Positions 1 through 64,000 of a DNA stretch of 64,000 nucleotides are shown in pieces. The stretch is from a virus (taxonomy: Duplodnaviria; Caudoviricetes), in IMG/VR virus record IMGVR_UViG_3300028591_000012, positions 1-64,000 of that record. One strand, 5' to 3'. How positions within the stretch are numbered: the stretch's first letter is position 1; the number at the start of each line of letters is the position of its first letter. The notes under the pieces were generated by a model. The model was not told where the DNA came from. It made no database searches and saw only the letters and a list, made by a program, of their open reading frames with translations. A program made the position numbers and the translations under genes.

Positions 1-252
1 CGTGACAAGTTCAATGCAGTAAATACCGCTTTCCTCAATGCAAAGTGTGAACGCCACGCTTTCATAGCAAGGGGAAGATGTAAGAAGCTCAAGGAAGCCC
101 TGGAAGGATATACATACAGAGATAACGGAGAAGATACGGATAAGTCAGGCGGACTGGACCACATTTCAGATGCCGCCGCTTACCTTCTGTGTTACTTAAA
201 GCCAATCAAGAAAAGCTGGGGCCTGAACCGCCCTAAAGTATACGGATTTTAG
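1..252 (+). CDS. terL: Terminase large subunit, C-terminal fragment (runs off window)
   Basis: Frame +1 translated by hand: ...LKEALEGYTY...DKSGGLDHISDAAAYLL...*; DHxxDA nuclease motif; directly upstream of portal. Confidence 0.85.
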   Translation, partial: RDKFNAVNTAFLNAKCERHAFIARGRCKKLKEALEGYTYRDNGEDTDKSGGLDHISDAAAYLLCYLKPIKKSWGLNRPKVYGF

Positions 253-262
253 GAGTTGAAAA

Positions 263-1765
263 ATGAAAGCCAATGCAAATAAATTTCTTGTAATGACTAC
301 CTATCCTGAATATTCGGCACTCGCCGAAAGGTGGGCTGTATGCCGCGAGGTAATTGCAGGAGAAGACGTAGTAAAGTCTAAGGGAGAAAAATATCTTCCT
401 ATGGCAACTCACAAGTGTGAGGATGTTCAGAAAAAAAGGTACAATGCTTATAAAATGCGTACTCCCTTTACGCCTTTTACATATATGGCGTATCAGGTAC
501 AGCACGCTATGGTTTTCCGCCGCACTCCGACAATCGCTTGTTCTGATGACTTTAAGGCTTCAGGCCTTCTGTCAAACGTAGACGGCAGGGGAAACTCACT
601 CTATCAGTTCTGTTCAAACTCATTCGATGACCTGATAAAGACTGGTTTCGGCGGTATGCTGCTTGATATGCCGATGGCAGAACCTGGAATGAACGTTCTG
701 GATGCAGAGAAAAAGGGAATCCGCCCTTACCTCACCTACTATCCTGCAGAAAGCATAATCAACAGGATTTTTGATAACTCTATGGGAATAAGCCGTCTTA
801 AGCTTGTTGTACTCAGGGAAAAGGTTGAAGAATACCGCGATGAGTTTGTACTCCTCAACCGTGAGCGTTACAGAGTCCTTGCAATAAATGATGAAGGTTT
901 CTACGAGCAGAGAATCTGGACTCCTGTATATGATGAACGTGACAACATTACAGATATGACGGTAGAAACTGTTCCTGTATTCGTAAAGGGAAAGCGGATA
1001 AATTACATTCCTTTCGTACTCCTGCCTACAGACATTGCTGAAAAACCGCCTTTATATGACCTTGCAATGCTGAATATTCATCATTATCAGGTTATGGCTG
1101 ACTACTATAACGGCCTTCATAAGGTAACAATGCCTACAGGTTACATTACAGGTTACACAAGCCGCGACGATGAAGATGAGGATGAGATTATCCTCGGTGA
1201 TGACGTATTCATTACTGAAGAAAACTCGGATGCAAGGTTTGGAGTTCTGTCTTATGCCGGTGAAGGTATGGAACATACTAAGGACGGTATAGACAAGCTT
1301 GAAAACCTTATCGCAGGTATCTTTATGAAATCTATCGCACCTGACAAGAAGACTTCAGAAACTGCAGAAGCTGCATACGTTCACCGTTCAGGAGAAAATG
1401 CTCGCCTTGCTACCTTTGCAAGAAACGTAAGTGAAAAGCTTTCAATCCTCGTTCAGTGGTATGAAGAATGGAATAATTACGAAGGTGCAGTTGAAATACA
1501 CCTTAACTACGATTACGAGACAATCGCACTTGACCCTAACATCATCAACTCTATCGCAAACATTTCAGGTCAGGGTAAGTTCCCTCTCTACTGTGTATTC
1601 TACATCTTGAAGCAGCAGGAACTCATTGACCCTGATATGAACTATGACGACTTCATATTCCTCATTGACCAGGAGAATCTTGAAGGCAATTCTGCTCAGG
1701 AGATTTACGAAGCGTTCAAGAAGAGGATTAACGAGCGTGACAGCAGGATGAAATCAAGGGTTTAA
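263..1765 (+). CDS. Portal protein (DUF4055-like)
   Basis: 500 aa after terL; YLP, YxxESIIN, KPPLYDLAMLNIHHYQxxADY and ETAEAA motifs; AGGAG RBS. Confidence 0.85.
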   Translation: MKANANKFLVMTTYPEYSALAERWAVCREVIAGEDVVKSKGEKYLPMATHKCEDVQKKRYNAYKMRTPFTPFTYMAYQVQHAMVFRRTPTIACSDDFKASGLLSNVDGRGNSLYQFCSNSFDDLIKTGFGGMLLDMPMAEPGMNVLDAEKKGIRPYLTYYPAESIINRIFDNSMGISRLKLVVLREKVEEYRDEFVLLNRERYRVLAINDEGFYEQRIWTPVYDERDNITDMTVETVPVFVKGKRINYIPFVLLPTDIAEKPPLYDLAMLNIHHYQVMADYYNGLHKVTMPTGYITGYTSRDDEDEDEIILGDDVFITEENSDARFGVLSYAGEGMEHTKDGIDKLENLIAGIFMKSIAPDKKTSETAEAAYVHRSGENARLATFARNVSEKLSILVQWYEEWNNYEGAVEIHLNYDYETIALDPNIINSIANISGQGKFPLYCVFYILKQQELIDPDMNYDDFIFLIDQENLEGNSAQEIYEAFKKRINERDSRMKSRV

Positions 1766-1790
1766 GGTTTTGATTTTTGGAACTTAATAT
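1762..1790 (+). promoter_or_regulatory. Phage promoter motif TTAAGG-N17-TAATAT
   Basis: One of 13 copies of TTAAG(C)-N17-TANNNT. Confidence 0.6.
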
Positions 1791-1813
1791 TCATAAAAAC
1801 AGGAGGTCACAAA

Positions 1814-2617
1814 ATGGCTAAGAATAAATTAAGAGGAACTTACTTCTTCCCCGGCGGCGGAGGAACTCAGCAGAATATAGAAAAGGCTATTTCACAGTCA
1901 ACACAGTATCTTCACGATACAATCCAGCAGAGCGTTGCAGGACTTACACTTGAAACAAACAAGGCAGTTTCAACCACTCAGAACGGAACGCTCGTAATAG
2001 AACCGAGCGACGGCAAGGACGGTATGGAAAAAGCTACCGTTACCGTTGCAGTACCGCTTCCTGTTCACGAAACAAACAAGGCTGCAACAATTGATGTAAG
2101 CCAGTACTCGGAGGCTGTTGAAATTGAGCCTTCTGCAAACAAGGATGTAATGGACAAGGTAACCGTAACGCTTTCAAACGTTCCTGTCATTGAAGCAAAT
2201 AAAACGGCAGAAATTGATGTATCACAATATTCAGAAGCAGTTGAAGTAACCCCTTCTTTAGGAAAGGATGGTATGGCAAAAGCTACAGTTTCGCTTACAA
2301 ACATTCCTGTTATCCCTGTTTGTGAGCCTGAAAAGACAGTTACAATTGATGTTTCTCAGTATACCGAGCCGGTTGAAATTATTCCTGATGATGGCAATGA
2401 CGCTATGGAAATGACAACCGTAACGCTTTCTAACATCGGATTTTACAAGCTTTATGCCTGGACTACAGACGGTGGTACAGCCCCTCTTTGCTGGACAGTA
2501 AATGAAGACGGTACAGGTACAGCTTTAATTGTAAGTGAAGGTGTAATTACACTCGGAGAAAAAACAGAGCTTATGACAGACAGACTTTCTGCTTCTGATA
2601 TAGATTTGACTGAATAA
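1814..2617 (+). CDS. Repeat-containing putative virion protein
   Basis: About four ~40 aa repeats of NKxAxIDVSQYSEAVEIEPSxxKDxMxKxTVTL; AGGAGG RBS. Confidence 0.5.
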   Translation: MAKNKLRGTYFFPGGGGTQQNIEKAISQSTQYLHDTIQQSVAGLTLETNKAVSTTQNGTLVIEPSDGKDGMEKATVTVAVPLPVHETNKAATIDVSQYSEAVEIEPSANKDVMDKVTVTLSNVPVIEANKTAEIDVSQYSEAVEVTPSLGKDGMAKATVSLTNIPVIPVCEPEKTVTIDVSQYTEPVEIIPDDGNDAMEMTTVTLSNIGFYKLYAWTTDGGTAPLCWTVNEDGTGTALIVSEGVITLGEKTELMTDRLSASDIDLTE

Positions 2618-2628
2618 GGAAAAAACTG

Positions 2629-5600
2629 ATGGATATCGTAACCCTCGCCGCCGCAAGACGTCTGATTTATAATGCAATTGCCGGATTAGACGGACCTATC
2701 GCCGGAAAAAACTGTAAGATACAGTCAGTAGAAGACATTACAGGTGGACACAGAATAACTTTTTCCTGGAATGATGACGAAGGTGTAGCACGTACATCTA
2801 CGCTTGATGTAATGGACGGAAGAGGCATAGAAAGTGTTGAGATTAAGTATGCTGCTTCTTCAAGTGGAACAACTCCGCCAGATAGCGGTTGGAGTTCTAC
2901 GGTTCCTTCAGTTCAAGACGGATATTATCTCTGGACAAGAAATACCCTTACATTCTCTGACGGTAGCACAGAGATAGAGTATCTTGTAGGTAAGCAGGGT
3001 TTCTCTCCGATTGTAGCAGTTACTAATATTCCTGGCGGTCACAGGGTTACGATAACAGACCAGACAAGTGCAAAACAGTTTGACGTTATGGACGGTCTTG
3101 CAATAGACCATATAACTGTTGAATATGCAGAAGGTGACAGTGGTACTACACCACCCCCAAATCCTTCTGACTGGCAGAATTCTCCACCAGTTGTTGCAGC
3201 AGGTAATTATCTCTGGACCAGAAATACAACTTACCTTGAAGACAATACTACTTCTGTTGCTTATATGGTTGCATTACAGGGGGCAGCCGGTATTTCTCCT
3301 GATGTTGAAACAACTCAGCTTCCAAATGGTACGCTTGTTAATATTACCGATAAAGACGGCCCACACTCTTTTACGATTTATAACGGTGAAGACGGAACTG
3401 ACGGTAGAGACGGTGCTGATGGTCAGGACGGTTTTTCACCGATTATAACTACTGATAAGGTTGGTAAAACTACTACTATTACAATTGTAGACGCTACAGG
3501 TACATCATACGCAACAATCTTAGACGGTGTTGACGGTAAGACGATTACCAATATTACGATAAATTCAAATAATCACGTTATAGTAACTTACTCAGACGGA
3601 ACATCATCTGATGCCGGAGAACTTATCGTTCAGTCAGCAGTTATGAGTGTAAACGGACAGACAGGTGACGTTGTATTGGACGCAGAAGATGTCGGAGCTT
3701 TACCAGATGATACACCTTTGTTCAGCGGTGATTATAATGATTTAACAAACAAACCGAATCTTGCAACAGTTGCCACAAGCGGTGATTATGATGATTTGAC
3801 TAATAAGCCGACTATTCCTGCAGCACAGATTCAAAGTGACTGGAACCAGAGTGACAACACACAGAAAGACTTTATCAAGAACAAACCTACAATACCTTCT
3901 GCACAGATACAGTCAGACTGGAATCAGTCAGATAATACCCAGAAAGACTTTATTAAAAACAAACCTACTCTTGGTACTGCATCAGCAAAAAACAGTACAA
4001 GTTCTGTCATAGAAAACAGTACAGACTTGGTAGAAAGCGGTGCCGTAAAGACTGCAATAGATTCTGCTATCTCTCGTGTTTATAAACCAGCAGGAAACAA
4101 AACCGTAGCTGAATTAACAAGTGCATTACTTATAGCAGGTAATCTTGGTAACGTTTACAATATGACCACATCGGGAGAAACTACTTCTGACTTCGTTGAA
4201 GGGGCTGGTAAACCGATTGATGTAGGTGCTAATGTTGCCATAGTTGATGTAGGAACTTCTTCTACTCCTTCGTATAAGTTTGACTTACTTTCAGGTATGG
4301 TTGATATGTCGAACTTCGTTCAGAAGTCAAATACGGCAGGTTTATTGAAGAATGACGGTACTGTTGATACGACTGAATACAACGGAAAGATTACTGTATC
4401 TAATGATACATCTGCCCTAACAGATTCAGACAGCTTTGATGAAACATCAGCAGGAGCAAATCCTACTTCTACGAAAAGAAGGTTATTAAGTTCTTTGTGG
4501 ACTTATATAAAGGGTAAGATTACAGGTGCTATATCGGGAATAGTAGACAGTAACTTGACAGTTTCAAGAGCTTTGGTATCAGATTCAAATGGTAAGGTTA
4601 CAGTATCAGATGTTACATCTACGGAATTAAGCTATCTTGATGGAGTAACAGATAACATTCAAACACAACTTGACGGTAAAGTTGAATCAGGATTACCAAC
4701 AGATTCAATATTGCACTATTCATTCGATGAAGTGCCTGATATTCCAGACGGTAATAATGTTGTATTCAATAATAAAGACTTTAGCCTTACTGACTGGCAT
4801 AGTAGCGATGGTACGATTTCTGTAGATTCTGAAGGGCGATTAAAGGTGAGAGATATAACGGGTCTGGCTGTAAGTTTTTATAAAGATAATCTTTATGATA
4901 CAGACGCAGCTGGTAAAACCTGTTTAATGAAAATATATGTTGAAAAAAATTGTCAATTAGTGTGTTTATGTTATGATGGTAATGAAGTAAGAGTTGTATC
5001 AGAACTTTATTCTTTATCAATAGGGTGGAATATTGTTAATATAGATATTGCTATAAGTCCTGTTATTCAAAATAATTTAATTTTTAACATAGCAAATTCT
5101 TATTCGTCAGATTGTATAATTGAATGGTTATACATCGGCGATTTATCTTATAAAACACCAGGAATTGATAATCAAACTGGAGTATATAATTATAATCTTA
5201 CAAAAAGTTATTCAATTCCAGGTTTAAGCGGAAAAGCTATTGGAAATAGAGGTTATGGAATAGAAACAGGATGTAATAGTCTAGCTGGTAATTTTTCTTT
5301 ATCTTTTTGGTCTAAAAATGAATTTCAAGAGTATTATCCAATACTTATTTGCGATGAAACAGATAATACTGCGGTTTGGTTAAAAATACAAGATGGTATT
5401 TTTAATAAATTTGATATTTCTATATCTTGGCCAACTAATGATAGTGGTAGATATGGTTATATGACTATATACAACGGTACAAGGTTAACGTCACAATGGA
5501 CTCATATAGCTTTATCTAATAATAACGGTATTTATAAAATTTATATCAACGGAATTTTAGTAGCAACATACACCTGTACTGCATATAAAAACAATGCTAT

Positions 5601-7296
5601 TGTTGGTTCAATTTATTTATTAAAAAATACCACTGTAACTATTTGTAAAAAAATGGTATTAGACGATTTCCAAATTTTTGATCGTGCTCTTTCAGATAAT
5701 GAAATACTTGCTTTGTACACAAATCGTGGTAACACTCCAAAATACTACACCCTTGCTGACTATGAAAACGAACAATTATCACAATCTAAAGCAGACAAAG
5801 TATCAAATGCAACTAACGGACATCTTGCTTCCCTTGATTCTAACGGAAACCTTACAGACAGTGGAAAGAGTGCTTCTGATTTCTTACCTAGCGACACACC
5901 TATTCCTGCTGCACAGGTAAATAGTGACTGGAACTCAGCTTCTGGTGTTTCTCAGATATTAAACAAGCCTACTCTCGGAACAGCTTCAAGTAAAAACAGT
6001 ACGAGTTCAGTTACATCAGGAAGCACAGACTTAGTAGAAAGCGGAGCAGTTGCAGACAAAATACAGAACGTTATAGATATTGCTTCTTCACTTCCCACAG
6101 ACGCAGTATTACACTATTCCTTTGATGAAGTGCCAGACTTACCCGACTCTCCTGCAATTTATAGGCGTGATTACAATTGGACAACTTCGACTTGGGCAAG
6201 CGATAACAATAATACAACTTATAGTGCAACAGACGGAATTGCAAAATGGACAACAACAAGTTCAGCCAATTGTCAGTTGTCAAATACATTCAGCACTCTT
6301 GCAGGAATGATTCTGAAAATAAAGTTTAGAGCAAGCATAAAAAATGTCAGATATAGTTTTATTGGTATTGAAGGGTCTACTTTCAATAGTTTTGTAAGTG
6401 GTGTTTCTGTATCAGGTTGGAATGAAGTTTCTGCCTTAATTCCATCTACATACGGTACAAGACTTGTACTGCAATTTCAAACAGGTTCAAGCGACGTGTC
6501 AGTAGAAATTGCTCAAATCTACATCGGTGACGGCAGTTACTCAACTCCTGTCATAGACAATGCTAATGGAGAAAATAACGGAAAAAACAATGGCGGATTA
6601 GCAATTCAAGGATTAAGTGGAAAAGGTGTTTATTTTCCTAATGCAATTAAAACAATTACTTCAATAAGGATTCCTGCTCCAACTAGTGATGATAATTTTA
6701 CAATTTCTTGTTGGATAAATAAAGCAACAACCTATGCTAATGATTCTCAAACTACAACAAAGGGAATTGTCAGAATTGGTACTTTTCAAGGGCTTTTTGG
6801 ATTGATTAGAAATAAAAGTAATGTTGGTTGTGAAATTCGAGATTCTTCGGGTTCAAAAAGCATATTAGTTAATACTGAAAATGGTAAATTCTATCATATT
6901 GTGGGAGTTTATTCGGGAACAACTCATAGAATGGAGCTTTATATAAATGGAGTTTTAGAAGGAAAAACTGGTACGGTTTCAGCAGGTTTTCAATTTGGCT
7001 CAGGTCAAACATCTTGGACTATTTGGGGTAATACACAACTTGGTGGACCAGTGGCGGATACAACTAACCAACCTGCAATTATTGATGATGTATTATTCTT
7101 CGATAGAGCTTTATCAGAAAAAGAAGTACAAGCCCTCTATCAGAACAAGGCAAATACACCGAAGTATTACACAAAAGCAGATTTACAGTTACCACAAAAG
7201 CAGGATTCAACTCTCTCTACTCCAATAACAATCGGCGGTCAGACTTATACAACGGTTGAAAGTGCTTTGAGTGCTTTAGCTGCACAGCTAACTTAG
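2629..7296 (+). CDS. Large fibre-like virion protein with collagen-like repeats and two LamG/ConA-like domains
   Basis: YLWTRNT repeats, GxD triplets, SVNGQTGDV, SGDYNDLTNKP and QSDWNQSD..FIKNKP fibre repeats; two WTHI/YHIV..YING..DD..FDRALS domains. Confidence 0.7.
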   Translation: MDIVTLAAARRLIYNAIAGLDGPIAGKNCKIQSVEDITGGHRITFSWNDDEGVARTSTLDVMDGRGIESVEIKYAASSSGTTPPDSGWSSTVPSVQDGYYLWTRNTLTFSDGSTEIEYLVGKQGFSPIVAVTNIPGGHRVTITDQTSAKQFDVMDGLAIDHITVEYAEGDSGTTPPPNPSDWQNSPPVVAAGNYLWTRNTTYLEDNTTSVAYMVALQGAAGISPDVETTQLPNGTLVNITDKDGPHSFTIYNGEDGTDGRDGADGQDGFSPIITTDKVGKTTTITIVDATGTSYATILDGVDGKTITNITINSNNHVIVTYSDGTSSDAGELIVQSAVMSVNGQTGDVVLDAEDVGALPDDTPLFSGDYNDLTNKPNLATVATSGDYDDLTNKPTIPAAQIQSDWNQSDNTQKDFIKNKPTIPSAQIQSDWNQSDNTQKDFIKNKPTLGTASAKNSTSSVIENSTDLVESGAVKTAIDSAISRVYKPAGNKTVAELTSALLIAGNLGNVYNMTTSGETTSDFVEGAGKPIDVGANVAIVDVGTSSTPSYKFDLLSGMVDMSNFVQKSNTAGLLKNDGTVDTTEYNGKITVSNDTSALTDSDSFDETSAGANPTSTKRRLLSSLWTYIKGKITGAISGIVDSNLTVSRALVSDSNGKVTVSDVTSTELSYLDGVTDNIQTQLDGKVESGLPTDSILHYSFDEVPDIPDGNNVVFNNKDFSLTDWHSSDGTISVDSEGRLKVRDITGLAVSFYKDNLYDTDAAGKTCLMKIYVEKNCQLVCLCYDGNEVRVVSELYSLSIGWNIVNIDIAISPVIQNNLIFNIANSYSSDCIIEWLYIGDLSYKTPGIDNQTGVYNYNLTKSYSIPGLSGKAIGNRGYGIETGCNSLAGNFSLSFWSKNEFQEYYPILICDETDNTAVWLKIQDGIFNKFDISISWPTNDSGRYGYMTIYNGTRLTSQWTHIALSNNNGIYKIYINGILVATYTCTAYKNNAIVGSIYLLKNTTVTICKKMVLDDFQIFDRALSDNEILALYTNRGNTPKYYTLADYENEQLSQSKADKVSNATNGHLASLDSNGNLTDSGKSASDFLPSDTPIPAAQVNSDWNSASGVSQILNKPTLGTASSKNSTSSVTSGSTDLVESGAVADKIQNVIDIASSLPTDAVLHYSFDEVPDLPDSPAIYRRDYNWTTSTWASDNNNTTYSATDGIAKWTTTSSANCQLSNTFSTLAGMILKIKFRASIKNVRYSFIGIEGSTFNSFVSGVSVSGWNEVSALIPSTYGTRLVLQFQTGSSDVSVEIAQIYIGDGSYSTPVIDNANGENNGKNNGGLAIQGLSGKGVYFPNAIKTITSIRIPAPTSDDNFTISCWINKATTYANDSQTTTKGIVRIGTFQGLFGLIRNKSNVGCEIRDSSGSKSILVNTENGKFYHIVGVYSGTTHRMELYINGVLEGKTGTVSAGFQFGSGQTSWTIWGNTQLGGPVADTTNQPAIIDDVLFFDRALSEKEVQALYQNKANTPKYYTKADLQLPQKQDSTLSTPITIGGQTYTTVESALSALAAQLT

Positions 7297-8183
7297 ACAT
7301 CAATCTCATCAAGTCTAAGCTTTCTTCCGTTGTTTATAAATTTATTAAGATGTACTCCCTGATTTTTCCATAAATCATATCTGTTTTTACCTAAGATGTG
7401 ATACTGTTCTTTTTCTGAAAGACTTTCAAGATATTCTTCATAAGAAGGCATAGGTTCTGTTACTGAATCAGCCTCTATCGTAAAACAACGACATAAATTG
7501 TGACTTACAGGAGGAACTTCTTTTATAGACTTAAAATGTTTTCCGTGTAACATTCCGCATACAATACATTCCTTTCCGTCAAGAACAGAACACCACACTA
7601 CTTCCTTTTCATTATTAAGAAATATAATCTTATCCGTAGTCTTGGCAAAAGAAGGAATAGCTGTCTTTATTCCGTTTTCCATACCTCGTGAAACCGGCAC
7701 AATGTTTTTCTTAGCCTGTTCTCTTATATCATCTGTACTCTGACCGAATATGTAGCCTGATCTTGCAGCATTGTCATAAGAACGCAGTATATTCTTCTCT
7801 GTCCTTTCAACAAACTGCTTTACGGTATCTTTTGAATCAATCGGAGCAAATAATATTCTTGAAGTTGCTATTTCACCTACAATCAGCGCAGAACCGTACA
7901 ATGCAGTAAGAAATGATAGTTCCTTTTCCTTTACCTTCTCTGCCTCAAGTTCAAGCCTTTCATTAAGTTTGACACCAAACTCACTAATCTCACCCTTTAA
8001 TAATCTGTGAACAAGGTTATAAGAGTCTTTAGTTGCAATGGATTTATGTTCTGTGATTATGCTGTCACATTTCGCAATCAGGTCTAGGAAGAACTCCATA
8101 ATTTCTTCATCAACCGTATTTGCGTAGAAGTCAAGGTCTATGTAATGTCTGAGTGTTTTCTTCAATACTTTGTTATCTGCCAT
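7293..8183 (-). CDS. Minor head protein (MuF / SPP1 gp7-like)
   Basis: WCSVLDGKECIVC, PPVSHNLCRC and YEEYL..Q..ILGKNRY motifs. Confidence 0.8.
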   Translation of the reverse strand: MADNKVLKKTLRHYIDLDFYANTVDEEIMEFFLDLIAKCDSIITEHKSIATKDSYNLVHRLLKGEISEFGVKLNERLELEAEKVKEKELSFLTALYGSALIVGEIATSRILFAPIDSKDTVKQFVERTEKNILRSYDNAARSGYIFGQSTDDIREQAKKNIVPVSRGMENGIKTAIPSFAKTTDKIIFLNNEKEVVWCSVLDGKECIVCGMLHGKHFKSIKEVPPVSHNLCRCFTIEADSVTEPMPSYEEYLESLSEKEQYHILGKNRYDLWKNQGVHLNKFINNGRKLRLDEIDV

Positions 8184-8189
8184 AAGCTG

Positions 8190-8218
8190 ATTTTACCTTA
8201 TGTTTTCTGCGAGCTTAA
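8190..8218 (-). promoter_or_regulatory. Promoter TTAAGC-N17-TAAAAT, apparently leaderless for MuF
   Basis: -10 box lies 6 nt before ATG 8183; no SD. Confidence 0.65.
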
Positions 8219-8220
8219 AA

Positions 8221-8655
8221 CTATGATTTTTTAATTTTCTCAAAACAGGAATTGCAGACATTAACGTAATGAACACCACACTTTCCCTGTACTTTTAAAA
8301 TCGAATGTAATTTTACCGAACATACTGCACATTTTCCCTGAATAGATTTTAGATAACCGTAGGCAAGAAAAGGACTTTGTAAATACTTATCCACAGGTAA
8401 AGTCCTGAGATATAAGGCTACAGAAAGATAATCACATTTAATTCCGTCCGTTCCTTCTGCTCTTGCAGTAGTAATCCCTTTCCCTTCTTCAAAAGCTCTA
8501 GCCTGTTCGTCTGTAATTTCTTTTCCAATTAAGTTTCTAAGCCATCCTTTCTTCGGCGGATAGGATATCCCTAATGCTTTAACCTGTTTTGCAGTTACAC
8601 CTATACCACCGTTCATATTAGTTCTCAACCATTCTTCTGTTACAGTCATAATCAA
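8221..8655 (-). CDS. Hypothetical protein with C-terminal CxxC pair
   Basis: ORF with AGGAG RBS; LGISYPPKKGWL motif. Confidence 0.6.
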   Translation of the reverse strand: MIMTVTEEWLRTNMNGGIGVTAKQVKALGISYPPKKGWLRNLIGKEITDEQARAFEEGKGITTARAEGTDGIKCDYLSVALYLRTLPVDKYLQSPFLAYGYLKSIQGKCAVCSVKLHSILKVQGKCGVHYVNVCNSCFEKIKKS

Positions 8656-8659
8656 CTCC

Positions 8660-9150
8660 TTTTAGACTTACTGTGAATTTTCTTCTAATTCCTTGAGACT
8701 AGCTGATTTGAGGATAGATAGCCCTAAGGGAAAGGTGTCTCACTTTCTCTCAGATGCTTTTTACCTATCCTCAAAAATCAAGAGAATTCCTCTCGACCCC
8801 TTCTTCTCAGATAGACCGAACTCATAAGCGTACTTGGTCCGATTTGAACACATTCTCGGTAGGTACAGCACTACCGCCTGTCGCCGCTGTTCTTTCGCCG
8901 CACGGCTGGTACTTTGACAAGTTACCCCTGATACCTTTGTAATCCCTAATTGGGTGGGCTTGTATTGCTCGTCTTATGGGGTGTTGAAACCCTAAAAACA
9001 AAAAACCTTTGTGCTATCGGTTTTGCTTGGCCACCACGCCGCAACTACACGTCATTAAGATAGTTGACAATACCGACACCACAAAGGTCTCTGTATAATA
9101 TATCATATTTAATGACGTTCTGTAATTGGATTGGTGAGTTCCAACACTGA
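8660..9150 (-). ncRNA. Candidate long structured non-coding RNA or leader
   Basis: ~490 nt GC-richer region without a credible ORF, downstream of promoter 9153-9181, with multiple stems. Confidence 0.4.
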
Positions 9151-9152
9151 TA

Positions 9153-9214
9153 AATATAGTCCAAATAAAAAACGAGCTTAAACCTTTAAGAAAATATTTT
9201 TTTTCTCCTACCCT
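9153..9214. promoter_or_regulatory. Back-to-back promoters: minus TTAAGC-N17-TATATT; plus TTAAGA-N17-TACCCT (leaderless for 9221)
   Basis: Motif copies at 9153-9181 (-) and 9186-9214 (+). Confidence 0.6.
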
Positions 9215-9220
9215 TTTCTT

Positions 9221-9577
9221 ATGAACAGCTTTTACAAACCTTATTCACGTGTTTCCAAATATCACAATAAAAAGACAGTGGTAGACAACATTACCTTTGA
9301 TTCAAAGCACGAAGCAGAAAGATATAAGGAATTAAAAATGCTTCAGCTTGCAGGTGAAATATCAGAACTGCGTTTACAGGTTCCTTATGAACTTATTCCT
9401 TTAATGAAACTGAACGGAGAGACTTTCAGGGCCACGAAATATGTAGCAGATTTTGTCTATAAAGACAGAAGCGGCAATGAAATTGTGGAAGACGCAAAAG
9501 GTATGAAAACTGATGTTTACAAGCTGAAAAAGAAACTTATGGCTTACGTTCACCACATAATTATTCAGGAAGTGTGA
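9221..9577 (+). CDS. DUF1064 family PD-(D/E)XK endonuclease
   Basis: SKYHNKK..DNITFDSKHEAERY..LQVPYEL..YVADFVY..VEDAKG. Confidence 0.85.
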   Translation: MNSFYKPYSRVSKYHNKKTVVDNITFDSKHEAERYKELKMLQLAGEISELRLQVPYELIPLMKLNGETFRATKYVADFVYKDRSGNEIVEDAKGMKTDVYKLKKKLMAYVHHIIIQEV

Positions 9578-9588
9578 TTTTTCCTATC

Positions 9589-9615
9589 AAAGACGGCTAA
9601 AAACCGTCTTTTTTT
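9589..9615 (+). terminator. Intrinsic terminator
   Basis: AAAGACGG / CCGTCTTT stem plus T run. Confidence 0.7.
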
Positions 9616-9648
9616 ATGTTTTTCTTGACAAATTATTTTTTCTCAGAT

Positions 9649-9677
9649 TTAAGCTCGTTTTTTTTCTGACCTATCTT
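9649..9677 (+). promoter_or_regulatory. Promoter TTAAGC-N17-TATCTT for the head operon
   Basis: Motif copy upstream of the scaffold gene. Confidence 0.65.
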
Positions 9678-9757
9678 TGAGGAAGATTGCGAGATGGAAT
9701 CCACTTGGAGTGTGACCACCATCATTAAAGCAGTCTGACAATACAGGAGTATTAACT

Positions 9758-10534
9758 ATGAAAGAACCTATCTTCACGAAAGAAGCGGTTATGAAGATTC
9801 TTGCAGGGCAGGAAGAAGACGCACAGAAAGTAGATGCACTTTTTGGACTTTACAACGAGGACCTGAACGGTTTGAAAATGAACCGCGATGACCTTAAGGC
9901 AGAGAAAGAAAAAGTGGAAAAGAAAGTTGAAGAGCTGACAGCTCAGAACGCAAAGATAGCGGAAGACTTTGCCGGACTGCAGAAACAGCTTGAAACTTCT
10001 TCTCCAGATGAAATCAAAAGGGCTTGTGAAAAGGCTTATGAACAGAAACAGGCAGAGCTTGAGAGTTCATATAAAGGTGTACTTGCAGAAAAAGAAACTG
10101 CACTTAAAGACCTTACTGAAAAGCTTGCTACTGCTCAGAAAAATGAGCATTACCTCAAGTGTATTCAGGACTTTAACAAAGCTACCGAAGGGTTTGAAAT
10201 CGAACCTACCGGCAGAGACTTCCTTTTTGAAGCTATCTACGGACACGACGGCTCCAAATTCATTGAACGCGACTTGGGCGAAGGTATGAAGCTTTATAAC
10301 GCTGACGGACAGACTGGTGTTGCAGCAACCAAGGCCTTCTTTGCAATGGACTTCGGTAAGAAATGGCTTAAGAACATTTCTACAGGAGGCGGCGCAGGAA
10401 CAACTCAGGGAGCAAACAAACCACCAATTAAAAATCCGTTCAAGAAAGAAACTTTAAACCTTACCGAACAGGCACGTCTGCTTAGAGAAGACCCTGAACT
10501 GGCAAAACAGATGAAGGCGGCAGCAGAGGCCTAG
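9758..10534 (+). CDS. Capsid scaffolding protein
   Basis: Coiled coil, GGGAG linker and KNPFKKETLNLTEQARL..DPELA C-terminus; precedes the capsid gene. Confidence 0.8.
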   Translation: MKEPIFTKEAVMKILAGQEEDAQKVDALFGLYNEDLNGLKMNRDDLKAEKEKVEKKVEELTAQNAKIAEDFAGLQKQLETSSPDEIKRACEKAYEQKQAELESSYKGVLAEKETALKDLTEKLATAQKNEHYLKCIQDFNKATEGFEIEPTGRDFLFEAIYGHDGSKFIERDLGEGMKLYNADGQTGVAATKAFFAMDFGKKWLKNISTGGGAGTTQGANKPPIKNPFKKETLNLTEQARLLREDPELAKQMKAAAEA

Positions 10535-10555
10535 TCGGTTACATAGGAGAAAACT

Positions 10556-11539
10556 ATGGGAACAACCAAAATTGCTAACGTCATTGTACCTGAAGTGTAC
10601 AATCCTTATGTTCTTCAGAAGGAAATCCAGCTCAACCAGGTAATTGCTTCTGGAATCGCCACAAACGACCCTGACCTCAGATTCCCTAACGTTGCAGGAA
10701 ATTCAAGAGGTGGTAAGACTATTCATATTCCTTTCTGGAAGAGTCTTACAGGTGTTTCTGCTTCTGATGAAGTTCTTGACGACACAAATGCACTCACACT
10801 CAACAACATCACTTCTGGTGAATCAATTGCAGCTATCCACGTACGTGGTAAAGCTTGGGGTGCAAACGACCTCGCTCGTTACTTCTCTGGTGACGATCCA
10901 ATGGCCGCTATCGCAGATATGAACGCTGCTTACTGGGCTAACGCTTTCCAGCACGTTCTTGTAAAGACACTTGAAGGTATCACAGACGGTACAAACGGTG
11001 TTATCAAGAACCACACACTTGATATTTCAGGTGGCTCAGGCGGAGCTGAAATCCTGTCTTCTGAAGCAATGGTAGACGCTATCTATTTGATGGGCGACCA
11101 CGCTTCTGAACTTGCCGGTGTAATGATGCACTCACAGGCAATGGCTAAGCTCGTTAAGTTGAACCTCATCGACACAATCCGTGACGCTGAAAACAACATC
11201 GAGTACAAGGCTTATATGGGTAAGCGTGTTATCGTTGATGATACACTCGCAGCTACAGCTGGTGCTTATCCTATCTACTTCTTCGGACAGGGAGCTATTG
11301 CTTTCAACGAAGATACAGAAGGTCTTGATATCACAGAAACTGACCGCGATACACTTGGCGGAAACGACATCCTCGTATCTCGCCGTGCATTTATTATGCA
11401 CCCACGTGGATTGCAGTGGACAGGTACTGCTGCTGGTGCTACACCAACTAACGCTGAGCTTGCTACACCTGGCAACTGGGCTTTGGCTGATGACCTCAAG
11501 AACGTACCAATCACAAAACTTGTTGCAAAAATTGCATAA
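10556..11539 (+). CDS. Major capsid protein
   Basis: TKIANVIVPEVYNPYV..GGKTIHIPFW..RGKAW..DPMAAIA..MHS..ETDRD..RRAFIMHPRG. Confidence 0.9.
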   Translation: MGTTKIANVIVPEVYNPYVLQKEIQLNQVIASGIATNDPDLRFPNVAGNSRGGKTIHIPFWKSLTGVSASDEVLDDTNALTLNNITSGESIAAIHVRGKAWGANDLARYFSGDDPMAAIADMNAAYWANAFQHVLVKTLEGITDGTNGVIKNHTLDISGGSGGAEILSSEAMVDAIYLMGDHASELAGVMMHSQAMAKLVKLNLIDTIRDAENNIEYKAYMGKRVIVDDTLAATAGAYPIYFFGQGAIAFNEDTEGLDITETDRDTLGGNDILVSRRAFIMHPRGLQWTGTAAGATPTNAELATPGNWALADDLKNVPITKLVAKIA

Positions 11540-11545
11540 GTAAAA

Positions 11546-11578
11546 GGCAGGGTGTCTTCGGGCGTCCTGCCATATTTT
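11546..11578 (+). terminator. Terminator after capsid gene
   Basis: GC-rich stem with C-UUCG-G loop plus T run. Confidence 0.65.
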
Positions 11579-11592
11579 CAGAGGTGAATAAT

Positions 11593-11814
11593 ATGGGATT
11601 TGCTACATTCGCTTTAATGAGAGCAAGAGCAAAGGCTGTAAAAAAGCCTGAACTAAAAAAAGAAGAGCCTAAGAAGGAAGAAGCAAAAGCTGAACCTGCT
11701 AAGGCAGAAGTAAAAAAAGAAGAGCCTAAAGTTGAAGTAAAGGCTGAGTCAAAACCTGAAAAGGTTGAGACAAAAGTTGAAAAGACTGAAGGTAAGGCTG
11801 AAAAAGCAAAATAG
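11593..11814 (+). CDS. Small Lys/Glu/Pro-rich protein
   Basis: GAGGTG RBS; MGFATF start followed by low-complexity tail. Confidence 0.6.
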   Translation: MGFATFALMRARAKAVKKPELKKEEPKKEEAKAEPAKAEVKKEEPKVEVKAESKPEKVETKVEKTEGKAEKAK

Positions 11815-11823
11815 GAGTTTGAT

Positions 11824-12396
11824 ATGGCAGAAGCAGAAGAAAGCAGCGTAATCCTCATTGTAGAAGACGGTTCCTGTGTTCCGTCTGCAAACTGTTATGT
11901 CACTCTTGAATATGCGGATGCGTATATGAGGAATACCGGCAAGTCTGACTGGGAAACAAAGACAGAGGACGAGAAAAAGGCATTTCTCATAAACGCAACC
12001 AAATATATTGACCGTACCTATTCAAGACTTGGATGGAAAGGTCAGAAGAAGTATCACAGGCGGCAGTGTTTATGCTTTCCGCGTGTTGAGCTTTTTGATA
12101 AAGACGGCGATGAAGTTTTGGGTATTCCTGAAGAACTCAAGCAGGCTGTATGTGAAGCCGGTTTCATTGCAGTTACCACTTCCCTTTTTACCGTAGGTTC
12201 TGAGGCAGGAGAAGTAAAGAGACAGAAAGCTGACGCTCTTGAAATCGAATACTTCTCATCTGAAGAATCTGCAAGCACATCAATTTCACGTTTTTCTGTT
12301 CTTGATTCACTTCTTTCTGATTTTTACAAGACTAAAAACAGCGGAAGCAGAATTAAGAGGGCAATTCATACTGACTTACTTGGAGGAGTTATTTAA
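11824..12396 (+). CDS. Head-tail adaptor (often annotated DnaT-like)
   Basis: IVEDG..ANCYVTL..ADAY..L..ATKYID..WKG..QCLCFPR..IPEELKQAVCE. Confidence 0.75.
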   Translation: MAEAEESSVILIVEDGSCVPSANCYVTLEYADAYMRNTGKSDWETKTEDEKKAFLINATKYIDRTYSRLGWKGQKKYHRRQCLCFPRVELFDKDGDEVLGIPEELKQAVCEAGFIAVTTSLFTVGSEAGEVKRQKADALEIEYFSSEESASTSISRFSVLDSLLSDFYKTKNSGSRIKRAIHTDLLGGVI

Positions 12397-12764
12397 TGGA
12401 TTGGTCTACCTTTAGAGCTACAGCAGACAGTCTCATTGACTTTTTCTCAAACGGACAGGCCGCAGTGCTTATGAAGGGAGAAAAAGAAAAAGACCCTAAA
12501 ACAGGTAAGGTTGTCAAAGTATTCCGTGAAGTAGAAGGCGGAAGAGCTGTTATGGTCAATTACTCTGAAGAAACTATAGCAGCGAGCGACGGAGTTATCG
12601 GAGCTGGTGACGTAAAGTTTATCTGTAACTTTTCTGAAGCTCCGACTGAGGTTGAAGACAGAATTAAGTATGCAGGTCAAGAATATAACGTCGTTCACTG
12701 TAAGCAGATAAATCCGCAGGGCGATTATGTAGTTACTTATGTCATTCAGGGAAGGAAGGCATAG
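12396..12764 (+). CDS. Head-closure / connector protein
   Basis: Position; I.AGDVK..D.I...G..Y.VV....INP......Y.IQ.R pattern. Confidence 0.6.
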   Translation: MDWSTFRATADSLIDFFSNGQAAVLMKGEKEKDPKTGKVVKVFREVEGGRAVMVNYSEETIAASDGVIGAGDVKFICNFSEAPTEVEDRIKYAGQEYNVVHCKQINPQGDYVVTYVIQGRKA

Positions 12765-12765
12765 T

Positions 12766-13587
12766 ATGGGAGCTACTTTCAAGATAAAGATAAGACAACC
12801 GGGGTCTTCAGAAGTTGATACTTATATAGGTAATGACGGTGAAGTCGTATCAAGACTTATTGAAGGAGCTATGGAAAATACTGTCGTTGATTTGACAGGA
12901 AAAATGGTTGTGTTAAAGGGCCTTGAAGCTTCTGAGAGAGCTTTGTACTTAAATGCAATTTTCTTTCAAAGGGTTGTTTCAAGAACACCTGTTGATGAAG
13001 ATTACATTACAGAAATAAACGAACGCGGTAAACCTGTTATGCACAAAGCAGACAATGATTTCATAAGAGATTACTGGACTGCAAGTTATAACAGAAAAAG
13101 CATAACAGCAAAATATCTTATGGATTCTTGCGGTTGTACATTTGAAAAGTTTAATGACAAAGATGAAGTAGAAAAAATATATCAAGAGTTCAGAAAGTTT
13201 TTAGGTAAAAGTACAAGTGCATTTTTTAAGGGGACTAGGACCTTAAGAGGTGTACATATCGAAAATACACATCCTGATAAAAAGCGATATGCACGTCTTG
13301 AGTATGGAGAATATGAAAAAGACGGCTCAATAAAAAGAGCAAGCAGACCACACGGTGTAAAAGGCGGTTATTCAATACAAGCTCCTGCCGGAATGTATCG
13401 GGTTACAGAGGCAGAAATGATGTCAGGTTCATTTAATGTACCTACAGATAAGCTTATGAGTTATCAGAGTCGCGTAACAAAAATAAAAAGTAAGGAACAG
13501 TTGAAAGAACTAAATAAATATTTGAAGGGAAAAAGGAAACTTACTGTTTCTGATATTGGAAAAATAGCAAGGATGTACGGCGTATGA
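12766..13587 (+). CDS. Neck / tail-completion protein (HK97 gp10-like, expanded)
   Basis: RTPVD, YARLEYG and GGYSIQAPAGMYR motifs. Confidence 0.6.
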   Translation: MGATFKIKIRQPGSSEVDTYIGNDGEVVSRLIEGAMENTVVDLTGKMVVLKGLEASERALYLNAIFFQRVVSRTPVDEDYITEINERGKPVMHKADNDFIRDYWTASYNRKSITAKYLMDSCGCTFEKFNDKDEVEKIYQEFRKFLGKSTSAFFKGTRTLRGVHIENTHPDKKRYARLEYGEYEKDGSIKRASRPHGVKGGYSIQAPAGMYRVTEAEMMSGSFNVPTDKLMSYQSRVTKIKSKEQLKELNKYLKGKRKLTVSDIGKIARMYGV

Positions 13588-14078
13588 CAGATACATATAT
13601 TTGGCAGAAAGTACGTCAGCGTTTTCTGAACATTGACGGAAAGTTAAAGGATAACGAAGGAAATGACACGGACACCGACATAATCACAAAGGAATATGAT
13701 TCTGAAGGTAACGTGATTGCATATACAAACGTAGTTGAGCCGAATGAAATACAGGCAAGAGAGACTCTTGCAAGTAAAGACGGCATCTGGTTTGAGATTT
13801 TCCCACTACACTCTCAGCCTTACCAGCAGGAGCTTGGTGCGACTGGAAGAAACAGGTGGATATTCGGATTGCAGGTAAACATCAACAGTCCGAGAGATAC
13901 TGGCACTTACGATATTGATTCTGTGTATGACGCAATCGCTGCACAGTTCAAACGTGGTGATATTTTTGACGGAATAAGAGTGACACAGACGGCATACCGT
14001 TCTTCCGCGCGGCTGCTTGATGACTATTATTCCGAACCTGTGACAGCAATGTTACAGGCAGACTTGGATAATGATTGA
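13584..14078 (+). CDS. Tail terminator protein
   Basis: Position before tail tube; G.LQVNI.SP..TG......DAI...FKRG. Confidence 0.6.
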   Translation: MTDTYIWQKVRQRFLNIDGKLKDNEGNDTDTDIITKEYDSEGNVIAYTNVVEPNEIQARETLASKDGIWFEIFPLHSQPYQQELGATGRNRWIFGLQVNINSPRDTGTYDIDSVYDAIAAQFKRGDIFDGIRVTQTAYRSSARLLDDYYSEPVTAMLQADLDND

Positions 14079-14086
14079 GGTAAAAA

Positions 14087-16318
14087 ATGGCAAGAAATCC
14101 TACATTTAACCTTAAAACAGGGGCAGATTCGGACTTAATTGTAGCTCGTGAAATTACTCAGTCCAATGACCCTAATATCGGCAAAATCAAGCGGAAGGAT
14201 GGAATCTACACTTTTCCGTATCTGACACGCCGAACTGGTGATACCCTCACAGGTACTACCGAAAACATTGAGTCAAATGAACTTCGCCACGGTAGAACTC
14301 GTTCTGCTCCGCGAAAGGGAACTTCTTCTTCTAGCGGTGACATCAACTTTGAGTTCTCTGCTGAAACATTTGACGATATGATGGAAGCTGCTTTCCGTGG
14401 TAAGTGGAAGGCTTGGTCCAGCGACACAGCCTCTCCTTCTAATAAGACAGGAGATGAATATGCTGCCGGAGAGTTTGCAACTCAGTGTGGAACTGATGGA
14501 AAAATGCAGCTTCTTGGTGACATTGGAAGCGGTGCTTTAATTGAATCTGCAAACCACAGTAAGTTTAAGATTCACGAGCTGAACAGCGAAACTGATGACA
14601 TTAAGTATTCCCTTCTCCGTAAATACGGTGGACAGACAGGCGAAGACTTGTGGCAGGAGTTTACACATATGGCTGTAAACAATATGCAGCTTTCTGTTGA
14701 AATCAACTCCATCATCACCGGCTCATTCGGTTTTATGGGAACAAACAACCCTAAGCTTCTGAACTCTGATGAAGTTGCTCGTGATTTTGAAAACCGACTT
14801 TCAACTATTACAGGAAGTGAAGACCTTAAGGATAAAGGCGCGTGGGCTGCTGCTACAGCTTATGCCAAAGACGATGTAGTTACAGCTCCTAGTGGTGAAT
14901 ACTACAAATGTACGTCAGCTCATACTTCTGGATCTTCTTTTGATGCTACAGAACAGGCTAACTGGCAGAAACTTGAGTCTTACGCATATTTTGAAGCAAT
15001 TCCTGATCACGCAACAGACACAATGCAGTTTACAGCTCGTGAAGGTTTCCTTTACATCAATGGTAAACAGATTGAGTTTGCACAGAGCCTTTCATTCAAC
15101 CTTGATAACGGACTTACTCAGAAGTTTGCTATCTTCGTTCCTAACGCAATTTCGACAGTACCTCTTGCACTTGATGTAACAGGTGATTTGTCAACTTATG
15201 TTGTAGGCGGCGAAAGTGATGCAAAGAAACTGTTCAACGACGCTATCGACAATAATGATATTGAGCTTTTGTTCTGTTTACAGGATAAACTTGAAGACCC
15301 TACAGCCCTTTACGTTTTCCAGATTTTCAAGGCAAAACACACTGAGAATACAATCAACGGAAACGGTGAAGATACTTTTGATGAGTCTCTTCCTTGGCAG
15401 TCATACGGTGAACAGGCTTGTCGTGTATTCAGAATTGATATTCCAAAACCTGTTGACGCAGAGTTTGATTATTCAGGCGCACTTACTTCTGAAGGTATAT
15501 TAACAATTACTCCAAGCGTAGCAATCAGTGATATGACTGGCGTTACAATTTCTGTAGATGATATTATATCTGACGGAAATGGACACACCAATAAAAAATC
15601 TTATTCTGCAGGAACTCCTACAATAGACGGTTTGATAACATTGAATGTTACATCAAATACAAGTGCAAGTGTTACAAATGTTGTAGAAAGAACTTTTGAA
15701 ATCAAAATTGATGGAACTACATTGACAAAGACTTACAAGTTTACTGAAACAACATCTCCTGACCCTGTAACAAACGCTTCTATTGCCGCAATGACAACTT
15801 CAAGTGGAAAAGAAAAGACTACAATCAACTGGAATGACCCAACTGATGCAGACCTTGACCACATTGAAGTTAAAGTTACACTTGCCGACGGAACTGTTGT
15901 TGACCAGAACAATGTTGCAAAAGGTGTTCAGTCTTATGACACTAAGAAGCTTAACGACGGAACTGTATACGTTGTTAATCTTTGGGCTGTTGATGTCAAC
16001 GGTAACAAGTCTACTGTTGTTGATAAGACATTCAAATATGCTGGTACTCCAGAGATTACTCTTACAGCATCACAAGATTCTGGTACCATTACAGCGGGTT
16101 GGACTGCTAGTACAGGTTATAATGTCAGAGCTGTCGTTCTTGATAGTACTGGTGTTATACAGGAAGAAATTACTGAAACTGACAACACAGTTGATTCTAA
16201 GGATTTTACAAGCACCTTTGGAGCAGGAACATATACAGTCAGAGCTTACTTCTACAAGACAGAAGGTGGCGTAGACGTTTATGGTCCTTATACAACAGAT
16301 TCTGTTACAGTTTCATAA
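14087..16318 (+). CDS. Major tail tube protein with inserted carbohydrate-binding module and C-terminal Ig/FN3-like domains
   Basis: ESNELR..R..G....GDINFEFS..FDDMMEAAF tube motifs; AWAAATAY..DDVV..YYKC..AHTS insert; NWNDP..YVVNLWAVD.NGNKS. Confidence 0.8.
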   Translation: MARNPTFNLKTGADSDLIVAREITQSNDPNIGKIKRKDGIYTFPYLTRRTGDTLTGTTENIESNELRHGRTRSAPRKGTSSSSGDINFEFSAETFDDMMEAAFRGKWKAWSSDTASPSNKTGDEYAAGEFATQCGTDGKMQLLGDIGSGALIESANHSKFKIHELNSETDDIKYSLLRKYGGQTGEDLWQEFTHMAVNNMQLSVEINSIITGSFGFMGTNNPKLLNSDEVARDFENRLSTITGSEDLKDKGAWAAATAYAKDDVVTAPSGEYYKCTSAHTSGSSFDATEQANWQKLESYAYFEAIPDHATDTMQFTAREGFLYINGKQIEFAQSLSFNLDNGLTQKFAIFVPNAISTVPLALDVTGDLSTYVVGGESDAKKLFNDAIDNNDIELLFCLQDKLEDPTALYVFQIFKAKHTENTINGNGEDTFDESLPWQSYGEQACRVFRIDIPKPVDAEFDYSGALTSEGILTITPSVAISDMTGVTISVDDIISDGNGHTNKKSYSAGTPTIDGLITLNVTSNTSASVTNVVERTFEIKIDGTTLTKTYKFTETTSPDPVTNASIAAMTTSSGKEKTTINWNDPTDADLDHIEVKVTLADGTVVDQNNVAKGVQSYDTKKLNDGTVYVVNLWAVDVNGNKSTVVDKTFKYAGTPEITLTASQDSGTITAGWTASTGYNVRAVVLDSTGVIQEEITETDNTVDSKDFTSTFGAGTYTVRAYFYKTEGGVDVYGPYTTDSVTVS

Positions 16319-16321
16319 CGT

Positions 16322-16350
16322 TTAAGCTCAGGATTTTTCTGAACTAAATT
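16322..16350 (+). promoter_or_regulatory. Promoter TTAAGC-N17-TAAATT, followed by terminator hairpin 16351-16390
   Basis: Motif copy; hairpin plus T run after the tube gene. Confidence 0.55.
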
Positions 16351-16402
16351 ATATCCGTGGTCTCTTATGAGGCTGCGGATATTTTTTTTTGAAGGAAGTT
16401 TT

Positions 16403-16834
16403 ATGGCTGAGAAAAACTACATTGACATTGAAGATTTCTACACTGATGACAATGAAAAGAACGGTTTGTGGCACGAAGGTATGGTTGACGGAGAGCCATC
16501 TGGTCTTGTGTTTCAGATGATAGGAATTCACTCTGATGAAGCAGTTGCTAAGATGGAACATTACGACCGTCTTACAAAGGAACTCAGGGAAAAAGAAAAA
16601 GACCCTCAGATTAGAGCTGCAAAGGAAAGAGAGCTTGACGCTGAAAGAGTTGCTTCTCTTACAAAAGGCTTAAAGTGTGCAGACGGAAGAGGTATCAGAA
16701 AAGATGGAAAAGAAGTTGATTTCTCAATTGACCTTGTAAAAGAGATTTTTCTGCACTCACCTCTTCTCAAAATGGACTGTATTGAGTTCTCAATTAAGAC
16801 TGCAAATTTTATGAACAGGAAGAAGAATCGCTAA
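16403..16834 (+). CDS. Tail assembly chaperone (gpG-like)
   Basis: Between tube and tape measure genes; ends with slippery A AAT TTT. Confidence 0.75.
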   Translation: MAEKNYIDIEDFYTDDNEKNGLWHEGMVDGEPSGLVFQMIGIHSDEAVAKMEHYDRLTKELREKEKDPQIRAAKERELDAERVASLTKGLKCADGRGIRKDGKEVDFSIDLVKEIFLHSPLLKMDCIEFSIKTANFMNRKKNR

Positions 16835-17250
16835 AAGAAGCAGTTCAGAGATACTTCTTCCTTTATCACTACCACGCGGAATCCAAGACTGTTATGAAAA
16901 AAGGAAAAGAACAGAAGGAAACCAAGTGGGTTCGCAATGCTGATGCCAGGGATAAGTTTGTAAAACAGCACGGAATGGAAAAGTTCTTAAAGAATTGTGA
17001 GCTTGATGAAAAGTGGAACAATCTTAAAGACATTCCCATTCCGGCTAGATATGAATGGCTGTTCGGACACTTTCTGAATATCTGGCAGGGCTGCGAATGG
17101 AACTTTGGAGGGTCAATCATATTTACCTTCCAGACAATCAAGGATTATCAGGAATGTATGCACGTACCTTTCAGGGTATGTGATAAGAAACTGCTGATGA
17201 AGATGAAGGCTTGGGCCTGTAATCAGATAGCTGAATTGAAGGAGGATTAA
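16804..17250 (+). CDS. -1 frameshift extension of chaperone (gpGT-like)
   Basis: AAATTTT at 16804-16810 in X XXY YYZ register; -1 frame open from 16810 into ORF 16894-17250. Confidence 0.75.
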   Translation, partial: KFYEQEEESLKEAVQRYFFLYHYHAESKTVMKKGKEQKETKWVRNADARDKFVKQHGMEKFLKNCELDEKWNNLKDIPIPARYEWLFGHFLNIWQGCEWNFGGSIIFTFQTIKDYQECMHVPFRVCDKKLLMKMKAWACNQIAELKED

Positions 17251-17252
17251 AA

Positions 17253-20200
17253 ATGCCACCAACACAAGTAGAAGAAGCGGAGTTAAGGTTAAAAGCAACT
17301 CAAACTATAAGTGAACTTAATAAACTTACAACGGCAACTAATGCTTTTTCAGTTCAGCTTACTGATGTATTAGACAAGCTTGATAAAATAAGCAAACAGT
17401 CTCTCGGAAAAACTGTTGATTATTTTGGTACAGTAAACAATACAAACAATTCAAGAAATTATAAATTCGGTGCAAGTAAAAATCTGACAAATTATGCAGT
17501 AGGAGATATTGTATATCAGACAAAAACTGGTTCAAAGTCAAAGCAAGATAAAGACGCCAGAGACGCTGTTATTGCCTCATTAAAAAAAGAAGCGGACTTA
17601 AAAGATGCTTTAATTGCTAAAGAAAAAGAACTTGCCGCAGCTGTTGCTGAAAGAAATAAAATACAACAGCAGAACGCAAACACAGCCGCAGCAATTGCAG
17701 TAGAAAGAAAAAGGTCTAATGATATAAGGCAATATAAAGTTGACCATCCAGAATTATTTGGCCCAGGTTCTCAAAATCGTAACTGGAGATACCAGACAGG
17801 AAGAGGATTTGAGACTGTAGGAAATTATGCGTCTTCAATGGGAACTGCAGGAAGAATTGCAGGAGACGTATTAAGTTCTGCTGGAGCTTTAATCAAGGCT
17901 CCAGCATTAGGAGTAACAACAATTTTTGCAAAGCTTGCTCAGGGAATGACTGATTTCGCAAAATCAGCTACACAGGCTTATGCAGAAATAGAATCAATTA
18001 AAACACAGTTAGGCGTAGTATTCTCATCTCAAAGTCAGGCTGATTCTATGTTCGGAGAGATTTCACAGTATGCTGTAAAGTCTCCATTTAGTGTTCAGCA
18101 GACAAGTGAAATGGCAGTTCTTCTCAAGCAGTCAGGAGTTTATGCTTCTGACCTTATGAAGACACTTAGAATGATTGGTGATACTGCCGGTGGCAATATG
18201 GAGAAAATGAAGCGTATTGCCAACAACTATGCTCAGATTGTTTCTATCGGTAAGGCTTCTATGCTTGATATGAGGCAGTTTGCTTATGCAGGTATTCCTA
18301 TCTTCGAGGCTGTTTCTAAAGAGCTTAACGTTTCTCAGCAGGAACTTCGTAAACTCATTTCTGACGGTAAAGTAACTTCAGATATTATTGAAAAAGTATT
18401 CAAGGATTTAACAGGTATAAATGGTATCTTTGAAAATGCTACAGAAAAAGGTGCAAAAACTATTAAGGCAAGACTTCAGAACTTAGGTGATATTAAACAG
18501 ATTGCTATGGGTTCTTGGGGAGACCGAATAGTTAATGCCGGAACTACTTATGGCAAAGATTCTACGTTCTTAAACCTTTTAACAAAAGCAGAAGATTTCT
18601 TTACGTGGATAAAGGAACACGCAGATGTAAAAAACATTGAAAGAGACGTAAAGGCAATTAAAGATAACAGAAATGAACAGAGTTTATTAAATGATTTAAT
18701 TGAGCAGGCAAAAGAAAATAATGACAAAGAGCTGGCAAAGGTTCTTGAAAAAAGACTTAAGGAACTTAAAAACACTTTTGATGTAGATGAAAGAAGAAGT
18801 TATAATGCAAATGCTTATGATATTTATAATAAAAAATATAACGAGTATAGAGAAAAATATAAAGATTTAGATGAAAGTAAACTTAAAGGTTATATTTCTG
18901 AATATAATTCAAAGATTCAAAGTTTAACAGACAGACTTAATGAATATTATTTTAATTATCAAAATTTCCTTCAGAACAATCCTATAAATCAGGATATGTC
19001 TGAAGAAGAACGTAACAAAATTACTAAAGAGTTAGATTTTGCTGCGGAAACATATCACAGAAACAAACAGTATATTGATGAACAGATTTTAGCTTATCAG
19101 TCCATAATTAAAGATTTATATGAATATGATAAAGCTATCAAGCTTCATAAGAAAACCACTGATGAAATGACTCAGGCTGATAAAGAAAGGAGTCTTGAAA
19201 GAGAACAGCAGGCCAGATTTGATAATGCAAGAAAAAATGCAGACAGAGAAGGCACTTATGCAAATGCTGCTGAAAAACTTTACAGTCTTTACAGAGATTC
19301 AGAAGAATATAAAAAAGAACAGGAAGAAAAACAAAATAAACTCTTAAAAGAAACTCAGGCAGTTCTTAAAGAATTGTCTCCTCTTAATAAGGGTGGAAGA
19401 TTTGATATTTCTGGATTAAAATATTCTGAAATAGTTAAATATACGCAGGGTGATACAGCAGTCCTTACACCTTCAAGAAAACTTGACCTTATCGAAGGCA
19501 AGAGTGCTTCACAGAAACTTGAAGACAGAAAAATACTTGAAGAACAGTGGAAGTCTGTATCTGAAAAAATTGCAGAAGAATTAACTGCAAAAGGCTTGAA
19601 AAATACTGCAAATAAGATTCTTGCCGAAGCTGAGAAAACCTTAAATGTAAAAAACATAGACAAATTCTATAAAGAGTTTGGAAAGAGTTTTGAGGCACAG
19701 GTAAAAACTCTTGAAGGATTGAGTAATGCAGATGAAATAATAAACGTTTTATTCTCAAGTACGTGGTTACACGAGCTTATGGATAAAGGCGTATTGGCTA
19801 CGGTTGGAAGTGATGGAAAAAACGGAATAGACCAATCATTTCAGGCTCTTTATAAACGAATATTAGCAAGTAATTTAGGAATACCTGCAACAGCTATAAC
19901 AGGAACCAACTCAGCATTAAAATTTTACAATGGAAATATAGCTTCAAGAAATATGACAGGAAATGTACTTGGTACGGCTGTATCAAATGGAATGTCAATT
20001 GCAGAAGCTACAAAAATGATTTCATCTACAGGTGTAATGGCAAAACTTAGAGATGACTTGTCAAAAGGTGTACAGACTTCTACATATCAGATAGATTGGG
20101 AACAGGTTAGTAAAAATATAAAAGATTTCTCATTGCAGATAAAGACTTCAACTGAAGTTGTAAAAAGTTACAAAAAAAGTCTTGAAGATCAGAGAAATAC

Positions 20201-21869
20201 ATATATCAATTTGTTCCAAGATACATATAAGACTGGTGAAACCAATGGAAAGAAATCTACTTGGATAAGTTCAAAATGGCTTGAACAGAATGAAGAATTT
20301 CTTTCTGAAGATGAAATTGGTGTAAATGCTTTTGGTGAAAGGCTTATTGATGAAGCAGGAAGACAGATTGCAAAAGTTGTAAACGGTAAAGCTTATTACA
20401 CTTATGATGAAAAAACAAAAACTGGTGAGGAAGCAACAGGACAGCTTTATATTACAGGAAATATCTATGAACTTCTTGATAAATACCTTAAAAATATAGA
20501 CAAACAGCTTGCTGAAGCAAACAAGATTGAAGCAAAAAGTGCAATTCTTGAAACCGAAAGAAACCGCGCATTAGAAGGTAATGCCCTTACCTATCTCAAA
20601 CTCTCAAACTTCTCAAACAGAGACTTCATAGATAGAAACTCTGAAAGTATTATGAGCCTTTATCAGACTAGAGCTGAAAGTTACCTTAAAAACACAAATA
20701 CATACGGTGGAGATTACCAGAAATTCACAGATGCAGTTGCTGCAGGAGAAGATTATGCTGTAGAGCTTATGCACTATTTTTTAAGTGGTGTATACAGTGA
20801 AATAATGCACTTTGATAATCCAGAACAGTTGAAAGCTTTTGCTGCACAGGCTGAAAAAAACAGGTTAGGTTCAGAAGAGCTTTCTATGAAAGACCGTTAC
20901 GACCAGATGATAAACAAACAGTCTCATTATGGTCTTGGAGCTAATAACGGTTATATTACAAAGAGTATTCTCAGCGATTTAGACTGGGATAAAGATACAG
21001 ACCTTTCTACTCTCGGAGATAACCTAGAAGAGATACAGAAGAACTTTAGTGTTGAATGGCTTACACAGCAGTTTGATAAGCTTGGTGAAAGCATTGAGAA
21101 TGTTCTTGTTGATTCTGCAAAACTTGCTTATATTTCACCTTTTGAAAAACTTGGTGAAGATGTACTTGATATTTCAACTGGAATAAAAACTTGGGAAGAT
21201 TATGCAGATGATTTGGGTTCATCAGTAAGAAGTATTGCAGGAGACCTTACAAAACAGACAGGTCAGCTTATTCAGCAGGCAGGTTTCTCAATTGTTACTG
21301 CTTCCGCTATGGAACATAACTGGGGCGGAGTTGCTGCCGGTCTTTTGATTGCGGCGGCTGGTGGTTTTGCAAGTGGTATCGGTAACTGGATTGGAAACAA
21401 AAACAGCAGTAAAGAAGACGATGATAAAACACAGAAAATGCAGTCTCTTACAGACCAGCTTAAAGAACTTCTTGCACAGGCAAGAGCTGACGCACTTTAT
21501 TACGAAAAGAACTTGAGGCATAAGACAGCTTTAGGATTGAACGAACAGTTCTCTTATAAGTCTGTAAACGACGCAATCATTACTAAGAAAGGTGATGTTA
21601 TTGAGACTTCTCCAGAAGATTATCTTATAGCTACAAAAACACCACAGGTTCTTGGTAATAACACTGTAGTACAGCCTAACATTAACTTTAATGTAATAGA
21701 TAATGTTGGAGTTCAGGTTAGACAGGAAAAGAGAACAAATCCAGATGGAAGCATTGATATTGTTGCAGTTATTGAAAATGCTGTTGGTGAATACATTGCT
21801 TCTTCAAAGAGTGACGATGCCTTTAATGCCAGGGAATACAGACTAAACGGTAGAACAGCTATTATGTAA
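17253..21869 (+). CDS. Tape measure protein
   Basis: 1538 aa helical protein; tape-measure domain (A.KSPF......L...G......L..IGD.AGG). Confidence 0.9.
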   Translation: MPPTQVEEAELRLKATQTISELNKLTTATNAFSVQLTDVLDKLDKISKQSLGKTVDYFGTVNNTNNSRNYKFGASKNLTNYAVGDIVYQTKTGSKSKQDKDARDAVIASLKKEADLKDALIAKEKELAAAVAERNKIQQQNANTAAAIAVERKRSNDIRQYKVDHPELFGPGSQNRNWRYQTGRGFETVGNYASSMGTAGRIAGDVLSSAGALIKAPALGVTTIFAKLAQGMTDFAKSATQAYAEIESIKTQLGVVFSSQSQADSMFGEISQYAVKSPFSVQQTSEMAVLLKQSGVYASDLMKTLRMIGDTAGGNMEKMKRIANNYAQIVSIGKASMLDMRQFAYAGIPIFEAVSKELNVSQQELRKLISDGKVTSDIIEKVFKDLTGINGIFENATEKGAKTIKARLQNLGDIKQIAMGSWGDRIVNAGTTYGKDSTFLNLLTKAEDFFTWIKEHADVKNIERDVKAIKDNRNEQSLLNDLIEQAKENNDKELAKVLEKRLKELKNTFDVDERRSYNANAYDIYNKKYNEYREKYKDLDESKLKGYISEYNSKIQSLTDRLNEYYFNYQNFLQNNPINQDMSEEERNKITKELDFAAETYHRNKQYIDEQILAYQSIIKDLYEYDKAIKLHKKTTDEMTQADKERSLEREQQARFDNARKNADREGTYANAAEKLYSLYRDSEEYKKEQEEKQNKLLKETQAVLKELSPLNKGGRFDISGLKYSEIVKYTQGDTAVLTPSRKLDLIEGKSASQKLEDRKILEEQWKSVSEKIAEELTAKGLKNTANKILAEAEKTLNVKNIDKFYKEFGKSFEAQVKTLEGLSNADEIINVLFSSTWLHELMDKGVLATVGSDGKNGIDQSFQALYKRILASNLGIPATAITGTNSALKFYNGNIASRNMTGNVLGTAVSNGMSIAEATKMISSTGVMAKLRDDLSKGVQTSTYQIDWEQVSKNIKDFSLQIKTSTEVVKSYKKSLEDQRNTYINLFQDTYKTGETNGKKSTWISSKWLEQNEEFLSEDEIGVNAFGERLIDEAGRQIAKVVNGKAYYTYDEKTKTGEEATGQLYITGNIYELLDKYLKNIDKQLAEANKIEAKSAILETERNRALEGNALTYLKLSNFSNRDFIDRNSESIMSLYQTRAESYLKNTNTYGGDYQKFTDAVAAGEDYAVELMHYFLSGVYSEIMHFDNPEQLKAFAAQAEKNRLGSEELSMKDRYDQMINKQSHYGLGANNGYITKSILSDLDWDKDTDLSTLGDNLEEIQKNFSVEWLTQQFDKLGESIENVLVDSAKLAYISPFEKLGEDVLDISTGIKTWEDYADDLGSSVRSIAGDLTKQTGQLIQQAGFSIVTASAMEHNWGGVAAGLLIAAAGGFASGIGNWIGNKNSSKEDDDKTQKMQSLTDQLKELLAQARADALYYEKNLRHKTALGLNEQFSYKSVNDAIITKKGDVIETSPEDYLIATKTPQVLGNNTVVQPNINFNVIDNVGVQVRQEKRTNPDGSIDIVAVIENAVGEYIASSKSDDAFNAREYRLNGRTAIM

Positions 21870-21898
21870 TTAAGCTCACAATTTTTCTCCCCTATTAT
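21870..21898 (+). promoter_or_regulatory. Promoter TTAAGC-N17-TATTAT, apparently leaderless for 21905
   Basis: 6 nt before ATG; no SD. Confidence 0.65.
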
Positions 21899-21904
21899 AA
21901 TCCT

Positions 21905-22645
21905 ATGATAGAAAACTACATAGGATGGCCTGTTGGCGTAAGTAAAGTAATACTCTCAGAATCCTCAATTACAATGGGTGACGGTGCTACAAACACCGAT
22001 AACTTGGAATCAGGCGGTAAACGTACAGAACTCAAAGGTGGTTACATTCCTGATAAATACAGTGTTGTAATGGAGTTTGAATGGGAAGCCCCTATGGACC
22101 AGTCTGGTAAAACTGAATATCAGGCTTTCTGTGAATGGTACAAATACAAACATAAGTTTGGTTCCGTACCTTTTGTTTTTCCAAAGATAGTTTATTCTCC
22201 GCAGACAGGTATTGAGATTCTTGATAACCCTGATAATGAGCCTGAATATTTTGAATATTACAAGATAACATCTGGTATTTCAAATGCACAGCGTTCTGGC
22301 AGCAAGATGAAGATTTCTATGACTTGGGAAACTGTGTACGGTGGTATTGTTCAATATACAGAACCAGCACTGACAAGTAATGACGTTTCTCTCTCAGCAA
22401 CTTCAAAGTATGTAGATGTAATAATAAGCAACATTCCAAAAGGAACGGCAGCTCCTACAGCTGGTGATTTTTCAATTCAAATAGATGGCGACGACACAAA
22501 CATAACAGCCTCTTATTTTGATGACGCTACAGGAAATATGAGGCTTTGGTACAACGAAGTAACGTCTTCAGGCGAACATACAGTAGATGTGACGGTGGTT
22601 AACTATGCGTCACTTATAAATGTAACAAAATCTGCAACTTTTTGA
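21905..22645 (+). CDS. Distal tail protein (Dit-like)
   Basis: First gene after TMP; WP...ESGGKR...F.EWY..K.GSVPF.FP. Confidence 0.6.
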   Translation: MIENYIGWPVGVSKVILSESSITMGDGATNTDNLESGGKRTELKGGYIPDKYSVVMEFEWEAPMDQSGKTEYQAFCEWYKYKHKFGSVPFVFPKIVYSPQTGIEILDNPDNEPEYFEYYKITSGISNAQRSGSKMKISMTWETVYGGIVQYTEPALTSNDVSLSATSKYVDVIISNIPKGTAAPTAGDFSIQIDGDDTNITASYFDDATGNMRLWYNEVTSSGEHTVDVTVVNYASLINVTKSATF

Positions 22646-22653
22646 GGTGTAAT

Positions 22654-23226
22654 ATGACGCATATAGACGTAGTAACACAGGAAGATTTGTGGAAAGAAAA
22701 TATAGACGGATATTTCCCTTTTCTTTTGGATATTTACAATCCTGACATTAAATGGTCTGAAGAAGAAAAAACTGCATACGACCAGAAAGACTGTCATTTA
22801 AGACTTATATGTGATGAGTGCCGCGTTAAGTATAACGAAGATACTTACCTGCCCTGCGCTTTTAATTTTTCTATGCCTGAGACTGACGGACAAAAAATCG
22901 GTAATGCTTCCCTTTCTATTTCTGCTCTTGATTACAGGATAAGACTTATGCTCTCAAGTATCAGAATACCTTGTGAAGTTACTGTAGTTGCTATGTTTGC
23001 CAAGACAAAGAAAGTAAAAGTTGTAAATGGTAAAGAAGTTCCTGATGAAAACGGAACATTCATATTCTCATATAAAAAAATGGAATCCTTTACATTCAAA
23101 ATGGAAACGGCTGAAGCAAATAAAACTACTGCTAAGTTTATTCTTATTCCTCGCAATTCATTACAGGGTGATATTCCTTATGACATTGCAACGCCGGAGA
23201 GAGTTCCGGCAACGAGCGGCAGATGA
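22654..23226 (+). CDS. Minor tail / hub protein (DUF1833-like)
   Basis: Y.PCAF.F..P......A.LSI..D pattern; lambda-like gene order. Confidence 0.55.
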   Translation: MTHIDVVTQEDLWKENIDGYFPFLLDIYNPDIKWSEEEKTAYDQKDCHLRLICDECRVKYNEDTYLPCAFNFSMPETDGQKIGNASLSISALDYRIRLMLSSIRIPCEVTVVAMFAKTKKVKVVNGKEVPDENGTFIFSYKKMESFTFKMETAEANKTTAKFILIPRNSLQGDIPYDIATPERVPATSGR

Positions 23227-23612
23227 TAGAAATAGACGACCTCTTGGGTATTCCGTACAAAATACACGGAAGAGATTTAAGTGGCTTTGATTGTTACGGA
23301 CTTGTAATTGAGGTTGAAAGAAGATTTGGTCACGAGATGATTGATTACTACGGAGAGTATACAAACAGTGACTGTGTAAAGGTCCTTGATAGAAACTGTA
23401 ATGATTTTATCAGGGATATGAACCTAATTGAAACTGACAGCCCTTCTTTGGGCGACATCATAGTATTTCTGAATGATAACGGTGAAAGCGTACACGTTGC
23501 TGTTTATTTGAAGCGAGATGATTTTATACATTGTGATGGTGACGGAGTAAGCATTGGAAACCTTAACAGATATTTCAGAAATAAATGGAAGGTGTACAGA
23601 TGGCAGAAATAA
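23223..23612 (+). CDS. NlpC/P60 tail-tip protein (gpK-like)
   Basis: LGIPY..GR...GFDCYGLV...HVAVYL...FIH. Confidence 0.85.
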   Translation: MIEIDDLLGIPYKIHGRDLSGFDCYGLVIEVERRFGHEMIDYYGEYTNSDCVKVLDRNCNDFIRDMNLIETDSPSLGDIIVFLNDNGESVHVAVYLKRDDFIHCDGDGVSIGNLNRYFRNKWKVYRWQK

Positions 23613-26600
23613 GATATTTCAGAAACCCTTTTGGTGAAGACTTTGAAACAAAAGAATATGACTTCTCAAAATCACTTGTTGAAAACATAGATGGATTCAA
23701 GACAAATGTTACCGAAATGGTTGAGTGCTATGACACTGAAACTGGAGAAACTTATTTCGTACCTCTTGAAGATGATGAAGAACACGTAATTGTAACTGTA
23801 AATGGAAAAAGCGTTGATGAAAATTATGAAGTACAGAGTAATGATGTACTTGTAGTTGTATATATTCCTCTTAACAGCGATGTTGGAAGAGGCGGAAATA
23901 TTGGGCTAGGAGCTATAGTCGGTGCTCTACTTGGTTTAGTTGCGGTAGCGATTTTAAATCCTTTTGCAGGCTCTGCTTTGTTTGCTCTTAGTTGGGGATG
24001 GTATGCTGCTGGTGCTTTGGTAGGCGGATTGTTAGGTGCTGCTGTCGGAGCCGGTGTTTACGATAAATTCATTAAAGGACCTGGTTCATCTACTACCCTT
24101 GAAGATAAAACAGGTGAACAGCGGCCTGATGTAAGAGGTGCTGAAAACGAAAGTCTTGCAGGCAATCCTTATCCATTTATTATGGGTAGACATCTTATAG
24201 CTCCAAGAATTGCAGGAGACCCTTATACAGAATACAGCGGTTCTAAAGGTGAAAATGCTTATGTAAGAGTTTTATATAATGCAGGATACGCTCCTGTGAA
24301 ACTTACAGATTTTAAGCTTGGAGAAATATTCCTAGCTTATAACAGAACTCAGGGAAGTTACAATGACACACCAACAGGTGCTGCAGAAGGGACCAGACCT
24401 GTAATGCTTAATGGTATTCTTCACGGTCACTCAAAGTCAGGTGATGATGCTGATACAGGAGATATTGTTGACTACTGGCAGGCTAATGATATAAGTATAG
24501 AGCTTATTCAGCAGAATCCAAATAAACCTACAAATTACGGAACTATCTATCCGAATAAGGCTGTAGAACAGGAAATAAATGCTACACCTTTATTTGTCTG
24601 TGATGAGCTTTTAAGTCAGACAGCTCAGGTTGTTTACAAGGGAGCTTCATTCCCTCAAAACTTCAGAAATAACGGAGTTTACTTTACAGATGCCTGTCCG
24701 ATGAAGTTCACCATCAATCTTAATGCACAAAGCGGACTTTATGCTTCAAGAAGTATGACTGATAAAAATAAAGACGGCGATACTGTAAATTCAACAGAAT
24801 ATAGCTCTATTCCTCTTTGGTACTGTATTCAGTGGAGACCTTATAATAAGAATAACCCATCAAGTGATTCAAATGGTAATGATTGTGGCAGCTGGAAAAA
24901 TATAACTGTATGGAATGATATTGATAAACAGGATGTTTATGATTCTACAGAAATGGGAAGAGATAAAACTGCACACGCCGGAAATGAAATTAACTATAAA
25001 GATGTTTTATGGAAAGATAAAAAACCAATAAATAATTTGGAAGATTTAAAGAATTACTGGACTACAGTAGTTAAAATTAAAAGTGATATAAAACTTACAC
25101 AAGTACAAGGTTTTTATGTTCTTACAATTGGTCAAAATTTTATAGCGAAATTACCTTATCAAAATGATTTTTATTTTGGAAAACTAAACCAAACTGACAC
25201 AAGAACAGATGGTAGTGATTATAACGCAGCTTATGATACTGTCAATAAAATACTTTATATAGACGCTTATAATGATATATCAAGTACAGATACTCTGTGT
25301 GCAGAATGGATAGACGGATTTGAATATTTTAGTACAGATGAAAATACTAAGTCGTTCACACTTTATAAACAGGGAGAATCACGTGTATTTAATGATGTAA
25401 AGCAAGTAGTTGTAGCTAAAAGATATTTTTTCGGTTCTCAGACTACAAAACAAAGTATAAGTGGAGCGTGGGTAGACAGAACTCTTACTAATTTTAAGGA
25501 TTTCTCAGGAGAGAATTTCAAAGGACAGACAAGATTAAGAGCCACCGTAGACCTTACACAAGTTGAAGGATTTGATTTCAGTCAGCTTATGAATCCTGAC
25601 AATACTACAAAGTCTATTGAAATAAGAGTATTAAGGGTGTCTGCAAGTTATCTTAATGAAGAACAGTCTACTACCAAGAAAGATGATGTTTATCCTAAAT
25701 ACGGAGCTTATTCATATTCAGATGTAATTACTGTAGATACAATCGTTACGGAACCGTTTGATGAAGGCTGGTATCGTGAACATAACGAAATAATTCCTCA
25801 GAAAGTTCAGTCAGAAAGTGATATGAAAAAGTTTGCCTATATTGCAATCAAAGCAAAGGCAGATGTAACAAACATTCAGTCTCAATTAAAGAAACTTACC
25901 TGTATGGCTGAATCATTCTCTCCTGTTTGGGATATGGCAGAAAAGAAATGGCTTCCTGAAGGTGTAGAAAGAATAAAGAATTATTATGCCTATGTAGAAA
26001 TATCAGACACTCCTACAACTAGTCCTGTCTGGTCCAATATTTACTTTAAGGAAACTGACGGAATATATGAACGTGTTTATTATGACACTTATGTAAGTGG
26101 TACAGAAGTATATGAAGTTGAATATAAAAATAGAGGTGAAGACAACTCTGAAGAAGTAACTGTTACTCAATCAACCTATGAAGATGGCCGTGGTGAAGGC
26201 TTTGACTGGTATTGTGAAGAAGCCGGTTCTAACTTTGGAGACTTGATTAAACAGGAAGTTTTCCCTTCTGATGATTCAAGGCGTGATACTCATAACGGTG
26301 TTGCTCGCGATTATATGCTGGAAACTGACGATGCAGCTAAGTTTAATGATTCTACTTCCGCTTCTTCATTTATGCTTGCCTGTGTAGGACAACAGGATGG
26401 AAGATGGGCTGACGGTTACAAAGACATAAACTTACTTTCTGTAGGTGAATGGTGGGAAGACTGTCAGGCTGTAGAAGACGGCTCAACTTATGATTATAAC
26501 GATGGCGTTCATAAAACTGGTGACACAGTAGTTGTAAAATATGAAGCCAACGGATATATAACTGCAAGTCAGAAGAAAGAATCATTACTTAAGGATATTG

Positions 26601-29536
26601 CAGCTACAGGACGTTCTGTATTTACTTATGATGAAGCAGGCAGAATTAAAGTTGTAATGGATAAGCCTGTTGATTATGCAGAAGGTGTAATCAACTCTCA
26701 GAACTGCATAGAAGAAAGTCACGCTTACAGCTTCGCAGATATTCCTCCTGGACTTCGTATAGCTTACTCTGATGAGAATGACGGATACGAACAAGGCTCT
26801 ATGTACTGTTGGGCTGATGGTTATAATCTTTCAAATTACAGAGGAACTGTAGAAGCCTGTTCTTTGAAGTATGTTACAAATCCTTATCACGCACATAATC
26901 TTGGAAGATATATTCTTGCCTGTAGAGTTATGAAGAAACAGGTTATGACTGCAAAAGTAGGACGTGAAGGAAGACTATTCCCTCTTGGTGCAGTTGTACT
27001 TGTACAGAGTGATGAAATACTTTTAGGTGAAGGTTCAGCTCGTATTCAGGAAGTTTTAACTAAAGAAGAAGACGGTCAGACGGTAGTATGTGGAATTGTT
27101 ACTGATAATGTATTTAATTTTAAGAATGAAGAGAAAAACGGACATTCAACTAAGGGTGTTCAGATATTGCAGCCTAAGCAGTTTGGAAAATCAAAGGTTG
27201 TTACTCTGAGACTTAAAAGAGATGGTGATACAGAAACTATAGACGGTGTTACATATACTCAGAAAAGTGGTGCCGTAAACTTATTCTTATTTGATAGTGG
27301 CGAGGAAAATGTCGTATACGATTTTAAGACTGGCGACATTGTTATGCTTGGAACAATTGATAAGATTTCTCAGAAGTTCAGAGTTATTAAGGTAAAACCT
27401 GAAGAAAAAGGTTCATTTACAATGACCTTAAATCTTTATGATGAAGCCTTATATAACTACGGAGCAAAACTACCTGTATTTAAGGTAAACACCACAAGAC
27501 CACCTGTAATAGATACTATGCCTGCCCTCTCTGAAGTTGCATCTACAGTTGATGAGCAGGAAAGAATTGTAAACAAGGCAATTACTCTTACTGTAAATGA
27601 CACTCCTGATGTATTTGATATTGATACAGATATAAAGGAAATTACAGTTACAACAGACAGAGATGCAAGAGCTGTAACGGATCAGCAGAGTACTGTAACA
27701 ATTCACTGTATAATCAATAATACAGATGTATATTTCCTTATCGCTGAACCTACAATTGGCAATGACCCTATCATTGATAAAGGCTGGAGATATACAGTAG
27801 ACCCTGCTACAAAAAAGATAACTTTTATAATTCCAAAAGGAACAATTGTAGGTAAAGGAACAATTAACATACCTATTTATTATGGCATTACACAACAGAC
27901 AGTTATTTATTGGGATGAAAACTTTGAACAATATACAGACGGCACTACCACATATAGCAACCTTCCATTAGAAAATTACACTCTCAAAACACTTTATGTA
28001 ACTTATGCAGGTGTTGAAGGTGGAATGGCTCTTGGTCCTATAAGCTCTATTAGCGGTATACCAACTGAAGTAAATATAAACGACTATTTTGTATGGAGTG
28101 GAGATAACGCAACTCAGTCAGCATTAGTTGTAGGCGGTTATTTATATACAGCAAGACTTTACAGATATAATGGAAACTCTGAAAATCCTAAGTGGGAAAC
28201 AGACGAGGATATCTCTCATAACTCCGCACAGTTAGGTGAAATCATTAAGGCAGCAAACGTAGTTTTAACTTCTGAACAGTTGCAGGATAATAACATACAG
28301 GCTTGGACCTTTATCAAGAATCTTGCAGTAAGCAATCTTTTCGTTGATTTTATGGTAGCTAATACAGCTGTAATACAGTCTCTTTCTACAGGGGTAATTA
28401 CTACAGGCTCTCTTATAACTGAATCAGCTGCCAAAACTTATTCAGATGAAGAAGTAGCTAGTTCTCAGGATAATTTAGCACAGAAACTTGGTTATGCAAA
28501 TTATGCTGATATGGTTTCAAAATCTGCTCAAGTTGGAACTGTAGTAACTAATGATGGATTTTTAAGAACTAATCTTATAGATACTGACGATTTATTTGCA
28601 AAGAATATTAAACTTAAACAAGATGGTTCTATCAGTAGTGATAATTATGTATTAGTAAGGGATGATGCGGAAAAGATTATAAGCATTGAATATCATTGTC
28701 TTACAGTTGCTGCATATTCAATAACAAATGATATTACATTTAGTACATTTACAGAAGCACAGACTTATTATAACAATCATTCAGAAATAGATGCTTATGG
28801 AATAAAAGTTGTTACAGACAAAGACAATACTTATTATGTAGATAATTATACAAATATGACTATCTTTAGAATTCTTTACAGTTATTTTAATAAAGACGAT
28901 GGCTCGGATATTACAAGTTATTCTTCTTTCGGATTAGAAGATTTAGATTTAAATACAAATAAATACGTATGTTTTTTAACAAGCGGTACAGCTTGGTTAG
29001 AAAGAGATACTAGTAAACAAATAATTCTTCACGAAGTAAAAGAAGAAGGTTTTTTTCTTCCTAGCAATGGAAATGCAAGATTTATAAATGCAACAATTGA
29101 AGCCGCAGACTTTAAACTTAATGTAGAAGCAGGAAACGTAGAACAACTTACATTACCAATTAGTAAACCTGATACAGCACAAACACAGTTTGATTATGAA
29201 TTCAAACCAATGGGTACTGGTAGCTTTAGAATAAAGTTTAACTATACAATTCAAGAACATATATCAGAAAGTGTTGGTAATGACCTTTTGATTTATATAA
29301 ACGGAGTTATATGTGAATTTGAAGATACTACTCCAGGTACATATACATATACACAGGATATTACTTTTAATGCAGGAGATGTTATAAAAATATCTGTTTA
29401 TTACGCTTACGACAGATTAGTTCTTGACCCTACTATAATAAATTCTGCAAAAGTATTTTTGGCAACAGATTCAACTATGTTCAAAACAATGTCTAATTGT
29501 GCTTTGGTAAGTTATTGGACCAGTGGTCATAGATAA
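23600..29536 (+). CDS. Central tail tip / host-specificity protein (gpI+gpJ-like)
   Basis: Hydrophobic gpI-like N-terminus; GAEN....PYP.IMGRH; very large; position. Confidence 0.75.
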   Translation: MAEIRYFRNPFGEDFETKEYDFSKSLVENIDGFKTNVTEMVECYDTETGETYFVPLEDDEEHVIVTVNGKSVDENYEVQSNDVLVVVYIPLNSDVGRGGNIGLGAIVGALLGLVAVAILNPFAGSALFALSWGWYAAGALVGGLLGAAVGAGVYDKFIKGPGSSTTLEDKTGEQRPDVRGAENESLAGNPYPFIMGRHLIAPRIAGDPYTEYSGSKGENAYVRVLYNAGYAPVKLTDFKLGEIFLAYNRTQGSYNDTPTGAAEGTRPVMLNGILHGHSKSGDDADTGDIVDYWQANDISIELIQQNPNKPTNYGTIYPNKAVEQEINATPLFVCDELLSQTAQVVYKGASFPQNFRNNGVYFTDACPMKFTINLNAQSGLYASRSMTDKNKDGDTVNSTEYSSIPLWYCIQWRPYNKNNPSSDSNGNDCGSWKNITVWNDIDKQDVYDSTEMGRDKTAHAGNEINYKDVLWKDKKPINNLEDLKNYWTTVVKIKSDIKLTQVQGFYVLTIGQNFIAKLPYQNDFYFGKLNQTDTRTDGSDYNAAYDTVNKILYIDAYNDISSTDTLCAEWIDGFEYFSTDENTKSFTLYKQGESRVFNDVKQVVVAKRYFFGSQTTKQSISGAWVDRTLTNFKDFSGENFKGQTRLRATVDLTQVEGFDFSQLMNPDNTTKSIEIRVLRVSASYLNEEQSTTKKDDVYPKYGAYSYSDVITVDTIVTEPFDEGWYREHNEIIPQKVQSESDMKKFAYIAIKAKADVTNIQSQLKKLTCMAESFSPVWDMAEKKWLPEGVERIKNYYAYVEISDTPTTSPVWSNIYFKETDGIYERVYYDTYVSGTEVYEVEYKNRGEDNSEEVTVTQSTYEDGRGEGFDWYCEEAGSNFGDLIKQEVFPSDDSRRDTHNGVARDYMLETDDAAKFNDSTSASSFMLACVGQQDGRWADGYKDINLLSVGEWWEDCQAVEDGSTYDYNDGVHKTGDTVVVKYEANGYITASQKKESLLKDIAATGRSVFTYDEAGRIKVVMDKPVDYAEGVINSQNCIEESHAYSFADIPPGLRIAYSDENDGYEQGSMYCWADGYNLSNYRGTVEACSLKYVTNPYHAHNLGRYILACRVMKKQVMTAKVGREGRLFPLGAVVLVQSDEILLGEGSARIQEVLTKEEDGQTVVCGIVTDNVFNFKNEEKNGHSTKGVQILQPKQFGKSKVVTLRLKRDGDTETIDGVTYTQKSGAVNLFLFDSGEENVVYDFKTGDIVMLGTIDKISQKFRVIKVKPEEKGSFTMTLNLYDEALYNYGAKLPVFKVNTTRPPVIDTMPALSEVASTVDEQERIVNKAITLTVNDTPDVFDIDTDIKEITVTTDRDARAVTDQQSTVTIHCIINNTDVYFLIAEPTIGNDPIIDKGWRYTVDPATKKITFIIPKGTIVGKGTINIPIYYGITQQTVIYWDENFEQYTDGTTTYSNLPLENYTLKTLYVTYAGVEGGMALGPISSISGIPTEVNINDYFVWSGDNATQSALVVGGYLYTARLYRYNGNSENPKWETDEDISHNSAQLGEIIKAANVVLTSEQLQDNNIQAWTFIKNLAVSNLFVDFMVANTAVIQSLSTGVITTGSLITESAAKTYSDEEVASSQDNLAQKLGYANYADMVSKSAQVGTVVTNDGFLRTNLIDTDDLFAKNIKLKQDGSISSDNYVLVRDDAEKIISIEYHCLTVAAYSITNDITFSTFTEAQTYYNNHSEIDAYGIKVVTDKDNTYYVDNYTNMTIFRILYSYFNKDDGSDITSYSSFGLEDLDLNTNKYVCFLTSGTAWLERDTSKQIILHEVKEEGFFLPSNGNARFINATIEAADFKLNVEAGNVEQLTLPISKPDTAQTQFDYEFKPMGTGSFRIKFNYTIQEHISESVGNDLLIYINGVICEFEDTTPGTYTYTQDITFNAGDVIKISVYYAYDRLVLDPTIINSAKVFLATDSTMFKTMSNCALVSYWTSGHR

Positions 29537-29548
29537 AGAGGTGATAAA

Positions 29549-31441
29549 ATGGCAAACGGAAGATATAAAGGTGCGACACCAGAAGAAAGGTTATCAATAA
29601 ACACTCTCTTAGACGCAGATATGCTTCAGGTCCGTCACAGAATAGGACAGGACGGAGATTCTGACAAAGGTGTATCTAAAGCTATATTACAGGGTATGCC
29701 TCTTGCTATATGTGAGAACTTACCTACTGTAGCTACTAAATATGCCGTGCTGCAGAATTGTCCTGATTTTACTCTTGTAGCAGGCCGAAGTGTACTTGTT
29801 TATTTCAGATACGGAAATACTGCTGAAAATCCTACTCTTAATGTTGCCGGAACTGGTGATATTCCTATGGATTCAACTGTAGGACTTCCTTCCTGGAAAG
29901 CTCAGACTTGGCAGATGTTTACCTATGCAACTGCAACTGTAAACGGTGTATTAAAGAATAACTGGGTTTTAATACAGGGTGCGATTGAACGTGAAGTAAA
30001 GAACATTACAAGCTATCTTTTAGACGGTTCCTTCTTCCCTCGCATACTCGGTAATGGCGGATATGAAAGAATGACAGGAATTGAAAGTGATGATTACTTT
30101 TACTGCCTCGGATATTACGATAAAAAAGAAAACGTAAAATGGAAGGTAAAGGAAGATAACGGTAAGATATTTATCAAATCTAACTTTGGATTCTATCCTT
30201 TCGTATCACATCATTACTACAGAGCTAAGTTTGATGATATGCTTGATTACAATTATGATAACGTTCCTCTTGTATGTTTATATCCTCAGATTTTTACAAA
30301 GCAAACTGCATTAAGTTTGGAAATAAATCCTTATGAAGATGGAGAATTAAAATTATTTAAGTTTTTTGAAGATAATGGAGCTATTGTTGTAAAGATTGGA
30401 AATGAGTATGCAAAATCTACGGATAATGGAGCTACTTGGACAAAAATAAATGGACCACAGGATGATGATGTATCTTATATAGAGTATGATAATGGAACTA
30501 TTCATTTTAGAGGAAAGTTTTATACATCCTGTGGTACAACGAACTCAAGTGGAAATTATACACCAATGTCAAAACCTTATCTTTATGAATTAGAAATGTC
30601 TCAATGGATAACAGGTTGGAGTGGTATGAGTATATCAATAGATACAACAGGAAAAATTGTATTAAATTGGGATTCAGTTATATATACGCTAACGGATTAT
30701 GCAAATGGTACACCTGTAGCTGTTTCTCAATACGATAGTCAAGATAATTCTGAGTTATGTGCATATTATGTTAATAGCAATGGAAATACATATCTAAAAA
30801 TATTTAAAAGACAAGGTACCTCTGTAAATACTATGACAACTGTAACATTTCAGCTTGATAATGAAGATATTGAATGCAGTAAGGTGTTAATGGATTATTA
30901 CGGTCGCACTCTTTATATATGTGCCGTTTATACAGTAAGTTCAGTTAATTACCTTCTATTTGGAAAAGTAGAAGAAAGTGACCTTACAGATTCGGAAATA
31001 ACAGTTCAATTAAAACGTGTTTACGATTATGAACAGAAAGCAAACGCAGATATGACTATGAGAGTAAATCCTTCAAAGATGTCTTTTTCAATGATTGGTA
31101 ATAAACCGTTTTTATGTACAGCAAAAAAAGGTACTACAAATCTTGAACGCTTTGTAATCTTTGAAGACACATCTGACCATAAACTCTTAGCCTGTTCGTG
31201 CGGATTTGTTGATTTTGATTATGATGATAACTGGAACAACAGATATGAATATGACAGTTTGAATATGAGCCTTTACAGAATGTGTCCGTGTCTTGATTAT
31301 CTTGATTACAGTGATTATATACGCGAACACAAATATGATGAATTTACAGAGCAAAAATCGGAGGTGATTCCTATATCGCCGCCGGAAGAACAGTACGCAT
31401 CAGCAGGAGATGATTGCGACTGCTATGTAAGACTGGTCTAA
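29549..31441 (+). CDS. Tail fibre / receptor-binding protein
   Basis: F.LVAG.SV.V.F.YGNTA.NPTLNV.GTG fibre motif; STDNGATWT BNR-like repeat. Confidence 0.65.
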   Translation: MANGRYKGATPEERLSINTLLDADMLQVRHRIGQDGDSDKGVSKAILQGMPLAICENLPTVATKYAVLQNCPDFTLVAGRSVLVYFRYGNTAENPTLNVAGTGDIPMDSTVGLPSWKAQTWQMFTYATATVNGVLKNNWVLIQGAIEREVKNITSYLLDGSFFPRILGNGGYERMTGIESDDYFYCLGYYDKKENVKWKVKEDNGKIFIKSNFGFYPFVSHHYYRAKFDDMLDYNYDNVPLVCLYPQIFTKQTALSLEINPYEDGELKLFKFFEDNGAIVVKIGNEYAKSTDNGATWTKINGPQDDDVSYIEYDNGTIHFRGKFYTSCGTTNSSGNYTPMSKPYLYELEMSQWITGWSGMSISIDTTGKIVLNWDSVIYTLTDYANGTPVAVSQYDSQDNSELCAYYVNSNGNTYLKIFKRQGTSVNTMTTVTFQLDNEDIECSKVLMDYYGRTLYICAVYTVSSVNYLLFGKVEESDLTDSEITVQLKRVYDYEQKANADMTMRVNPSKMSFSMIGNKPFLCTAKKGTTNLERFVIFEDTSDHKLLACSCGFVDFDYDDNWNNRYEYDSLNMSLYRMCPCLDYLDYSDYIREHKYDEFTEQKSEVIPISPPEEQYASAGDDCDCYVRLV

Positions 31442-31482
31442 AAAATATAAAATAGCTGTCTTGAACAGCAAGGGGAAAAAAA

Positions 31483-31716
31483 ATGAACTCAACAGTAAGA
31501 AGAATTAATTCTTGGTTCAGCAAGGCAAATTGTGCAGATGTAAATGATTTACTCTCAAAGATTATCCTTTCAGAAAGACAGACAAGGATATTTGAAATGT
31601 TTTATCTCAAAAGACAGACGATAGGTTTTATTGCAGACACTCTTGGCGCAAGCCAGCCTGTAATAAGCAGAGAGCTTAATCTGATTAGAGATAAGATTTT
31701 GACAATTATTCAATAA
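31483..31716 (+). CDS. Sigma70 region 4-like HTH regulator
   Basis: LSERQ..IF...Y....T...IA..LG.S...ISR. Confidence 0.7.
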   Translation: MNSTVRRINSWFSKANCADVNDLLSKIILSERQTRIFEMFYLKRQTIGFIADTLGASQPVISRELNLIRDKILTIIQ

Positions 31717-31776
31717 TAAATCGAGAACCTCAACTAATCATACGGTGGTAGCATATCCTTAAAAGGAGGTGCAGAA

Positions 31777-32226
31777 ATGCCACCGTATGTAAATGACTTT
31801 TATTTAAGGCAGCCTAACTACCAGTATGGCTCGCCATATCCTCAAAACTTTCCTCCCCAGCAGACACCGCAGATTAAGACTTATTTTGTCACAGGTATAG
31901 AAGAAGCAAGGGCCGCTATGATTGACCCTTTAGCTACCAACGTCTTCTTTGATACCAGCTGTGGAAAAATCTATCTCAAGAATATGGGAAACGACGGCAG
32001 ACCTCAGTTCGTAACCTATACGGTTGAAGAACAGCAGGTTCCGAAAGACCCAATCGCAGAAATCAATTCCAGACTCACAAACATAGAAAAAACTCTTGGA
32101 GGTATAAGAAATGACAAATCCATTTCAGGCAATGCAGGCGTTTACAAATCCGAACAGATTTCTCAGCCAGCAGTTACAGGGGCGTATGAACCAGATGGCT
32201 CAGCAGAATCCTCAAGTCTATCATAA
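31777..32226 (+). CDS. Conserved phage protein with Q/P-rich N-terminus
   Basis: VTGIEEARA....F.D...KIYLK..G.DG.P; AAGGAGG RBS. Confidence 0.65.
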   Translation: MPPYVNDFYLRQPNYQYGSPYPQNFPPQQTPQIKTYFVTGIEEARAAMIDPLATNVFFDTSCGKIYLKNMGNDGRPQFVTYTVEEQQVPKDPIAEINSRLTNIEKTLGGIRNDKSISGNAGVYKSEQISQPAVTGAYEPDGSAESSSLS

Positions 32227-32347
32227 AGCTATGGAAATGACACAGGGTAAAACTGAAGAACAGATGAAGCAGACAGCAATAAACCTTGCTCAGCAGCAGG
32301 GTGTTGACTTGAAACAGTTTGCGTCTAACTTTGGGATAAATATTTAG
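32111..32347 (+). CDS. Small Gln/Met-rich conserved phage protein
   Basis: NP...M.QGK..EQ..Q.A.NLAQQ.G.D; GGAGG RBS. Confidence 0.6.
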   Translation: MTNPFQAMQAFTNPNRFLSQQLQGRMNQMAQQNPQVYHKAMEMTQGKTEEQMKQTAINLAQQQGVDLKQFASNFGINI

Positions 32348-32498
32348 ATAAGACTAGACAAGATTTTAGACAAGTTTATACGTCTGAAAATAAGAGAACT
32401 TTAAGAGAAGAATTAAGAGAACAATCGGGCTGTCAGTCCGTAATGAGTTGTTAAGGAATCCTTAACAACTGAAAAACTTAATATAAAAGGAGACGCTT

Positions 32499-33170
32499 AT
32501 GACAGTAAGTGATTCAGGAACCCCTATGGTAATGGGTGGTGATTGTTTCGGTGGCTCTGGCTTTATCTGGGCCTTTCTTATCTTCGCACTCTTAATGGGT
32601 AACGGTGGATTCGGATTCGGCGGAAACAACGGAAACTCAAATGCTATTCAGGCAGATGTAAACCGTGGTTTCGATAACCAGAACTTGCAGAACCAGACTC
32701 GTGACATTTTGACTGCCGTGAATAACGGTACAGCACAGAGTGTTGCAGCTTCAAACCAGGTATTCCATGACCTCTCAAACAATCTGAGTGACAAGTATTC
32801 TGAACTTGCTCGTGATGTAGCTGGTGTGAACGCAAGTATTGCACAGGCTATCGCAAATCAGAATGAATGTTGCTGCTCACAGAAAATGTTAATTGCCGAG
32901 ACAGGAGCTGGTATCAATGCAAATCTTGCACAGAACCGCTTTGATGCAGCAATGAACACTGCGGCAATCAACGCAACTACAACTGCTCAGACACAGAAGA
33001 TTTTGGACGTTCTTGCACAGAACAAAATCGAAGCTTTGCAGGGAAAAGTGAATCAGCTTGAATTGCAAAACGCAATGGCTGGAGTTGTAAAATTTCCTAA
33101 TGCCTACACTTATAATGCAGGTTCGGGCCCATTCTGTAACTGTGGTTATGGCTACCCTCTTGTAGCGTAA
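32499..33170 (+). CDS. Gly-rich membrane-anchored coiled-coil protein with CCC motif
   Basis: GG..FIWAFLIFALLMGNGGFGFGG; long Q/N/A heptads; ECCC; PFCNCG. Confidence 0.7.
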   Translation: MTVSDSGTPMVMGGDCFGGSGFIWAFLIFALLMGNGGFGFGGNNGNSNAIQADVNRGFDNQNLQNQTRDILTAVNNGTAQSVAASNQVFHDLSNNLSDKYSELARDVAGVNASIAQAIANQNECCCSQKMLIAETGAGINANLAQNRFDAAMNTAAINATTTAQTQKILDVLAQNKIEALQGKVNQLELQNAMAGVVKFPNAYTYNAGSGPFCNCGYGYPLVA

Positions 33171-33278
33171 TTATCAATTATTTCACGCTATTGATAATCT
33201 TTGTATACAAACTTTATCAGTACGTTGACAACTTTCCTTAAATGTGACTATTTCTGCCAGTTTTGGCATTGACATATA

Positions 33279-33325
33279 TTAGGGGAAATTAGAGGCAATT
33301 AGCGGAAATTTCCCCTATTTTTTTT
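33279..33325 (+). terminator. Hairpin plus T run
   Basis: TAGGGGAAATT / AATTTCCCCTA followed by T run. Confidence 0.55.
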
Positions 33326-33335
33326 GGAGAAAACT

Positions 33336-33659
33336 ATGTGCGAATGTGACAATGTAACAAGATTTAGAGCTACTTCTGTAGCCGTTGCAGCAGGTGTAAC
33401 TACCATTACCATACCTGCAAGTCCTGTAATTAACCCTGGTGACGTAATTGAGGTTCTTCTTGCCACTCCGATTCCGGCTGGAACAGATGGAACACAGATA
33501 ACCATAACAAACGAAACCATAACAGGTGACCTTATGAATGGCAACGGAAATTATTTCCGACCTAACCCACTTACAAGCAGGACCGTATTCCTTGTTCAAT
33601 ATTTGGATGATCCAGAGCATTTTCAGATTCTTAAAATCTACGGAAAATGCAGGGGGTAG
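33336..33659 (+). CDS. Hypothetical beta-rich protein
   Basis: ORF with GGAG RBS within the module. Confidence 0.6.
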   Translation: MCECDNVTRFRATSVAVAAGVTTITIPASPVINPGDVIEVLLATPIPAGTDGTQITITNETITGDLMNGNGNYFRPNPLTSRTVFLVQYLDDPEHFQILKIYGKCRG

Positions 33660-33662
33660 CTT

Positions 33663-34043
33663 ATGAAGTGGGCTATGAAAGAATTGAGAAAGGATTTTAA
33701 GGACTGTCTTTCTGAAATAAACTTCAAAGATTACGACCCTTTTTCAAGAAAGTTTATGAAAGCAGGATTTATCGGTCAGATGTGGATGCTTGTAAAAATG
33801 CTTCACGACGACGATGATGTTGAAGAAGAGCTTGAAGGTGCTGAAACCTATATGGAAAAATGGTTTACTACAGGCGATGTTGCTTTTAGAGATATGGCAA
33901 AAGACGAACTTCGTCACGCTGGTATTCTGATTAAGAAACATTATGAATGGGCTGATGATGAAAAGAAAGCTGTCTTGGAGGAACACGAGAATAAACGTCA
34001 GGAGCTTATGAAACGTCTTGAAAGCGGCTCTAAGGAAGAGTAA
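33663..34043 (+). CDS. Ferritin-like helical protein
   Basis: EEELEGAETY..MAKDELRHA (E..ExxH pattern). Confidence 0.5.
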   Translation: MKWAMKELRKDFKDCLSEINFKDYDPFSRKFMKAGFIGQMWMLVKMLHDDDDVEEELEGAETYMEKWFTTGDVAFRDMAKDELRHAGILIKKHYEWADDEKKAVLEEHENKRQELMKRLESGSKEE

Positions 34044-34046
34044 GGA

Positions 34047-34430
34047 GTGCTTATGATGATTAAAAAAGAAGACCTGATAAATGGTGTTGTAAAATACATT
34101 GGCGCAGAACTTATTCCTCAGATAGGAGACAGAAACACAAAGTTTGTTCTTGCTATGGCTAAAGATTCATTAAAACAGGATAACGACCTTGCTGATGAAT
34201 TTTTGAGAAGTCCTATGGTTTCTACGTTGATAAAAGAACAGGATGGAGAATACGATATAAGTCACTTCTTTTCTATATTAAAGGGTGTACTTGCAGAGTA
34301 TAATTCATTCCCTGTTACTATTCCTAAAATACCTCTTTTTTCACCTGTAGAAAAAGTTTTGAAAATAACTGCGGAAGATGTAGATAAATTGATAAAATAC
34401 GTTATGCCGTCAGATGAAGACGATGAATAG
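34047..34430 (+). CDS. Hypothetical protein
   Basis: ORF with AGGAG RBS. Confidence 0.6.
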   Translation: MLMMIKKEDLINGVVKYIGAELIPQIGDRNTKFVLAMAKDSLKQDNDLADEFLRSPMVSTLIKEQDGEYDISHFFSILKGVLAEYNSFPVTIPKIPLFSPVEKVLKITAEDVDKLIKYVMPSDEDDE

Positions 34431-34439
34431 GAGCCTACG

Positions 34440-34871
34440 ATGGACTTAAAAGAAATAAAAGATTTTTTTGCAGAAGTTGATGCCATTCCACAGGAAAAGA
34501 AAGACAGTATAACGAAGTTCCTTTCTGGAGTTTCACTGCTTCTTTCTGATTCTGATAAACTCACTGATTTGTTTTTCAAAGAAGGCGATTTTGAAGAGTT
34601 ATATCAGAACTTTGTGGATTCCATAATTAAGGATGAAAACCTTGTTGAAAAAGATTTGATTCTGAAACGCATTGCAGACGAAAAGGAACTGATTGAGAAA
34701 ATCCACAGGTATTATACCTTGAAAATTGAAATGGGAAAGATTTCTGAACCATTAGGCTTATTCGGTTCTGTAGCACAGGGTGGTTTTGGAAATATGAGCT
34801 TTTTTATGTTAATGTCTGTGTTTGGCGCGAGTAATAGTCTTTCGCCATCAAATGCAATTAAAACAGCTTAA
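34440..34871 (+). CDS. Hypothetical protein
   Basis: ORF with AGGAG RBS. Confidence 0.6.
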   Translation: MDLKEIKDFFAEVDAIPQEKKDSITKFLSGVSLLLSDSDKLTDLFFKEGDFEELYQNFVDSIIKDENLVEKDLILKRIADEKELIEKIHRYYTLKIEMGKISEPLGLFGSVAQGGFGNMSFFMLMSVFGASNSLSPSNAIKTA

Positions 34872-34876
34872 TTCTT

Positions 34877-34899
34877 GGGGCAGGAAACTGCCCTTTTTT
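34877..34899 (+). terminator. Intrinsic terminator
   Basis: GGGCAG-GAAA-CTGCCC plus T6 between convergent genes. Confidence 0.75.
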
Positions 34900-35107
34900 A
34901 TTTATATTGTGGAGCCAGCACTTCTGCAATCTTTACATCTTTTACCTGCTTGAGCCGCGCGTAAAAGTCTATTGCCCTGCCAAGTCTGCTGAACTGGAAA
35001 GACTTCTGTTTCTTTTCTTTGTGGTAGATAGTTACTATGTAATTCTTTCTGTCGCAGACTACTTCGTAAGCAGAACCAACGTGTTTAGAAATTGGAGTAT
35101 CGAACAT
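34898..35107 (-). CDS. Hypothetical protein, apparently leaderless (promoter 35114-35142)
   Basis: TTAAAT-N17-TATGCT 6 nt before ATG. Confidence 0.55.
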   Translation of the reverse strand: MFDTPISKHVGSAYEVVCDRKNYIVTIYHKEKKQKSFQFSRLGRAIDFYARLKQVKDVKIAEVLAPQYK

Positions 35108-35138
35108 ACAGAAAGCATAACGGAGAAAAAACAGAGAT

Positions 35139-35414
35139 TTAATTTTTGCACTTAATATCTTTTACAAAATTAGCAAACCTTGCATCAACTGGATTTATTT
35201 TATGTAATAATGCTTCATATTTCTGTTTTAATTCTCTGTATTGTTTTTTCATTACCTGTCTACAGTAAGTTTTCTTAATCAGTTCTTTTTTGAGAAAGTT
35301 GATAATAATATCTTTTTCTGCAAGTTCACTTTCTCTTGCTTCAAATGCTCTCTGACAATTACCTTTACAACTTGCCGGATAATCCTGTTCATTCCACCAT
35401 TCTTCAAAAGTCAC
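35139..35414 (-). CDS. Hypothetical protein
   Basis: ORF in coupled leftward operon. Confidence 0.55.
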   Translation of the reverse strand: MTFEEWWNEQDYPASCKGNCQRAFEARESELAEKDIIINFLKKELIKKTYCRQVMKKQYRELKQKYEALLHKINPVDARFANFVKDIKCKN

Positions 35415-35416
35415 AA

Positions 35417-35659
35417 TTACACCTCACAATTAAAATCTTTGTAGCCCATATAACCGTATCTTCTTATGGTTGCCCTGCAAGTATGTTTACTGCTGAAATG
35501 AGTCAGATGATAATAACCGCAGAACTTACACTTGTAACTACGTTTAGGAATACTCTTTGGCCGGTGAGAGTTTCTAGCCTTCTTTACCTTTCTTAGTACA
35601 TTACTGGCTTCTTTCTGAGTATAGCAGATTTTGTTTGTTTCTTTGCAGTATTCTCTCAT
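35417..35659 (-). CDS. Small zinc-finger-like protein
   Basis: K.CY...A....RSYKCKFCGYYHLT. Confidence 0.6.
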   Translation of the reverse strand: MREYCKETNKICYTQKEASNVLRKVKKARNSHRPKSIPKRSYKCKFCGYYHLTHFSSKHTCRATIRRYGYMGYKDFNCEV

Positions 35660-36042
35660 ATTTCGTTTTCCGCCAGATACTTGAAGAAATAGCTTAAGGC
35701 CGAATTTATAACAGTTTTTCTATTTTTGTTATAAGGAACGGTAATGTAATAATTAAACTCGTTATTTTTATATACGTGAGAATCTGACTCTGAATTAGAA
35801 ACACCAACTATTCTACTCTTCCATTCTTTATCCCAGTTATATATCTGTACTTTATAAAATTTTGGGGCAGTAACAGGATCGAGTTCGTATTTTTCAGGTT
35901 CAAAATAGTGACTATAAAGCTGGCTGTCCACATTTTCTGTATATTTTCTATAGAACTTCCACGCTTTTTCTTCTGTAGAAAATATACCCACGATATGATT
36001 ATCTTCGTAATCTCCTTCTGTAACTACCCATACACTACTCAT
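35656..36042 (-). CDS. Hypothetical protein
   Basis: VWVVTEGDYEDNHIVGIFSTEEKA, a common phage N-terminus. Confidence 0.6.
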   Translation of the reverse strand: MSSVWVVTEGDYEDNHIVGIFSTEEKAWKFYRKYTENVDSQLYSHYFEPEKYELDPVTAPKFYKVQIYNWDKEWKSRIVGVSNSESDSHVYKNNEFNYYITVPYNKNRKTVINSALSYFFKYLAENEI

Positions 36043-36051
36043 AATTTTCTC

Positions 36052-39000
36052 CTATATCTCAATAATCTGTGGTACTATATCTTTAATTTCCTGACTATGA
36101 GAAATTAACAGCGTTACCCTTGCATTTGCATATTTGTGTGCAGAAGTGACCATCTGCATATACTTAGGTCTTGAAGCTCCATCTAAGGAACCGTCAGATT
36201 CATCAATCAGTCTTGTTCTGAAGTTAAAGCCGGTTCTGTTCATCTGTACAATTGAGAAAGCATAGAACAAAGCCTGTTTAAGCCAAATTTTCTCGCCGGA
36301 ACAAACATTGTCTATGGTTTTTTCATCATCATTTTCTGAATCATAAACAATGATATTAAAATCTTCATTGACCTTTCTGTTTGTCTTTAACCCAGCAGTA
36401 GGACCAAAACGTATTTCAAATCTATTTCCATAGCTTTCTTTAAGAATCTTATTTGCTATGTCTGAAATCTCAGGAGCTGACTCTCTAAGTTCTATTGCTG
36501 GAATACCATTATTGCTGAAAGCATCTTCAATGAAATTATACGCTGTTATTTTCTCCTGTAAAGCTTTCAGTTCTTTCTTTTTGTCAGCCACAGATTCAAG
36601 TTCTTTTCTGTAACGCTCGTTTTCCTTTTCGGCAGCCTTAATTGAAGCTGTAATATCACTGAGATAATTGCTTTCACGTCTAAGCTCTTCTTCTGCTTCT
36701 TTAAGTTTATTGGAGACATCTTCAACTACAGGTTTTTCCGCGATATTAGTAAGTTTTGATTGTAAATCTTTAAGCTCTTCTGTAAGCCTATTATGTTCTT
36801 TTACAGCTTCTTCACGAGAGTAATCAAAATATATACGGTTAACATATTCAAGATAATCTGAACAAGCTCGTGATTCAAACTGTAAATCAGCAAGTATAGA
36901 ACTAGCTTCTGCGATATTACCTTCAACTTCCTTTGCGGCAGTATCGTTTTCTTTATACTGACAATTTATGTCGTCAAACTCTGAATTAAGCTTGTTTTTA
37001 GTCTGCTTAAGTTCTTCGAGTTCTTTCTTTGATTTATCAATATGGGCCTGTAACTCATTTATTTTATGTGCGTCCATTGGTTTTCCACAAGTAGGACAAA
37101 CCCCTGTGATTTCAACTATCTGAGACTCACATAATTCTATTGCAGAGTTGACTTTTTCAATTTCAACTTTTTTATTTGACAGGGCAATGTTTAAGTTCAT
37201 AAGATTGTCGCGTAATGAATCAAGTTTTTTATTATTTTCTTCTATATAAACAGTCTTTTCTTCAATGAGAGGTGCGTTTTTAGTAAGAGTTTTATTATAC
37301 TCATCAATCTTATCGTACTCAGACATATTGTTTACTAATTCATTGAATATAATGAGGTTTGCTTCTATTTCATTACAAGATTTTTTATATTGTTTCTTTA
37401 AGGCATTATTAGCTTCGTCTACAGCTTTAGCTTTCTGATATTCAGTATCTTTTACTTTAAGTTCTTTTACTTTCTTTTCAACATAGTCTACAGTTCCTTC
37501 CTGAAGCTCAAGCTTCTTATTCCAGGAAACAATATCCTTTTCATTCTGTTTGATTGTATCTTCATAATGAGAATATGATTCAATTTCAGTTTCAATCTTA
37601 TCTGCTGACTTTTCAATTTCTTTCCTTAATTCTTTTGCAGCTATTGAGACTTCCTTTAAGTGGTCAGTTCCGGCAAGCTTTGACAAAAGTTCCATTCGCT
37701 CACTTTTTGTAGTAACGGAAATATCAGCAGCTTCTTTTGTAGGTTCCTTTGCAAAGAAAGCCGTTCTTAAGAACACATCAATACTTCCAAAAGTTGAGTT
37801 TACCCACTCTTTATAAGCATCTAAAGAGCCGTCTACATCAGATACAGACTTCCAGCTTGTTCTGTCTTTTGAAGTTTCTGCAAAGTATGCAGCCTTACCG
37901 CTTGCAGTTTTACCATCAATAAGGATTGATATTCTGTAATAGAGATTATTTTCATCTTTGTAAATCAATATTCGGTGGCTGTCTTTGAGATAAAAATGTT
38001 CTTTTAATGTACCGTTTCTTGTAAGCATACAAGGATATGGATGGCAGTTTTCCAACAAAGTTGATTTACCGTGTCCATTTGGACCAGCAAGGCATACGAT
38101 ACCGTCTTCCATATTTTCAAAGTTCAGTTCAAAGTCTTCTTTATGCTGGCCGTCTCTTATTCCTATAGCTCCGCGCAATGAAAGTGACAGCAGTTCAAAT
38201 GAGTGCTGCGGATAAGCAAGTTTTGCAAGAGTGCTGTCCTGAATATTCTGCAGCAGTTCCTTTGCGTGTTTAGGAATTATAAGTTCCTTTTCTTTTGCAT
38301 ATTCAGTCATCTTTTCTACAAGAGACTTACGTTTAGAAACTTCACTTACAGGAACAATATCAGATTCAATGATATTAGGTTCTATTTTTACGGACAAAGC
38401 ATTAAGACGTTTTTTAGTTTCTTCTGCATAAGCTTTAATATTTATCTGTTTTCGTTCTTCCCTTGTGCAATCAAAAATAAATCTAATATTTGCCTTTTCA
38501 TTTTGATGTGGATTTCCTTCGATAAAATTATCAGGTCTGTCATAGAAGGTAACAAACCAAGGCAACCCAAATGACACTTCTTCTACCTTAGTTTCATCAT
38601 TCTCTATGGTTACAAGATTGTAGTGACCGTCGTGTACCTCTCCGAAGTTTTTAGGACAGGCTGATCCTGGATACCACGCATTATGAAACACTTCCTGCGG
38701 CATATGAATATGACCCAGAGCATAATAATCAGCATTAAGAGACTGTAAGAGTTGTTTTGGAATAGCAGTAGGAGAAGAAGCTGATACACCATTTTGATAA
38801 ACAGCACCTTTTACTTCACCGTGATACACAACAATGGTATAATTTTGTTTTGCTCCTTTAGCTGATTCTTTAATAAAAGCTTTTATATCATCATTTATAC
38901 GTTTGTCGGTTTCAGATATAGAGCCACCCACATAGTTACTTCTTCTTGGCTCTGGAATACATACTATTTTTACAGTTTCATAACCATTGTCAGCAAGAAT

Positions 39001-39324
39001 AGGTTTAATAACATTCTGCATTGAATCAATTACTTTTGTCTTTTCAGATACAAAACCAGCTAAAGAGCCACTTGGTTCGTGCGTAGGTGTTCCATATATA
39101 AAGAAAAGGAAAGTATATTTTTCAAGCTCTCTTATGGCAGAAATAATGTCAGAAAATCCGCTGCCTTTAGTTGCAGTAATGGTTGAATCCCAGAAGTCTC
39201 CTGCAAATACAATAAAATCAATATCACCTTTCTTACATCTTTCTGTAAGCGTATTAAGAATATGAAGTGTCTGTGGTAATCGCTCTCTTGAAGCGTGAAT
39301 ATCAGCTATATGAATAAAACGCAT
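36052..39324 (-). CDS. Fused SbcD-SbcC (Mre11-Rad50) nuclease/ATPase
   Basis: DIH, GDFWD and LGHIH phosphoesterase motifs; Walker A GPNGHGKST; hook CPTCG; CSGE signature; LIDESDGSLD. Confidence 0.9.
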   Translation of the reverse strand: MRFIHIADIHASRERLPQTLHILNTLTERCKKGDIDFIVFAGDFWDSTITATKGSGFSDIISAIRELEKYTFLFFIYGTPTHEPSGSLAGFVSEKTKVIDSMQNVIKPILADNGYETVKIVCIPEPRRSNYVGGSISETDKRINDDIKAFIKESAKGAKQNYTIVVYHGEVKGAVYQNGVSASSPTAIPKQLLQSLNADYYALGHIHMPQEVFHNAWYPGSACPKNFGEVHDGHYNLVTIENDETKVEEVSFGLPWFVTFYDRPDNFIEGNPHQNEKANIRFIFDCTREERKQINIKAYAEETKKRLNALSVKIEPNIIESDIVPVSEVSKRKSLVEKMTEYAKEKELIIPKHAKELLQNIQDSTLAKLAYPQHSFELLSLSLRGAIGIRDGQHKEDFELNFENMEDGIVCLAGPNGHGKSTLLENCHPYPCMLTRNGTLKEHFYLKDSHRILIYKDENNLYYRISILIDGKTASGKAAYFAETSKDRTSWKSVSDVDGSLDAYKEWVNSTFGSIDVFLRTAFFAKEPTKEAADISVTTKSERMELLSKLAGTDHLKEVSIAAKELRKEIEKSADKIETEIESYSHYEDTIKQNEKDIVSWNKKLELQEGTVDYVEKKVKELKVKDTEYQKAKAVDEANNALKKQYKKSCNEIEANLIIFNELVNNMSEYDKIDEYNKTLTKNAPLIEEKTVYIEENNKKLDSLRDNLMNLNIALSNKKVEIEKVNSAIELCESQIVEITGVCPTCGKPMDAHKINELQAHIDKSKKELEELKQTKNKLNSEFDDINCQYKENDTAAKEVEGNIAEASSILADLQFESRACSDYLEYVNRIYFDYSREEAVKEHNRLTEELKDLQSKLTNIAEKPVVEDVSNKLKEAEEELRRESNYLSDITASIKAAEKENERYRKELESVADKKKELKALQEKITAYNFIEDAFSNNGIPAIELRESAPEISDIANKILKESYGNRFEIRFGPTAGLKTNRKVNEDFNIIVYDSENDDEKTIDNVCSGEKIWLKQALFYAFSIVQMNRTGFNFRTRLIDESDGSLDGASRPKYMQMVTSAHKYANARVTLLISHSQEIKDIVPQIIEI

Positions 39325-39362
39325 TAAAAAATAATTTCTCCTTAAACTGCTCTTTTTAATAG

Positions 39363-39391
39363 ATTATAGCATACTATTAGTATATTGTAAA
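39363..39391 (-). promoter_or_regulatory. Sigma70-like promoter TTTACA-N17-TATAAT with palindromic spacer
   Basis: Upstream of the sbcCD fusion; ATACTAATAGTAT spacer palindrome. Confidence 0.55.
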
Positions 39392-39415
39392 TCTTTTTTA
39401 ATTACCTACAGTATA

Positions 39416-39667
39416 CTAATAATGATTATTTATTGAATCGCGCAGCTCTTTTCGGGCCTTTAATTTCTGATATTCTGTCTCAGCTTTGCTTGTTACTGAT
39501 TTCAAAGTCTTCAGAGAAGCAATCATATCATCACAGTAAGTCTGAATATCGTCTGTATCTACTTCAAATTCATCTACTGTATCTTTAAGTTTTTCAAATA
39601 CTTTCATTAAGCCTGAATCGTGAAAACAGTTGCCGATTGGTGTTGATTCTTCCTGTTGTATTATCAT
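39416..39667 (-). CDS. Hypothetical protein
   Basis: ORF. Confidence 0.5.
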   Translation of the reverse strand: MIIQQEESTPIGNCFHDSGLMKVFEKLKDTVDEFEVDTDDIQTYCDDMIASLKTLKSVTSKAETEYQKLKARKELRDSINNHY

Positions 39668-39966
39668 TATATTTCACCTCTATCTACTTTTTGCCAGAAC
39701 TCAACAGTTGCTTTGTATAATTCTTCGCTGATTTCTTTTGCACACATTATAGAATTAAGTCTTGTTTTTCCGAATCTTCTACCAGGAGAAATAAACCTTT
39801 TTTGCATATATATTATTTTTTTAAGTTTTTCAGAAGGATTTTGATAACCTTTACAACGATGAATAAATCTTAATCTATGTTCATATTCCATTTTATTAGC
39901 ACATTTTAGTGCTATTTCAAACTCTGCTTCATCATTAAAAGCAGAACAATCAACTTTCCCTATCAT
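39667..39966 (-). CDS. Hypothetical protein
   Basis: ORF with AGGAG RBS. Confidence 0.55.
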   Translation of the reverse strand: MIGKVDCSAFNDEAEFEIALKCANKMEYEHRLRFIHRCKGYQNPSEKLKKIIYMQKRFISPGRRFGKTRLNSIMCAKEISEELYKATVEFWQKVDRGEI

Positions 39967-40026
39967 TCATTACTCCTTTCTTAGAAAAGGAACAGTAACC
40001 ACAGTTGATTACCATTCCTTCTTCGA

Positions 40027-40566
40027 TTAGTCAGTACAAAGTACTTCATCAAGACTAGAAAAACGCAAGCAATCTGGTAGTCTCGACTCGCCTATGCTCG
40101 TCTCGACTAGACTGTACTTATCTTCTCTATTCTCATCTATACTATACTCATCTAATCTATACTGTGCGGACTTTTTCCGGCTTTTTTCCGCCGAAAAGTT
40201 GCAATCATTAACCAATTCATAAGTCTTTGTCCGTTCATCAAAATAAACCTGTGATAATTCTTGCTGAAAGACTGTATCTTTATGCTTACTTGGGCTTATT
40301 TGGTTTTGCTGCCGCCAATGCTTAATCAAAATAATTCCAGATTCAAACTTTAAAATAAAGCCTTTTGTAACCAGTTCTTTAATAGCTTCTTCACCTTCTA
40401 GCTTAGAAAAACCTAAGCTACCTGTAGTTTTGATAACTGTTGAAACAAAACCATCATCGTCTGCTTCAAGATTAAGATAGAAATACAAAATATTTGCGTT
40501 TCTATTCATTGATAAAAAATTATCACTCTCAACTAAACTCCGTGAGAACATTCGACGTTCTGCCAT
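40027..40566 (-). CDS. Phage replication initiator / replisome organiser (N-terminal domain)
   Basis: MAERRMFS....SD.FL.M......LYF.L...ADDDGFV...I.HW. Confidence 0.8.
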   Translation of the reverse strand: MAERRMFSRSLVESDNFLSMNRNANILYFYLNLEADDDGFVSTVIKTTGSLGFSKLEGEEAIKELVTKGFILKFESGIILIKHWRQQNQISPSKHKDTVFQQELSQVYFDERTKTYELVNDCNFSAEKSRKKSAQYRLDEYSIDENREDKYSLVETSIGESRLPDCLRFSSLDEVLCTD

Positions 40567-40579
40567 ATATTCCTCCTTA

Positions 40580-40882
40580 TGGCATAAAAAAAAGACCTTA
40601 GAGGAAAGTGCAACATAAAGCTACACCATCCTTTCTGTACGCTTGGTGACCAAACCAAGAATAATGTTATCACAAGGAATACTACGGCTATCCGAAAAGC
40701 CTGTAGGAATGATAACATTCTGTACAGAACGAAGGTTATTACACCTTCCTCTAAAGTCTTTTTACACGGATATTTATTTAGTATTCCTTAAACAAAAGTC
40801 TTTGGTAGCATTTATTGGTTTAGGATTGGTCTTATCCTTCTGCCACCAAAGACAGTTTACATTCTGGAAAAACATAGCTTAA
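40580..40882 (-). promoter_or_regulatory. Promoter TTAAGC-N17-TAAACT (40854-40882) plus structured terminator-containing leader
   Basis: Long stem ending in U8 just before the SD; upstream segments complementary to internal loops. Confidence 0.55.
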
Positions 40883-40888
40883 ACCTCT

Positions 40889-41638
40889 TTACTCAATATA
40901 ATAAATCATTCTTATCTTTCTTACTTTGTATCCGAATATCTCTCCTGTTTCATTTATTACTACCTGAACGTGAGTCTTGGTCCTGTCAAAATATTTAGCT
41001 ATATCTTCAGCTCTCGGAAAACATAATTCTTCATCACCTTTTGTTAATATGTATACATTTTTTCCAGAAGGCTTGAACTGAAGGTATTTCTTTTTTCTGT
41101 GGTTGCAGTCATATTTTTCCAAATACCAACGAACCGAGCTTGCATTGAGCTTAAAATGTGCAGCAATTTCTTTTTGCGTATGGTCTTTGGCATACTCTTT
41201 AAATTCCTCTACATCGAAATTGTCATAATTCTTATGTCTCGGAGTTTCAAAACCGTTTGACCTGAGAATAAGATATACTGAATTTATAGATATACCAAAA
41301 TATTCTGAAGTCTGCCTTGCGTTATGTGTGCAGAAATAATCAAACACTTCCTGCGGTTTTACGTTTTTTATAATTGCAATTCCTCTGTCTCTGGCTGCGG
41401 CTTTCTTTGTAATACCATACTTTTCCATTATTTGTTCAACCGTGTGTTTACGACAGTAATCAAAATATTTTTCATCACGTCTGAACCCTCTCGACTTAAA
41501 ACACAGATTGTTAATATAATTCGGTGTAGTTTCATAGTACGCTGCAGTTTCTTTCAGAGTATGTGAGGCCCTGTATTCTAACAATTCACTGATATTATAA
41601 TCTTTCATCATCAACTCCTTTAAGTTCACCTCTTTCAT
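40889..41638 (-). CDS. Multi-HTH repeat protein
   Basis: Repeated Y..HT.KE.A..F.I....V motifs. Confidence 0.6.
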   Translation of the reverse strand: MKEVNLKELMMKDYNISELLEYRASHTLKETAAYYETTPNYINNLCFKSRGFRRDEKYFDYCRKHTVEQIMEKYGITKKAAARDRGIAIIKNVKPQEVFDYFCTHNARQTSEYFGISINSVYLILRSNGFETPRHKNYDNFDVEEFKEYAKDHTQKEIAAHFKLNASSVRWYLEKYDCNHRKKKYLQFKPSGKNVYILTKGDEELCFPRAEDIAKYFDRTKTHVQVVINETGEIFGYKVRKIRMIYYIE

Positions 41639-41891
41639 TTAACTCTTTCTTCATATCTTCCAGCTCATCTTCCCACATACATTTAATTCTTGCTTGCGGA
41701 CCTTCTGTAAGAAACTTTTTAAGATAATCTAGTTCGCTCTTTGCATAAGGATGCAGTTCGGGGTGAGTTCTGATTGATAATGTATTACGAAATATTCTCT
41801 GAGCATTACGCATTATTGCCGGAACTGACAGCTGAGTTTTATACCTGTCTAAGAGTTCCTGTAATTCTTCGCAGAATTGTTCTTCAGTCAT
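41595..41891 (-). CDS. Hypothetical protein
   Basis: ORF. Confidence 0.5.
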   Translation of the reverse strand: MTEEQFCEELQELLDRYKTQLSVPAIMRNAQRIFRNTLSIRTHPELHPYAKSELDYLKKFLTEGPQARIKCMWEDELEDMKKELNERGELKGVDDERL

Positions 41892-42300
41892 TTTTCACCT
41901 TTTCAAACCATTTGCAACCATAATCTGATGTAGTCCAATCTATCCAATCATAACCGTAATTTTCGGGTCCAAATATAATACAAAAAGATTTAGTTTCAAC
42001 TGAAAATTGTAAAACTCCAATCATAGTTCTTGAGTATTTATCTTTCCAGTTTTCTTCATAAGTTTTATCTTCAAACTCAAATCGTACTTTATCCCCATCA
42101 CAACAAGGTGCTCCGTTTATATCCTGGATATAACCGCCTCTGCAAAGATGTGATTCAATTTCTGGAAGTGAGTTAAGAAAAGTAATTGCCTTATCACAAT
42201 CTTGCTGCCAACAAGGTTTGGATATATTTGTCACAATAGTACCAGCTAAACTAATCTGTTTTTTAATCCAATCTACAAGTTCTTTAGTTTCTTGTTTCAT
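41884..42300 (-). CDS. Hypothetical protein (YopX-like C-terminus possible)
   Basis: QDING..CCDGDKV resembles the YopX DxNGxxIxEGD motif. Confidence 0.45.
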   Translation of the reverse strand: MKQETKELVDWIKKQISLAGTIVTNISKPCWQQDCDKAITFLNSLPEIESHLCRGGYIQDINGAPCCDGDKVRFEFEDKTYEENWKDKYSRTMIGVLQFSVETKSFCIIFGPENYGYDWIDWTTSDYGCKWFEKVKND

Positions 42301-42309
42301 AACGACTCC

Positions 42310-42582
42310 TTAAAAACCAAGAATATGTCTTGTTCTGTCACTACTAAGTAAAACCGTGTAAGCCTCCTTTGTAGGTTCATACCATTTATTTTCATCAGCA
42401 TCTGTAAACGGCATTTTTTCAAAAGGTCTTATTGCTATCTGATTAGAAACAGGTATATCAGATTCACTAACAAGATATTCAAAATCAGTGTGAACTTTCT
42501 GCTCCTCTTTATAGCACCATTCACATAAGCCCTTTGCACATAATTGAGATAACTGTCTGTTAGTCATTAGTTCTTCGTTCAT
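42310..42582 (-). CDS. Hypothetical protein
   Basis: ORF. Confidence 0.55.
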   Translation of the reverse strand: MNEELMTNRQLSQLCAKGLCEWCYKEEQKVHTDFEYLVSESDIPVSNQIAIRPFEKMPFTDADENKWYEPTKEAYTVLLSSDRTRHILGF

Positions 42583-42716
42583 AAATCTTCACCCTCTTTC
42601 ATAACAAGTTCTATAGATTCTTCTATATCAACAAAAGTCTGCTGCCAATTTTTTAACTCTTCTTCAGAGAGAGGTTTACCGCTGAACTTTGATTTTTCTT
42701 CTGCCATAACAATTTC

Positions 42717-42914
42717 CTAAATTACAGTAGAGCCTCTGGCTCCACACCACCCCTCACCCTTGCCTTGTGCAATACCGACCCACTCAATGATTCTGCGGAC
42801 TTTAGATTTACATTCAGGACAGGTCTGTTTATCTTTTAATAAGTCATACTTATCCATAGGAATATCTATCTGAAAGTCTTTTTCACAGTTATCACAAAAG
42901 TATCTGTAGTTCAT
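42717..42914 (-). CDS. FmdB-like zinc-ribbon protein
   Basis: Y.Y.CDNC...F.....CPEC. Confidence 0.65.
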   Translation of the reverse strand: MNYRYFCDNCEKDFQIDIPMDKYDLLKDKQTCPECKSKVRRIIEWVGIAQGKGEGWCGARGSTVI

Positions 42915-42924
42915 TTTTTAATCC

Positions 42925-43290
42925 TTATTTTTTATTTTTACTTATTTCTGATTGTGAAATTTGTAATTGTTGTAATTGAATATAATCCTTCAACTCTTTC
43001 TCAATCCTATCATCGTTATACATCAAGAAAAGGCAGTTACAAATTGCGTGAGCAAGATGAGGCAAACCGTCACCATCTTTTCCGTTATCATCTTTTTCGC
43101 CTTTTATATAAGCTGTAACGTGTCGCATTAAAGCGTCTTTGTAACGGTCAAAATTATCACACTTCTTCCAGTTGTCACGTGAGTATTTGGCAGCTCCGTT
43201 TTCCAAAACTCTTACAACATCTTCAAGCTGTTTAAACGGCATTAAAGACCACTGTAATTTTCCTTTATCATTCTTAGTAAAATCACCCAT
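42925..43290 (-). CDS. dATP/dGTP diphosphohydrolase domain protein (DUF5664-like)
   Basis: K.D.GK..WSL.P...L..V..VL..GA.KY...NW...ALMRH...D..GLPHLAHA.CN..FL. Confidence 0.8.
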   Translation of the reverse strand: MGDFTKNDKGKLQWSLMPFKQLEDVVRVLENGAAKYSRDNWKKCDNFDRYKDALMRHVTAYIKGEKDDNGKDGDGLPHLAHAICNCLFLMYNDDRIEKELKDYIQLQQLQISQSEISKNKK

Positions 43291-43555
43291 TCCTATTTCT
43301 CCTTGTTTCTGCGTGATGTTTAGAGTCATATCTCAAATGACACGGTGCACAAAATGCCTGCAAGTTTTCATCTGCAACGTTCATTGGGTTATGGTCTTTA
43401 TGAGAAACTGTAAGAGTTCTTTTATGAGTGTCAAAAGGTTCTCCCGGTCTACGACACTGTTTACCACACTTCTCACATTTCCAGCCAACACTCTCTTTTT
43501 TAGCAAATGCGATTTGTTTCCAGTTAGGAGGATAATCTTTCCAATTTACAGGCAT
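43283..43555 (-). CDS. HNH endonuclease
   Basis: YP.NW..CEKCG..LTVSH.DH.P.N....NL...C..CH. Confidence 0.8.
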   Translation of the reverse strand: MPVNWKDYPPNWKQIAFAKKESVGWKCEKCGKQCRRPGEPFDTHKRTLTVSHKDHNPMNVADENLQAFCAPCHLRYDSKHHAETRRNRNG

Positions 43556-43564
43556 ACAATCTCC

Positions 43565-44188
43565 TTAGTACAGTTTATAACTTCCTTGCCATAAAGCTTT
43601 ATCAGTTCTGTAATCATTTATGATGTTGTCAGAAAGTTTTTTTACGTCTTTTTGACAACTTATAATTTCAGGACATTTTCCGCCTGACCACCAACAGTTA
43701 GGATGACAGCAATAACCAACGGCTTGTAAAAAAGGTTCCTTATCTCTTATAAGATATGCCACTAATTCTTCCATATATTCTCTTGTTCTTTGTTCTGTAC
43801 GTTTACAAAGTCTTTGTCGTGCCATCATAATAAAACTTTCTGCGGTGTGGTCTTGCATAAAAAGCTTATCTTCGTATGGATCTGAAGAACGTTCTTTACC
43901 ATTATTCCAATCTGGACGGCTGCTCTGTACTTCCGGCTGGGGATGCCCCTTAGTTGCACGGATAATTTGCATAATTATTGATTTTGGTCTTGTATCAACT
44001 AAACGAAAGTGTATACTTCTGAGAGTTGAGTGATTTGCAACAATCTGTTTAATCCAGAACTCAACTTCATCTTTGGGCTTGAAGATTTTATTTAGGTCTA
44101 AATCAAGCCACAAATCAATTCCTTCAGTAATTTTACAAGCTTCCCTATAGTCATAGAGAGGATTTCTGTTTAACAATCGAAACCTCAT
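43565..44188 (-). CDS. Divergent Thy1/ThyX-like protein
   Basis: HSTLR, QSSRPD, ARQRLC...TR and P.C...GG.CPE...C phage Thy1 pattern. Confidence 0.55.
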   Translation of the reverse strand: MRFRLLNRNPLYDYREACKITEGIDLWLDLDLNKIFKPKDEVEFWIKQIVANHSTLRSIHFRLVDTRPKSIIMQIIRATKGHPQPEVQSSRPDWNNGKERSSDPYEDKLFMQDHTAESFIMMARQRLCKRTEQRTREYMEELVAYLIRDKEPFLQAVGYCCHPNCWWSGGKCPEIISCQKDVKKLSDNIINDYRTDKALWQGSYKLY

Positions 44189-44851
44189 TTATTTATCCTC
44201 CCTGCTGCTTAATCTCTTTTCATATTCTTCTTTTGTTATTTCAACCATATATTCTGTTTCTGTATCTGCAAAATATCTGTTGATTCCAACCCTCTCGCCT
44301 TTAGGAGTAATGACATAATAAACAGCCCTGGTATTAAAGTCTTCATTATCTCTTGGGAACCCTTTTGCAGTAAACTCTTCCGTATAGAGTTTGTATTTTC
44401 CTGCTGGTGGATAATAAGGCATTGTTATAGGGAACATTTCATCAATGATATTTCCAACAGAGCCGGTGTATCCGTGACCGTCTTTATCATAAGCCACAGT
44501 TCTTTCAACGTCGTGATATTTAATGGTTCCGTCTTTATAAACTTTTTTGAAAAGCTGACCCATTCTGCTGCATTGATATTCTTTATAATCAGCCTGTATA
44601 TCAATGTCACTCCAGACATCTTCCGTATCTTCAATCGGAGTAAGTGGAAGACCTTCGATAAGGCGATTAAGGATATTCCTTGTTATTGCAAAAGAACTGC
44701 CGCTGTGACCATCTTCACACAAAGATTTGTAAGCTTTTAATGCAGACTGAAAACAGCTGCAACCATAGTCAAATGATTCACCATCCCAATCTGGGTTTTC
44801 TTTTTTACAGGCTAATTTTACTTCATTTTCAGCCCACAAACTCATACTCAT
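44189..44851 (-). CDS. Conserved phage hypothetical protein
   Basis: EDGHSGSS..PLTPI..W..YQC.R...FK..FPITMPY. Confidence 0.65.
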   Translation of the reverse strand: MSMSLWAENEVKLACKKENPDWDGESFDYGCSCFQSALKAYKSLCEDGHSGSSFAITRNILNRLIEGLPLTPIEDTEDVWSDIDIQADYKEYQCSRMGQLFKKVYKDGTIKYHDVERTVAYDKDGHGYTGSVGNIIDEMFPITMPYYPPAGKYKLYTEEFTAKGFPRDNEDFNTRAVYYVITPKGERVGINRYFADTETEYMVEITKEEYEKRLSSREDK

Positions 44852-45213
44852 TTTATTTCTCCTTTATTAACAATTACTTTCTGTCCGTCTTCAATCTCAA
44901 AGTATTCAAACTCAATATCATTGTAGAAAGACAATATAGTACCTTGAAAAGCTTTTATATCTGCTATTACTTCATTATTTTTTTTACGTTCTTCATTTGA
45001 AAAATATTCAGGATAAGCTTTACATTCATTGTATACATAAATACAATGTTTCCGATTTACTATAAGAGCGACAAAAACTATTATTAAAATTGATAAAGTA
45101 ATAATGCAAGCACCAATTCCTGTTTCACAATCAATGCTTGTTCTGTTATGAACTACAACACAAGCTGCCAAAACTAAAATCAAACAAGCTATTAAAATAA
45201 TAAAAAAAATCAT
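44848..45213 (-). CDS. Membrane protein (2 TM)
   Basis: Two hydrophobic segments. Confidence 0.55.
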   Translation of the reverse strand: MIFFIILIACLILVLAACVVVHNRTSIDCETGIGACIITLSILIIVFVALIVNRKHCIYVYNECKAYPEYFSNEERKKNNEVIADIKAFQGTILSFYNDIEFEYFEIEDGQKVIVNKGEIK

Positions 45214-45221
45214 ATTTCCCC

Positions 45222-45734
45222 CTATTCCAATAAACTTTCAATATCTACATATATTGCAAAATGAAGATGAGGTCCTGTGGATATGCCGCTTCCCCTTCTG
45301 CCTTTTACTCCGCCTGACCAGCCGATAAGCTGACCTCTTTTTACAAACGTTCCTTCAGTTACTAAGGTCATTGAAAGGTGTCCATATAAGGAAGTGGAAC
45401 CGTCTGAGTGCCTTATTTCGAGCAAGCCCCCTAGTGAATCGTGACCTCTAAACAAAGCACCGCCGTTATAGTAAGATGGATATGCGTTGATCACATAACC
45501 GTCATCACAGGCATATACTTCCGTTTTATCAGGACAGGCGTAATCAACTGCGTAGTGATAAGTTGCAGTTCCGTTTATTCCTGGAATAGAATCGCGCAAT
45601 CCCTGTTCAGAAGATTTGTACCCTCTGTATTTGGCCGGTAACGGAAACTGTTTTTTATTCAGTAGTACATAATCGTATGAATAGACTGGACATAACATTA
45701 GAACTGTCAACAATCCGATAATCAACTTCTTCAT
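45222..45734 (-). CDS. Secreted M23 family peptidase
   Basis: Signal peptide; HYAVD, YGHL and STGPHLHF. Confidence 0.9.
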   Translation of the reverse strand: MKKLIIGLLTVLMLCPVYSYDYVLLNKKQFPLPAKYRGYKSSEQGLRDSIPGINGTATYHYAVDYACPDKTEVYACDDGYVINAYPSYYNGGALFRGHDSLGGLLEIRHSDGSTSLYGHLSMTLVTEGTFVKRGQLIGWSGGVKGRRGSGISTGPHLHFAIYVDIESLLE

Positions 45735-46457
45735 TTATTCCTCCAATCTATTTTTTCCAATTTCAAAAAAATGTAAATCTTTTTCAATACCAATAAAATT
45801 TCGATTTGTATTTTTACAAGCAATTCCTGTAGAACAACTACCAAAGCAGTTATCCAGAACTGTTTCTCCTTCATTTGTGTATGACTTAATTAAAAACTCA
45901 AGCAAAGCAACAGGCTTCTGAGTTGGATGTAATGCCGATTTCTGAATGTCTTTTGGAAACCGAAGAATAGATTTTGGATAACGTTCTGTACTATCGTATG
46001 AAGTTAAGCCTGTTTCACCATAATCTGTTGTCTTTTTACAATTTTGCTTTGATAACGAACTAGAAACTTTTCTTGTATGACCGTATGTTTTTTGTGGATT
46101 ATAAACAGGGGGTTTTTTATAAAAAACACAAATATCCTCGTGACTTCTTAAAGGCATTTTTTTTGCATTTAGAAAACCTGTAGGTTGAGTTTTTTCCCAT
46201 ATTAGATTATATCTCCATAATTTTTTATTGCTCTGCATAAGTTCCGCTGTAAAGAATCCGTTTGCAAATAGAACTATTGCACCATTATCTTTTACAATTC
46301 TTTCATATTCACTCCATAATGGCTCAAAAGGAATCTTTACATCCCATTTATTTCTTGCAGTCTGTTCATAAGGTAAATCACAAAGAATCATATCTATAGA
46401 TTTAGAGGGAATATTTTTCATTTCAACAAGACAGTCACCGTGAATAATGCTTATCAT
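45735..46457 (-). CDS. DNA N4/N6-methyltransferase (beta class)
   Basis: DLPY, HPTQKP and LDNCFGSCST. Confidence 0.9.
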   Translation of the reverse strand: MISIIHGDCLVEMKNIPSKSIDMILCDLPYEQTARNKWDVKIPFEPLWSEYERIVKDNGAIVLFANGFFTAELMQSNKKLWRYNLIWEKTQPTGFLNAKKMPLRSHEDICVFYKKPPVYNPQKTYGHTRKVSSSLSKQNCKKTTDYGETGLTSYDSTERYPKSILRFPKDIQKSALHPTQKPVALLEFLIKSYTNEGETVLDNCFGSCSTGIACKNTNRNFIGIEKDLHFFEIGKNRLEE

Positions 46458-46627
46458 TTTTTACAATATTTCTCCAATATCTTAATAGCGTTCTCCCTGC
46501 CATATTTACTCTGTATGTATTTACAGGCTGTAATGTCATCAACATCACTCTCGGCTGTCATTATAAGAAAACGCTCTTCAACTTCTTCAAAATCAACTTT
46601 TTTCTTACCAGTAAATTGATATTTCAT
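46454..46627 (-). CDS. Hypothetical protein
   Basis: ORF coupled to the methyltransferase. Confidence 0.45.
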   Translation of the reverse strand: MKYQFTGKKKVDFEEVEERFLIMTAESDVDDITACKYIQSKYGRENAIKILEKYCKK

Positions 46628-46880
46628 CGCTGTCGTATTTGTAGGTAAATCCGCTGTCTTCAAGTTCTTTCAGAATCAGGTTTCTGAGAGACGTAAACTT
46701 TTCTTCGCTTATATCAAGCCCAGCTGTTTCTAGTACGGTACCAATTTTTACAACAGTTTTCGTATAACCGTACAAGGCACATTTTGTAATGTTGTCACAG
46801 ATGTACTCCATCACGGGTTTGAATTGCGGCGTACTTTTCTGCGCAATAAACCTGTAGAACATTGATTTTTTAAGCTTCAT
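46605..46880 (-). CDS. Hypothetical protein
   Basis: ORF. Confidence 0.5.
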   Translation of the reverse strand: MKLKKSMFYRFIAQKSTPQFKPVMEYICDNITKCALYGYTKTVVKIGTVLETAGLDISEEKFTSLRNLILKELEDSGFTYKYDSDEISIYW

Positions 46881-47094
46881 TATTTCCCCCAAATCTATCA
46901 AATAATTTTTTATATAGTTTATAGATGAGCATTGCTCCAAGTGAGACAGGACCAAATAAGTTTACAAATATATAAAAACAGAAATCTTTAGCTTCCAGTT
47001 TTCCGTTTTCTTCCTTTTCGTCTTTAAGGTAAAGGTAAAGAGATATGCCTGAGCAGATTAAATAAAACAGAATGGCAACAATCAGCTTCAGCAT
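46870..47094 (-). CDS. Small membrane protein
   Basis: Two hydrophobic segments. Confidence 0.5.
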   Translation of the reverse strand: MLKLIVAILFYLICSGISLYLYLKDEKEENGKLEAKDFCFYIFVNLFGPVSLGAMLIYKLYKKLFDRFGGNNEA

Positions 47095-47369
47095 ACTTCA
47101 CTTCCAACAGTAAGAAGTTCAATACACTTCTCTAAATCTTTAATAAGCTCTTTATTGCTTTTACTGGATTCTTTTATCAGGGTGTATGCAGCATCTTTTA
47201 TACTTTGATATAAAATAGTACCTGCCAAATCTTTATGCTTTTCAAGCGTTTTGTTTAATCTTTCATAACTTTCTTCAGTATTGTTCTGATTAGTACGAAG
47301 TACAGTCAAATCAGTTCTGATAAACTTTAATATAAAATCAGCATCCTGCTGTGTTAAAATAATATTCAT
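47088..47369 (-). CDS. Hypothetical protein
   Basis: GGAG RBS. Confidence 0.55.
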   Translation of the reverse strand: MNIILTQQDADFILKFIRTDLTVLRTNQNNTEESYERLNKTLEKHKDLAGTILYQSIKDAAYTLIKESSKSNKELIKDLEKCIELLTVGSEVC

Positions 47370-47644
47370 TTTATTTCTCCAAAAACCTGCAGATTATCTT
47401 TTCCCAATGTAAACTACACGAGAAAAGACAAGCCCTGCATTGCGGCTTCAAAGCCATTACTTCTCCGTATCGAGGAGGAGGATACGGATATTCGGCATAG
47501 TAGGAGTCGAACCTACCTATACCAATATAAGTAACAGAATGATTGCAAGAATGAATCCAGAAATAAGTCCAAGTAAGAACATTTTTATGAGCTTTCCTTT
47601 ATTATTTCTGTATACAACTCTGTAATCTTCCATTAGAATGTAAC

Positions 47645-47700
47645 CGATTACTCTCGGTGAACGAGCTTCTGCCGGAACGAACTGGCAGTAACGGTAATCG
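47645..47700 (-). ncRNA. Candidate three-way-junction sRNA complementary to the integrase leader
   Basis: Stems CGATTAC/GTAATCG, CTGCC/GGCAG and CTCG/CGAG; 13 nt exact complement to 48976-48988. Confidence 0.4.
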
Positions 47701-47737
47701 CTTGCCTCCCTGAATTAAATTTCAAGTTCTGATATTA

Positions 47738-47811
47738 GTTCATAATAGTAAACAGACTGTTTATAATAATGAACTTACATAAAATATAGTTTATAATAAT
47801 AAACTTGTCAA
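47738..47811 (-). promoter_or_regulatory. Leftward promoter TTGACA-N17-TATATT with three GTTYA-N6-TRAAC operators
   Basis: Operators at 47738-47753, 47759-47774 and 47789-47804. Confidence 0.75.
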
Positions 47812-47824
47812 CTATTATTATAAA

Positions 47825-48952
47825 CTAAAGAAAAAGTGACAGTAACTTATCCTGTAATTCAGCAACATCATCAAAATGTTCTGGAAGAAAGTTGGCATAA
47901 CGCTCGGTCATACTGTTTTTTCCTGAAGAGTGACCAAGTACACACTTCACCTTTATTTCACTTATTCCGTTTGCAAGCAGATATGTGTTTACGAAGTGTC
48001 TCAAAGAATGAAAGGAAAGCCCCATTTTTATACGGTCTTCACGTTTACTCAATCCGCAGTATTTATAGAATGTTTTTCTGTAAGTGTCCTGAGCTTCTGT
48101 AAAAGCCATATTACCGTTTCTTCTAATGCAGGTATCAAGCAGAACATAAATGCGCGGACAAATACGCACCTTTCTTTTTTCACCGTCCTTGACCGGCTGC
48201 AGAATATTATCATTCATCTGGTCTTTTACATCAACATAAGTTCTGAATAGAGTTTCCCTTCGTATCGCACAAATCTCACTTATTCTCATTCCAGTAACCG
48301 CGGCTACAAGAGAAAATATCTTTCTTTCTTTGTTGTCCCACTTTTTATTAAACGCAGCTTTAAGCTGTTCAACTGTAAATGAAGATTTTGTCTTTGCATT
48401 TACATACATCATAGGAACGGAAACAAATGGATCTGATGTAAGAAGTTTATCAGCCTTTGCGTAAGAGAGGATAATTTTAAGACAGGTACACGACAGATTT
48501 ATTACAGAGTTGGATAACTCCTTTTCAATTAAGCTGGCCCTGAACTTCTTTATATGAGAAGGCTTAATCTCCATAAGCTTTATGTTTTTGAAAAAAGGAA
48601 TTAAAAATGTATCAAGAGTGTGTCTGTAAGCTTTCAGGGTATTCTTAGCAACAGGCTGTTCCTTTCCCTGACCGGCCTGTATTTTATCTGACATCCATTG
48701 TGAGTTATCGTCAAAAAATCCTTTTGCATAAGCTCCGAATGTCATACCCAAAGAAGAGTATAAAAGCCCCTGCGAAAGCAGTTCTGTGCAGTAACATCTT
48801 GCCTGGGTTTTATTGGTTTTACCTGTAGAATGAGCTGTAGTTCTTTCTCCGTCTGGAGAGTAAGTGCGGTAATAATAAACAATCCTTCCGCTTGGAAGGG
48901 TGCGTGGAAATACTGTAAAAGGTTCTCTGTATCTTGGCATCGTAGTGGTCAC
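47825..48952 (-). CDS. int: Tyrosine integrase
   Basis: TGMRISE, FHSLRH, LGHS and terminal Y; N-terminal arm-binding domain (start may be ATG 48940). Confidence 0.95.
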   Translation of the reverse strand: MTTTMPRYREPFTVFPRTLPSGRIVYYYRTYSPDGERTTAHSTGKTNKTQARCYCTELLSQGLLYSSLGMTFGAYAKGFFDDNSQWMSDKIQAGQGKEQPVAKNTLKAYRHTLDTFLIPFFKNIKLMEIKPSHIKKFRASLIEKELSNSVINLSCTCLKIILSYAKADKLLTSDPFVSVPMMYVNAKTKSSFTVEQLKAAFNKKWDNKERKIFSLVAAVTGMRISEICAIRRETLFRTYVDVKDQMNDNILQPVKDGEKRKVRICPRIYVLLDTCIRRNGNMAFTEAQDTYRKTFYKYCGLSKREDRIKMGLSFHSLRHFVNTYLLANGISEIKVKCVLGHSSGKNSMTERYANFLPEHFDDVAELQDKLLSLFL

Positions 48953-49254
48953 AATTTGGTCACACGCTACTTTTACCAGTTCGTTCCGATACTTTTATAA
49001 AACACATAACCCTATGTATTTTATAGATTTAGCGGCAGAAGGGAGTCGAACCCTCGTCATCAGCTTGGAAGGCTGAGATAATGAGCCGTTAGGTGGCGAT
49101 AAAATACGTGTAACTCTATATATTTTCTATATTTGCAACTCTATAAACTGTATATATTTGCAAACCCGATATATATTTATTATACATCATAGTAAACTTA
49201 AAGTACACTTTAATTAACTTGAATAAACTTATTTTGGTCACAAATCTGGTCACA
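48946..49254. repeat. Integrase arm-type sites TGGTCACA x4
   Basis: Pairs at 48946/48957 and 49235/49247 flanking the att core. Confidence 0.7.
49031..49091 (-). mobile_element. attP core: 3' portion of tRNA-Gly(TCC)
   Basis: Anticodon arm TCAGC-CTTCCAA-GCTGA, T-arm GAGGG-TTCGACT-CCCTT and 3' acceptor strand present; 5' acceptor strand missing; adjacent to int. Confidence 0.8.
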
Positions 49255-49585
49255 CGTTTGACTGCTGGTAGTAAAGCTGAATAATATCGTGCAGCATTTT
49301 CCTGTCTTTCTCAGGAATCTTGAGAAGCATAGTAACCATTGTCTTAATGTCATCTGGAATGTAATCAGGAGCATTTTTGTCAGTTCCTAATAAAGTTCCA
49401 ACAGATAATCCTATATAGTTTGCAATATCTACAATATTGACTACATTGGGAAAGGTATCTCTCAGTTCGGTGGCCCTTAAAAGTGCCCTTGCAAGACCGA
49501 GTTTCGTAAGCATATTATTTCTGTTATCACCCATTTCTTCCAGCTTTTTGTCAATAACGTCCACAAACTCTTTTACAGTATTCAT
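49250..49585 (-). CDS. CI-like repressor (XRE HTH)
   Basis: P....IVDIANYIGLSVGTLLG; divergent from cro-like gene. Confidence 0.7.
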   Translation of the reverse strand: MNTVKEFVDVIDKKLEEMGDNRNNMLTKLGLARALLRATELRDTFPNVVNIVDIANYIGLSVGTLLGTDKNAPDYIPDDIKTMVTMLLKIPEKDRKMLHDIIQLYYQQSNV

Positions 49586-49641
49586 ATTCCTATCCTCTAA
49601 TATTTTATCGGCAGCTTTTTATAAATAGTTTACAAAAATTG

Positions 49642-49670
49642 TTGACAAGTTTATATTAGTAAACTATATT
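49642..49670 (+). promoter_or_regulatory. Rightward promoter TTGACA-N17-TATATT with operator GTTTATATTAGTAAAC
   Basis: Near-identical to the promoter at 47783-47811. Confidence 0.75.
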
Positions 49671-49699
49671 TTATCTAACGGTAATCTTATAAACAATCA

Positions 49700-49924
49700 A
49701 TGAACAAAGACACTCTCATCTTAAACGGAGAAACCCTTCTTTCAAGGGAGTACGTTATGCAGAAGTTTGACATAAGTTCTGTCACTCTCTGCAAGTGGGT
49801 TAAGAAAGGAATTGTAAGACAGCACAATCTTGGTAAACAGGTTTACTTTATTGAAAGGGAGCTTCTTGAAGACATTAAGAACAGCGGTCCTTCAATCAGA
49901 AAATCTCACAAGGAGAGAGCTTAA
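49700..49924 (+). CDS. Excisionase / Cro-like HTH protein
   Basis: LLS...V...F.IS..TL.KW...G......G..V.F. Confidence 0.7.
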   Translation: MNKDTLILNGETLLSREYVMQKFDISSVTLCKWVKKGIVRQHNLGKQVYFIERELLEDIKNSGPSIRKSHKERA

Positions 49925-50292
49925 TGACCCCTAACGAATATCAGAAAAAAGCTCACACATTTTCTTGTTACGAAAAACCAATCAGTTATGAAAACGTAGG
50001 AACTCAAACTGTTACACACGAACTTGACTGGGTTTACCCTGCTCTTGGACTTGCAGAAGAAGCCGGAGAAGTAGCAGGAAAGTTTGCAAAGTCAGTCAGA
50101 GATGACTGTGGAAAAATCTCAGAAGAAAAAAGACTCGCAATTAAGAAGGAACTCGGAGATGTATGCTGGTTTATAGCAGAGCTTTCTACCCTTCTTGGTT
50201 TGGACTTGGAAGACGTAATGCAGTCAAATATTGACAAGCTTACGGACCGTAAGCAAAGGAATGTTATCCGCGGAAGCGGTGATGACAGATAG
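49924..50292 (+). CDS. MazG-like NTP pyrophosphohydrolase
   Basis: LGLAEEAGEV..K..KELGDV.W..N.DKL..R. Confidence 0.85.
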   Translation: MTPNEYQKKAHTFSCYEKPISYENVGTQTVTHELDWVYPALGLAEEAGEVAGKFAKSVRDDCGKISEEKRLAIKKELGDVCWFIAELSTLLGLDLEDVMQSNIDKLTDRKQRNVIRGSGDDR

Positions 50293-50428
50293 GAGGATTT
50301 ATGCCACACATTACATTTCTGAACACAGAAGATTCAGAAGAAGTCAGAAAGAAGTTGAATCCAGACGCAGCTAAGCGCGATAAGGACAACGGTATTAAGA
50401 AACCAAAGAATAAGAAGGAGAAAACAAA

Positions 50429-50788
50429 GTGAAAAGACTGATAGTTTTATCTTTACTTGTTTCTATTCTTTTTATCAGTTGTACAAAAAGTCAGGCTCGC
50501 GCAATAGCTACGTGGAGCAATGATTTGAAACAGGAGTACAAGGTGCAGGATGTAGACAACCGTCTGTATAATTATCAGTGGTTCTATGACCAGTACAATG
50601 CCTGTGTCGCAACTGCAAATAACGTAAAGATTCTTGAAGGTGAAGAACGAAAGGGAACTCTTATGGTTTTGAATTCTATGATTTCTGAGTATAACTCAAA
50701 ATCAAGTCAGACCATAAACGCTGCACTGTGGAAAGCAGACAACCTTCCGTATCAGCTCAGTCTTCAGGATTTTGGAATAACTAATTAG
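50429..50788 (+). CDS. Lipoprotein
   Basis: Signal peptide ending FISC; YNYQWF..Y. Confidence 0.6.
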   Translation: MKRLIVLSLLVSILFISCTKSQARAIATWSNDLKQEYKVQDVDNRLYNYQWFYDQYNACVATANNVKILEGEERKGTLMVLNSMISEYNSKSSQTINAALWKADNLPYQLSLQDFGITN

Positions 50789-50798
50789 GAGAATATGA

Positions 50799-51344
50799 AT
50801 GAAAAACTTTAAGAAAATCCTTACAGCCTTATTATTCGGAGTTTTTGTTTCATCAGTCTGTAGCTGTTGGCTATTTGAACCTTCAGAGCCTACTGCGCAG
50901 CAAAAACAAACACAGGCACAGAAACAGAATCTTAATTCTGCCGTAACTGCTTATCCGACACCACAGGTAAATAATTTCGTTGAACGAAAGACAATTTCTG
51001 AGTGGGTAAAACGCTGGGATAAATCAAGCGTAGTAACATACTGTTATGTATTTATCGGCTCTGCACCTATCGGATATTTCGTAACCAATGGTAAACCGGC
51101 TTCTACACAGTCTTATTTAATTCCTGAGACTAGAGTTGAAGGTGGACACGATTTGGGTGAAGGTTTTGGCGATATGATTATTGAATCACCTGACCTTGAC
51201 GGCTGTTATGGTGCCAATAATCCTGGCTATCGTTTCTTTCTTGCAAATGGAACTGCTGTAGAGTGTTCAGGCGCAATGGTAAGTATGATATATTCGGATG
51301 CTCCATTAAGCTTGAAATGTCCTCTAATTGAGTCAATAAAATAG
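50799..51344 (+). CDS. Lipoprotein
   Basis: Signal peptide with Cys; ER..I..W..GK..S..SYL.P..PDLDG.YG. Confidence 0.6.
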   Translation: MKNFKKILTALLFGVFVSSVCSCWLFEPSEPTAQQKQTQAQKQNLNSAVTAYPTPQVNNFVERKTISEWVKRWDKSSVVTYCYVFIGSAPIGYFVTNGKPASTQSYLIPETRVEGGHDLGEGFGDMIIESPDLDGCYGANNPGYRFFLANGTAVECSGAMVSMIYSDAPLSLKCPLIESIK

Positions 51345-51355
51345 GAGAAAAACAG

Positions 51356-51781
51356 ATGCAGGATTTAAATCGTTGGATTGGAATTGGTCGTCTAACAAAA
51401 GACTTGGGAACAGATGAAAGAAGCTTTGGATATGTTGCTAATGGACAGGCTCGCGCAAATGTAAGTATTGCTGTAAATCACAGCAAAAAGCAGGGAGACG
51501 AATGGATTACCGAAGCTGATTTTTTTGATGTTACTATCTGGGGAAAAACTGCAGAAAACCTCAAACCGTATCTTACAAAGGGTACGCAGATTTGTGTTGA
51601 TGGACACTTAAAACAGGACCACTGGGAGAAAGACGGTCAGAAGTTCAGTAAGATTTCCATTGTCGCAGATAACGTACAGTTGCTTGGTGGTAAAAAAGAA
51701 GGTTCGTCTTCTCACCCCTCTGCTCCACAGTCAGCCTCGTTTGATGCAGCTGAAGGATTCCCGGAGTCAATACCTTTTTAA
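51356..51781 (+). CDS. ssb: Single-stranded DNA-binding protein
   Basis: N...IGRLTKD..W..FFDV..WGK.AE...YL.KG..V.G.L..W; C-terminal IPF. Confidence 0.95.
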   Translation: MQDLNRWIGIGRLTKDLGTDERSFGYVANGQARANVSIAVNHSKKQGDEWITEADFFDVTIWGKTAENLKPYLTKGTQICVDGHLKQDHWEKDGQKFSKISIVADNVQLLGGKKEGSSSHPSAPQSASFDAAEGFPESIPF

Positions 51782-51859
51782 TCTTCCAAAACAAGTCAAA
51801 ATTTTATTGAAAATTTTTGATGGAGTTTTGTGTTGAAATATACATAAAACTCCAAGGAG

Positions 51860-52360
51860 GTGTTTATGTTATGTAAAATTTGTGGAAAAGAAAAATCAGA
51901 AGATGAGTTTTATAAAACTGATAAACATCATTGCAAGGAATGTATCAAGAAACGCACTCGTGAAAACAGATTTAAAAATCTTGAATATTATCGGGAATAT
52001 GATAGAAAACGTGGTGAGTCAAAAGAAAGAATAGAACGTAATAAAAAATACAAAGAACGTTTAAGATTAGAAGACCCAGAAAAGTATGACAGAATTTTTC
52101 ACGGTATAAGAAAAAGGTTTAGAGAGAAAAACTCTGAAAAAATAAAAGCGAATGGTATTATAGATGATATGATTCGTTATGGCAAACTTGAACGTCCTGA
52201 AGTATGCAGTATTTGCGGTGTTACTTGTACTCCACAAGCACATCATCCAGATTATTCAAAACCGAAAGAAGTAATATGGGTGTGTGTAAGATGTCACGCA
52301 AACATTCATAAGCAAATAAGAGCAGAATTGCGCAAAGCAGAATCTGTAAAAGAGGCTTAG
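51860..52360 (+). CDS. HNH endonuclease
   Basis: CKICG..CKEC..CSICG..AHHPDYSKP..V.WVC..CH. Confidence 0.85.
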   Translation: MFMLCKICGKEKSEDEFYKTDKHHCKECIKKRTRENRFKNLEYYREYDRKRGESKERIERNKKYKERLRLEDPEKYDRIFHGIRKRFREKNSEKIKANGIIDDMIRYGKLERPEVCSICGVTCTPQAHHPDYSKPKEVIWVCVRCHANIHKQIRAELRKAESVKEA

Positions 52361-52600
52361 ATGTATTCAAAGGTACAGTCATTAGGCAGTAACAGAATCG
52401 GCGTATTTGCTGATTCATACATTGAAAACTCATTTGTAGTCCGTAATGCAGATATGGTATATGCGAGGATAAACAAAATTGGTGCAAAGTGGGTTGTATG
52501 GTTTTACAAGAAACACTTGCAGAAAAGTTTTGAAAAATTACGCGATGCCATATCCTGCATAAATGATGACTTCATCGAATATTACAGGAGCAAGAATTGA
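52361..52600 (+). CDS. Hypothetical protein
   Basis: ORF. Confidence 0.5.
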   Translation: MYSKVQSLGSNRIGVFADSYIENSFVVRNADMVYARINKIGAKWVVWFYKKHLQKSFEKLRDAISCINDDFIEYYRSKN

Positions 52601-53019
52601 GATATACGAAAGAGTTACAGAAGAACGTATGCAATGACATTCAATTCGGGCTTACTCCTGTTCAGTGTGCTGAAAAGTACGGAGTTCCTGTTTCAGTAGT
52701 CATTAAATGGAATGGTCTTGAAATGACCGAACAGAGGGCTGCTGAAATAGCAATAAGGAAATATCAGGTTGAAGTATCGAATACCGAAGCTGACATTTCT
52801 TCAAGGCTGGACGAGTATCTTGATCCTGACATAAGTGATGAAGAACTGTTCAAGATTGATAATATGATTTCAAAAAAGCTTTTCAAGCTTGTAGCTGACG
52901 TCGTAAAGAAGGAACGTGAATTAAGGCCGCAGGAAGAAAAGAAGTCTGACGCTCAGATTATCATAGAGATAACAAACAAATGGAGAGATAATAAGTTCAT
53001 AAAAATGTACAGTCTTTAA
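52597..53019 (+). CDS. HTH-containing hypothetical protein
   Basis: YT.E....V....G.T....A.KYGVP..V..KW. Confidence 0.55.
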   Translation: MRYTKELQKNVCNDIQFGLTPVQCAEKYGVPVSVVIKWNGLEMTEQRAAEIAIRKYQVEVSNTEADISSRLDEYLDPDISDEELFKIDNMISKKLFKLVADVVKKERELRPQEEKKSDAQIIIEITNKWRDNKFIKMYSL

Positions 53020-53073
53020 GTTTGTTATTTTTTGGACTTACCATAAAATAAATCATTTTTCGGAGGTATAAAA

Positions 53074-53424
53074 ATGAAGAATATTTTAATTTGGCTTGGT
53101 GTTGCTTTTGTTGTTGCCGGAACTGCAATCGGACAGTTCACTGGTATTGAAGCAGCAGCTTGGATTGAGCTTGTAGGCTGGGCTGTAGGTCTTGCCTGTT
53201 GTATCATTGGTATCGTTTCAAAGGCAGAAAAGAAAGACTGGAAGCTTTATGCTTCAATTGCAGGTATTGTTGTCGGTGTTTCTCTGCTTGCCTTTGCTGG
53301 TGTTACTGAAGATAAGATTAAGACTCTTGTTACGGCAATTATTGGTCTTGTAGCTCTTATTGCCAGTGTTATCCCTGCTTTTGTTATAAAGAAAGATACT
53401 AAGAAAGTAGAAAAGAAATTGTAA
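53074..53424 (+). CDS. 4-TM membrane protein (promoter copy 53016-53044)
   Basis: Four hydrophobic helices and basic tail; GGAGG RBS. Confidence 0.65.
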   Translation: MKNILIWLGVAFVVAGTAIGQFTGIEAAAWIELVGWAVGLACCIIGIVSKAEKKDWKLYASIAGIVVGVSLLAFAGVTEDKIKTLVTAIIGLVALIASVIPAFVIKKDTKKVEKKL

Positions 53425-53496
53425 ATTTCAGCTCTGCTCTAAAACATATATGAATCCATATATGTCCTCCTGATTTTTTTTAGAGCAGGGCTTTAC

Positions 53497-53571
53497 GGCT
53501 GCATCGTCTATTATCGGTTAGGACATTACCCTTTCAAGGTAAGAAACCAGGTTCAATTCCTGGTGCGGCTA
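53497..53571 (+). tRNA. tRNA-Glu(TTC)
   Basis: Acceptor GGCTGCA/TGCGGCT; anticodon arm TTACC-CTTTCAA-GGTAA; T-arm CCAGG-TTCAATT-CCTGG; no encoded CCA. Confidence 0.85.
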
Positions 53572-53672
53572 TAACAAAGGGAAGGTTTATTTAAAAAAGT
53601 TTACTACCTTTTCGTAATTTAGTTTTTTTGCATACCTTGCATACCTTCCTTTTGTTTGTTTAGGAGTTTATA

Positions 53673-54002
53673 ATGGCTGAGACAAAAGAACCTTTTGAAG
53701 TAGCAAAAGATTATACTAATGGCTTTCATCTTACAAAGGAAGACTTGAAAGAAAAACGTGCTGAGATTTATGCACAGATTGAATACCTTCTTAATATGCT
53801 TAAGCAGATTGATGAAGTTGAAGATGCCGGTGCAGATGTAATGTCAGTTCAGGAAGTAAAGGAATACCTTAAGCTTGATTCAATTGACCCAAGAATGGAT
53901 GTACCTAAAGACATTCCAAGAATAAGAATGGGTGTAGGATATGTCTATTACAGAAAAGATGTAAAGCATTTCCTTGATTCACGAAGGAGAGGCGGAAAAT
54001 GA
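53673..54002 (+). CDS. HTH-type protein
   Basis: MSVQEVKEYL..IP.I.MG..Y.Y.R.DV..FL. Confidence 0.55.
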   Translation: MAETKEPFEVAKDYTNGFHLTKEDLKEKRAEIYAQIEYLLNMLKQIDEVEDAGADVMSVQEVKEYLKLDSIDPRMDVPKDIPRIRMGVGYVYYRKDVKHFLDSRRRGGK

Positions 54003-54182
54003 AAAAGAAGGAATTTATTGTTGTAGTAGAAATGCCTGACGGTACACAACAGGAGTTTATTACTTTTGAAGAAGTAGAGATTGGAGCTTTTTTCAAAGGT
54101 GGAAAGGTCTTAGATTGTAGAAATCTTAAGAAAAAGTTTGTATAATATAATTATCTCGTCTGCAAGTGTAGACGGAGTTTCT

Positions 54183-54220
54183 AAGGGCGGTGACTAACGA
54201 CTTCACCGCCCTTTGTATTT
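54183..54220. terminator. Terminator between convergent operons
   Basis: AAGGGCGGTGA / TCACCGCCCTT stem. Confidence 0.7.
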
Positions 54221-54634
54221 TTAATAATAATAAATGTAATATTCCTGCAAAGTACCAGTCTTTACGGTTTGAGAAGAAGTAAGAGTATCTACAAAACGTC
54301 TCTTAAAATGATTACCGCCTGTTTTTGGGTTGAGCCATTTCTCAACAGTAAACTCATTGTTTTTTATCACAGAAGGAAGTTCTTTTACAATTTTTCTTTT
54401 GAAATTCTTTCCTGTAAACTTATTCAAAATCATTAAAGAATCATTTACAGTATAATCTTCTGCAAGCCATTTATTTGCCTTTGATTTTTGTATTACATCA
54501 ATTAAATCGACAGGCTTTCCATTAACTTCTTCTATGATTGTACAGATACAAAGAAAAAGGCAGCCGCAATCATTGATAAACTTTAATTTAGACTGTATTC
54601 CTTTATATCTGGTTTTAATCTCATTAAGTGTCAT
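54221..54634 (-). CDS. DUF261-like putative Cys peptidase, candidate endolysin
   Basis: Q..INDCGCLFLCI...HF....DTL; lies directly after the spanins. Confidence 0.5.
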   Translation of the reverse strand: MTLNEIKTRYKGIQSKLKFINDCGCLFLCICTIIEEVNGKPVDLIDVIQKSKANKWLAEDYTVNDSLMILNKFTGKNFKRKIVKELPSVIKNNEFTVEKWLNPKTGGNHFKRRFVDTLTSSQTVKTGTLQEYYIYYY

Positions 54635-54861
54635 TTACACTCTCCTACAATGCGTGTTACATCATCACCCCACTTTTCCCACTCCTGGACTAAATGCTCG
54701 TAATAGTTTACGAGTTCAGCTACGTCCTTTACTGAGGTTACATCGGGCATTGTTTCACGCTGAGGCTTTGGAGGAAGTACTACGTCTTTACTCGGAAGGG
54801 ACCGGCACCCTAGTGTTGTTAATGGCAACAATAGTATTGATAATATCAAGAACTTCTTCAT
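54631..54861 (-). CDS. o-spanin (Rz1-like lipoprotein)
   Basis: Lipobox TLGC, Pro-rich, overlaps the 3' end of the i-spanin in another frame. Confidence 0.7.
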   Translation of the reverse strand: MKKFLILSILLLPLTTLGCRSLPSKDVVLPPKPQRETMPDVTSVKDVAELVNYYEHLVQEWEKWGDDVTRIVGECK

Positions 54862-55087
54862 CTGTTTTAGCCTCCTGTATGTCACGGTCAGTTTCCTTTC
54901 TGTCTTTTTCAATGGCAGCTATTTCCTGAGCGTGCTGATAAAGGTAAATGATGTTTTTCTGCTGATTTTCATTTTCTTCTTTAAGTTTCTTGTTTTCGTC
55001 TGACTGTTTCTTAAGTACATTGATTGTAAGAAACAGAGCAAGTACTAAACAAAGAATTATAAGTGAAAGGATAATTGTTATGCTCAT
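54788..55087 (-). CDS. i-spanin (Rz-like)
   Basis: N-terminal TM plus coiled coil. Confidence 0.7.
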   Translation of the reverse strand: MSITIILSLIILCLVLALFLTINVLKKQSDENKKLKEENENQQKNIIYLYQHAQEIAAIEKDRKETDRDIQEAKTDEEVLDIINTIVAINNTRVPVPSE

Positions 55088-55692
55088 TGTTCGCCTCCTA
55101 CTCCTGCAATCTTGCGAGCATTGAAATAAAGCTCACTGAAAATGCGTTTGTATTCATCTATTGAAATTGAATCAAGAATGTGTGGCAGGTCATACTGTGG
55201 AAGCTGTACATTGTATGTATAAAGATTGGCCTTTACGCTTCTATAATATCCTGTAGCCTTAGCATCCGAATATTTAGTAAGCTCCAAATCACCTTTCTCT
55301 GTAATGTGGTTTCTTGTAAGGTCATTCTTTACTTCGTAATTAAGCTTTCCCTCTATTAAATGAGCTATATCTTCAAGAATGAAAAGCTCAGTCTGGTCAG
55401 TAATTTTGAATAACTGTCTGCCCTGCTCGTATATATCAATCCATATCTTTTTAAGCAGATTATGAGCATTGCTTGTCTGATTATCGAGAGTGTTTTTACC
55501 TTCAGTTCTGTAGAGTTCTCTCTGCGAGCTGGTTACAATCTCAATATCTTTCAGTTTTACATCGCGGTTCTTGAGAATCCAGAACACGATTATTACAACA
55601 GAGGCTGCAAGAAAAGCAATAATTAAAAGCAGCCCGAAAAGGAATATCGGTGGAAGCCTACCGATAGCATCAATGCTCTTCTCCACTTCCAT
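55084..55692 (-). CDS. Single-TM protein in lysis cassette (holin/antiholin-like)
   Basis: One TM plus soluble domain; GGAGG RBS. Confidence 0.5.
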   Translation of the reverse strand: MEVEKSIDAIGRLPPIFLFGLLLIIAFLAASVVIIVFWILKNRDVKLKDIEIVTSSQRELYRTEGKNTLDNQTSNAHNLLKKIWIDIYEQGRQLFKITDQTELFILEDIAHLIEGKLNYEVKNDLTRNHITEKGDLELTKYSDAKATGYYRSVKANLYTYNVQLPQYDLPHILDSISIDEYKRIFSELYFNARKIAGVGGEQ

Positions 55693-55975
55693 CTTGTACC
55701 TCCTCTTTATTCTTGCCAATCTTTTCTACGAGAAACTGTATAAGTTTTTGAAAAGCCTTGAAGATTGTGTCATAGAAAAGAGTAGCACCTGTTACGGCTA
55801 CCCAAACCTGCATTGCTTTCAAAGGAAGATATAATGCCGCAATTGCAACTCCGGCTCCCACAACAAGTGTTACCAAAGTCCATACACGTTTACCGCCCTT
55901 GTCCACAAGATTCTTGATTACACCTACGGTTCCAACGATTGCTACCATAGTCCAGATTAAAAGCTCACTCTGCAT
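55670..55975 (-). CDS. Putative holin
   Basis: Three TM segments and charged C-terminus, in lysis operon. Confidence 0.6.
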   Translation of the reverse strand: MQSELLIWTMVAIVGTVGVIKNLVDKGGKRVWTLVTLVVGAGVAIAALYLPLKAMQVWVAVTGATLFYDTIFKAFQKLIQFLVEKIGKNKEEVQDGSGEEH

Positions 55976-56172
55976 TATCGACCTCCTGCTTTTGTGATTC
56001 TTCGGTTCAGTACATCAAGGTACTGTTCCATATATCCTACCTGTGCTTCCAACAGGTTCATATCTTCCTGATCCGTGCCAAAAGGTTGATTTTCAACAGC
56101 TTTTTTAGCTCTTTTAATCTTACCTTCCAAGTCTTCCCTTTCCTGCAACATTCTTTTTAGATATTCAGGCAT
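55975..56172 (-). CDS. crAss001_48-like small helical protein
   Basis: Y..RM..E..DL..KI......LL..Q...M..Y..VL..RI. Confidence 0.55.
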   Translation of the reverse strand: MPEYLKRMLQEREDLEGKIKRAKKAVENQPFGTDQEDMNLLEAQVGYMEQYLDVLNRRITKAGGR

Positions 56173-56181
56173 AAAGTCTCC

Positions 56182-56373
56182 TTATTCTATTTCTGTGTAA
56201 TTAAACTCATCATACTCTTTTTCTGTAAGTGGTTTTCCTTCTGTGAAGTCTACGCAATCGGTTCGTGCGGTGTAAGTAAACAAATCCTGCTGCAAACAGA
56301 AACCGTAACGTTCACCGTACTTGATTCCACAGTCAACCCAGGATGTACATTTACTGCAAATTATTTCCTGCAT
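56182..56373 (-). CDS. Small Cys-rich protein, apparently leaderless
   Basis: CSKC..GFC..C; promoter 56380-56408 ends 6 nt before ATG. Confidence 0.55.
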   Translation of the reverse strand: MQEIICSKCTSWVDCGIKYGERYGFCLQQDLFTYTARTDCVDFTEGKPLTEKEYDEFNYTEIE

Positions 56374-56379
56374 AGTTTT

Positions 56380-56440
56380 ATATTAGAGTGAATAAATAGT
56401 GAGCTTAATTTTTAAGCGTGTTTTTTTTCCGTGTTACGCT
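56380..56440. promoter_or_regulatory. Back-to-back promoters TTAAGC-N17-TAATAT (-) and TTAAGC-N17-TACGCT (+)
   Basis: 56380-56408 and 56412-56440. Confidence 0.65.
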
Positions 56441-56458
56441 TTGAGCGAGGTACGAAAT

Positions 56459-57550
56459 ATGACACCTGTATGTTCAAAGTGTAAATATCTGACAGACAAG
56501 AGCGTAAGATTCAGAAAGTGTGCGCGTATTCCTATTTTTTATCCTGATATGCTCTGCTGTAATGAAAAGAATATGGTTAAGGATAATGTAACCGGCGAAA
56601 GCTACACTCCTTACTGTGAAGAAGTAAACCGTCACGCAGAATGTCTTGAATACTATCCTTCAGGTCTTGAGAAACCAGCCATTACTTTCTTTGATGTTGA
56701 TAACACTCTTGCCGTTTATGGAGATTCTCAGTTTGTCATTACTTACGATGGAACTGAGCCGAACTCAAAAATGGAAGCCGTAGGTGAATACGATGATGAA
56801 CAGAAAGTTTATGTTTATGAGACAGTTCTTGAACATTCCTGTATCGTAAAGGCCGCCTGTGTACTTGATGATGTCATTTCTGAAGTTGTTGAATATAAGG
56901 TTGAAATTGCTGACGTACCTGTAATCACTTTTGATAAGGCAACAAATACCGTAACGATAGATTCATATAACGAAGTTCACTACACAACAGACGGAACAAC
57001 CGTTACCGATGAATCTCCTTTATACGAAGGACCGTTTGTAATCGACCATAACCTTACAGTAAAATGCCGTTCTTACTATAAAGATGAATACTCTGAAGAA
57101 GTTTCTCTTGAATGTATTTCAGTTGAGCCGCCAGTAATTACCTTTGACGCTGATACAAATACAGTAACGATTACCGCAGATGATACAATCCTCTACTCTA
57201 CTGACGGAAGCGATATTTATGATGATTCTGACCAGTATGTTGCTCCGTTTGTAATCGACAGAAATACAGTTGTAAAGGCAGCCTGTATTGTTGACGGTGA
57301 ACTTTCAGAGCAGGCAGAAAAAGAATGTAAGGTTCCTACTACGCCTGTAATCTCTTTTGATACACGAACAGCTACGGTTACGATTACTTCCGAAAATCCT
57401 GTCTTGTATACAACAGACGGAAGCGACGTAAAGAAGAAAGACGAAGAATACAAAGGTCCGTTCAAGATTACACAGACTACAACTATTAAAGCCAAGTCTA
57501 TTGTAGATGACAGATTATCTGCTCAGGCAGAAAGAGAGTGCGTAATTTAA
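56459..57550 (+). CDS. Protein with Cys-rich N-terminus and four FN3-like (chitobiase C-terminal) repeats
   Basis: P.I.FD.....V.I.....YTTDG.......Y.GPF.I.....VKA repeats. Confidence 0.75.
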   Translation: MTPVCSKCKYLTDKSVRFRKCARIPIFYPDMLCCNEKNMVKDNVTGESYTPYCEEVNRHAECLEYYPSGLEKPAITFFDVDNTLAVYGDSQFVITYDGTEPNSKMEAVGEYDDEQKVYVYETVLEHSCIVKAACVLDDVISEVVEYKVEIADVPVITFDKATNTVTIDSYNEVHYTTDGTTVTDESPLYEGPFVIDHNLTVKCRSYYKDEYSEEVSLECISVEPPVITFDADTNTVTITADDTILYSTDGSDIYDDSDQYVAPFVIDRNTVVKAACIVDGELSEQAEKECKVPTTPVISFDTRTATVTITSENPVLYTTDGSDVKKKDEEYKGPFKITQTTTIKAKSIVDDRLSAQAERECVI

Positions 57551-57680
57551 GCTCACATTTTTTCTCCACTATCCTCTTCTTAAAGAACAATGATAATTTG
57601 CTGAGTTTTATCATTGCTTTTTAGTAATGGTTTTTAAGCCCATCTGTAACTCAGCAACAGGTGGGTTTTCTTTTTCAGGA
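57547..57680 (+). promoter_or_regulatory. Promoter TTAAGC-N17-TATCCT plus two-hairpin kissing-loop leader
   Basis: Loop TTGCTGAGTT (57598-57607) is complementary to terminator loop AACTCAGCAA (57648-57657). Confidence 0.6.
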
Positions 57681-57686
57681 GCTTAG

Positions 57687-58445
57687 ATGAGTTTTAATCT
57701 TGTTCACGAAGACTGCTATGAGTTTATACCTACACTTGAAGATAAATCTGTAAATCTTATCGTAACTGATCCGCCGTATAAACTAGGTAACACTAAGGGG
57801 GGGGGCTTGTATAAACTTATTGATGGTGGCTCTCAGGAAGATAACCCTTATAACCGCAAAGCTACTAATGCGATAACACAATTAAAGTCTCTTGATTCTG
57901 TAGATTTTGACGCTACAAAATTTCTCAATTTGATTAAACCAAAGATGAAACAGTTCTACGGTTATTTCTTCTGTAATAAGTTACTGATACCTGAATACTT
58001 AAACTTTGCTGTAGAAAATAAATATTCCTTCGATATATTAGCACTTCTAAAAGCAAACCCGATTCCTGCGAGAAATAATCATTTCTTACCAGATATGGAA
58101 TACTGCATTATGATTCGTGAAGGCGGTACTTATTGGTCAAAAGACGCAAAATTTGATGATTACAGAAAATATTATACAGTTCCTTGCTGTGGTAAGCGAT
58201 TACATCCTGCAGAAAAACCTGTCGAGTTTCTTGAACGTTTTGTACGTGTAAGCTGTCCTGAAGACGGTCTTGTATTTGACCCTTTCAGTGGAAGTGGTAG
58301 TACAGGAATTGCCTGTCTGAGAAATGGCAGGAACTTTCTTGGTTGTGAAAAGGACCAAAAGTTCTTTGAGCTTGCAAATAAAAGATTAAAAGATTTTGAA
58401 GATGATTTGAACGGTGTTGGCGGACTGTTCGAGGGGATTGAATGA
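57687..58445 (+). CDS. DNA N4/N6-methyltransferase (beta class) with internal G9 tract
   Basis: DPPY, HPAEKP and DPFSGSGST. Confidence 0.9.
   Translation: MSFNLVHEDCYEFIPTLEDKSVNLIVTDPPYKLGNTKGGGLYKLIDGGSQEDNPYNRKATNAITQLKSLDSVDFDATKFLNLIKPKMKQFYGYFFCNKLLIPEYLNFAVENKYSFDILALLKANPIPARNNHFLPDMEYCIMIREGGTYWSKDAKFDDYRKYYTVPCCGKRLHPAEKPVEFLERFVRVSCPEDGLVFDPFSGSGSTGIACLRNGRNFLGCEKDQKFFELANKRLKDFEDDLNGVGGLFEGIE
57797..57805 (+). repeat. G9 homopolymer, candidate slippage tract
   Basis: AAG GGG GGG GGC; longest G/C run I saw in this AT-rich window. Confidence 0.6.
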
Positions 58446-59356
58446 CAGAACACGAGTTTACGTTAGCAGACAGAATTGCAAAGATTAAGAGCATAAATGA
58501 GCAGTATGATTTAGAGCATAATGGTTATATCTCATTTAGCGGTGGTAAGGATTCTACTGTACTACACTACCTCATTGATGAAGCTTTGCCGGAAAATAAA
58601 ATCCCTAGAGTATTTATAAACACAGGAATTGAATACAAACTTATCTTACAGTTTGTAAAGGAAATGGCTTCTAAAGATGACAGATTTGTAATATGGACTG
58701 TAGGAAAAGATATTAAAAATACGCTTTTGCGCGTAGGTATGCCTTTTAAGTCAAAAGAACATTCTCATAAACTTTACGCATATAAAAAAGGCTGGATTGG
58801 AGAATCTGTAAAAAAGTATTTTAAGCTTATTCCTAATGGATATATCACTTGTCCAAACAGTCTTATGTATCAGGTTGAAGACGATTTTACAATGAACATA
58901 TCTGACCAATGTTGTTATGAATTTAAAAAGAAACCAGCTTTAGATTATATGAAGCAAAGTGGACGTTTAATTACTCTTACAGGAATGATGAAAGCAGAAG
59001 GTGGTCAGCGTACTTCTTTGAATTGTATCGTTACAGATAAATCAGGAAAGCTTAAAAAGTTTCACCCTATGGCTGTTGTTTCTGATGAGTGGGAAAAATG
59101 GTACATAGAACACAAGAGTATCCAATTGGCTTTGCAAATTAACGCTGTATGGACAGCCAATGCAGCCTGACCTTTTGAAATTGTATGGTGGGTAATAAAG
59201 CTTAGCCAATTGGATACTCTTGAGCAGGTTGCACCTACAGAGAGAAAAAGAGCCGAATGGTTATGGAAGCCAGTTTATGATGAATATAGACGTATTGGTT
59301 ATAGATTAAGAAAAGAAAATAAAGAAGAACAAAGTTTGTTCAAGGATTTAGAATGA
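58442..59356 (+). pseudogene. PAPS/APS-reductase-like (PP-loop, Fe-S) gene interrupted by an inverted 72 bp segment; 304 aa when re-inverted
   Basis: SFSGGKDS, NTGIEY and CCYEFKK.P; stops at 59170 as written; flipping 59132-59203 gives LYYPPYNFKRSGCIGCPY and reads to TGA 59354-59356. Confidence 0.85.
59113..59222. repeat. Perfect 19 bp inverted repeats flanking a 72 bp segment
   Basis: CAAGAGTATCCAATTGGCT (59113-59131) and AGCCAATTGGATACTCTTG (59204-59222). Confidence 0.95.
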
Positions 59357-59721
59357 AAATAAATAGAAATATATTACCTGACAGTGTAATGGTACTTGGA
59401 ACTAAGTATAAGATATTCTACGAGACAGAAGCTCAGCAGCCTAAGATGAAAGGCAATGACGGTTACTGCGAAGCTGTTGCTAAAGAAATACACATTGCAA
59501 GAGATTTGTTTGTTCCAAAAGATGACCCGATGTTACTGAAGGACCTTGCTGAATACGGAAGAACTGTAATAAGGCACGAAATTGTTCACGCTTTCTTCAT
59601 TGAATCAGGACTTGCTCAGAACAGTTCTTATGCAGAAAATGAAGAACTTGTAGACTGGATTGCAAGACAATTTCCTAAGATGGCAGAGTGTTTTGCAAAG
59701 GCAGGTGTAACAGGAAAATGA
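59353..59721 (+). CDS. HExxH metallopeptidase-like phage protein
   Basis: DGYC..RHEIVHAF..ESGL..EELVDWIA.QFPK. Confidence 0.7.
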   Translation: MKINRNILPDSVMVLGTKYKIFYETEAQQPKMKGNDGYCEAVAKEIHIARDLFVPKDDPMLLKDLAEYGRTVIRHEIVHAFFIESGLAQNSSYAENEELVDWIARQFPKMAECFAKAGVTGK

Positions 59722-60380
59722 CACGCCAGCAGATAGCAGAGTCTTTAGACCTTCACATTAACTATGTAAACTCAGCTTTTGAAGCCGCGATTAAAGAGCA
59801 TCCTGAACTTGACCTCTATGACCCTTCCATAAACAACAGAAAAGGTATGGGGGCAGATTATACTCTTGAACAGGTTATGCTTGCTATGAGTTATCTTAGA
59901 GACGGTAAAGGATTATCTGAACTTGAAAAAATTATGCTTGAAGAAGACTTTACTATGAGGGAGCCTGAAAAGGTAAAGGCAATAGGTATAGAAGGAACTG
60001 AGGAATTTTTGAAGAAGGTAGCTAACTACCCTAAGAAGAAATGCTGTTCAACCTGTGCTTTCTGTACTAAGGCTGCAATGCGAAACAGAAAGCCGGTTAT
60101 GAAGCCTTACTGCAACTTCTGGAAGCGTTTTCTTCATAGAATGAAAACAGATAAAGGAACAATGCCCTCACCTTACAATGAATGGTGTAATCAGTGGGAA
60201 TATTCAGGTAAGGAACCGCTTATATTCTATACAGCAGATTCACCTGCCAACTTGGATATTTACGGTAATGTTAGAAATGAAGTTATGGGATTTGATGTTT
60301 CAGTTTTCGGTAAAGATTCTAAGGAAGTGAAGCTTGTTACTGATGTAGGTATGGACGTGTTGCCGGATTTTGAAGATTAG
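59718..60380 (+). CDS. Hypothetical protein with N-terminal HTH and Cys cluster
   Basis: MTRQQIAESL; CCSTCAFC..C..C. Confidence 0.55.
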   Translation: MTRQQIAESLDLHINYVNSAFEAAIKEHPELDLYDPSINNRKGMGADYTLEQVMLAMSYLRDGKGLSELEKIMLEEDFTMREPEKVKAIGIEGTEEFLKKVANYPKKKCCSTCAFCTKAAMRNRKPVMKPYCNFWKRFLHRMKTDKGTMPSPYNEWCNQWEYSGKEPLIFYTADSPANLDIYGNVRNEVMGFDVSVFGKDSKEVKLVTDVGMDVLPDFED

Positions 60381-60703
60381 TCTTTTTTATTCCACCGATA
60401 TTTACAGTCACAGACAGCATTTTCAGTAAATTCTTTAACTTGATTTAGAGCGTAGAACCTTTTGACTTTTCTTGCTCTATTTTGTTTTAAATAAGATGAA
60501 ATTAAAGTCGGGAACTTTGTAAGTTTTGATTTACAAGCATTAGAAAATCCTGTTCCGCCATAACAGGTCCATTTACCGTTATTATTCCAATCACGGTAAA
60601 AGTAGTCTACAGAGATGTAATTATTCTTTCTATAAAAAAGCATAGCCTGTTCGTTAGAAAGTCTTTTCTTTTTTGTCTCATAAATTATAACAGATGGATT
60701 CAT
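60377..60703 (-). CDS. Hypothetical protein
   Basis: ORF. Confidence 0.5.
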   Translation of the reverse strand: MNPSVIIYETKKKRLSNEQAMLFYRKNNYISVDYFYRDWNNNGKWTCYGGTGFSNACKSKLTKFPTLISSYLKQNRARKVKRFYALNQVKEFTENAVCDCKYRWNKKD

Positions 60704-60936
60704 AATTTTATCTCCTTTAATTCATCAATACAAACCATTTTAAAACCTACCCTCTTGCCGAAGTCTGGGGAAGTTTCTGCAATTTCTTTGCGTTTTTTCC
60801 ATTTGTTTGTACAACTAAGACAAAGACACTGGTGCCAGTCTGAAGCTTGATACAGAAGATTTTCTTTTACATACTCCTCGTCAAAAGGAATAATCCGGCC
60901 ACAGGAATTACATCGTAGTTTATTTTTCTTTATCAT
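60700..60936 (-). CDS. Small zinc-finger protein
   Basis: CNSCG..CLSC. Confidence 0.55.
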   Translation of the reverse strand: MIKKNKLRCNSCGRIIPFDEEYVKENLLYQASDWHQCLCLSCTNKWKKRKEIAETSPDFGKRVGFKMVCIDELKEIKL

Positions 60937-61118
60937 TATAAAATCCTTACAAAAACTGGTCTGCCTGTTTTTTGTTGATGTTCATATAATTTAAGTTTTC
61001 TGTAAGATTCTTGTATATATTCTTCGTTTATTATACAGTCAACTTCCTTTTTAAGACGTTCTTTTGTATCTTCAGAGGTTTTAATAGAATTTATGATTTT
61101 TATAATTTCTTCTTTCAT
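60936..61118 (-). CDS. Hypothetical protein
   Basis: ORF. Confidence 0.45.
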   Translation of the reverse strand: MKEEIIKIINSIKTSEDTKERLKKEVDCIINEEYIQESYRKLKLYEHQQKTGRPVFVRIL

Positions 61119-61193
61119 TCTTTATCTCTTACTACAATTTTAATGTCTTGCTGAGTAACCACCGAAACAAACTCCTATATTCATATCTACCTC

Positions 61194-61733
61194 TTAAATT
61201 ATGTTTATTTGACAGGAAGCCATTACGTCTAAAGCGTGTTCGTGTTTTTCTTTTGTAAGTCCGGCACAACCGTCTTTGAATACATAGATTTCAGAATTAG
61301 GACAGGCAGCTTTAATAATAAGGGCATTAGATATTACACAGATGTCTGTGCAAGTGCCACAGAGATAAATTTCTTCTTCTTCATCAAGAATAATGTCTTC
61401 CCAACCTACAATATTGGCATTTCTTTCAAAGTAACCATCAAATAAACCAAACTGATTTTTATAAAAAACATACTCTTCTTTTGTGGGTTTAAGTTCATCA
61501 ACAATTTCCCAGCCTTCTGTATCTTTAATACAGTGAGGTACAGGAAGATGTTTGCCTTCTAAGGTGTTGAGATAGTTCTCAAAATGAGTATCTTTTGTGT
61601 AGATTACCCTGCCTTCTTTTCTAAACTCAGCTATCTTTTCCTTAATAAAAGGAATAATCTTCTGAGCTTCAGGATTTGCCAAAGCACCTGTTACAAAGTC
61701 GTTCTGCATATCAATTACTACAAGTGTTTTCAT
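61194..61733 (-). CDS. Nicotinamidase / isochorismatase family cysteine hydrolase
   Basis: VIDMQNDFV.GAL, DTH, PHC..T.GW and GTCTDICV. Confidence 0.85.
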   Translation of the reverse strand: MKTLVVIDMQNDFVTGALANPEAQKIIPFIKEKIAEFRKEGRVIYTKDTHFENYLNTLEGKHLPVPHCIKDTEGWEIVDELKPTKEEYVFYKNQFGLFDGYFERNANIVGWEDIILDEEEEIYLCGTCTDICVISNALIIKAACPNSEIYVFKDGCAGLTKEKHEHALDVMASCQINII

Positions 61734-61743
61734 TCAATTCTCC

Positions 61744-62238
61744 TTAATATAATTCTAAACTTGAGCTTGCCTTAGTTTTCATTCCAGTGCCTGTTATTTT
61801 AGTAATAACTTTTACGCCACACACCACGTCTTCGTTATATCTGATTTCCCACTTGTATCCACCGATAACACCTTGATATTCAGCTATGGTAAAGCCGGCC
61901 CAGCATCCAAACGGAATATGATTTTTCTTACAGTATTCCTTACATTTCTTTATCATATATGAGTCGACTTTCTTCTGAAGCTTCTCCATAAATGTTTTAA
62001 GTTTATGTTCAGTAAAATCTTCAAACTTTAATCCCTCTAAAATCTTATCAAACTCAGACTTTTTCCATTCTACAGAAATATTGCCGCAGCGAGGTTCAGA
62101 AGGACAGTAAGTAGGCATTTCTTTTTCAGGAACATTTAATTCAACATCTAATTTGTCAGAGATTACTTTCGATAGAGGATTTCCGTTTACCATCAAATCG
62201 TATCTGCTGATTGGATGTATATCACTTAGACCTTTCAT
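61744..62238 (-). CDS. Hypothetical protein
   Basis: ORF with RBS. Confidence 0.55.
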   Translation of the reverse strand: MKGLSDIHPISRYDLMVNGNPLSKVISDKLDVELNVPEKEMPTYCPSEPRCGNISVEWKKSEFDKILEGLKFEDFTEHKLKTFMEKLQKKVDSYMIKKCKEYCKKNHIPFGCWAGFTIAEYQGVIGGYKWEIRYNEDVVCGVKVITKITGTGMKTKASSSLELY

Positions 62239-62595
62239 TTACTCTCCTTTTGGTAGGATTTTTTCTTTTTCTATCCAAGCAACATGCTGATTAGTGTCAT
62301 TATCAAAGTAATACCATTGACTAAAAACAGGATGCTTAAAACCTTCGTTTTCAAAATATATGGCTTCAAATAAATCATTGTCCTCTGTAAGAAGTAATAC
62401 ACGTGCATTGTTTTCAGGCATTTCACCCTTTGACGGATAGTGCCATTCATCTTTATGTTTATGACATAAACCGCTGCATCCGTGTTTAATTTTTGCCTTT
62501 ATCTCAGGGTACTGAACAGAGAATACATTATCAATCCAATCCTGGATTTCAAAATCAGCAAGCGTTTCATCGAGTTCTAATTCAACTATATTCAT
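62239..62595 (-). CDS. DUF551-like hypothetical protein
   Basis: EWH..EMP....VL....VAW. Confidence 0.5.
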   Translation of the reverse strand: MNIVELELDETLADFEIQDWIDNVFSVQYPEIKAKIKHGCSGLCHKHKDEWHYPSKGEMPENNARVLLLTEDNDLFEAIYFENEGFKHPVFSQWYYFDNDTNQHVAWIEKEKILPKGE

Positions 62596-62819
62596 TCAAT
62601 TCCTCCATAATTCACTCTCTCTAATTTACGAGAATCGATTAATTTTCCGTTTCTGTATGTATCTAATCTCTATACATACATTTGTTTGAATAACATTTTC
62701 ATACGACAGATTGTCATAATTTCACCTTCAGAATCATAACCAACATAAGTTCTTACAAAATGAAGTAAAATCCATTTCCATAAAGGAATGATAAATGAAA
62801 CAAGTCTTTTATTCTGCAT
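62592..62819 (-). pseudogene. Hypothetical gene with in-frame TAG
   Basis: Frame stays open past TAG (62670-62672) to a TGA overlapping the next ATG. Confidence 0.5.
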
Positions 62820-63177
62820 CCAGTTCTTCCTTCGTTTTAAGAGATAAATAAGGGCAGTGAATACTAAATCTAACGTTACTGTTTGCCAGTTCATTTATTA
62901 ATTTCTGATAACCGTCTTTATTAAGACATACATCTTTATGTTTACATTCGTCACATCTGTCATCAATTGCTCTATATTTAGGAGCGTTGTTATTATACTT
63001 TGGTTGTTCTTGGTTTTTACACAAAAGAGAAACGTCTGTAACCATATCAACAAATTCTGGTATTTCCTGTTTAATATTAATCTCTAATTTATTTTCTACA
63101 GTCTGCTCATATTTTTCTCTATTTTTACAAACCCAATAATGTATACATTGTTCTTTACAATCACTTATTACACCCAT
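62809..63177 (-). CDS. Cys-rich hypothetical protein
   Basis: Two C..C.H..VC repeats. Confidence 0.55.
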   Translation of the reverse strand: MGVISDCKEQCIHYWVCKNREKYEQTVENKLEINIKQEIPEFVDMVTDVSLLCKNQEQPKYNNNAPKYRAIDDRCDECKHKDVCLNKDGYQKLINELANSNVRFSIHCPYLSLKTKEELDAE

Positions 63178-63635
63178 TATGCAATCTCCTTGTACCTTTT
63201 ATTAAAACAATATTTCTGCTGATTAAAAAACTTATGGCATAAAATATAATTTACAAGTATTATTATTTCGCCTTGCAAATCTCTATCAGGCTTATCCTCC
63301 CATACATTACCACAAGGGTATTTGATTATCTTAAACTTTTTATTAATGTAATAAATCAATCCCCAATTATCTGGCACTTCTTCCTTCTTAATAAAATCAC
63401 CGTAACACACATAGAAGTATCTGCATCCAGCTTTCTTGTGGTCGGCTTGTCTGCACTTCTTTTTGAAATCAGCAAGGAAATCTGAACGACTCATTTTAAT
63501 TTCGTATATAGTACTTCTACCAGAACTATTCCAAGTAATAACATCTGGATTTTCCCACTTTCCTTTTACTTCCCATAAAGCAAAGGTCTGCACAAATTTT
63601 CTGGCAGTTGCTTCGCATAATTCTTCGTGGGTCAT
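63177..63635 (-). CDS. PD-(D/E)XK nuclease-fold protein (MmcB-like)
   Basis: ENPDV..YEIKMSRSDFLAD...G..YFY..WGL. Confidence 0.7.
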   Translation of the reverse strand: MTHEELCEATARKFVQTFALWEVKGKWENPDVITWNSSGRSTIYEIKMSRSDFLADFKKKCRQADHKKAGCRYFYVCYGDFIKKEEVPDNWGLIYYINKKFKIIKYPCGNVWEDKPDRDLQGEIIILVNYILCHKFFNQQKYCFNKRYKEIA

Positions 63636-63941
63636 TTATTCAATCTCCTTTGGAAGTACAATTTCTTTCCAAGCGATAGAATCACTTATTGCATTACTGT
63701 AAGCCATATTATCTAATGCAATAAATCGCTTACCATTCCAATAACAAACTGTAGGAATGTGAAAACTATACTTTTTATAAAAATCGTGAAGGTTAGAATC
63801 CCAAGTATAAACTCTAACCAAATATAAAGAATCTGTATCTTTCGGTAAGTCATTCGGATTCTTTCTCAAATCGTGCCATTCATTAGCCTTGTTATATCCG
63901 TCATTAAATCCGTCTTTATAGATTTCCAATTCTGGTTTCAT
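63636..63941 (-). CDS. DUF551-like hypothetical protein
   Basis: EWHDLRKNPNDLP..IAWKEI. Confidence 0.5.
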   Translation of the reverse strand: MKPELEIYKDGFNDGYNKANEWHDLRKNPNDLPKDTDSLYLVRVYTWDSNLHDFYKKYSFHIPTVCYWNGKRFIALDNMAYSNAISDSIAWKEIVLPKEIE

Positions 63942-64000
63942 CTCATATCCTAAAGGCTTTTTCTTAAATAGTTCTTCTGCAAATTTTTCTTCTTCTGACA

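Follow-up and report, generated by a model that had tools for sequence, protein, structure and literature searches.

The 104-kb phage genome analysed here probably carries an operon that modifies DNA or counters host defence, and within it two adjacent genes each appear to possess a heritable, probably reversible ON/OFF switch. The window, i.e., the whole stretch of DNA under study, comprises the first 64,000 nucleotides of the virus record IMGVR_UViG_3300028591_000012 (this phage is called WIN below). One switch is a run of nine guanines (G9) in a DNA methyltransferase gene, and the other is a short invertible segment in the next gene, which encodes a PP-loop enzyme resembling PAPS reductases. 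Both switches are found in the opposite state in related phages, and the virus therefore probably varies the marking or protection of its own DNA. Phages are commonly regarded as either having a given counter-defence gene or lacking it; here, two switches that differ in mechanism and seem reversible sit within a single operon, on genes which probably determine how phage DNA is modified.

The features of the region are listed in Table 1. In the 3' direction from a promoter-like motif, the genes for the methyltransferase, the PAPS-reductase-like protein, a HExxH protein, and orf219 follow one another, all four joined by ATGA overlaps (58442-58445, 59353-59356, and 59718-59721). An earlier note on this DNA had described the promoter motif, the leader hairpins, the G9 tract, the inverted repeat (IR), and the ATGA overlaps, all of which were recovered in place. 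The same note delimited the operon as 57547-59721; the start stands, while the third ATGA overlap carries the operon on into orf219, to 60380.

Table 1. Features of the switchable operon and of the candidate recombinase (window positions).
Feature	Position	Strand	Remarks
Tyrosine recombinase (integrase family), the only one in this phage	47825..48952	-	PF00589, 1.7e-15; phrog_1
Promoter-like motif, phage-specific, TTAAGC-N17-TAnnnT	57547..57575	+	9 copies in the window
Leader hairpin 1, followed by a U-run	57581..57623	+	Inverted repeat and folds
Leader hairpin 2, 12-bp stem, followed by a U-run, intrinsic-terminator-like	57636..57668	+	Fold energy -16.1 kcal/mol
N6/N4 DNA methyltransferase, 252 aa, intact (ON)	57687..58445	+	PF01555, E 4.7e-26
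G9 slippage tract, codons AAG GGG GGG GGC (codons 37-40), in frame	57797..57805	+	Encodes a conserved GGG tripeptide
PAPS-reductase-like PP-loop enzyme gene as assembled, 242 aa, OFF	58442..59170	+	Stop codon inside the inverted segment
IR left arm, 19 nt	59113..59131	+	100% complementary to the right arm
Invertible core, 72 nt	59132..59203	-	Minus strand encodes 24 residues, among them the invariant CxxC
IR right arm, 19 nt	59204..59222	+	Perfect complement of the left arm
C-terminal coding remainder of the PAPS-like gene	59223..59356	+	In frame only with the core flipped; stop and next start share ATGA
Small HExxH protein, 122 aa, mini-zincin-like predicted fold	59353..59721	+	phrog_1233, unknown function
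orf219, conserved backbone gene closing the operon	59718..60380	+	ATGA overlap with the HExxH gene

The copies of the promoter-like motif in the window compare with 1.24 expected, and none of 100 shuffles reached this number. At the copy heading the operon, the Fn3/CHB_HEX gene lying upstream ends with a stop codon that overlaps the first hexamer, and the motif is identical in the relative L146. A kissing-loop leader had been proposed downstream of it. Two hairpins with complementary loops (8-10 nt of mutual complementarity) are indeed present, but they look terminator-like, as do hairpins located 3' of other copies of the motif, and a kissing-loop function is conceivable at most. Hairpin 1 carries one compensatory change in L146 (A-T to G-C) and hairpin 2 is unchanged there; since L146 is the only comparable relative, this covariation is too thin for a test of a kissing complex. 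Rfam returned no family match in 57300-59800, scanning for the leader hairpins was likewise negative, and blastn of the operon against the phage collection gave no match.

The first gene encodes a well-supported DNA methyltransferase. It scores 92.5 bits against PF01555 (curated cut-off 26.7), matches Type II MTase in PADLOC at 3e-34, shows the DPPY and FxGxG motifs in the alignment, and aligns over its full length with 22 homologues. The G9 tract lies in its 5' part and is the only G/C run of at least 7 in the genome, where GGG makes up 3.9% of glycine codons; analytically, about 0.025 runs of at least 9 are expected per genome, and the codon choice at the tract has a P of about 5.5e-4. The tract is in frame in three phages (WIN, L145, and L140), including L140, whose protein shares 77% of its amino acids, and where G9 occupies the same codons despite divergence of the adjoining ones. 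In a fourth phage, L148, a G10 at the same codons frameshifts the methyltransferase. By its excess length and by the length change that toggles the frame in a relative, the tract would therefore qualify as a contingency locus, as had been suggested for it. A scan for the poly-G context returned five unrelated loci, with no methyltransferase among them. Slippage of a polymerase by one G would shift the reading frame, and in this assembly the gene is in the ON state.

The second gene is interrupted as assembled. Among perfect IRs with spacers of 20-1500 nt, the one formed by its arms is the longest that the genome contains, and the arm sequence has no further copy there. When 59132-59203 is flipped in silico, an intact ORF of 304 aa appears, which wholly contains both arms and the core, ends in the ATGA overlap with the HExxH gene, and is colinear with more than 100 relatives over residues 1-300. 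The truncated product matches only positions 4-51 of the PF01507 profile, while relatives in the ON state match positions 3-173 of 175. Across 32 homologues, two cysteines of the segment, C244 and C247, never vary. In the upright orientation, the segment would supply this CxxC, which together with the upstream CC pair would match the four-cysteine 4Fe-4S motif of APS reductases. In the inverted orientation, as here, a stop codon is added and the CxxC and C-terminal helices would be lost. As ATGA overlaps join the genes, the OFF state may also lower translation of those downstream.

The proposal that this segment is a switch was borne out by the related phages. Long IRs (arms of 13-20 nt) are confined to the closest clade, in which the switch always measures 110 nt in total. 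Among its IR-bearing genes, four are inverted (WIN, L145, L064/L005, and L004) and three are upright (L059, L002, and L065), as opposed to 0 of about 112 inverted among IR-less relatives (hypergeometric P of about 4e-6, computed from the counts, for inversion restricted to IR-bearing genes). The clearest case is the strain pair L064 and L065: their flanks are about 98% identical, and the 110-nt switch of one is the exact reverse complement of the other, with 0 mismatches. The tree requires at least three independent inversion events. As far as assembled sequences compared between phages can tell, it is thus confirmed that both orientations exist in nature, among related phages. Neither the ON nor the OFF junctions of WIN turned up when viral contigs were scanned for exact matches, so that no ON copy of the same strain was recovered; switching within its own population is what we infer from the relatives.

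Metagenome assemblers normally use k-mers longer than 16-20 nt. It is very improbable that the inversion is an IR-caused assembly or sequencing artefact, even though all compared sequences are metagenome assemblies, since arms of 16-20 nt are shorter than such k-mers (contig names carry k119 and k141, which are of that size) and both inverted junctions must hence be present in the reads, the same inverted state recurs in an independent sample and assembler at 94% identity, and inverted genes occur solely where long IRs exist.

The more serious alternative is that no switch operates. The inversion would then be a rare, effectively one-way template-switch event, loss of a costly gene would be favoured, and G9 would be a neutral quirk of codon usage. 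It is consistent with this that WIN and L145, which come from independent samples and share 94% nucleotide identity, agree in both states (OFF and G9) across about 5% divergence; this agreement means that switching is not fast relative to strain divergence, or that OFF is favoured. Further points in its favour are the decayed IR of L060, the lack of a PAPS gene in the corresponding slot of L146, frameshifts in many relatives, and arms that contain no conserved recombinase site. Selection on the gene speaks the other way: when flipped, the genes of all three inverted lineages read as intact and close to the consensus, their C-terminal remainder is also intact and conserved, and dN/dS over the flipped gene is 0.16 between WIN and L145. 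For the tail that is untranslated when OFF, the same pair shows 5 synonymous and 7 non-synonymous codon differences, which are too few to prove constraint. One-way loss is also hard to reconcile with the near-identical strains in ON and OFF states, with a G9 retained across diverged codons and a G10 in a relative, and with repeats that recur at the same sites in in-frame and out-of-frame lengths.

The arms themselves provide a further argument. Their complementarity amounts to 16-20 of 20 positions in the clade versus 6-11 of 20 in outgroups, and lineage-specific changes are mirrored in both arms, so that the arms remain perfect, in one case at the cost of an S-to-G replacement. On this pattern of paired changes, the arms are shown to be shaped by concerted evolution. 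Taken together, we regard decay of the gene as unlikely, though it is the alternative that retains real weight, and we favour the reading of two switches.

Inversion of the 72-nt segment would proceed by recombination or template switching between the arms. A dedicated site-specific invertase is argued against because the inner arm halves differ among lineages, with no conserved dyad or core. No serine recombinase or invertase was found in this phage. Its tyrosine recombinase is a candidate for flipping the segment. In the IR-bearing L005, a recombinase 66% identical to it lies 1.5 kb in front of the PAPS gene.

Switch-like repeats recur beyond this clade. Simple repeats are present in 33 of 119 PAPS-like genes, 11 of the 12 frameshifts fall on a simple repeat, and repeat density is 4-fold higher in the PAPS-like gene than in its flanks (P = 2.5e-8). 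Close relatives carry (AG)5, (AG)6, and (AG)7 at one site, i.e., in-frame and out-of-frame lengths, and the PAPS gene of L140 is broken at a G7 run. Such repeats also occur in neighbouring methyltransferases. A survey of related phages for co-occurring devices in this gene pair, as suggested in the earlier note, hence gives a mixed answer: the repeats recur, but the pair is not tightly conserved, as 16 of 92 upstream neighbours of PAPS-like genes are DNA methyltransferases or Mom, and methyltransferase-PAPS adjacency is not conserved among relatives.

The AF2 model of the PAPS-like protein (pLDDT 92.5) finds its best Foldseek matches in an Fe-S APS reductase, PAPS reductases, and TtuA, with 7lhr on top; the CC pair and the CxxC are invariant in the homologues. 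PADLOC matches to BrxP (2.4e-12), SspD (5.5e-5), and, weakly, DndC all cover the PP-loop region only. A PDB sequence search with a single ON protein gave no match, and a profile search gave weak PP-loop matches only. Phosphorothioation by this protein alone is doubtful, as the phage lacks a DndA-like cysteine desulfurase (no PF00266 match); the neighbours of the gene in WIN are the methyltransferase, the HExxH protein, and orf219. Matches to the gene in the genome collection fall in bins from many phyla and thus do not identify the host.

These fold matches, the PF01507 domain, and the PHROG annotation (PAPS reductase / AMG) could also suggest an auxiliary metabolic gene encoding a true CysH-type reductase, whose ON and OFF states tune host sulfur metabolism. 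We consider this improbable. Every equivalog cut-off for CysH/PAPS reductases is missed by a wide margin (30 bits vs 154 for PRK02090; 19 bits vs 165 for TIGR00434), and no conserved cysteine follows C247 among the invariant positions of the homologues, leaving the C-terminal tail without the catalytic cysteine of CysH. The PP-loop has the canonical SGGKDS form seen in ATP-pyrophosphatases, the upstream neighbours are enriched for DNA methyltransferases and Mom, and anti-Dnd activity has been shown experimentally for a phage PAPS domain. A role in DNA modification or counter-defence, as the earlier note proposed, therefore remains the reading that we follow, and the products would act on phage DNA or against host defence. 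Mixed ON and OFF progeny could then hedge between classical and modification-dependent restriction, which would be the benefit of the two switches.

A more far-reaching model may be put forward tentatively, as one we think somewhat more apt to fail than to hold. The flip switch would have arisen de novo in the enzyme gene, since two short peptide stretches, one of the KSIKL and one of the QLDTL type, are by chance each the reverse-complement translation of the other, and concerted evolution would then have kept the arms perfect. Together with the poly-G methyltransferase, it would constitute a two-bit, four-state epigenetic bet-hedging module. Across the family, dinucleotide repeats, homopolymers, and the inverton would converge on the PAPS-like gene, partly at the same codon positions, under fluctuating selection by host defence.

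Phage contingency loci, bacterial intragenic invertons, and an anti-Dnd phage PAPS domain are already published. In phasevarions of bacteria, simple-repeat length sets the ON or OFF state of Type III mod or Type I hsd methyltransferases and causes genome-wide methylation changes. A repeat length that toggles a DNA methyltransferase is common to both cases, but those systems are cellular and regulate host expression, whereas here the methyltransferase is a solitary phage enzyme whose likely target is the phage genome. In phages Mu (Gin/G) and P1 (Cin/C), a serine invertase flips kilobase segments and swaps tail-fibre C-termini, changing host range. These are likewise phage DNA inversions with two heritable states; unlike them, the present switch has no serine recombinase, involves a 72-nt segment, and targets the active-site region of an enzyme.

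The T2 gene agt is a DNA-modification gene encoding a glucosyltransferase. In T2 agt and T4 rIIA, homopolymer slippage shifts the reading frame reversibly, and the mixed progeny that result escape defence by the host (Gomez, Barrick & Waters, bioRxiv 10.1101/2025.10.21.683753). The homopolymer run inside a phage gene is shared. In the present phage, which is uncultured and 104 kb long, the run is a poly-G tract, the gene encodes an N6/N4 methyltransferase, and an inversion switch accompanies it in the same operon; searching that paper by term brought up neither methyltransferases nor PAPS, inversions, or dinucleotide repeats. Bacterial intragenic invertons fall into premature-stop and in-frame-recoding classes, and a 57-bp flip is one example of a small segment among them (Chanin et al., bioRxiv 10.1101/2023.03.11.532203). 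They resemble the present case in that a short IR-flanked segment lies wholly in coding sequence, and both classes are represented, a premature stop in WIN and L004 and in-frame recoding in L064. The differences are the phage genome, arms without a core conserved across lineages, and the predicted removal of two Fe-S cysteine ligands. A vibriophage fusion of a PAPS domain with Dam has anti-Dnd activity and lowers fitness on other hosts, the ancestral one included (Piel et al., bioRxiv 10.1101/2021.05.05.442762). It also combines a PAPS-reductase domain with an adenine methyltransferase in a variable region, but as one protein without a switch, whereas here the genes are separate, each has a switch, and the activity is only predicted.

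If confirmed, progeny in mixed modification states would be a hedge between hosts restricting unmodified and modified DNA, and intragenic invertons would be extended from bacteria to viruses. For virome annotation, calls of 'broken' genes or of 'cysH AMG' in the PAPS-like family may represent OFF states of switchable genes.

The earlier note had included the HExxH protein in the system; a functional tie is not supported, and the protein occurs also without the PAPS gene. It belongs to no family in Pfam, NCBIfam, or PADLOC; its AF2 model (pLDDT 85.5) gives weak, non-significant fold matches to selecase, SPRTN, and IrrE (all E >0.07), and a protein atlas gives a weak lead to SprT-like families. 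The backbone gene orf219 is present in L145, L146 (90%), L140, L002, L059, and L060.

The operon begins at a promoter-like motif that occurs nine times in the window, against 1.24 copies expected, and comprises four plus-strand genes, each linked to the next by an ATGA overlap (58442, 59353 and 59718). The source record is 104,297 bp long, has direct terminal repeats and is rated 100% complete, the window being its first 64 kb; the phage genome has a G+C content of 36.3%. An earlier note had described a phase-variable operon at 57547-59721, with one switch in a methyltransferase G tract and another in an invertible segment of a PAPS-reductase-like gene. The analysis bore out these sequence observations, and the two switches are real. 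The ATGA linkage also stands; the end coordinate does not, since the 219-aa reading frame, likewise ATGA-joined, ends at 60380 and the operon's last gene was therefore dropped. Phase variation of the operon is well supported by sequence comparison between phages, and this support does not extend to variation within one population. A function in DNA modification is an inference.

Features of the operon and the gene preceding it
Feature	Position	Strand	Remarks
Fn3-associated and CHB_HEX repeat protein gene	56399-57550		Upstream of operon; stop codon overlaps promoter-like motif
Promoter-like motif	57547-57575		TTAAGC-N17-TAnnnT
N6/N4 DNA methyltransferase	57687-58445	+	PF01555, E 4.7e-26
PAPS_reduct-domain gene	58442-59170	+	C-terminal remainder extends to 59356
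Inverted-repeat arms	59113-59131 and 59204-59222		Perfect, 19 nt; 72 nt enclosed
HExxH protein	59353-59721	+	122 aa
Conserved ORF	end at 60380	+	219 aa

The inversion had been read correctly. Among perfect inverted repeats with a 20-1500 nt spacer, the pair in the PAPS-like gene is the longest in the whole genome, and no further copy of the arm sequence was found elsewhere in it. As assembled, the gene terminates at a TGA within the segment; reverse-complementing 59132-59203 in silico yields an uninterrupted 304-aa protein that is colinear, from residue 1 to residue 300, with relatives found on both viral and metagenome contigs. The flipped segment encodes a CxxC motif. Across 32 aligned intact homologues, the cysteines C137, C157, C158, C195, C244 and C247 never vary; C244 and C247 are the two inside the segment. 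The AlphaFold model of a relative with the upright segment, L059 (pLDDT 92.5), finds its best fold matches in the M. tuberculosis Fe-S APS reductase, PAPS reductases and the Fe-S sulfurtransferase TtuA. Given these Fe-S-type matches and the position of C244 and C247, the inverted state removes half of the presumed CC...CxxC cluster site, together with the C-terminal helices.

A comparison of about 119 distinct homologues showed that long inverted repeats at this site, 13-20 nt in length and with a constant total span of 110 nt, are limited to the closest clade. There the segment lies inverted in the window and in the relatives' loci L145, L064 (identical in sequence to L005) and L004, and upright in L059, L002 and L065. 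The inverted state occurs in none of about 112 repeat-less genes, and hypergeometric arithmetic on those counts gives P of about 4e-6 for the association. L064 and L065 come from different samples and have flanks about 98% identical; across the 110-nt switch region, one is the exact reverse complement of the other, and the 70-nt core shows 0 mismatches. L145 shares 94% identity with the window, derives from a run and an assembler independent of it, and likewise has the segment inverted. In a tree built from the first 225 residues, the inverted genes occupy three separate positions, so inversion arose in at least three events. Flipping yields an intact, consensus-like reading in all three inverted lineages. 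The inverted reading of L064 contains no stop codon, so its phage makes a full-length protein with 24 residues recoded and no CxxC. Bacterial intragenic invertons have been divided into two classes, "premature stop" and "recoding" (10.1101/2023.03.11.532203). Between the window and L145, dN/dS is 0.16 for the flipped gene; in the part untranslated in the OFF state, the differences number only 5 (synonymous) and 7 (non-synonymous), which is not enough to demonstrate constraint on that part.

The arms evolve in concert. Of 20 positions, 16-20 are complementary within the clade and 6-11 in outgroups; L060, with 15, has a decayed repeat. Lineage-specific substitutions are mirrored in both arms, one of them in L059 at the cost of an S-to-G replacement. 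The peptide stretches at the two arm sites are reverse-complement translations of each other, and the inverted repeat seems to have grown out of a coding coincidence. The arms' inner halves differ between lineages, with no conserved dyad in common. This pattern fits short-homology recombination or replication template switching no less well than it fits a dedicated invertase. The phage encodes one tyrosine recombinase (47825-48952) and no serine recombinase; in L005, a recombinase 66% identical to the former is located upstream of the PAPS gene, at a distance of 1.5 kb. The integrase gene is flanked by a perfect 13-nt inverted repeat (47673-47685 and 48976-48988), a length covered by chance expectation.

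The G9 tract of the methyltransferase (57797-57805) stands alone: no other G/C run in the 104 kb reaches 7, and about 0.025 runs of 9 or more are expected per genome. GGG is the rarest glycine codon (3.9%), and the chance of writing the K-G-G-G motif with these codons is about 5.5e-4. The triglycine is conserved across the protein family, so the tract comes down to codon choice. L140 (77% amino acid identity) has identical G9 codons despite differing neighbour codons, and L145 also has G9; L139, L141 and L143 encode glycines at this site with mixed codons. L148 (71% amino acid identity) carries G10 at the same place, is frameshifted and ends 12 codons later. With G9 in frame in the window, L145 and L140, both frame states thus occur in nature at this site, among relatives and not so far within the window's phage species.

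Frameshifts break many PAPS-like relatives, 11 of 12 breaks falling on a simple repeat. Such repeats are present in 33 of 119 distinct PAPS-like genes (loci L002-L162), mostly as (AG)n with 4-12 units, clustered around residues 72 and 223, the latter being where the left arm lies in the window's clade; one (AC)10, G6-G8 runs and A9 runs make up the others. Per 10 kb, the gene carries 2.25 repeats and its flanks 0.54 (P = 2.5e-8), and several flank repeats fall within adjoining methyltransferase homologues. L020 with (AG)7 and L092 with (AG)5 are 97.6% identical and both out of frame; L014, with (AG)6, is in frame. In L140, which retains the G9 methyltransferase, the PAPS-like gene (L140:3759-4672) is frameshifted exactly at G7, position 3982.

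Several further observations concern these repeats. One extra G at G7 would restore the L140 frame, and a T5orf172 gene lies upstream of its methyltransferase. L110:642 carries (AC)10 where its relatives (L020:3663, L014:3669) carry (AG)5-7 between the same flanks; the repeat unit itself was apparently replaced. Repeats in or beside PAPS-adjoining methyltransferase homologues include L081:2468 (GA)9, L019:2360 (AT)9, L013:1899 G9 and L020:65 G9, those of L081 and L019 falling where the methyltransferase match passes from one reading frame to another. L138, a more distant phage (46% G+C), has G10 runs at 1473 and 1849, in genes just upstream of a methyltransferase homologue split into two ORFs.

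The PAPS-like protein has a canonical PP-loop; the homologue alignment contains no conserved C-terminal cysteine, and family search ruled out CysH equivalog identity. The protein matches BrxP, SspD and, weakly, DndC models in the PP-loop region only, and the phage encodes no cysteine desulfurase. In 16 of 92 loci, the gene directly upstream encodes a DNA methyltransferase or Mom. Together, these protein features and neighbours make a role in DNA modification or counter-defence plausible, if unproven. A vibriophage PAPS-domain-Dam fusion has anti-Dnd activity with an infectivity cost on the ancestral host (10.1101/2021.05.05.442762), Aca-regulated anti-defence operons include PAPS reductases (PMC13551039), and T2 and T4 contingency loci, T2 agt among them, diversify progeny as a means of evading host defence (10.1101/2025.10.21.683753).

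L146, from a related 104-kb phage, shares the leader, methyltransferase, HExxH protein and 219-aa ORF with the window, other genes replacing the PAPS gene, so this position is a variable slot; in L146 a DUF5662 gene and a 70-aa ORF occupy it (L146:3750-5497). The HExxH protein is also found without the PAPS gene. Family-model searches found no named family for it, and its model (pLDDT 85.5) gave weak matches only, to mini-zincins, SPRTN and IrrE.

The 5' leader contains two terminator-like hairpins (fold z-score -2.9) with loops complementary over 8-10 nt; the kissing interaction proposed earlier is putative. The 170-nt leader region is 93% identical in L146, which makes it better conserved than the genes on either side, and one stem change is compensatory. 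There are hints of a general, phage-wide promoter-plus-terminator layout of the antitermination type. The motif copies at 16322 (+) and 40882 (-) are each directly followed by a strong hairpin with a U-run.

Over 57687-60380, the window and L145 differ at 1 of 759 nt in the methyltransferase, and their identity is 94-95% (dS about 0.2) in the three genes downstream of it, a mosaic which suggests that the methyltransferase was recently replaced by recombination, or swept. A second N6/N4 methyltransferase gene, with no G-run within it, lies at 45753-46397 (-), about 1.4 kb from the integrase gene.

Follow-up and report, generated by a model that had tools for sequence, protein, structure and literature searches.

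Locus organization

The window analysed here comprises bases 1-64000 of a 104,297-bp IMG/VR virus record with direct terminal repeats, and the gene of interest encodes a PAPS-reductase-like protein. As written, this gene occupies positions 58442-59170 on the plus strand and specifies 242 aa, including the PP-loop motif SGGKDS and a CC pair. Upstream lies an N6/N4 DNA methyltransferase gene (57687-58445, plus strand), whose stop codon overlaps the start of the PAPS-reductase-like gene (ATGA); a methyltransferase of this type is usually found near the gene in relatives too. Downstream is a 122-aa gene assigned to phrog_1233 that contains the motif HEIVH (59353-59721, plus strand).

Two 19-nt arms, at 59113-59131 and 59204-59222, form an inverted repeat that is 100% complementary, with 72 nt between the arms. 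Repeat and segment lie wholly within one coding sequence, and they are found at the same position in about ten related lineages. Read in frame, the left arm encodes (H)KSIQLA and the right arm SQLDTL(E). The 72-bp segment between them (59132-59203) is at present flipped: its minus strand encodes a conserved 24-aa peptide, KLYYPPYNFKRSGCIGCPYSVNLQ, which includes a CxxC motif, and the gene as written ends inside it, with ...TANAA*. Reverse-complementing 59132-59203 yields a 304-aa ORF that ends at 59356 and whose TGA overlaps the next ATG at 59353 (ATGA). A preliminary description of this DNA had reported perfect 19-bp repeats around 72 bp, an ORF that stops at 59170 and a flip that restores 304 aa with the ATGA overlap; the repeats were confirmed at their exact coordinates and both reading frames by re-translation. 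We refer to the restored arrangement as ON and to that of the record as OFF.

The flip is codon-aligned, the OFF frame being read as the reverse complement of each ON codon, and the OFF stop codon comes from a TCA Ser codon of the ON frame. Consequences differ between lineages: here the flipped segment stops the frame at 242 aa, and elsewhere it may be read through as 24 recoded amino acids without the CxxC. The C-terminal 50 codons of the gene (59204-59356, plus strand) are open and conserved and are joined to the rest of the gene in ON only. OFF translation ends 183 nt ahead of the next gene, and the translational coupling to the downstream phrog_1233 gene suggested by the ATGA overlap would be lost in this state.

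No further copy of the arms with up to 3 mismatches was found in the window (0.02 expected by chance), and the arm pair is the sole perfect inverted repeat of at least 13 nt with a spacer of more than 11 nt in the 104-kb genome. Each arm contains the palindrome CCAATTGG, as described previously, but it is not conserved in relatives. It corresponds to nothing more than a Gln-Leu codon pair and was rejected as a recognition core, being missing from most of the lineages that flip.

The PAPS-reductase-like protein

The ON gene specifies a protein of about 300 aa, to which the segment contributes LYYPPxNFxRxGCxxCP. The protein matches PF01507 with 45.1 bits against a cut-off of 22.5 and carries SGGKDS at residues 33-38. 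Across 32 ON homologues, four cysteines (C157, C158, C244 and C247) never vary, and neither does most of the LYYPP...RxGCxxCP motif. The CxxC pair (C244 and C247) lies in the segment, which bears out the earlier statement that the flipped piece carries half of the cysteine set. As judged from sequence and model, the OFF protein would lack this half of the invariant cysteines, and its truncated form would also lack two C-terminal helices.

The structure model of an ON homologue (P0006) has a mean pLDDT of 91.2, and its best Foldseek matches are the PAPS/APS reductases 6vpu, 2o8v, 1sur, 7lhr and 2goy (E values from 1e-6 to 6e-8). The ON protein is accordingly predicted to have the PAPS/APS-reductase fold. 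A weak profile match (E = 0.21) to the Fe-S type APS reductase of Mycobacterium tuberculosis, 7lhr_A, covers residues 155-247 and so spans both cysteine motifs, and the CC ... CxxC spacing of the phage protein resembles that of Fe-S APS reductases. A phmmer search with the 111-aa region reached neither 7lhr nor 2goy. We regard CC and CxxC as putative 4Fe-4S ligands, on the basis of their invariance, the fold match and the weak profile match.

The phage protein shares PF01507, the SGGKDS PP-loop and the reductase fold with the PP-loop proteins CysH, BrxP, SspD and DndC. It is not a bona fide CysH, because its scores with cysH models (20-33 bits) are far under the family cut-offs (154-254) and because no cysteine follows the CxxC in the 57 remaining residues of the restored ORF. 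In assimilatory CysH, by contrast, a C-terminal catalytic cysteine motif follows the cluster region. Weak N-terminal matches were obtained to the PP-loop domains of BrxP, SspD and DndC. The enzyme is probably related to DNA modification, as suggested by the methyltransferase neighbourhood and by the BrxP/SspD/DndC-like PP-loop. The sulfur-metabolism label usually given to this family, that of a 'sulfate-assimilation AMG', is doubtful and probably wrong, given that the gene is located alongside a DNA methyltransferase within modules of phage DNA metabolism.

Two members of the family, P0083 and P0084 (369 aa), have their first ~73 residues, PP-loop included, duplicated in tandem, and show additional PP-loop family matches in the precomputed domain list.

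Orientation of the segment in relatives

A protein search retrieved 4,518 relatives, and orientation was surveyed in the 60 closest protein clusters (63-82% identity). The segment is flipped in 29 of these 60: 19 are truncated at 231-255 aa and 10 read through to full length with a 24-aa stretch recoded. Another 12 clusters are ON with arm residues that permit an inverted repeat of at least 17 nt, and the remainder are ON without repeat potential. In rumen viromes, the flip leaves roughly one in two gene calls of this family truncated or recoded. Counted by members, there are ~49 distinct flipped sequences and ~36 repeat-bearing ON sequences. Relatives below 63% identity are all ON, none of them with repeat potential. 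Likewise, relatives from IMG/VR and GTDB at up to 57% identity, the latter mostly Firmicutes MAGs and a few others, are all ON, with the CxxC segment on the gene strand and 5-12 matching arm bases. This distribution identifies ON as the native orientation.

The feature is spread over a clade of roughly 100-kb ruminant-gut phages. A blastn search with the gene gave no match among INPHARED phages, and a single-protein scan of IMG/VR returned 3 loci; close relatives were found in ENA and Logan. On a maximum-likelihood tree built from the 222 N-terminal columns that precede the arms, 20 changes of orientation are required, and the starred branches (SH-aLRT of at least 95) force 11 or more of them. 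Supported sister pairs with one ON and one flipped member are P0011/P0024, P0043/P0045, P0004/P0006, P0003/P0012 and P0054/P0058. The preliminary description had proposed a true inversion that switches the gene off, and the many diverged relatives flipped at exactly the same arms agree with it.

A single inactivating inversion, which would make the gene a pseudogene in this genome only, could be entertained on the grounds that this genome shows OFF only and that the exact ON junction of the strain was found in none of the JGI metagenome or IMG/VR contigs. This reading is hardly tenable against the 29 flipped clusters, which belong to many lineages and imply at least 11-20 independent changes. 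Moreover, all truncated alleles examined retain the 50 downstream codons intact, and purifying selection in the ON frame persists in the flipped alleles (see below).

Near-identical pairs in both orientations

Three sets of near-identical DNA sequences, each with ON and flipped copies, are distinguished by precisely this segment. The ON relative L090 and the flipped L085 have identical 19-nt arms, and their segments are identical at 69 of 72 positions once re-flipped. For the ON copy L181 and the flipped L179 (= L184), which originate from a pair of JGI metagenomes numbered close together (Ga0247611 and Ga0247609), flank identity is 98-99%, and 110 of 110 positions of the arm-segment-arm unit match in reverse. 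A third comparison, between L176 (ON) and L095 and L177 (both flipped), involves only 13-14 perfectly matched arm bases. Here the mismatched junction bases read A...A in the ON copy L176 and T...T in L177; they travelled with the segment, and the exchange therefore took place inside the matched arms. In natural DNA, then, the element occurs in either orientation.

Inverted repeats are known to yield fold-back chimeras, and such reads, threaded by an assembler into a flipped path, could in principle imitate an inversion. Several observations make an assembly or library artefact of this kind very improbable. With a length of at most 19 nt, the arms fall short of the k-mers used (k=31 in Logan; k141 in MEGAHIT, judged by the contig name k141_). 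The 127-nt terminal overlap of the record from which the window is taken exceeds the whole 110-nt unit; if this overlap reflects a final k of 127, as we infer, the flipped path was built from reads that span both junctions. Identical flipped proteins turn up again across samples, studies and assemblers (MEGAHIT, Logan and JGI), on contigs of 80-108 kb, and flips occur only where arms exist. A search for both orientations in a single sample found no such pair; within one 90% cluster, ON and flipped sequences traced to different runs.

Selection on flipped alleles and reversal

The flipped alleles bear the imprint of the opposite orientation. In pairwise comparisons of ten such alleles, differences within the segment number 616, 158 and 297 at ON-frame codon positions 3, 2 and 1, respectively, and the ON-frame peptide is intact in all ten. 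The downstream 50 codons stay open and conserved in truncated alleles. The excess at third positions indicates that these lineages have been selected in the ON state and therefore that the flip reverses. Frequent return to ON is to be expected, as the same arms serve both directions. The idea of a reversible ON/OFF switch, put forward in the preliminary description, thus draws support from the near-identical ON/flipped pairs as well as from ON-frame constraint in flipped alleles. We are highly confident that the segment truly inverts, has done so repeatedly and can revert. Whether selection maintains the switch as phase variation is a separate question, and we place the likelihood that it does slightly short of even.

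Evolution of the arms

In the ten lineages for which DNA was available, the arms measure 13-19 nt; up to 8 positions distinguish those of one lineage from those of another, yet complementarity persists. Across these lineages, 94.7% of arm cells are paired, and 10 of the 19 pairs have changed on both sides. None of 500 shuffles attained this, and slid controls were ~35% paired. G-T wobble accounts for 3 of 190 cells, the other paired cells being Watson-Crick. Variation is uneven along the arm: the inner 10 nt differ at most positions among the lineages that flip, and the outer 9 nt, CAAGAGTAT, are kept in most. Direct reading of the arm alignment revealed no conserved internal dyad.

Complementarity has been preserved within the limits of a protein-coding sequence, in several cases at the cost of an amino acid. 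Ile ATC with Asp GAT has become Ile ATT with Asn AAT, a synonymous change in one arm matched by an Asp-to-Asn replacement in the other; Ser AGT with Thr ACT has become Tyr TAC with Val GTA, and Ala GCT with Ser AGC has become Cys TGC with Ala GCA. In L094 the compensation is doubly synonymous (CAA/TTG to CAG/CTG). For codon pairs that encode the same amino acid, the share with different codons is 0.22 and 0.33 in the two arms, compared with 0.52 for the flanks and 0.57 for the segment.

The repeat appears to have grown out of a chance partial match, because the reverse complement of the I-K/Q-L codons is close to the Q-L/F-D codons, and it stops where residue constraints would be broken, at H/N on the left and E/G on the right. 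Covariation of the arms can stem from gene conversion or from 'palindrome perfecting' by template switching as well as from selection. As it has such non-selective sources, it is no proof of an adaptive switch.

Covariation is also the pattern expected of a conserved helix, and the 19-bp stem is predicted to be strongly stable. The repeat might then be kept mainly as an RNA or single-stranded DNA hairpin that serves some other purpose, for instance in stabilizing mRNA, controlling translation or signalling in replication, and the inversions would be incidental and mildly deleterious. We consider this improbable. The scarcity of wobble (3 of 190 cells) fits identity at the DNA level better than an RNA helix, and relatives outside the clade do without the repeat. 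Moreover, flipped forms make up roughly half or more of the distinct sequences that bear the repeat (49 against 36), a share too large for an occasional side effect.

Recombination genes and the mechanism of inversion

The only site-specific recombinase found in the genome is a tyrosine recombinase of the phage integrase family (47825-48940, minus strand), a candidate flipping enzyme that lies 10 kb from the gene. Serine recombinases (PF00239) were absent from the complete 104-kb genome, control genomes being positive, and the RecT and RecA families were absent as well. An ERF-family single-strand annealing protein (PF04404, E = 1.9e-24) is encoded at genome positions 75739-76158, outside the window. 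The earlier remark that no dedicated invertase is visible is therefore correct as far as serine invertases are concerned, but the integrase and the ERF protein qualify it. A perfect 15-nt inverted repeat with an 11-nt loop, terminator-like in appearance, abuts the 3' end of the integrase gene at window positions 47787-47827.

The segment could be a programmed inverton, flipped by a site-specific recombinase that recognizes the arms, either the tyrosine integrase or a host invertase. In the window as well as in L085, L094 and the P0027 contig, the three relatives whose flanks reach that far, a tyrosine integrase is encoded about 2-10 kb from the gene. The best argument for this reading is the nearly constant outer half of the arm, which might belong to a recognition site; several lineages also share the 19-nt outer boundary. 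Size is no obstacle: the preliminary description had judged 72 bp short for recombinase looping, but published bacterial intragenic invertons, presumed to be invertase-driven, are equally small, with a 57-bp example and 11-bp repeats (bioRxiv 10.1101/2023.03.11.532203). Nevertheless, the inner 10 nt of the arms vary among lineages that all flip, one lineage flips with just 13-14 matched bases, and the arms have no conserved internal dyad. The integrase is also present in L088/P0027, an ON-only relative with decayed arms. Finally, the window contains no other copy of the arm and the genome no serine invertase. Taken together, these points leave site-specific inversion as a possible but rather doubtful explanation.

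An alternative is that recombination between the two short, coding-embedded inverted repeats turns the 72-bp piece around in an exchange that would depend on homology from arm to arm and not on an invertase reading a fixed site. Homology-driven exchange seems the most likely route, because the arms differ between flipping lineages and match over as few as 13 nt; that the flip is homology-driven rather than site-specific is nonetheless a proposition on which we are evenly divided. Candidate routes would be replication template switching at a hairpin or cruciform and annealing by the phage ERF protein. As single-stranded DNA, the 110-nt unit is predicted to fold into a strong hairpin at -25.4 kcal/mol (z = -6.7). 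The switch would yield a mixed phage population, with and without the PAPS-reductase-like enzyme. Taken as a whole, an intragenic invertible segment that flips recurrently and reversibly, in a homology-dependent manner, and generates a mixed population is the explanation that we favour, with a moderate degree of confidence.

Comparison with known inversion systems

Intragenic invertons have been described recently, and so far in bacteria only. Published examples include one of 57 bp in BT0375 and one with 11-bp repeats in thiC, inversion resulting in a premature stop or in a short recoded stretch (Chanin et al., bioRxiv 10.1101/2023.03.11.532203; PhaVa). The phage segment resembles them in its size, in its short repeats wholly inside coding sequence and in its outcome, a stop or recoding. 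It differs in belonging to a virus genome, in arms that covary between lineages and in producing both the stop and the read-through recoding at one site in different lineages. The nature of the evidence differs as well: the bacterial cases are known from reads of one culture, and the phage case from comparative genomics of about ten lineages.

The classical phage systems, the G segment of Mu with Gin and the C segment of P1 with Cin, and their Hin-type relatives likewise consist of invertible DNA that gives two gene-product states. They possess an adjacent serine invertase, conserved 26-bp sites and an enhancer, and their kilobase segments swap alternative C-termini of tail fibres. The segment described here, in contrast, is 72 bp long and has variable arms, no serine recombinase and an ON/OFF effect on an enzyme.

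Small inversions associated with hairpins in chloroplast and mitochondrial genomes offer a further parallel, as do quasipalindrome template-switch mutations: all have a short stem around a short loop. In organelles the loop has reversed its orientation again and again among close relatives, and neither a dedicated recombinase nor a fixed sequence is involved; such inversions are almost always non-coding and are treated as neutral homoplasy. In the phage gene, however, the loop codes for what looks like an essential part of the protein and is under ON-frame selection, and the stem lies within two conserved peptide motifs.

For viruses, read statistics have so far done no more than 'suggest' invertons, and our literature search found no report of inversion for this PAPS-reductase-like gene family. 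What is new here is a phage-borne, clade-wide intragenic inverton with covarying arms embedded in conserved peptide motifs. Comparative data support the case unusually well, through many independent flips, compensatory arms in two peptide motifs and ON-frame selection in OFF alleles. Its arms also document how a repeat evolves within protein-coding constraint. The 110-bp unit should provide a tractable model for asking whether small coding flips need an invertase or homology alone.

A second break in a sister clade

The same gene is broken in another way in a sister clade. In P0061 (L185:3660-3700, also L186) the break lies just ahead of the CxxC segment, where the (GA)n run that spans the E-R-E codons lacks one GA unit (2 nt) of its in-frame length, and the rest, SITLCRLYYPPFNF..., is intact in the +1 frame. 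P0074 and P0085 have the same break, judged by their endings. The shortfall may reflect ON/OFF slippage or programmed frameshifting, and it fits the PAPS-reductase-like gene as a contingency target. It is conceivable, although we advance this only tentatively, that these phages phase-vary their own DNA-modification chemistry, with a BrxP/DndC-type enzyme as the contingency gene and different devices in each clade, namely the flip between inverted repeats and the (GA)n frameshift. If true, this would amount to bet-hedging between modified and unmodified virions, useful against hosts with classical or with modification-dependent restriction.

Other features of the neighbourhood

The methyltransferase gene of the window contains a G9 run (57797-57805, codons K-G-G-G), the only run of G or C of at least 8 nt in the 104-kb genome, which has 37% GC. 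The methyltransferases of the relatives L088 and L094 have no run of at least 6 nt; the G9 is strain-specific and may be slippage-prone. As relatives' methylases lack it, the tract was rejected as a conserved second switch. About 1.6 kb downstream of the PAPS-reductase-like gene, a poly-G tract differs in length between two close relatives, being G6 and G9 in L095:4346 and L177:4383, respectively. Mobile elements were also observed in relatives: IS605 OrfB/TnpB (Cas12f-like) genes are present at L085:1-981 and L089:7539-8741, and in L085 an HNH/NUMOD-like homing endonuclease gene lies directly upstream of the PAPS-reductase-like gene.
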